Virus record (IMG/VR): IMGVR_UViG_3300028607_000629
Coordinates: 1 to 29,592 of that record
DNA length: 29,592 nucleotides
Reading direction: 5' to 3' (one strand)
Source: a virus
Lineage: Duplodnaviria > Caudoviricetes
Shown one piece after another: positions 1 to 29,592 of the stretch. Under the pieces are notes generated by a model that saw only the letters and a list, made by a program, of their open reading frames with translations, searched no databases and was not told where the DNA came from. Numbering within the stretch: position 1 is the first letter of the stretch; the number at the start of each line of letters is the position of its first letter. The position numbers and the translations under genes are program-made.

Positions 1-2
1 AG

Positions 3-146
3 AAACACCCAATATTTGAATCATTCAAAGATGGAATGGCTAAGTTGAACGATATAGGAATACCTTGTTTCAAATATATAGTTAGTGCAAAATCAGATTC
101 AGAAATGGTATATAGAGGCGTGGCAACAATGATAGAGGACTATTAG
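3..146 (+). CDS. 3' end of a gene truncated by the window edge; putative small Ras/Arf/Rab-like GTPase
   Basis: Open frame KHPIFESFKDGMAKLNDIGIPCFKYIVSAKSDSEMVYRGVATMIEDY* ends at TAG 144-146. A beta-strand + SAK + final helix resembles the G5 motif and alpha5 of small GTPases. G1-G4 lie outside the window. Confidence 0.5.
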   Translation, partial: KHPIFESFKDGMAKLNDIGIPCFKYIVSAKSDSEMVYRGVATMIEDY

Positions 147-821
147 ATGAGTATGCAATATTCGCCTCCCTCTTTAATTGGTGCTACTACTAGCACAGCA
201 GCCAATCCATTTTTACCTCCAATTAAGTTTGCTCGCGCTGCTGGTGGAATAATGAATTATGATTATAAGAGCACCAAACCCAGGAAACAAATAAAGGAAT
301 TGATTAATATTCTTTGGCCAGAAAAGAAGTCATTCCTTAAGATGCCTTATGGATTCAAATTCAATACTAAAGATAGATGTGTAGTTTGTGGAACCCATAA
401 GATATGGGAAGCAAATGACCCAATGAGACCAACTATTCCTTTACACAAAGTTAGAAAGGGTTATCCAATGAGAGGGAATTATTGTGAGAAACACTCAGGT
501 TTACACCGACAATATGAAATGTTGGAGCAACACATGATAGCAGAAGAACACGGGTTAGAATTTAGAACATTCCTTCCTACACCCAGAATACCCAAATTAT
601 TACAATCAGCACCGCTAACTTCATTAAGGCAATCCGACATCGAAGCATTGAGTGAGGTGGGCTGGACAATTAGACCCCCAACAATGCAATCAGAAACATT
701 AGAAGATGAAATGTTTAGGTTAACTATTGAGAGTCAATCTATCAATAAAAGGGTTCTGAAACTAATTACAGATGGAGCAGAAATAATTCCACAAACAATA
801 GAAGAAAAAGAGGTAGAATAA
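147..821 (+). CDS. Hypothetical protein with putative C3H zinc-binding domain (224 aa)
   Basis: CVVC (378-389) ... YCEKH (480-494). ATG directly follows the upstream stop; helical, acidic C-terminus. Confidence 0.8.
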   Translation: MSMQYSPPSLIGATTSTAANPFLPPIKFARAAGGIMNYDYKSTKPRKQIKELINILWPEKKSFLKMPYGFKFNTKDRCVVCGTHKIWEANDPMRPTIPLHKVRKGYPMRGNYCEKHSGLHRQYEMLEQHMIAEEHGLEFRTFLPTPRIPKLLQSAPLTSLRQSDIEALSEVGWTIRPPTMQSETLEDEMFRLTIESQSINKRVLKLITDGAEIIPQTIEEKEVE

Positions 822-822
822 T

Positions 823-1524
823 ATGGCATGGAGAACAAGTAATAGTTCAATATCTAGTCAGATAACGACACAAGGACAAGCAGATTTTAAGGTGATGAAT
901 AATCTTCTAACTCTGCAAGAGAATCATGTGGAAGAGTTCTTTCAGTATCATGGAGAGCAATTCTTTGGTTCACTAGAAAAATTAATGGAAGATGTTATTG
1001 AAAGAGTAGTCAGCCAAATGTTGGTTAAATTGAAATTCGTATCTAATTCTAACGGAGAAATATCTGTGCATTCAGATGCTTTGAGAGAATACGAAAGCAT
1101 TACTGCTGAAAACATTACATTAGATATACAAATGCTTTTAGCATCGGCACTTAATACGGAAGTTATAATGCAAAGAAAGATGGCTAAACAACAATATTTA
1201 GAGGCTCAGGGGTTCACATCATCATCTATTCCTCAACAACAATCTATGCAACAACAATTTATGCCAAATCAACAAGGTATGAATCCTATGGATATTCAAG
1301 GGGGCAATCCAAGTGTCGCTGCTAACAATATGATGATGCAACAACAACAAGCATTTAACAATCAAAGCGGATACCCTGTTCCACCGGCAGGAACAGATAC
1401 AATGGGGAATCCTTATTGGGTTGACCCTATGACGGGACAAGCAACATATACCCCACCAACTAGCGGATTGGGTCTAGGTAACGCCATTAGTAAAGGATTG
1501 GCCTGGGCTTCTTGGTTAGCATGA
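823..1524 (+). CDS. Hypothetical protein: helical N-terminus, Gln/Met/Asn-rich linker, WW-like motif, amphipathic C-terminal helix (233 aa)
   Basis: RBS GAGGT at ~810. Low-complexity QQQSMQQQFMPNQQGMNPM stretch, then GNPYWVDPMTGQATYTPP, ending GLGLGNAISKGLAWASWLA. Confidence 0.8.
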   Translation: MAWRTSNSSISSQITTQGQADFKVMNNLLTLQENHVEEFFQYHGEQFFGSLEKLMEDVIERVVSQMLVKLKFVSNSNGEISVHSDALREYESITAENITLDIQMLLASALNTEVIMQRKMAKQQYLEAQGFTSSSIPQQQSMQQQFMPNQQGMNPMDIQGGNPSVAANNMMMQQQQAFNNQSGYPVPPAGTDTMGNPYWVDPMTGQATYTPPTSGLGLGNAISKGLAWASWLA

Positions 1525-1534
1525 GTGGAGTAAT

Positions 1535-3433
1535 ATGGACATTAAAATACCCAAGTCCTTTACGGTTAAAAGCCGCCCCTATACTATAGGGGAGTCCGAC
1601 TTGGAATTGAATGATGAAGACCTAGTGGGACCACCATCTAAACACCCATTATTTGTCTATATGCTCAAATATCTAATGGCCCCAATGGATGAGGGGTTAT
1701 CAGACATATCAAGGAGCATGAAGATTTTACTTCAACCTAAAGTATTGGATAAAGTTGCAAAGTATACACATGATATGGAAGTGGATGAAGAGGAATACAT
1801 TAGACATATTGAGTTTGCCTGGAAGGAAATACATGAGGCAATTATGTATTCAAAGTCTGAAACAAAAGATTCTCAGGGAAAATCATTAGACCCCCAACAA
1901 TTTGTTGAGGAAGGACTATTACATGTTTTAGAGAAACAAAACTGGATTCCTAAACAAGATAAAGAAGTAATAATTAATATTAGAAGAAATATGCCGGAAA
2001 GGGGTAGAGCATCTCAATTCAATGATATATTAGATACTGTGGATGCTACTACTGGAAGGCCAAGTATAGGTAGAATTGGACAGCAAAAAATTATGGGATA
2101 TAGACAGGGTGAACGGTCAGCAAAGTTGTATAATGCAGCATTAAGTAAAAGCCCATTTAAACCTGTTCTTGAAATATTGAAAAGAGTTGAAGAGCATCCT
2201 GGCGGAAAAGACACCACATTAGGAAAGATAAAGAATACAGTAATAATTGAATATATTCATCATGCTAAAACTAGAAGAATGGAAGGCAGAGATATATTAG
2301 ATATGAGACAAATAACTATTCATTTTGATGAAGCATTTGAAATTCTTCGTAAAGAATATGGAATGAATATGAAAGCATCAATACAAGATAAATCCGAAGA
2401 AGATGAAACAATTGAAAATAGTGATGTATTGGAAAAATGGGAGGCATTGATTGACCAAGATTCAGAAGGATTACCCACCCGACAGTTTCCAATAGGAGAC
2501 ATAACTCCAGATGCAAGGTATATTAGTTGGAAAAGGAAAAATTGGGATGTAGATGTATCTGCTATTCAGGATTTAACAGATAAAGAGAAATATTATCTGA
2601 GAAGAATTAATATTAAACTAGAGTGGGAAAAGCAGTTAGATAGTGAATCTGTCGATGAAGAATTAATTATCTATCTATATCTTTATAGAGTTATAGATAA
2701 AGACAAAATGAAGAGTTATCTACTACAAAATAGTAAAGGGAATTTCCTAGAGAAATATGGAGAGAGTCATTTTGATTATACTAATGAAGAGTTTGAGTTA
2801 ATTGGCAAATTATTAGATGGTAAAGAAAATAAGGACGCTCTTGAAACTAAATTGATACAAGAATATAAAATACAAGGAATGTCTAAAATAGCAGAGAAAG
2901 AGGCCAAAAGACTTAGACAAGAAAGTAGACCTCTTATTCAGGGATTTCCAGGTGGACAGTTTGCGGAACATAAATTATTTGATGATATAGATAAACCTGA
3001 CCTTAGCAAAATAGACTTAGCAAATGTGCGTTCAAGTGAATTTAGAGAAGAATTAAATAAAGCAATTACTCCTGGTATTGCACATGGAGGGGAAGGAAAA
3101 CTAACATTTACTATGGGAGCCCCTAAAGGAAAGGATTCTGGAGGGCATCTTTTATTGGCGGTTAAATTCACAGCACATAATCCACTAAAATATTCTGATT
3201 ATTATGCTAAAACAGGTTCAGTATATGGTAAATGGACACCAGGAGAAAGCGAAAGAGGAAAGTTTATTCCTTCGGGTTATGATGAACCACGCAAAAGGAG
3301 GCCCAAGCCTGATAGAGCACCAGAAGGAGGACAAACATTGTGGATTGATAGCATACCAAATGCTACCATGTTCTTATTTTATCTAAAAAAGCAACTTATG
3401 AGATTACAGAAAATGGTGAAAAATTATGTCTAA
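1535..3433 (+). CDS. Large charged hypothetical protein (632 aa), function not recognised
   Basis: Long ORF with GGAG RBS at 1527-1530; K/E/D-rich; overlaps the next gene by 8 nt. Confidence 0.8.
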   Translation: MDIKIPKSFTVKSRPYTIGESDLELNDEDLVGPPSKHPLFVYMLKYLMAPMDEGLSDISRSMKILLQPKVLDKVAKYTHDMEVDEEEYIRHIEFAWKEIHEAIMYSKSETKDSQGKSLDPQQFVEEGLLHVLEKQNWIPKQDKEVIINIRRNMPERGRASQFNDILDTVDATTGRPSIGRIGQQKIMGYRQGERSAKLYNAALSKSPFKPVLEILKRVEEHPGGKDTTLGKIKNTVIIEYIHHAKTRRMEGRDILDMRQITIHFDEAFEILRKEYGMNMKASIQDKSEEDETIENSDVLEKWEALIDQDSEGLPTRQFPIGDITPDARYISWKRKNWDVDVSAIQDLTDKEKYYLRRINIKLEWEKQLDSESVDEELIIYLYLYRVIDKDKMKSYLLQNSKGNFLEKYGESHFDYTNEEFELIGKLLDGKENKDALETKLIQEYKIQGMSKIAEKEAKRLRQESRPLIQGFPGGQFAEHKLFDDIDKPDLSKIDLANVRSSEFREELNKAITPGIAHGGEGKLTFTMGAPKGKDSGGHLLLAVKFTAHNPLKYSDYYAKTGSVYGKWTPGESERGKFIPSGYDEPRKRRPKPDRAPEGGQTLWIDSIPNATMFLFYLKKQLMRLQKMVKNYV

Positions 3434-4550
3434 ACTAAAGTCTGAAAGTGATTTTACTGGCATTAACCCAGATTATATAAAAGGAAGGGGTTACTATACA
3501 AACCATGTTGATGTGTCTGATTTACTTCAAATCAGTCCATTTACAGATGCAGATGGAGATGGTGATATTTCATATTTCACTGAAACATCTACACCATCAA
3601 AAGAGATGGTAGGAAAAATAATAAAGACTGTAGAGGGAAAAATAGATGGATGGATTAAATATACATTTAGACCTGAAATAGTGGAGAAAGAAATACATGA
3701 TTTTGAATCAGGTAGATTAGTTATTTATCCTGCTACTCATTGGAAAGATTATATTGGATTCATACAATGTGATACTAGAAAGATTAGGAAGATGATAAGA
3801 TTAGAAGTGTATCAAGGTGATGATTGGACAGACCTTGCTTCGGCTAGTGTTAGTTATTCACCTCCAGATTCGGCCATATCGGAAACTTATACACTAAAAC
3901 TTCTGGTTGCAGGATATACCTTTACCCTAACTAAAGGAACCTCTAATGGTTTTTATGATGTTTTCGGTAGAAAAACAACAGTATCACAAATCAGTGATGC
4001 AATAAATGAAGTATTTCCACACGACACCGCACAGTTTACAGGGGAAACAACGCCTAAAAATACAACAGAAGATGGCGGCATTACTAAGAATATCTCCGAT
4101 TTCTTTTATGCTACCCCATCGGAGAATGATAATTCAGTTGATATTTCTTCCCTGCTACCTTCAGATGCAGGGACAATATGTTCTCTTATTGAAACAATTG
4201 ATGGAACTGCGGTAACTTCTTCCTTTGCAGACAATGAAGATTCTGGAAGAAATGCAGATTGGTGGATGCTTGGAAATCATGGGAAAATATTCTTCAAAAA
4301 GAATTGGCCATTCTTGAAGAATAACTCTATCAGGGTAACTTATCTTTCAGGAGCATCTAGAGTTCCAGCCGAAATACATGAAGCAGCAACTAAATTGGTA
4401 GCGGCAGAGATATTAGTCCATGACGATAACAGCATTATTATTGCTGAAACAGGAGCAAATATTGATTTGAAAACAAAGCATGAGATTCTAACAGAAGAAG
4501 CAAAGCAACTGATTGAAGGTAAAAAGGAACTATTACATCTTATTGATTAG
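3426..4550 (+). CDS. Head-tail adaptor/connector (SPP1 gp15 / HK97 gp6-like) with inserted domain
   Basis: N-terminal helices (VSDLLQI...IIKTVEGKIDGWIKYTFRP) and C-terminal IRVTYLSGASRVPAEIHEAATKLVAAEIL match the adaptor signature VxVTYxxG..VP.dI..A..L. Located before the terminator and tube genes. Confidence 0.75.
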   Translation: MSKLKSESDFTGINPDYIKGRGYYTNHVDVSDLLQISPFTDADGDGDISYFTETSTPSKEMVGKIIKTVEGKIDGWIKYTFRPEIVEKEIHDFESGRLVIYPATHWKDYIGFIQCDTRKIRKMIRLEVYQGDDWTDLASASVSYSPPDSAISETYTLKLLVAGYTFTLTKGTSNGFYDVFGRKTTVSQISDAINEVFPHDTAQFTGETTPKNTTEDGGITKNISDFFYATPSENDNSVDISSLLPSDAGTICSLIETIDGTAVTSSFADNEDSGRNADWWMLGNHGKIFFKKNWPFLKNNSIRVTYLSGASRVPAEIHEAATKLVAAEILVHDDNSIIIAETGANIDLKTKHEILTEEAKQLIEGKKELLHLID

Positions 4551-4562
4551 GTGATATTATGG
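4549..4562 (+). promoter_or_regulatory. Shine-Dalgarno/start region AGGTGATATTATGG (identical copy at 7462-7475)
   Basis: GGTGA core overlaps the upstream stop codon and precedes ATG 4559; the same 14-mer precedes the TMP start at 7472. Confidence 0.7.
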
Positions 4563-4765
4563 TTGAGAAACTTAGAACATTCAAGGAATTTCTCAATAAA
4601 GAGATAGAATTGAATCGTATTCTCAAGGATGCTGGTCTTGGTAATATAGCAATGGAAAGCAGGGAAGCACTTCATGATTCGGCTATGAATAATTATATAA
4701 AATCTACAGAGGAATATGTCTTAAAAATAGCAAAAGATGGAATAGAAGGTTTTCTAAATGGATGA
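4559..4765 (+). CDS. Small hypothetical protein (68 aa), neck region
   Basis: Strong RBS, helical sequence, 8-nt overlap with the next gene. Confidence 0.7.
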   Translation: MVEKLRTFKEFLNKEIELNRILKDAGLGNIAMESREALHDSAMNNYIKSTEEYVLKIAKDGIEGFLNG

Positions 4766-5294
4766 GGTTGAATTTCTAATAAAGTTACTTACTGTTCATT
4801 GGTCAGATGCCAGCACAGTAGCGGCTGGTAAAAAGAATGTTAAACAAGCAAACGGGGGTGCTTGGACATATCAACCTACACCTATATTCATAGACATTCG
4901 TTCATTACAACCAGGAAAAGGTAAAAGAGTAGATTTGGATGACAAGCCAGTAATTATTGTATATGAGGATAGTGCAAGTCTTTCCCATCCAACAATTGAT
5001 AGAGCAGTTAGAAATGAAGAATATAGTTTTACCCTTCATTTGAGAGTATTGCACCGTAGAGACTACACTGAACTAACTTATTCCCGCAGACTACTGCAAG
5101 TTTTATACCAAATGGCGAGGCACATCTTAGAGAAGAACGGGCTTAGGCCAAAGGTTTATGACGATAACAACGATTTAGAAGCCAGCGCGGAATTAATTGA
5201 GATTACAGGCAGAAGTGAGGCTAACGATAGAGGTAAGAAACTATTAGGCTATAAGATGACTGTATCCATGAAACGGTTTGGGAGAACCATATAA
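4758..5294 (+). CDS. Putative tail terminator / tail completion protein
   Basis: 178 aa, directly upstream of the tail tube. Alpha/beta pattern (PVIIVYED...YSFTLHLRV...helix...GYKMTVSMKRF) is typical of gpU/gp17-like proteins. Mostly a positional inference. Confidence 0.6.
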   Translation: MDEVEFLIKLLTVHWSDASTVAAGKKNVKQANGGAWTYQPTPIFIDIRSLQPGKGKRVDLDDKPVIIVYEDSASLSHPTIDRAVRNEEYSFTLHLRVLHRRDYTELTYSRRLLQVLYQMARHILEKNGLRPKVYDDNNDLEASAELIEITGRSEANDRGKKLLGYKMTVSMKRFGRTI

Positions 5295-5310
5295 GTAAGT
5301 AGGTAAGAAC

Positions 5311-6822
5311 ATGGTATTAAACGAAGTATATACAGGAGCAGGGTTATCGGCAACGATGATTCCAGAGACAGAAATAGCCATACATCAAGCGCATCTGATG
5401 GGAACAGTAGAAAATGGCAATAATTTACTAGAAACAACAGATAGCGAGAAAAGTTTGACTTGGGATTTAACAACTGAACCAGCAGCAAATAGATTGGTTG
5501 AAGATATTTACAAGGGTTGCATGGCTAAATTAGATAGGTTTGATTCTTCTGGTGTAGACCAAACTTCATCTCAAACATTGTTAATTATTGGTAATGAAGA
5601 GAATAAACTAGAGTTTGGGCAGGCTTTATCTGGAACTCCTGGTGATTTATACCAATGCACTATTCTAGCATATGGAGCGCCTTTATATGCACCAACTGTA
5701 ACAAACGGGTCAGCCAATCTTTTGGCTGATAATTGGTTGGGACTAGTGAATACCATTTCTCCGCCGACAGTAGAAGCAGAGCCAAAACAACTTAACTTAG
5801 CATTGGGTGGAACAAGAAATTTTGGCTTCCAATTCAAGGGAGCAGAAACTCTTGGAGAAGCATCTATTGATATTTCTTTGAATCATGGTGCTTGGCTTTA
5901 CTATGCACTAGGTAAAATGACCTTTAGTGCAGAACAAGATGGAAGTTTAAATTTAACAAGTAGTGGTAAATTACCTGGATACACTTATTTCCATGCTGCA
6001 AATAACACTTTTCATAGATATGAAGGAGATGCTTGTTTACCCCCACATACTGATACTACTGCTACTAATTATAAGAAGTGGGATGGAAATAAAATAGTCT
6101 ATACAATTACAGAAGCGAATAGTGGAGATTTGCCTTCATTTGCATTGGAAATAACTAATGAAAAAGGAAATACTACCTATGCAAATGATACTGAATTTGA
6201 TGACCATTTCACTAGAATATACACAGGTTGTCAAGTTAATACTTTGACTCTGAATTTTGAGGAAGGACAGGATGTTAAGGCTACAGTTGGAGCAGTTTCT
6301 AGAAAGGCACATGATGCTTCTTCTGCTTATACCCCAAAGAGAAATGTAACTAGTCCTAGTAACTTGTTCAATTATGGAGACGATAATGCTAATAATCCGT
6401 ATATGTTTTCGGATGGAACCATTAAGATATTTGGACAGACAATGGCTAGAATTAAGAGTGGAAGTATAACCATTACAAACAATCTAACGCCTCAGCGTTT
6501 CATAGGTAACTATGATAGAAAAATTACTTCTGCTCATATTGCTGGACAGAGAATGTATGAATTAACTCTAAATCTATTGATTACAGATAGGACTATATGG
6601 GATGAACTTAGGAAACAAAATGAAACCACTGATAGCACAATTGAGATTGAGTTTGCTAAGTCAGATAACGATAAGATAAATCTTAAGTTTGATAACTACC
6701 TAACTACATCTGTTGACATACCATTCCCAGATGATAAGGGGCCACTTGAAGTAAGCATGATTGTTCAACCGAGAACATTAAATGCATGCACATATACAGG
6801 GAAGTGGGTAATACAAGGGTAA
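5311..6822 (+). CDS. Major tail tube protein (503 aa, with insertions)
   Basis: Motifs LPSFALE...RIYTGCQVNTLTLNFEEG, ARIKSGSITITNNLTPQRFIG and GQRMYELTLNL are typical of phage tail tube proteins; followed by chaperone and TMP genes. Confidence 0.8.
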   Translation: MVLNEVYTGAGLSATMIPETEIAIHQAHLMGTVENGNNLLETTDSEKSLTWDLTTEPAANRLVEDIYKGCMAKLDRFDSSGVDQTSSQTLLIIGNEENKLEFGQALSGTPGDLYQCTILAYGAPLYAPTVTNGSANLLADNWLGLVNTISPPTVEAEPKQLNLALGGTRNFGFQFKGAETLGEASIDISLNHGAWLYYALGKMTFSAEQDGSLNLTSSGKLPGYTYFHAANNTFHRYEGDACLPPHTDTTATNYKKWDGNKIVYTITEANSGDLPSFALEITNEKGNTTYANDTEFDDHFTRIYTGCQVNTLTLNFEEGQDVKATVGAVSRKAHDASSAYTPKRNVTSPSNLFNYGDDNANNPYMFSDGTIKIFGQTMARIKSGSITITNNLTPQRFIGNYDRKITSAHIAGQRMYELTLNLLITDRTIWDELRKQNETTDSTIEIEFAKSDNDKINLKFDNYLTTSVDIPFPDDKGPLEVSMIVQPRTLNACTYTGKWVIQG

Positions 6823-6837
6823 GACACACTTTCAATC

Positions 6838-6900
6838 ATTCCACTAACAATCGTTTGTTTGTTAGTAAGGCCCATGTAGGGCCAAAGATGTAGGTGGAAT
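6838..6900 (+). promoter_or_regulatory. Structured intergenic RNA element (three stems) covering the chaperone RBS
   Basis: ACTAACAA 6843-6850 pairs with TTGTTAGT 6859-6866; GGCCC 6869-6873 with GGGCC 6879-6883; ATTCC(AC) 6838-6844 with (GT)GGAAT 6894-6900, overlapping the AGGTGG RBS. Confidence 0.6.
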
Positions 6901-6901
6901 A

Positions 6902-7264
6902 ATGGAAAGACCGTTAGTAAATGATAAGAATGCGCTATTCGCGCGAACAGAAACAGAATGTCATCACTTGAGGGTAAGCCCTGATAGTGATGAATATATG
7001 AAAGTGTGGATTAAAGAACCCACATGGCTCCAAGTGGAGCAGGCACTATCTAGTGTGATGAAACTAGATGCAAAGACGCAAAGCCTTGACTTAGACATGA
7101 ATGAAATGTATAAATTCATGGTCGAGAACTTTGTGGAAAAGACAGAACCCCAACTGTCGGGGTTAGAACTGTTAAGGTTGTCGCCATATGTCGGCGCACA
7201 ACTAAAGGAAGTTCTGCCTAATCCGTTTACGGATTTAATGGGGGCTGACCAGGGAAACGAGTAA
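6902..7264 (+). CDS. Tail assembly chaperone (lambda gpG analogue)
   Basis: 120-aa ORF between tube and TMP, ending ...QGNE* over a slippery heptamer. Confidence 0.8.
   Translation: MERPLVNDKNALFARTETECHHLRVSPDSDEYMKVWIKEPTWLQVEQALSSVMKLDAKTQSLDLDMNEMYKFMVENFVEKTEPQLSGLELLRLSPYVGAQLKEVLPNPFTDLMGADQGNE
7252..7258 (+). promoter_or_regulatory. Programmed -1 ribosomal frameshift site G GGA AAC
   Basis: Canonical X XXY YYZ heptamer in the chaperone frame. The -1 frame is open (RVNYRRALKGTEVKPD...) through the stop at 7465-7467. Confidence 0.85.
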
Positions 7265-7467
7265 ATTACCGTAGGGCTTTGAAAGGAACTGAGGTAAAAC
7301 CGGATATAGCAATGGATGTATTATTATATTCTTATTGCAGTATTTTTCACATAAACCCTTTGGAAGCAAAGCAAACTCCTGTTAGTATTATTCAAAAAAT
7401 GATGCTAATTCATGGAGAAGTTAAGAGAATAGAAACTGAGGAAATACAAAAAACACTTAAGAGGTGA
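7258..7467 (+). CDS. -1 frame extension of the chaperone (gpGT analogue, fusion ~188 aa)
   Basis: Track ORF 7279-7467 starts at TTG without a clear RBS and is in the -1 frame entered at the slippery site. Confidence 0.8.
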   Translation, partial: RVNYRRALKGTEVKPDIAMDVLLYSYCSIFHINPLEAKQTPVSIIQKMMLIHGEVKRIETEEIQKTLKR

Positions 7468-7471
7468 TATT

Positions 7472-8956
7472 ATGGGAGATGTGGAAACCCGAATTTATAG
7501 TATTGTTAGTGCTCAAGATGCATTAAATGAATCTACTGGCAAATTAATGGATTCAATGCTATACCTCAATAATTCTAGAATATGGACTACAATGAGCAGA
7601 ATAGTGTCGGGTATCCTTCCTGGCTTTTGGTCAGTTCAAAATAAATTCAGAGCAATAACTGATGTGTTTAGAGGATACAATGATTACTCTGTTGAAAGTA
7701 ATAAAGCGGTATTGAAACAAATGAAGTCATTTGCTAAATTAAGTAATCAATTAAAGGTTATTCCAGATGATTTTTATAAAATGGGTCAGGCAGTAACTGA
7801 TGCTATGAATGAAGAAGATTGGGTAGCATTTGATTTAATGGGAGAAGCAATGTGGGCAGATATGGATAAATTTATGAAGATGGCCAAAGAGCATGTCTCT
7901 GAATTTGACACAATTAAAGAAATGGTTGAAGGTGCAGGTTTTGGTGATATTCAATTAAGAAAAGAAATATTGGGAGCAATTGAGCCACAAAGGGAAGACG
8001 CCGAAGCAAAGAAGAAGAAAATGTCTGATGAATATAAGAAAAAGGTACAGAGAGAGGAAAAAATGGCATCAATTCTAGAAGGCTTAGACCCCTCAAAGGA
8101 TGGAGTGAAAATATGGTTCCTAAGACAGAGAATGAAAATAGGACTATTGTTAGTAGGGGCGGGTGCATTCTTCAAGGGTGCTATGATGTGGTTTGCAGGA
8201 ATAGCAATTGTCCTAGCACTCATTATTGGGTGGTTCAAAAAGTCGGCACCGATGCTAAAAGGAGCATGGGAATTCATAAAGGCTTCATTAACATTAGTAG
8301 TAGAAGGAGTAATTCAGATAGTAAAAGGATTTATTTGGATGATTCAGGGAGCATTGACAGGAGACATAGAATTAGTATTAAAGGGGCTCTTTGAGGGAAT
8401 CCTGCTGGGAGCATTTAAGATTCTTATAGGTTTAGTTGGAACATTAATTGGAGTAGCAGGAGCCATAGTTATAGGACTCTTAGGACCAATAATGGAAAAA
8501 CTAGGACTTATTGAAAATTCTGTTACGGACATAAAAAGTTGGTTTGGCGTTTTAGGAAGTATATTAATTGTCTTGGGGGCAATAGTTGCAATACTTGGAG
8601 CCCCTGCTTTTATAGGAACATTCCTTTACTCTGCTGCATTTACTATTGGGCGGGCTATTGCTCTGTTAATAGTGGGTGCATTTTTAAAGTTAATTGGAAG
8701 CGCCCATACAGGAGGAATGAGAAGTGGATTGACTCTTGTAGGAGAAAAGGGGCCAGAATTAGTCACATTACCAAAGGGTTCAAGAGTTCATTCTAATGCA
8801 GAAAGTAGAAGGATGGCTGGAGGAAATACTATCCATGTTCACATTAATGGAAGACTTGGTGCTTCTGATATAGAAATAAGAGACATAGCAGATAAGGTTG
8901 GAAGAGAAATTAATCTCAGAATGAATAGAACATCCAATACACAAATGAGGTTCTAA
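7472..8956 (+). CDS. Tape measure protein (short, 494 aa)
   Basis: Follows the frameshifted chaperone; helical with long Gly/Ile/Leu hydrophobic segments. C-terminal AHTGG...LVGEKGPELVTLPKGSRVHSN is a typical TMP motif. Confidence 0.85.
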   Translation: MGDVETRIYSIVSAQDALNESTGKLMDSMLYLNNSRIWTTMSRIVSGILPGFWSVQNKFRAITDVFRGYNDYSVESNKAVLKQMKSFAKLSNQLKVIPDDFYKMGQAVTDAMNEEDWVAFDLMGEAMWADMDKFMKMAKEHVSEFDTIKEMVEGAGFGDIQLRKEILGAIEPQREDAEAKKKKMSDEYKKKVQREEKMASILEGLDPSKDGVKIWFLRQRMKIGLLLVGAGAFFKGAMMWFAGIAIVLALIIGWFKKSAPMLKGAWEFIKASLTLVVEGVIQIVKGFIWMIQGALTGDIELVLKGLFEGILLGAFKILIGLVGTLIGVAGAIVIGLLGPIMEKLGLIENSVTDIKSWFGVLGSILIVLGAIVAILGAPAFIGTFLYSAAFTIGRAIALLIVGAFLKLIGSAHTGGMRSGLTLVGEKGPELVTLPKGSRVHSNAESRRMAGGNTIHVHINGRLGASDIEIRDIADKVGREINLRMNRTSNTQMRF

Positions 8957-8957
8957 T

Positions 8958-9686
8958 ATGGTTGATTTGGCTGGAAATCATTTTGTTATGTTAGAATTGA
9001 GCCGTAGGGCGGCAGCAAAAAGTGTTACAAACCAAGATGATATTGAAACAAATAGAATATCACTACTCTGTGAAACAATAGATATTAGCACCACTAAAAC
9101 GGCTTTCCCTATGGATATTCCTTTCTCTGGGGTTATTTCTGGAGAGTCTGCTACTATGGTTATGGATTTAGGAGCAGCACGGAAAGACATAAATATCACA
9201 GGAAAAATACATGACCAAACAATAACTAAATTCAAAGGAGGGGAAAATGAAATCGCAAAACGAGTTCATATGACTAGTTACGAAATAGCGCAATTATTAC
9301 ATTCCTATGTTGACTCTTCTTTCTTACATGAAGACCAAAATTTATCCAAATTAATTATATTAATGCCTAGCAGGGTTGATGATAATTTTGAATATAGAGT
9401 AGTTAATGGTGAAACTCTTACTGCAAATACCCCAATAGAAGATTGTCCATTGATTCCTTTCCACTTTGCTAACAGAAAATACGATGTTCCCTCTTGGAGT
9501 TATGGACACACTCAAGATACCTTTGACCCATTTGTTGATGTATCAAAGAAGATACAAGGAATTAGAGGAATGGTTAGCACATTTGGCTGTAATTTTGCAG
9601 GACCAGAAACTCCTCTGGTTGGGTTCAATTTGACATTCATACAGGCAGCCACAGTATTATCAGATTTCATAAATACATCATTTTGA
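8958..9686 (+). CDS. Putative distal tail (Dit)-like / baseplate protein
   Basis: Immediately after TMP; beta-rich with MDLGAARKDINITGKI segment. Mostly a positional inference. Confidence 0.55.
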   Translation: MVDLAGNHFVMLELSRRAAAKSVTNQDDIETNRISLLCETIDISTTKTAFPMDIPFSGVISGESATMVMDLGAARKDINITGKIHDQTITKFKGGENEIAKRVHMTSYEIAQLLHSYVDSSFLHEDQNLSKLIILMPSRVDDNFEYRVVNGETLTANTPIEDCPLIPFHFANRKYDVPSWSYGHTQDTFDPFVDVSKKIQGIRGMVSTFGCNFAGPETPLVGFNLTFIQAATVLSDFINTSF

Positions 9687-9695
9687 GGAATAAAC

Positions 9696-10553
9696 ATGCC
9701 AGGAGTATATGTAGGAGATACTAAATCATTAGTCTTTCCTGTCATGTGTGATGGTTATTTGCAACTTAAGTATCTTGATAAAAATGAAGATAGTAGTGTA
9801 GATTTAGAACTACGCGAGGGTGTTTGGGGCCATACAGATTCCTTTTCTATTGAGGCTATAATTACACCATATGATGTTAATGGATATGGTTCTACGGGAG
9901 ACAATTCTATTGGCATGGGAGATTCCGAAAAGACCCCTCCAAGTGTGAACACAAATAATTCCAACCTTACAGATTATATGAGTGAGGATTATTTTGGAAC
10001 AAGTAGAACTGACCAGAAAATGATGCTATTTTATAATGCTAACTTTCAGTTTTATTTGGAAAACACCACAAGCACCAATGTAAATCAACCAGCAGAATAT
10101 CGTATAGGCGTTAAAATTCAATCAGAAGACCCAATAGTATCAGATACGGTTATTACGGCTCAAAATACTTTATACGGTTATTATGATAGTTTAGGTAAAT
10201 ATGAAGGTATTGCTACATCTCAAACCCTTTCAGGTGGCTCATATATTTCACAACCAAAAGAGGCACTTTACATAGAAACCCTGTATAAGATTGGGTGTAC
10301 AATACACACAAATGGAACAATTCAATTATTTATCAATGGAATATTAGCAACGGAAGAAGTAGTAAGTATCAGTAGTTTTAATTTTGGAACTACTGATTGC
10401 TATATTGGAAGAGACCCCGCCACATCTTATACACAATTTATGGGAGAATTACACGAAATCAGTATGTATAGAAGAGTTCAACCAACATTAAGTTCAACTG
10501 GTCTTTCCCCAGGGTATCATGATATAATTTTTTACTACAGATTTGGTGAGTGA
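9696..10553 (+). CDS. Virion protein with LamG / concanavalin A-like lectin fold
   Basis: SFSIEAIITP ... IQLFINGILA ... YIGRD...FMGELHEISMY matches the LamG-like jelly-roll signature. Confidence 0.75.
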   Translation: MPGVYVGDTKSLVFPVMCDGYLQLKYLDKNEDSSVDLELREGVWGHTDSFSIEAIITPYDVNGYGSTGDNSIGMGDSEKTPPSVNTNNSNLTDYMSEDYFGTSRTDQKMMLFYNANFQFYLENTTSTNVNQPAEYRIGVKIQSEDPIVSDTVITAQNTLYGYYDSLGKYEGIATSQTLSGGSYISQPKEALYIETLYKIGCTIHTNGTIQLFINGILATEEVVSISSFNFGTTDCYIGRDPATSYTQFMGELHEISMYRRVQPTLSSTGLSPGYHDIIFYYRFGE

Positions 10554-12983
10554 ATGGAACGATATGTCTATGTATTGAATAATGGTAAATATAGTAATGA
10601 GGATATAGACTTATCTTTTGCTAGCAAACATACTGCATTTCCGAATACAGCCTTTTCAGATACATCTGTGAATCCTGTGATTAAATCAACTAACATAAAT
10701 GCAGAATATGATGGGGTTTCTGCTAACTTCTTTGAGATTAGAAACGGTCCTTATGATGGAACTATTTCATCTGACGATTCAAGTCAAATAGTAAATAGAA
10801 TATATCCATCTGCCTATGCAACTGATATTACTCAATATGCTAAAAATAGACAACAAACCCGTTCTTACAAATTAAGGACATATTCTTCTAAGAGTAGTGA
10901 AATACATAATCAAAGGGTAATTGGAAGTGGTAGTATAGAAATGGATTTAAACCTGTATGATTATTTTGTATTAATTAATCCTGAGATATATCATCCTAGT
11001 AATGACAAATACCCAACTATAAGACCACACTTTGCCAAAATAACTCAAATAGTCTACTATGATGAGTATGGAGATGGATTTGAATTTGAGCCTAGATATG
11101 TTGGGCCTATCCCCAAAGACACTAACTTTGAAATATTCCAGGGACCAGAGGTAGGAAACACAGATATTGTCGCAGTTAGTTATGGCCTTCGTGGAGATGG
11201 TAATGAAATCAATCCAAATCATACAAACTATGATTTTATAACAGATAAATATGACGCGTCAAGTGTAGTTTCAAGACCAACATGGTATTTCTATAAAGAT
11301 AAATTAACCAATGCAAATCAGTTGAATTATGATACCAAATACAATCTAACTACTTGTAGATGGTGGGCTGATTGGACAGATGTAGGAGATTATGCAAATC
11401 TTTCTGCCGATACTCAATTTACTTTTGATGCACTTTTGACTACTCCTTCTAATCAGCCTTCATTAATCATAGGACAAAGTGTATATTACAAAGATAATTC
11501 TAATAATTACATATATATGGGAAATGTTTCAACAGATACATCAAGTAATTTTAGAGTGGATTATGCAAGAAATGCGTTACCTTTAACAACATCTCAAACA
11601 GACCTATCAGTATATGTTGGTAGAACAGTTCATCAATCAATATTTAGAACTGAAAGAGAGTTTGGAAACGAAATACAAGATTTGGGACCATTAAATCAAT
11701 CTGCAACTTTTGTGGATAGAATATATGATAAGGATACTATACATAAAGATTATGAAACAGATGGAACATATACTTTTAATCCCACTATTTGGAAAGATGC
11801 ATTTAGAAACTATAAAAGAACTACAGGAGACCTAAAATCTACAGCCTCTGGATATACTACAGCAGGAGTAATATCAACTATTACGGCCAATTTAACTGGA
11901 CCTAAGAGGTACATGTATTATAAATCTTCTCATCTTAAAAATAATGCGGTTAATCCTGTAACTGAATTGAGGGTAAATAATCCAAAGGAGAAGATTAGTC
12001 AAATTGCCAGAATTAAAACATTAGATGGTTCAGGCATACAGTTTTTGAAGTTAAAAGAAGATGCATCTTTAGTAGTGAAAAATTCGTTACATACCAATAC
12101 TCTTAAGCAATTCAAGTTACCATATAGTGCCGATAGTAACTATGAAAGTATTGGACCAATATTCTCAATAGTATTGAAGCAATTACCAGATAAAGAAGTG
12201 GACTATGGAGTATCAACCTCACTAGGAAATAAAGATATAGTTAGAGTAAATAATACCTATTACAGAGTAACAACAGTAAGTGTTGCGACAAATAATAAAC
12301 AATATATTAATGTCACTCACAAAAAATTGGCTAGTGATACTACTTGGACTCAAATGACTACATCATCACATTTAGAATCCTTTACTGGTGCAGATGTATA
12401 TGTAATGGCTTGGAATGGAGGACTCAATAGTAATTGTCCAATAGATACAGAAGTAATTTATGATTCTAATGTATTACAACGATTAACTATGCATGGTAAT
12501 ACCATTAATATAAAAGATAACAGTTTATATAATAGAAAGTTAGTTCTATTGAATATAGAGTTTTATGGTCATGACATTGATATAAACTATGGCGATTCAT
12601 CACATAATCACATTAAATTAAAAACAAGTAAAAAATTCTATCAGCCTAATCCTATTGACTTTATGTATTATTACAATGGTAACTATTGCATTGAGGATGA
12701 AGCATTTAATGGAACAATAGAAGATATAGAATCCAGTAGCACAGAAGGGATATTAACCTATACTATAACCGGAAGGGATAAAACTTCAATATTACTTAGT
12801 AATATAACTAGTAATAATTTGAACAAAACTGATGATATAGTTCTATCTTCATTGGCTCCTGTATTTGATCTTCTAATTCTACAAATCCTATTACCTTTAC
12901 TTCTGGAACAGATAATAATACTGCTGAAATGGCAGGTATGGCGAAATATGATTTACTGTTTAATGATGATGGAGTATTTCTAG
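10554..12983 (+). CDS. Baseplate hub/Tal-like giant protein, part 1 (genuine frame ends ~12869)
   Basis: FNGTIEDIES...YTITGRDKTSILL is a hub-domain-like motif. Residues after ~12870 (LLILQILLPLLL) look like out-of-frame translation. Confidence 0.7.
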   Translation: MERYVYVLNNGKYSNEDIDLSFASKHTAFPNTAFSDTSVNPVIKSTNINAEYDGVSANFFEIRNGPYDGTISSDDSSQIVNRIYPSAYATDITQYAKNRQQTRSYKLRTYSSKSSEIHNQRVIGSGSIEMDLNLYDYFVLINPEIYHPSNDKYPTIRPHFAKITQIVYYDEYGDGFEFEPRYVGPIPKDTNFEIFQGPEVGNTDIVAVSYGLRGDGNEINPNHTNYDFITDKYDASSVVSRPTWYFYKDKLTNANQLNYDTKYNLTTCRWWADWTDVGDYANLSADTQFTFDALLTTPSNQPSLIIGQSVYYKDNSNNYIYMGNVSTDTSSNFRVDYARNALPLTTSQTDLSVYVGRTVHQSIFRTEREFGNEIQDLGPLNQSATFVDRIYDKDTIHKDYETDGTYTFNPTIWKDAFRNYKRTTGDLKSTASGYTTAGVISTITANLTGPKRYMYYKSSHLKNNAVNPVTELRVNNPKEKISQIARIKTLDGSGIQFLKLKEDASLVVKNSLHTNTLKQFKLPYSADSNYESIGPIFSIVLKQLPDKEVDYGVSTSLGNKDIVRVNNTYYRVTTVSVATNNKQYINVTHKKLASDTTWTQMTTSSHLESFTGADVYVMAWNGGLNSNCPIDTEVIYDSNVLQRLTMHGNTINIKDNSLYNRKLVLLNIEFYGHDIDINYGDSSHNHIKLKTSKKFYQPNPIDFMYYYNGNYCIEDEAFNGTIEDIESSSTEGILTYTITGRDKTSILLSNITSNNLNKTDDIVLSSLAPVFDLLILQILLPLLLEQIIILLKWQVWRNMIYCLMMMEYF

Positions 12984-15900
12984 GAGAGGTAGATACTGTT
13001 ACAGGAACATCTAATGTTACTGTTACATTAAAAGGATATACTGGAGATTTCCCAGTAAAGATTACAGCGCATGATGCTAATTCTATTATGCTAGTTAAAT
13101 TAGGAGATGCCAATTATTTAACGGGAATGAAAGCAATGGCTGCAAATCTTGATGCTACAAAATATCCAACTGACTATTCCTCTATTGGAGAAAAGGGAGT
13201 AGTTTTCCATGATGGAGAAAAGATAACTTATTCTGGAGCATTTGCATATAGTGATTTATTGAACACTTCTTCTATCAGTTCATTCTCTAAAGATAGAACT
13301 ATAGGATATGATATTACTGATGTAAAAGGAATAGAGGAATCATATGATTCTAATTTTGCATTCAAACTATCTAATGAAAAATCAGCAAGTATAGATTATA
13401 AACCAACCCAAACAGTAGCCATGAGTCATTATCACATTGTGGATGTTAATGCCCAAACTGATGGCACCACATTCATAATAGCACCTATCTTCCCTATAGT
13501 TCTAGGAAGCATAGATACTAACAGACAAGTATTTGATTTGCCTGGACAATCAATAGATGGAGAGGTATACGGCGAATCTGCTACATGGGGAGATGATATG
13601 AGATATTTATACATGGTCAATTCTAATATTCTAAATGGTGGATTCATACATACACTACAAGACACTCATTCAGATTATTATACACCAAATAAAACATTCA
13701 GATATTGGGGAATACAAAGGTTCAAGGAAGGGAGTATTGCTGAAACTCATGACAGCATTTACAATGATAACAATAAAACTCAGAGAATTACTGCTGCCAT
13801 GCCTATGTATAAAATAAATGGATTAGGGACTAAATTAACTCCTACTGATAGCGGGCTTGACGCTGACTTAACTCCAACATTAAAACCTTTGAGAGAATCA
13901 AATCTATGGACCGCAACAGGAGTAGGATTAACAGGAGATAGGGTTCCTCCTATAGAATCTTATGAAGAGAACTCTCAACCCGAGAGCGTAAATTGGAACC
14001 AACTAGAAAATATAGATTATCGTGCAAAGAATTATGAACTCTTAGCAATTGGAGATATTTATCCTGATTCTAAATTAAGATGGAATAATATACAAGCACA
14101 AACAAAAGACTTTTCTACCTATGGAATGGTGATTGAATCAGAAGGCTCAAAAGGAAAGTCTATATCCCATCAAAACTTCACAGGCACAACTAATAATACT
14201 AATACTTCTGATTCAAACTATGAGAGAATAGAAATATCTAGTTCCCCTACAAAGACAAATGAAGTAAAAAGGTTTGGAATAATGAGATTAGTTGAGGCCA
14301 CTTTTGATTGGCACTTGAATCCTATTGATTATGAAAGTGTTGCTAGAAATGATGCCTATGATAAAATTACTAACTTCAACTATCCTAGAATGAAGATAGT
14401 AGATGGAACAAATAGTGTTGAAGATTATAATGGAACTATACATGCTAATCTAGAAAATTCGGTTACATTTGTTGAGGGCGATATTGCATATCAAAAGGAT
14501 GGCACAGTATATGCATATATTGAAACACTTATTGGTTCACAAAATAAAATTTCATATGCAGATATAGTTACTGGTTCCCATACCTATACAGGAGAAATAT
14601 ACATAATACGACAAAAGATGTTTCCACTACTTGCTGATGATAATGGGGTAGGATTAAATGGAATGGGAGCAAATGACTTTAAAATGCTAGAGGTATATTT
14701 GGCATTACCTGAAATAAACAGAGACTATTTTAACTTCACACTCTTAATACACAGTAATAACAAATTTGATGCACAGAATATTTTTGCCCCTGTAATTTCA
14801 GGAGTGTTAGGTTCTGGGTATTATAATGAGGAATATTCTCTGTTCCATGAAGCCAAACAATGGGATTCTTCTACAAATAATCCTATTTGGTATCATCCAT
14901 CTAGAGTAATCAATGCATTAAGCCAACCAACCTTTACCCCTGTATGGAGTGGAAGTGCCTGGTCTTCAACTTGGGGAATAGATGATGGTATTCAATACGC
15001 AATAGGAACTAAATCTGATTTGTATGGAAAAAGTCATGCACTATTTAGAGAATTGAAAAAAGCCACAAAGCAAGATAGTGATAATAAGGCATTCAATAAA
15101 CCAACCAGCGCCATAATTTCTAGGGGAACTTATGGCACAAATACTCATTATGATGATTATAGTGGTAGTGCTGATAATGGTGCATCACAGGGACAGGTTG
15201 CGCCTAATATAACAATGACTGACACCAATGGAACAGAATTTGTAGTATGTGGAGCAAAAACTAAAAGACATATTTATGCTGCTCCTGATGGAACAGATAG
15301 GACATGGGCAGTTAGAGACGACTATCATCAAGATTCCGATTCTTCATCCCCAAGAGGAGATTTATTTCAAGCACAAATGTTTATTAAACCAAGATTTGTA
15401 TTAGGGGGTGATACAAATTATGGAACTACTTTCAATTTTACTATTAATGATACTACAAACCATAAGTGGTTAGACTTTATGCCTGATTTAACTGGCTATT
15501 ATTTGGTCTCAGAAAAATTAGACAATGGTAATCTTCCCAGCGAAACTTATGGTAGTCATAAAACAATGGGTTCTCCAAAGTATATTGGAAGAATAAAAGA
15601 CCACACAACTAATATGAATGGGGATTACATAAGGCACATTTTCACATTAGATAATGCTTTGAACACAGCAGCGGATGAAGCAGGAGTAAGTTTCAAATTA
15701 ATGAGAATTTCAGAAACTACCTTTGAAGATACTCCAGATTATTTTGAGGTAAATCAAATGTTTGATACAGGATTAAAATATGATGGGTTAACTCAAAATT
15801 ACATTACTGGAATAGAACAAGAAAGCGGAGCAGATGTAACAGAAACAGAATATCTTGCTTATCAAGAAGGGCTATATTCAATGTATTTATTACTAGATGT

Positions 15901-16330
15901 TGATTATGGAAGTGATGCTAATACTCATATAGAACGAAGAACCATAGCCGATGCTGATGATTTATTTAGTAATGGTGATTCATTGAACTGCTGGATTACA
16001 GATGGAATAAATTCAATAGAGAAAAATATACTAGTTACTAAGGTGACGGGTTCTAAGTTAAGGTTTTCATATGAGGGAACATTAAAAGGATATGGTGTGG
16101 TATCCTTTGGAGAAACTATTACAATAGAAAGCCCATCTTCAATAAGCATTAGGTCACCCAAGATAGCATATATTGGAACTACATTTTCAATAGGAACAGA
16201 TGTTGAAAAGGCAATAGAAGAGATGCTGGAAGAAAATAATATTGAGATAGATACTTCTGAGAGAAATCTAATTTATACAGGTAATATAGTTGATAGTCTT
16301 ACTACTTCAACAAGCATTTCATTAGAATAA
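12869..16330 (+). CDS. Baseplate hub-like giant protein, part 2 (large beta-rich insertion)
   Basis: Frame open from 12869 (SSNSTNPITFTSGTDNNTAEMAG...); track ORF 12929-16330; ends with IGTDVEKAIEEMLEENNIE, a hub-like helix. Confidence 0.7.
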   Translation, partial: SSNSTNPITFTSGTDNNTAEMAGMAKYDLLFNDDGVFLGEVDTVTGTSNVTVTLKGYTGDFPVKITAHDANSIMLVKLGDANYLTGMKAMAANLDATKYPTDYSSIGEKGVVFHDGEKITYSGAFAYSDLLNTSSISSFSKDRTIGYDITDVKGIEESYDSNFAFKLSNEKSASIDYKPTQTVAMSHYHIVDVNAQTDGTTFIIAPIFPIVLGSIDTNRQVFDLPGQSIDGEVYGESATWGDDMRYLYMVNSNILNGGFIHTLQDTHSDYYTPNKTFRYWGIQRFKEGSIAETHDSIYNDNNKTQRITAAMPMYKINGLGTKLTPTDSGLDADLTPTLKPLRESNLWTATGVGLTGDRVPPIESYEENSQPESVNWNQLENIDYRAKNYELLAIGDIYPDSKLRWNNIQAQTKDFSTYGMVIESEGSKGKSISHQNFTGTTNNTNTSDSNYERIEISSSPTKTNEVKRFGIMRLVEATFDWHLNPIDYESVARNDAYDKITNFNYPRMKIVDGTNSVEDYNGTIHANLENSVTFVEGDIAYQKDGTVYAYIETLIGSQNKISYADIVTGSHTYTGEIYIIRQKMFPLLADDNGVGLNGMGANDFKMLEVYLALPEINRDYFNFTLLIHSNNKFDAQNIFAPVISGVLGSGYYNEEYSLFHEAKQWDSSTNNPIWYHPSRVINALSQPTFTPVWSGSAWSSTWGIDDGIQYAIGTKSDLYGKSHALFRELKKATKQDSDNKAFNKPTSAIISRGTYGTNTHYDDYSGSADNGASQGQVAPNITMTDTNGTEFVVCGAKTKRHIYAAPDGTDRTWAVRDDYHQDSDSSSPRGDLFQAQMFIKPRFVLGGDTNYGTTFNFTINDTTNHKWLDFMPDLTGYYLVSEKLDNGNLPSETYGSHKTMGSPKYIGRIKDHTTNMNGDYIRHIFTLDNALNTAADEAGVSFKLMRISETTFEDTPDYFEVNQMFDTGLKYDGLTQNYITGIEQESGADVTETEYLAYQEGLYSMYLLLDVDYGSDANTHIERRTIADADDLFSNGDSLNCWITDGINSIEKNILVTKVTGSKLRFSYEGTLKGYGVVSFGETITIESPSSISIRSPKIAYIGTTFSIGTDVEKAIEEMLEENNIEIDTSERNLIYTGNIVDSLTTSTSISLE

Positions 16331-17224
16331 TAGGCAAGGTCACTTCTGACCCAACAGGGAACTCAGCGTTGGTGGTATTAAACATCTTCTATAAACCAAA
16401 GAAGAATGATGAAATCACCAAATATGATAGAAGACCACATATCCTCAACACTAATTTCACAGACCAAGACATATTCTCCGCTATCAATTTTTTGGCAGCA
16501 AAAAAATCTTTAGACTACAACTTTGATGGTAATAAAATAAAGATTAGAGATTTGAGGAATTACAATACTTTTAGAAAGTTTGCATTAAAATATAGAGACG
16601 GTACGAATTTAATATCAGTGGACAGCAATACTAGTCTATTTGACAAGGGAAATAAGATTATAGTTATAGGGGACAATGTAAAAGCCACAGTAGAAATACC
16701 CTCAAAGAAACCTAGAACCATAAAGCATATAGATTCTAATATAAAGAATTCTCAGGAAGCAAAAATTAAGGCATTTGATTTGTTAGAATTACACAATAAA
16801 CCATCAAGAAAAATAACATTGACTCTAGAAAAAACTGGCTTTGAATTAATGCGAGCAGGCGATTTAATATCATTAAACTTTCCCAATCATAACATTCCTC
16901 CTGATGATTACATAGTATTTGAAATTGAAAATGTAATGTCTAGTGTGGCAAAGATAACAGTTGGAACATTCAATAAGGGTATTGCAGAAAGACTTTCAGA
17001 AATATCCTTAAGTCAATCTATTGGATTTACAAATTTATTCACAAAGAATACTAGTAAGACATTAACAGGTAAGGCAGTATTAGACCAATTCATGCCAATA
17101 GAAAGGTCATTAAACTATGAATTGAAATCAACATCAGGAGGTAGCATATTTGGCTTTGTTTAGTTTTACTACCTATTTTGCTTTTCCATCGGAAACAAAG
17201 GTTGTTACGGAGATTAAACTATGA
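16294..17224 (+). CDS. Baseplate hub-like giant protein, part 3 (C-terminal hub domains)
   Basis: Frame open from 16294; the track start is a TTG at 16369. Hub-like motifs DIFSAINFLA, NKIIVIGD, IDSNIKNSQEAKIKAFDLL, MRAGDLISLNFP. Stop at 17163, or at 17224 if one extra T is removed. Confidence 0.7.
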
Positions 17225-17586
17225 TTGTTGATGCAGGTAGAAAACAGATTGCCAAGTTAATAACCGGCATTCAATTAAATAATGGAGGAATTGCATTTAA
17301 GTATGTTAGAGTGGGAGATGGAGGAGATAGCACTTCAATGTCTCAAACTACACTAGATAGTCAAGTTAGTGATACTAAAACTGTAGCCCCAATATTGGTG
17401 GGAAATACCTTAGTGTATGAAATAGAATTTTTAGGGAGCGATTTAACTTCCAATGTTATTTCAGAGTTAGGTATCTTTGATGCAGCATCTGGAGGTAATA
17501 TGTTATGCAGAGTAAATTTCAATCCAATAGGGCCGCTATCAGCAAGTGAAACATTGACCTTCAATTTTAGAGTGGAGATAGAGTAA
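17221..17586 (+). CDS. Tail-collar / fibre-attachment domain protein (DUF3751-like)
   Basis: DAGRKQIAKLITG...YVRVGDGG...QTTLDSQV...ISELGIFDAASGGNMLCR resembles the N-terminal domain of P2 gpH-type fibres; GGAG RBS at 17209-17212. Confidence 0.7.
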   Translation: MIVDAGRKQIAKLITGIQLNNGGIAFKYVRVGDGGDSTSMSQTTLDSQVSDTKTVAPILVGNTLVYEIEFLGSDLTSNVISELGIFDAASGGNMLCRVNFNPIGPLSASETLTFNFRVEIE

Positions 17587-19784
17587 TGGCGTATCAAACT
17601 AATACTGGCTTTATAAGTGATTTAGTCACTACTACTCATGGTCACCTACAAGATGGTGCTAACCATGTTATACATACAGGTATAATAAAGGCATTGAATG
17701 TTGCTAATGCAGGTTCATTCATAGCACATGGTATGAATATAGATTCGTTATCAACTGGTAAATTCAATATTAGTGCTGGTGGCTTCTTTAGGAATGGAGA
17801 ATATATTGAATTTAGTGAAGCAACTAATGCTACTCCCCCTTCTAGTGGTGCTACTGATTGGGAAGGAGATTCTGGTTATGATTGGTATGGTTTAATTTGT
17901 ATAGATACAAGTAATAATGTTGTATTTAGAAAGCCTTCTGGAACTCTTGGTGCAATAAAAGTAGCAGACCCTACATCGGGAGATATACCATTAGCCGTTG
18001 TTCAAGTATTAAAGGATAGTGATTATGCTGTAACAAGAAAATTCCAATTCTTAGGAATTAAAAAGACAAGTGCTGCTTTAGTTGCTGGAGATGAGAATAG
18101 TGGTTCATTCAGAAAAAGGTTTGAAGTAGAAACTGGCGGTGCAATCAAAACATATAATACGACAAATGCCTATTGGACTAAACTGGGCTTTGTTGTTCCC
18201 ACAGCAAATAGAACAATTAATTTCCCAAATATATCTGGAACGGTTATTACACATAACGATACAGGAACTGTTACATCAACAATGACAAATAATACTATTC
18301 AAAACGCATTAACATTTGGAATAGGAAATCAAAATGCTGTTCTTGTAGATGATGCTGATGCCGCAAATAATGACTATGCTAAGTTTACTGCTAGTGGATT
18401 AGAAGGAAGAAGTTATGCCGAAGTTAAATCAGATTTAGGTTTAACTGATTTTGATAATGATGATGGTGGCTTAGTTCCTAGCCCTGCTAGTTCAGGAACA
18501 ACAGTTAAATTCCTAAGAGAAGACGCCACTTGGGTTATTCCGACAGATACAGTTTATACTCATCCATCAGGTGATGGAAATCTTCATGTTATAGCAACAA
18601 GCACAAGTAATAATGGTAAAGTTCTAACAGCAGGTTCAACTGCTGGAAGTTTATCATGGACTGATAAAACAGTAGATACAAATACTGAATATTCAATAGG
18701 AGATGGCGGGTTAACTCAGAAGAACTTCACGACCACACTAAAGAATAAGTTGGATGGTATTACTGCTGGTGCAGGTGTTCCAAGAACAGACTCAGAAATC
18801 AATACTCTAGCACAGGCTAAAGTAGATGCTTTAATTGATGGTGCGCCCGGAGCATTAAATACATTGAATGAGATTGCTGCTGCATTCAATGATGATGCGG
18901 CATTCAATACAACCATAACAAACGCAATAGCATTAAAAGCACCATTAGCCTCTCCTACCTTTACAGGAACCGTAGTTGGTATTTCAAAGGCTATGGTAGG
19001 GTTAACAGATGTAGATGACTTAAGTGCCGCAGACATTAGAGCAGGCACAACTGCGGCTAATGTTGGATTAGGTGATGTTTCAAACATAACAACTGCGGCT
19101 ATGAGAGCAGGAGTTACTGCGGCCAATGTCGGGTTAGAGAATGTTACCAATGAATCAAAGGCAACAATGTTTGCTAATCCTACATTTACAGGAGAAATAG
19201 GGATAGGCGATGTTAATGTAAGTGAAACAGAACTTGGTCTTCTTGAAGGAGCAACATCATTAGGGGCAGGTTCTTTAGCATCATTGGGTATTACTGCTAC
19301 TGCGGCGGAGATAAACATATTAGATGGTGTTGCATCTGGTCTTACTGCGGCTGAGATAAGCATACTAGATGGTGGTTTGGCCGCAGGTGATATACCAACA
19401 TTAGCCAAGTCGAAAATTTCAACAACAGGAACATGGGTTACGGCAGATATACCTAATCTTGCGACTAGTAAGATAACAAGTGGAACATTTGCTGATGCAA
19501 GAATAGCAACGGCGGCCACATGGAATGCTAAACAAGATGCTCTCACTTTCGCAACAGGTTTAGCCGATTCAAGTAATACCATTTCTTTAGATTTCAATTC
19601 CTTAACTGATTTAGGAACAGGGACAGTAATCGATAATGATTACATTCCTGTATATTCTGCTTCAGGAACAGCATATAAACAGCAGAAGATTTCATGGGTA
19701 AAATCACTTCGGCTCAAGTTACTGGTTCTGGTAAGATTTGGGCTACTTTGCCTGCTAGTGCCGCTACTGTTGGAGGAAGATTAG
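17586..19784 (+). CDS. Giant tail fibre/adhesin, N-terminal part (genuine frame ends ~19680-19695)
   Basis: T/A/G/S-rich, with the classic fibre motif [22 protein letters not shown]...[11 protein letters not shown]. The last ~30 aa look out of frame. Confidence 0.8.
18993..19190 (+). repeat. 3 x 66-nt (22-aa) tandem repeat 'NVGL..V...T.A.MRAG.TAA'; related copy at ~20125-20270
   Basis: Units start at 18993, 19059 and 19125; both clusters end in SKATMFA(N/S)PTFTG. Confidence 0.8.
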
Positions 19785-22700
19785 GTTCGGGTGGAACAGG
19801 AAATATATACCTAGAAAATGGTTCTACTAAAGCAACCAATGCAACCATATTAAATGCAAATACTACATGGTCTAATGTATCTGGAACTACTGATGCACCT
19901 GCTGATAATGCTACTGTTGGTGCTATATGGGGAACCAACATAGCAGGAACAATCTCTGTAACAAATGCACAATTAGCAGGTAGTATTGCTGATGGTAAAA
20001 TCTCTTCTTCTGCGGCATGGATTAAGAGAAGCGGCACAATTGGAACCAATGATGTTCCAAAGTTTAATGCTAGTGGTGAATTAGTAGGGAGAAGTTATAC
20101 GGAACTAAAAGGAGATTTAGACTTAGATAATATATCTAATATAACTACTACTGCTATGCGAGCAGGTGTAACTCATTCTGATGTAGGCACTACTGCAACT
20201 AATGTAGGGTTGGGTAATGTAACTAATCAAAGTAAAGCAACAATGTTTGCTTCTCCTACCTTTACAGGAACTATTACTATTCCAAGTGGAGAAAGCACCC
20301 AAAATCTAGAAACTATTGTTAATGCTAATACGGCTAAGGTGGGTTATACAGAAGCATTAGTTTCGGCTAATACTAATGTTGCTGCCAATACACTTAAGGT
20401 ATCTGATATAAACCATAATACAGATGTAAGTGTTTCAGCAGCAAATCTAAAGGCAGGATTACAGAGTGGATTTGCTGGTAATGCCGTCAGAATTGGTGAT
20501 ACTACTAATGATATAGTTACAATCCCTAGACTAGTATCAACCACTCTTAATGGAGAAACTATAGGTTCTACTCCCGTATTTACTGATACTACCTATGTAT
20601 CAAGTAATTTTACTCATAACAGTCTAAGTGGAGTTAGTGCAGCAGAACACTATAATTGGGTAAATAATATTTCTAGCACTACCATTCATGCTAGTAATGT
20701 GCCAGATTTATCAGCAACATATCAATCCTTAGATGCAGACTTAACTGCCTTAGCAGGGCTTAATGCAACAGCAGGGCTACTAAAGAAAACTGGGGCTAAT
20801 GCTTATTCTAGAATTACTTCAACTACTGTGGGAGAAGGATTGATTACATTAACAAATCCAGGTGCAGTTAGATTCATTAGAACGAATGCTGATAATACAG
20901 TTTCAGCATTAACTGATGCTCAATTTAGAACTGCTATTGGTGCTTCCGGTCAGGGGTCATCAAACTTTGTAATTGGTGATATAACAGGACAAGATGCAAT
21001 AGGTACACTTGCCTCCGCAGATAAATTTGTGATTAGTGATGATGGTTCTCCAAGTGTGCTAAAGAAAATGAGTGTTACTCAATTAACAAGTTATCTTAAC
21101 AGCGCATCTATATTAACAAATCTTGCAAATACAGATACAGTCTATGCTCTTACCAATGATTTAGCAGCATCAGAAATAACAGCAATACAAAACATTGGTG
21201 CTGAAACAATTACAGCAACCCAATGGGGTTATCTTGGTGCGGCTACTGGTGCAATTACTAATACAGATACTCAATTAACAGAAACTCAAATCAATGCTAT
21301 GACCATTGATGCCGCTACGGTTACTGATTTTACTGTAGGTGTTAATGTTCCAGCCAATGCTGCATTTACTGATACAAATACACAATTATCAGATTCTCAA
21401 GTAAATGCCGCACTTGATAATACTTGGGCTACAAAGGCTTATGCTGATGCAATCAAGCAGGGCTTAGATATTAAAGACTCAGTAAGAATGGCTACCACAG
21501 CCGCATTAACAGCAACTTATAATAATAGTGCTGGAACTCTAACAGCAGGTAGTAATGGGGCATTTACTACTGATGCTGGAATATCAACTATTATTGCTAC
21601 CAATAGAGTTCTAGTTAAAAACCAAGCAGATGCTAAACAAAATGGAATATATTCTATTACCACTCTAGGAGATGGTTCTACTGCTTGGGTCTTAACTAGG
21701 ACTACTGATGCAGATACAATAGCCAAGATTAATTCAGGTATGTTTGTGTGGATTGAAGAAGGAACAACCAATGGTAATCAAGGCTATGTTCTTACAACTG
21801 AACCAACTACATTAGGAACTAGCCTTTTGTCCTTTACTCAATTCTCAGGACTAGGACAGATAACTGTTGGAACAGGACTAATTAAGACAGCAAATGAAGT
21901 AACACTAGATGCTGATTTAGTGGCCCTTTCTGCTATTAATATGGGTGCTAGTCAAACTAGGTTCCTTAAGTTAACAACCAATGGAAGTAGTTTGCTTACT
22001 GCTACTCCTAGAACTAATAGTGAAATGTTATCAGATTTAGGAGCGCAAGCATCAGGTAGTTATCTAACTTCCTATACTGAAACTAATGATTTATCAAGTG
22101 CTGTAACATGGCCTTCTGTTCCATCAACGCCAGTTTCAGGAATAACAACTAAATTCGTAAATTTGGTAACTGCTGCTAATGGCACAACCACTTTCACTTT
22201 AGTTGATAATCCCGATACAGATACTCAATTAAATAATGCAGGTGTTATTGGTAAAGTATTAACAGGCTTAAATGTATCAAGTGGGAGTGATATTGCAGCA
22301 TCAGACACAATACTAGCCGCATTTGGTAAAATGGAAAATAGAGTAAGATTAAATGATGATAAGGTAAGTGATGTAAACCACCAATTAACCAATGCGGGTG
22401 TTATTGGTAAAGTATTAACAGGATTGGATGTAACAGGGACTACATCTGATATTGCAGCAACAGATTCAATATTACTAGCATTCGGTAAGATGGAAAAAAG
22501 AATAAGGTTGAATGATGATAAGGTAACTAATACAGATACGCAACTAACAGCATCGGAAATCAATGCTATGACGATTAACTCAAATACTGTTAATTCCTTA
22601 ACTGTTCAAACAGCAGTTCCAACAAGCGCAGTATTTACAGATACTAATGATGATGTTTCTGTGGCTAATCTAAAGGATAGACTTAATGATGATTTTGGTG

Positions 22701-25700
22701 GAGCAGTTCAAATAGGAGATGCCAACGATGCAGTTACTATACCTAAGTTGTTAGCAACAACACTCAATGGGGCAACAGTCCCTTCTTCTGGTGCTGTCTT
22801 TACTGATACTCAGAGAGCAATTAGTAGTTCACCAACAGAAAATGCCTCAACAACATCAATAAGTTCTGATTGGGCTTTTGTTAATGTAAAATCGGTTGTT
22901 CCATCTACTGCTATATTCACTGATTTTGTTTCAGCACCAAATGGTTCAACTGCTGGAACAAGAGGTTTAGTCCCTGCTCCACCTGCTAATACCTATGGCA
23001 CTGTAAAGTTCCTTCATCAAGATGGGACTTGGACAGTTCCAATAGATACTCTACCTAGTGCTACTAATGTAGCAACAGCATTATCCAATGTAGGAGATGT
23101 TACACTAACTCTTGGTGATGAAGATACAGCAGTAAGTATTCCCGGTGATTTATCAGTTCTTGGAACAACCACAACTGTAGATATTGAAGTGGTTAGCACA
23201 AGTGATGGTGTAATATTTGAAGGAACAACTGTTGATGCACATGAAACATTCTTGAAGGGAGGAAACCCAAGTGGTGATATTAATATTACATTACCAACGA
23301 CAGGAGGAACAGTAGGATTACTTTCACAGATAGCATATACTTCTGCTATCTCCGAGGGTAATTCTGGATTGATTCCTAGTGGTGGAGTGGCAACAGGTAA
23401 TATTGCTGATGCTGCTGTAACACTAGCAAAGACGGCTAATATTGCTAGTGGAACCATTGTTGGTAGAACTGCCTCAAATGCTGGTGTTGCATCTGCTATA
23501 TCTGCACCGATGATAGGAGTTATTACTGCCGCTAATATTGCTGCGGTTCAAACCCTATTAAGTGTAGAAAGCGATGCTGATGTAACAGATACAGCAAATG
23601 TAACAAGTGCTGGCGCGTTAATGGATAGCGAATTAACAGCAATTACCCATGTTAAAGCATTAGACCAATCAGTTGTTAGTGGAGCAACCCCTACATTTAC
23701 AGGAACCAATTTTAGTGGCACAGCAGCATCACTCACAGTAGGGGCCACAACAGGTGTTGAGGCTGGTGCTGATGTTACAGACAAGGCAAATGTAAAGTCA
23801 GCATTAGCATTACTTGATGATAATGATACTCTTAATATTGGAACAGGAGCCGCAGGGGAAGGCACTACTGTAAATATTAAGGGCGCATTACATATTGGTG
23901 GGGCAACATATGATTTAACTATTGCTGACCCATTAATAGTCATAGGGTCTACTAATGCAGGAACTACTTCCTCTAGTGCTATTGATTCAGGTATTGAAAT
24001 AGAACGAGGGAAAGCACCTATTGGTGGTGCTGATTTACCACACGCAGTTCTTAAATACAATCATACTGCTGCTAGATGGCAATTTACTAATGATGGAAGC
24101 ACTTACTATTCCATACCAGTTTCATCTGAATATGGTAGTGGAATGACTGGTTCAGTTAGTGTTGCTGGTTCTGGGAATGTTCCCGAAACATCAGACTTTG
24201 CTAGATTTACTGGCGCAACCACCTTAGAAGGATTAACTCCTGCCCAAGTAAAGTCCATATTAGATTTGGAAATTGGAACTGATATTCAAGCCTATGATGC
24301 TGGTCTAACAGATATAGCAGGTATATCACAAAGTAATGGTAAATTCCTAGTAAGCGATGGAACTAATTGGGTTGCTGAATCTGGCTCAACAGCAAGGACT
24401 TCATTAGGTTTGGGAACAAGTAATAGTGCTACATTCAATGGATTAACTCTAACTAGTCTTCTTGCATTAGGCGCAAACAATATTAGATTAAATGATGGTA
24501 AAGGAATAATAGATTCTAATAATAATGAACTGTTATTATTCGACGGAGCAACAAACGCGGTAAATTATATACAAATCCAAAATAACATTAGCGGTGTTCT
24601 CCCACTAATCAATGCCGTAGGTAGTGATAATAATATAGACTTAGGATTAAGGTCAAAGGGAACAGGATATGTTCATATTCTAGCAGGTGACTTTAAGTTA
24701 GGCAATACTCCTATTACTGCAACAGGAGCAGAACTCAACATCTTGGATGGAGTAACGGCTACTGCCACAGAACTCAACATTATAGATGGAGTTACAGCAA
24801 CTACAACTGAACTTAATTATGTAGATGGAGTAACTTCTGCTATTCAAACACAGATAGATACTAAGGCCACTACTGATGCAGCCGCATCATTTACTGATTT
24901 AGTTTTAAGCGGAAATTTAACTGTTAGTGGGGCAACCACTACAGTTGATACTGCTACCTTAGTTGTTGAAGACCCATTAATTAAACTAGCAAAGGGTAAT
25001 GCTGCTGATGTTGTAGATGTTGGACTATATGCTCAATATACTGAATTATCTACTACTAAGTATGCTGGTATTATACGCGATGGTTCCGGGTTATCTAATC
25101 CCTGGATTTTCTTTGATAAATTAACTGCTGAACCCACAACTACAGTTAATCTGGACCATTCATCTTTTGATTATGCTGATATAAAAGCAGGTTTGATTAC
25201 ATCGGTAGATGGATTTATAGGTGATGGTTCAATGATAACTGATATTGATGCAACAAATATTGATATGAGTGAAGTTTCTTCGGAATTACAAGATTGGTGG
25301 GATGAAGCATTCGGTTCTAGTGGAACTCCAGGTGGTCTTAGAACAGAATTAGGCATAACAGATGCAAATTATAAAAATACCAGCACTACTGCATCAAATG
25401 TTGGATTAGGTTCTGTTTTAGACCAAGCACAGGTAACTACCTTTAGGCAGCCCGGTCCTCCAACCGCAACAGCAATAGGTGATTTGTGGATAGATACAGA
25501 TGCCGGTAATATTCTGTATAGAGCATCAGCAACAGGTAATAGTAATTGGGTTGCTTCTGGTGGTGGAACTGGGGCTACTGGTTCTTCTGGTGCTGATGGT
25601 GCGGCAGGTGCAGATGGTGAAGATGGAGCCGCAGGAGCAACAGGAGCCGTAGGAGCCACAGGTGCAACAGGGGCGGCAGGGCCAAGTAATGCTTTAACTA

Positions 25701-28700
25701 CTATTGCCGCTACTGCTGATTCTACTTATTATCCTTCATTAGTGCCATCAGCGGTAGCAACAAGTCAAGTTCCATATACTGATGCGGGACTTTCTTATAA
25801 CCCTTCTACAAATGTATTAACTGCGGGTGGATTTACTACCACAGGAACTTGGAAATTTGATACTTCTGCTGGTGGAACTACTGGAATTACTCAAGTGAAT
25901 GTTGGAACTACATTTACAGACAGCGATACAACTTTAATGTCGGCAGGTGCTATTAAAGAGAAAATAGAAAATTATGGATTTGGAATAGGTACTGGGGATA
26001 TGACGGGGGTTGATATAACCGCTGGAGCAGGTATATCAATAAGTCAATCAAATATTTCTGCCGGAGATTATTCTGCAACCATTACAAATAGCGCACCCAA
26101 CGCTACACATACAGGTGATGTAACAGGTACAACTGCGTTAACCATTGCGGCTGATGCTGTTACTTATGCTAAGATGCAAAATGTTGCTAATGACGAAAGA
26201 ATACTTGGTAGAGTTTCAGGAGCAAATGGTGTAATTGAAGAATTAACACAAGCACAAATATTAACATTCTTAGGTAATTCTGAAGCAGGTGCTACTGCTG
26301 ACCAAACTGCTACTGAAATAGCAAACCTAGCAGTAACAGGATATTCAACCGCTAGTTCAGTAAGCAGCGTAGTTGCCGCAGATAAGATTAGGGAAGCATT
26401 TGGAAAATTAGAGTATAGAGTGAATATCAATGATGCTAAAGTAACTGATGCAAATCACAATACAGATATAAATGTAAATACTTCTAATCTAATAACTAGA
26501 TTAGGACAAGTATCTAGTGCTGTATCTATTGGTGATGCATCAGATGTTGTGGTAACAATCCCAGGTTCATTGGTTGTTACTGGAACAACAACAACTGCTA
26601 ATGTTGAAACAACAACTGTTAGTAATGGTGTATTATTTGAAAGTAATGCAACAGGCGCACACACAGATAAAGAAACAAAATTAATTGGTGTGACAGGATT
26701 AACAGGTGATGTAACAATTACATTACCTAGTGCAACAGGAACATTAGCAAGGACAGCCGATGTAGCATATTCTTCTGCAATTGATACGGGTAATTCTGGA
26801 TTAGTTCCTTCTGCTGGAACAAGTGGACATTTCCTAAAGCATGACGGAACATTTGGCATACCTGCCTATACCACTAATACAAACACACAATTATCAACGG
26901 CTGATGTTAGAGGTAAATTTAGTGCAGGTACTAATGTAGCAATATCTGCTGGTGTAATTAGTTCAACAGATACTAATACTCAGAACAGCGCATCAACAAT
27001 AAGAACTTTAGTAGGAACTGGAAATGGTAATTTAGTACCCTCAGTTGGAACTTCCGGTCACTTCCTAAAGCATGACGGAACATTTGGTCTACCGGCTTAT
27101 ACAACCAATACTAATACAAATCAACTAACTACTTTTGATATGACTGATTCAGAAGGCACTCCTAATACTACTACTATAAGTCAAGGAGAAACTATTACTT
27201 TTGTTGGCACAGGAGCAACAGGAGTAACTCTTGAAGGAACAGATAATAGAACAGTTACTATAACATCAACTGATAATAATAATCAATATACAGGTGGAAC
27301 TAACTTAACTCTAAGTGGAAGCGCATTTAATGTAGATGATGCATTCCTAAAGAATGATGCTAATGATACTACTACAGGAACAATTACTGCGGGTGGATTT
27401 ACAACAGCAGGGTCAATAACTCTCGGTAGTCATGCATTTGACGATATTGATATTGGTTCTGAGTTCGTTGATACTGACGAACATTTGATGTCTTCAGGTG
27501 CTATTAAAGAATATATTGATTCACGAAACTTCGGGTCTGGTTCTGGTGATATAGAAGGAGTTGTTGCTGGAAGTGGTTTAACTGGTGGTGCGGCAAGTGG
27601 AACTGCTACTCTAGATGTAATTGGTGGAACTGGAATAACCGTAAATGCAAATGATATTGCGATATCAAGTGGAGCAGCATTAACTAACTTAGGTGGAGGT
27701 AGTGGTAGCACTTACTTAAAGAAAGATGGAACTTGGGCTAACCCCGATACAGATACTAACACTCAAAATATATTTACATCATCATGGGTTGATTCATCTG
27801 CTGATGCTCTTCTAAGATTAACAAAGAGTGGTGCATCATCTGGAACACAAGATATTAAATTTGTAGCGGGTAGTAATGTAACACTAACCCCTAGTGGAAC
27901 AAATTTAACAATTACTTCTACAGATACAGTCTATACTCATCCAACATCTGCTGGTAATAAACATATTCCAACAGGAGGAAGTTCAGGTGCGTTCTTAAAA
28001 TATGATTCAAGTGGAACTGCTGTATGGGCTACACCTAGTTACACAACAAACACAGATACTCAATTAACAAATGCACAGGTAATAGCCAAAGTATTAACAG
28101 GATTAAGCACATCAACAGGTGGGGCAGTAGCCGCAACAGATACTCTATTAGTAGGTATGGGTAAATTAGAAAAAAGAGTTGCATTAAATGATGCTAAAGT
28201 AACTGATGTAAATCATAATACTGATATTAATGTAAATGTGGCAAACTTAGAAGCAAGGCTACCTCAAATTGATACTGCTACTACTATTGGTAATGGTGTA
28301 ACAATAACTACTGGTGGTGACTTAACAGTAACAGGTGACTTATTAGTTTCCGGTGATACTGTAACTATGGACACAGCAACGATGAATGTTGAAGACCCAT
28401 TAATCTCTATGGCTAGTGGAAACACAGCAGATTCATTAGATGTTGGTTTCTATGCAAAGTATGTTAGTAGTGGAACAAAATACGCTGGACTCTTTAGAGA
28501 CTCAAGCGATTCAGATAAATGGAAACTGTTTGCCACTACGGGTAATTCTCATGCTGTTCCTACAACTACAGTTAATACTACTAGTGGGTTCACTCTTGGA
28601 ACATTAGTAGCAGATACCTTTGAAGGTGCTTTAACAGGTAATGCCGCTACCTCTACTAAGATTGCTAGTATTACAAATAGCAACATTGTGCAATTAACTA

Positions 28701-29592
28701 CTGCACAGACTCTAACCAATAAGACTCTAACAAGCCCCACACTTACTACACCAGCATTAGGAACCCCTGCAAGTGGTGTTCTAACTAATGCAACAGGTTT
28801 AATTGCTACAACAGGATTAACTGCAACAGGAACGAAATCATCCTCAACCTTCCTTAGAGGTGATAATACTTGGGATGTTGGTCCTGTTGGAGAGACAGGC
28901 TCGCAAGGGCAACAAGGCATTCAAGGTGTAAAAGGAGATGATGGAGATGATGGAGAAGATGGTGATACAGGTGCAACTGGCGCAGTAGGACCGGGTAATG
29001 CTTTAGATACAACTGCAACAAATAGTAGCGATTGGTTTTATCCTGTCTTTGTTCCAGCATCTACTACAACTGCTGACCAAGTTCCATATACTGATAGTAG
29101 TTTCGCATACAGACCTAGTGCTAACAAACTAAGTATATCTGGCGATTTGGAATTGGTTGGGGCTATTACAGGTGCAACAGCAATTACTGTGGATAACTTG
29201 AATCTAAATGGTAATACAATCATTAGCACAGATACAAATGGTGCAATAAACATTACACCTAATGGTTCAGGTGCTACTGCTATTACCAAGTTAACTGCTA
29301 CTAATGCAACATTAACAACACCCGCATTAGGAACACCATCAGCATTAGTGTTAACTAATGCAACTGCCTTGCCTACTACTAGTTTATCAGGCACAGTTAC
29401 AAATGCTCAATTGGCTGGTTCTATTACTAATGCAAAGTTAGCAGGTAGTATTGCTGGAAGTAAATTAGTATCCAAAGCAATAGATACTGCACAATTAGCA
29501 GATAACGCAATAGAAAACTTACAAATTGCTAACAACGCTGTAGATTCAAATGAAATCGCATCGGAAGCAATTAGTGAACCAAAGATTGCTGA
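19679..29592 (+). CDS. Giant tail fibre/adhesin, main part (>3,300 codons, runs off the window; not in the ORF track)
   Basis: Frame opens after TAA 19676-19678 ([16 protein letters not shown]...) and the same frame is still open at the end (...[10 protein letters not shown]). The track reports no terminated + ORF here. Contains fibre repeats and collagen segments. Confidence 0.88.
22226..22545 (+). repeat. 2 x ~156-159-nt (52-53 aa) tandem duplication; related copies at ~26300-26470 and ~28060-28240
   Basis: [15 protein letters not shown]...DIAAxDxILxAFGKMExRxRLNDDKV occurs twice, with an identical 26-mer at 22241-22266 and 22397-22422. Confidence 0.85.
24716..24840 (+). repeat. 3 x 39-nt (13-aa) repeat 'ATxxELN(I/Y)(L/I/V)DGVT'
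   Basis: GAACTCAAC/GAACTTAAT units at 24731, 24770 and 24809; related AEINILDG copies at ~19290-19375. Confidence 0.85.
25562..25687 (+). repeat. Collagen-like (Gly-X-Y)14 segment
   Basis: [42 protein letters not shown] (amino acids). Confidence 0.9.
26790..27130 (+). repeat. Direct repeat '[29 protein letters not shown]', period 231 nt
   Basis: Identical 26-mer TTCCTAAAGCATGACGGAACATTTGG at 26831-26856 and 27062-27087. Confidence 0.85.
28880..28996 (+). repeat. Collagen-like (Gly-X-Y)13 segment
   Basis: [39 protein letters not shown] (amino acids). Confidence 0.9.

Follow-up and report, generated by a model that had tools for sequence, protein, structure and literature searches.

A conserved five-gene block with a predicted small GTPase in magroviruses and related elements

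Introduction

A small GTPase encoded with membrane partners is unexpected in a tailed virus of prokaryotes, and the locus described here raises the question of what such a gene set does for the virus that carries it. The locus opens a 29.6-kb piece of tailed-virus DNA (the window, meaning the whole stretch analysed), in which the module genes are followed by tail genes, including tail fibres, on the same plus strand. A preliminary description had proposed that the first three genes encode a eukaryote-like, GTP-switched and membrane-associated complex expressed with the late genes. Comparison with relatives indicates that these genes belong to a five-gene module that is real, conserved and apparently new to the literature. 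In the accessible portions of the literature, we found no paper joining magroviruses with a GTPase and no description of the block. The term "GTP" is absent from the main text of three magrovirus papers, including PMC11706807, and "GTPase" is absent from PMC8651126, although supplementary gene tables may label the GTPase.

The window and its virus type

The three coupled genes of the preliminary description are confirmed as plus-strand ORFs at positions 3–146, 147–821 and 823–1524, with gaps of 0 and 1 nt. The first, open at the window start, encodes the C-terminal 47 of 222 residues of a GTPase (gene 3 of the module). The second encodes an orphan Cys/His protein of 224 aa (gene 4) with a CxxC...YCxxH pattern and a predicted single metal site. 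The third encodes an orphan Gln/Met-rich protein of 233 aa (gene 5), comprising a conserved N-terminal domain, a variable Gln/Met/Pro-rich linker and a Trp-rich hydrophobic end. An orphan of 632 aa at 1535–3433 on the plus strand lies outside the module, and both the length and the family of the gene at that position vary among relatives. The head-tail adaptor-like gene, tail tube, two tail assembly chaperones and tape measure gene that follow at 3426–8956, also on the plus strand, place the module in the virion arm. The trio thus lies among the late genes, ahead of the adaptor and tail genes, as had been supposed, and the reported lack of a holin or endolysin also stands, with no such family matched among the 18 window proteins scanned.

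The virus type was assigned through relatives of the window. The group-B set comprises the best 80 of 132 IMG/VR loci related to gene 5, plus one (81 loci). The capsid protein of these relatives matches that of the haloviruses HCTV-1/HVTV-1 at 24%, and a DNA ligase gene lies inside their structural block, while the complete relative G005 carries a split PolB, ribonucleotide reductase and a chaperonin. In the available text of PMC5434244, magrovirus group B is marked by a halovirus-like capsid protein, a ligase inside the structural block and a GroEL-type chaperonin; further marks are ribonucleotide reductase and, in B1, a split PolB (PMC5434244, Philosof 2017). The window is of the magrovirus group B/B1 type, all marks being found in its relatives rather than in its own genome, and the "GroEL-type" call resting on a weaker Cpn60 score, not a tree. 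The link of magroviruses to Marine Group II (MGII) archaea as hosts is taken from the same source (PMC5434244, accessible part). Magroviruses are abundant in the surface ocean, and the exit of tailed archaeal viruses is described as uncharacterised in the sections of PMC10791045 available to us.

A small GTPase of its own family

The GTPase fragment in the window, which comprises a helix, the last strand, the G5 motif SAK and the final helix, ends in IVSAKSDSEMVYRGVATMIEDY. The initial reading of this SAK end as that of a small GTPase is borne out by complete relatives, in which the G1, G3 and G4 motifs were sought and are present throughout. The fragment is identical at 43 of 47 positions to the C-terminus of P0124, a full 222-aa relative carrying GxxxxGKT, a conserved Thr, DIGGE and NKFD. 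All four motifs, G1, G3, G4 and G5, occur in 75/75 complete group-B copies (among 81 loci) as GxxxxGKT, D[IV]GG[EQ] (Glu in 61, Gln in 14), NK[FY]D and SAK. The Glu that most group-B copies carry after the G3 glycines, a position normally held by Gln, suggests that hydrolysis may depend on a partner. In a second set (group A, see below), G1, G3 and G4 are present in 81/81 copies and G5 reads MAT or SAT; the SAK letters are specific to the clade of the window.

The AlphaFold2 model consists of an N-terminal helix (residues 2–22) and a G domain, with pLDDT 63 and pTM 0.63, and both switch regions have pLDDT below 50. Among 48,161 solved chains, the best fold matches are G-alpha, Rag (Asgard), Arf1, SRbeta, Arf6, Arl and Sar1, and Asgard ArfR and MglA are also among the top rows. 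These rows (Z 8.5–10.3) are tied within about one Z unit, with rmsd values mostly of 3.3–4.3 and some of 6.6–8.6. By the modelled fold, the GTPase leans towards the Arf/Sar/SRbeta side rather than Ras/Rab. Its best PDB sequence-profile matches are H-Ras, K-Ras and Rab33B (H-Ras E 4.7e-5), not Arf, and a single-sequence PDB search returned nothing under E 0.4. Pfam matches are all sub-threshold: the Arf family is matched by 4/29 group-B copies at E ≤ 0.1, and the best score of the module GTPases, 21.9, does not reach the Arf cut-off of 22.3. The protein forms its own family of small GTPases and is not a Pfam-level Arf; its motifs and G-domain fold make it Ras-superfamily-type (TRAFAC), predicted to bind and hydrolyse GTP. 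The label "eukaryote-like" fits the GTPase fold alone, as the four partners match no known family.

The N-terminal segment is hydrophobic in 77 copies (median Kyte-Doolittle 1.2), and the hydrophobic moment of the helix has a median of 0.18, reaching 0.39 in windows of P0124. In conservation the GTPase equals the major capsid protein, with median identities over 18 loci of 0.64 and 0.63, respectively. An exhaustive profile search yielded 151 GTPase representatives at E ≤ 0.001, and two database entries are auto-named "GTPase SAR1 family protein". Among distant full-length relatives, 19 of the 31 scanned pass the Pfam Arf cut-off; P0291, P0329, P0337, P0356 and P0383, small GTPases from metagenomes that pass it, have long N-termini that are in many cases hydrophobic. 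An identity as DO-GTPase2 was dropped, its sole match having E 0.022 over 14 residues.

Four partner proteins

The trio is not a unit by itself but the downstream part of a five-gene block (six genes in group A), which begins, outside the window on its upstream side, with two small genes predicted to encode membrane proteins. As judged from relatives, gene 1 encodes about 134 aa, with hydrophobic segments followed by a polar helical tail, and gene 2 about 73 aa, with a conserved AY-x-x-x-RAHSAD motif followed by a hydrophobic segment. Hydropathy prediction, the sole basis of these counts, assigns one or two membrane segments to gene 1 in 30/30 copies and at least one to gene 2 in 24/30. Neither gene matches a holin or endolysin family. 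A membrane-associated complex, as first proposed, would have its predicted membrane-spanning parts in these two upstream genes and not in the Gln-rich protein.

In gene 4, the CxxC...CxxH pattern noted at the outset proved invariant, with C78, C81, C113 and H116 kept in 39/39 aligned group-B relatives; elsewhere among the clades, both the first and the later Cys persist and the second ligand varies. The pattern may represent a zinc finger. The protein has no Pfam family and, in a profile search, no PDB sequence match under E 0.4. An Atlas search gave only leads under 0.9, the structural model is of low confidence (pTM 0.30), and most copies are without a predicted membrane segment. The gene 4 product is a candidate regulator or effector of the GTPase.

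The N-terminal domain of gene 5 is conserved in all clades. The WW-like motif of the protein, G-x-D-xx-G-x-x-YW-x-D, is found in 37/37 group-B sequences and is matched in group B only. The signature of a WW domain is a pair of Trp residues. The first Trp is present in 0/37 group-B sequences and no Pfam match was obtained, so the WW-like motif suggested earlier is not a WW domain. The Gln/Met-rich linker is evident in the window sequence, and such low-complexity linkers occur in both genes 4 and 5. The terminal helix is hydrophobic (mean 0.70), and the amphipathic character first ascribed to it is weak, with a low hydrophobic moment (0.18–0.23). A PDB profile search gave 0 matches at E ≤ 10, an Atlas search gave no usable match, and most copies have no predicted membrane segment. 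The gene 5 product is a candidate scaffold or coat.

Order and spread of the block

The group-B order is capsid gene, three small genes, genes 1 and 2, GTPase, Cys/His protein, Gln-rich protein, a variable gene and the adaptor. All five module genes occur in this order in 71/81 loci, and the other ten meet a contig end inside the block. The gap of 0 nt between the GTPase and gene 4 is not conserved, the commonest values being 64, 5, 9, 26 and −4 nt, and the largest 223 nt, whereas that between genes 4 and 5 is conserved at −8 to +2 nt in 76/81 loci. The synteny of the trio in relatives is upheld, with the partners flanking the GTPase across deep clades. In a broad set of 82 loci, the four partners lie within 3 kb of the GTPase in all 61 loci with enough flank, a count that is partly circular since the profiles were built with 30 of those loci. 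When group-B profiles were compared with those of the rest, the partners paired with their positional counterparts (E 5.7e-4, 2.7e-4, 1.7e-14 and 3.4e-6), and one off-diagonal pair appeared (E 1.2e-3 over 12 columns). For genes 1 and 2, the comparison between the two main clades only is not significant (E 0.28 and 0.26) and becomes significant with more clades. All loci were found through module genes, so that these counts describe linkage, not prevalence among magroviruses.

A scan of genome collections added four loci in two MAGs with the same layout, two of them merely 31–32% identical. Three (L082–L084) are magrovirus-type contigs in a bacterial MAG named Maricaulis sp. IN14, likely contamination; L085 is a module-carrying magrovirus-type contig binned inside a MAG. 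A second large clade was reached from one MAG locus, and 80 of its 187 loci were kept. Its complete member G007 carries a thermosome-type chaperonin and an SNF2 helicase, which identify the clade as group A. All five genes are in order in 77/80 of these loci, and the remaining three comprise two ORF-filter artefacts and one truncation. Group A adds a sixth small hydrophobic gene, and its block stands immediately ahead of the small terminase. Additional deep clades carrying the block emerged from broader scans. The block relocates whole, being found after the capsid gene in G005 and before the small terminase in G006, G007 and G411.

These positions bear on whether the module proteins might be packaged in the virion as a conduit for DNA entry or ejection in the membrane of the next host. 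Phage ejection proteins have membrane segments together with coiled-coil-like and Gln-rich stretches. The membrane segments and the coiled-coil-like and Gln-rich stretches of the module recall them, and the group-B block lies between the capsid and head-tail adaptor genes. In group A, however, the block is away from the head genes, it is present where no capsid gene was found, and its genes are without the N-terminal motif common to many other group-A ORFs, whose packaging role is a guess. We regard this conduit as very improbable.

An AbrB/MazE-like gene lies inside the block, after the GTPase, in 64 loci of the group-A set, which together with the ranking of G-alpha and Rag alongside Arf in the fold search would accord with a membrane-linked signalling switch (in host energy sensing or counter-defence) that alters gene expression and does no mechanical membrane work. 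The AbrB-like gene is, however, absent from the other clades, and scans of the four partners gave no DNA-binding or enzyme domain, leaving such a switch quite improbable.

Several other features of group A were observed. Many unrelated ORFs (L162–L241; for example, L206:252–674 and L200:1041–1511) start with M..F(D/N)xAWxLLK and fall in a 379-member cluster from 81 loci; our guess is that the motif is a capsid-packaging or protease signal. An HMGL-like enzyme gene lies upstream of the module at L177:5024–5875 and L344:10947–11792. The 108-kb genome G411 (L449–L454; CheckV 100% complete) is group-A-like and carries the module and replication genes, with no match to the G007 PolB.

The block away from capsid genes

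Three loci form a separate branch outside the virion arm. In L357/L359, the block has an acidic gene inserted between gene 2 and the GTPase; this gene, with (EP)n repeats, lies at L357:3571–4449 and L359:5564–5854. The 50-kb record of this type carries TFIIB-like, methylase, glycosyltransferase and resolvase genes, with no capsid match. A thermosome gene adjoins the block in L085 and L397. The 105-kb record of L397 (G410) matches the RNA polymerase large subunit and PolB, the former in a 1615-aa frame at about 63.5–64.2 kb that is apparently unsplit. Among the matches listed for G410, which is 76% complete, there is none to a magrovirus capsid protein, large terminase or portal, while the controls G005 and G411 matched all three in the same comparison. 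The capsid-less reading concerns one record at 76% completeness and one 50-kb fragment, in which a divergent capsid could be missed.

According to the accessible text of PMC5434244, magrovirus "group D" has PolB, thermosome, RNA polymerase and resolvase and has no structural or morphogenetic block; it is enriched in the cellular fraction and is possibly plasmid-like (PMC5434244, PMC10160649, available parts). G410 may belong to this group, which its PolB, RNA polymerase and thermosome matches would fit, the resolvase mark being seen only in G408. Scans with the L085 GTPase and thermosome gave no further group-D-like viral contigs. The presence of the block in an element without a capsid match bears on the nature and spread of "group D" elements. 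That MGII viruses and their capsid-less relatives share an Arf-like budding machine, serving virus exit in the former and export of "group D" DNA in vesicles in the latter, is an unlikely but attractive extension.

The block of G410, carried without a capsid, terminase or portal match, points to a role at the host membrane rather than as a virion part. The occurrence of the block in an element where PolB and RNA polymerase were matched and a capsid was not would also suit a module that builds or anchors an intracellular membrane-associated site of replication or assembly, a virus factory with a Gln-rich scaffold, instead of serving exit. The near-complete replisome and own chaperonin of these viruses (PMC5434244, accessible text) and the Gln/Met-rich, low-complexity linkers of both gene 4 and gene 5 are consistent with a factory. 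Against it, the tailed members keep the block in the virion arm, outside the replication block, and we consider a factory rather unlikely.

Comparison with known systems

Arf proteins have a Trp before the G3 Asp. The module GTPase resembles the Arf family in its N-terminal helix before the G domain and in DxGG[QE] at G3, but is without this Trp and has insertions after G3 and G4. It shares the G-domain fold of the Arf family and Asgard ArfR (PDB 8OUL, 8OUN), with Z 8.6–9.7 to Arf1, Arf6, Arl, Sar1 and HodArfR1. In the Arf family, a nucleotide-dependent interswitch shift frees the helix (bioRxiv 10.1101/2024.02.28.582541, available text). The module helix is hydrophobic more than amphipathic, and the GTPase is encoded with four orphan partners.

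Another parallel is the vesiculation operon ArvA-ArvB-ArvC (OapABC) of Haloferax volcanii, in which an archaeal small GTPase, here too bearing an N-terminal helix, is followed by a Cys-containing partner. In the accessible text of PMC10927574, ArvA drives vesicle formation and a Zn-ribbon partner is proposed as its GAP; a membrane role is known for ArvABC and predicted for the module. No module partner has a DUF2073 (ArvB) or DUF2072 (ArvC) Pfam match, and, unlike ArvABC as described in that text, the module is virus-borne and includes a Gln-rich protein along with two proteins predicted to lie in the membrane.

The same source reports, in the portion available, that ArvA loss also alters cell shape in Haloferax (PMC10927574). 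This effect, the shared membrane anatomy, the presence of the block in a record without a capsid match and the lack of a GTPase profile match in the lytic relative HCTV-1 would agree with a module that remodels the host surface or blocks division or vesicle traffic, with lysis left to other genes. Such control might take the form of superinfection exclusion, receptor shedding or cell enlargement. The late-arm position fits exclusion poorly, and of 401 genomes in the class to which the L085 MAG belongs, one had the GTPase, namely the MAG whose contig L085 began the search; the 400 others had no match, so that no host switch to mimic was found. We judge surface or division control distinctly unlikely.

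Virus-encoded GTPases are also known from the Nucleocytoviricota, whose Ras/Rab/Ran-like proteins are the best BFVD matches of the module GTPase (E from 1.5e-5). These viruses have eukaryotic hosts, and the module protein is only 8–19% identical to their GTPases, with a TM-score of about 0.2–0.45. Among the 50 BFVD matches listed for the GTPase, none is named as a tailed virus, and a tblastn search with the GTPase and the Cys/His protein against 50,697 phage records gave no match. Small proteins that are predicted to lie in the membrane and are encoded in a late operon also feature in holin-endolysin cassettes, among them the putative holins of the Adrikavirales viruses of Poseidoniales (PMC11706807). 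The module differs from them in adding a GTPase and two soluble partners and in having no holin or endolysin family match for genes 1 and 2 or the window proteins.

A possible role in virus exit

We tentatively favour, at somewhat less than even odds, a reading in which the virus encodes a GTP-switched machine that works on the host membrane and would likely deform or breach it for the exit of progeny. Action at the host membrane is favoured by the late-arm position of the block combined with its independence from capsid genes. The predicted anatomy of the block, with membrane anchors, a helix-bearing switch, a metal-site partner and a low-complexity scaffold, resembles Arf/Sar1 and ArvABC by analogy. 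The products of genes 1 and 2 would insert in the host membrane and mark a site, at which the GTPase, in the manner of Arf/Sar1, would dock by means of the hydrophobic helix at its N-terminus. The Cys/His protein may regulate the GTP switch, and the Gln-rich protein, whose gene is tightly coupled to gene 4, may scaffold or coat the site. The GTP cycle would then set the moment at which this membrane, which is not enclosed by a murein wall, buds or ruptures.

Several observations weigh against exit. In phages, small membrane proteins alone accomplish lysis, and a GTPase machine of five genes is an expensive way to achieve simple lysis. Confidence in the GTPase model is modest, and the best sequence matches are H-Ras, K-Ras and Rab33B, not Arf. 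Genes 4 and 5 are mostly without a predicted membrane segment, and the absence of a GTPase match in HCTV-1 indicates that tailed archaeal viruses can exit without the module. If true, the budding-machine reading would give tailed viruses an exit mechanism of a new kind and prokaryotes a GTPase-adaptor-coat system whose parts are unrelated to the eukaryotic ones. Whatever its role, the five-gene block is on a par with the capsid protein in conservation and offers a concrete gene set to express and assay.

Tail genes of the window

Downstream of the module, the ORFs of the two tail assembly chaperones, 120 and 62 aa long, adjoin at 6902–7467, before the tape measure gene, in the two-gene arrangement usual for programmed frameshifting. 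Long tail ORFs overlap in different frames, 10554–12983 with 12929–16330 and 17586–19784 with 19694 to the end of the window. The overlaps at 12929–12983 and 19694–19784 are possibly frameshifts or assembly errors, and a similar gap lies at 16330–16369.
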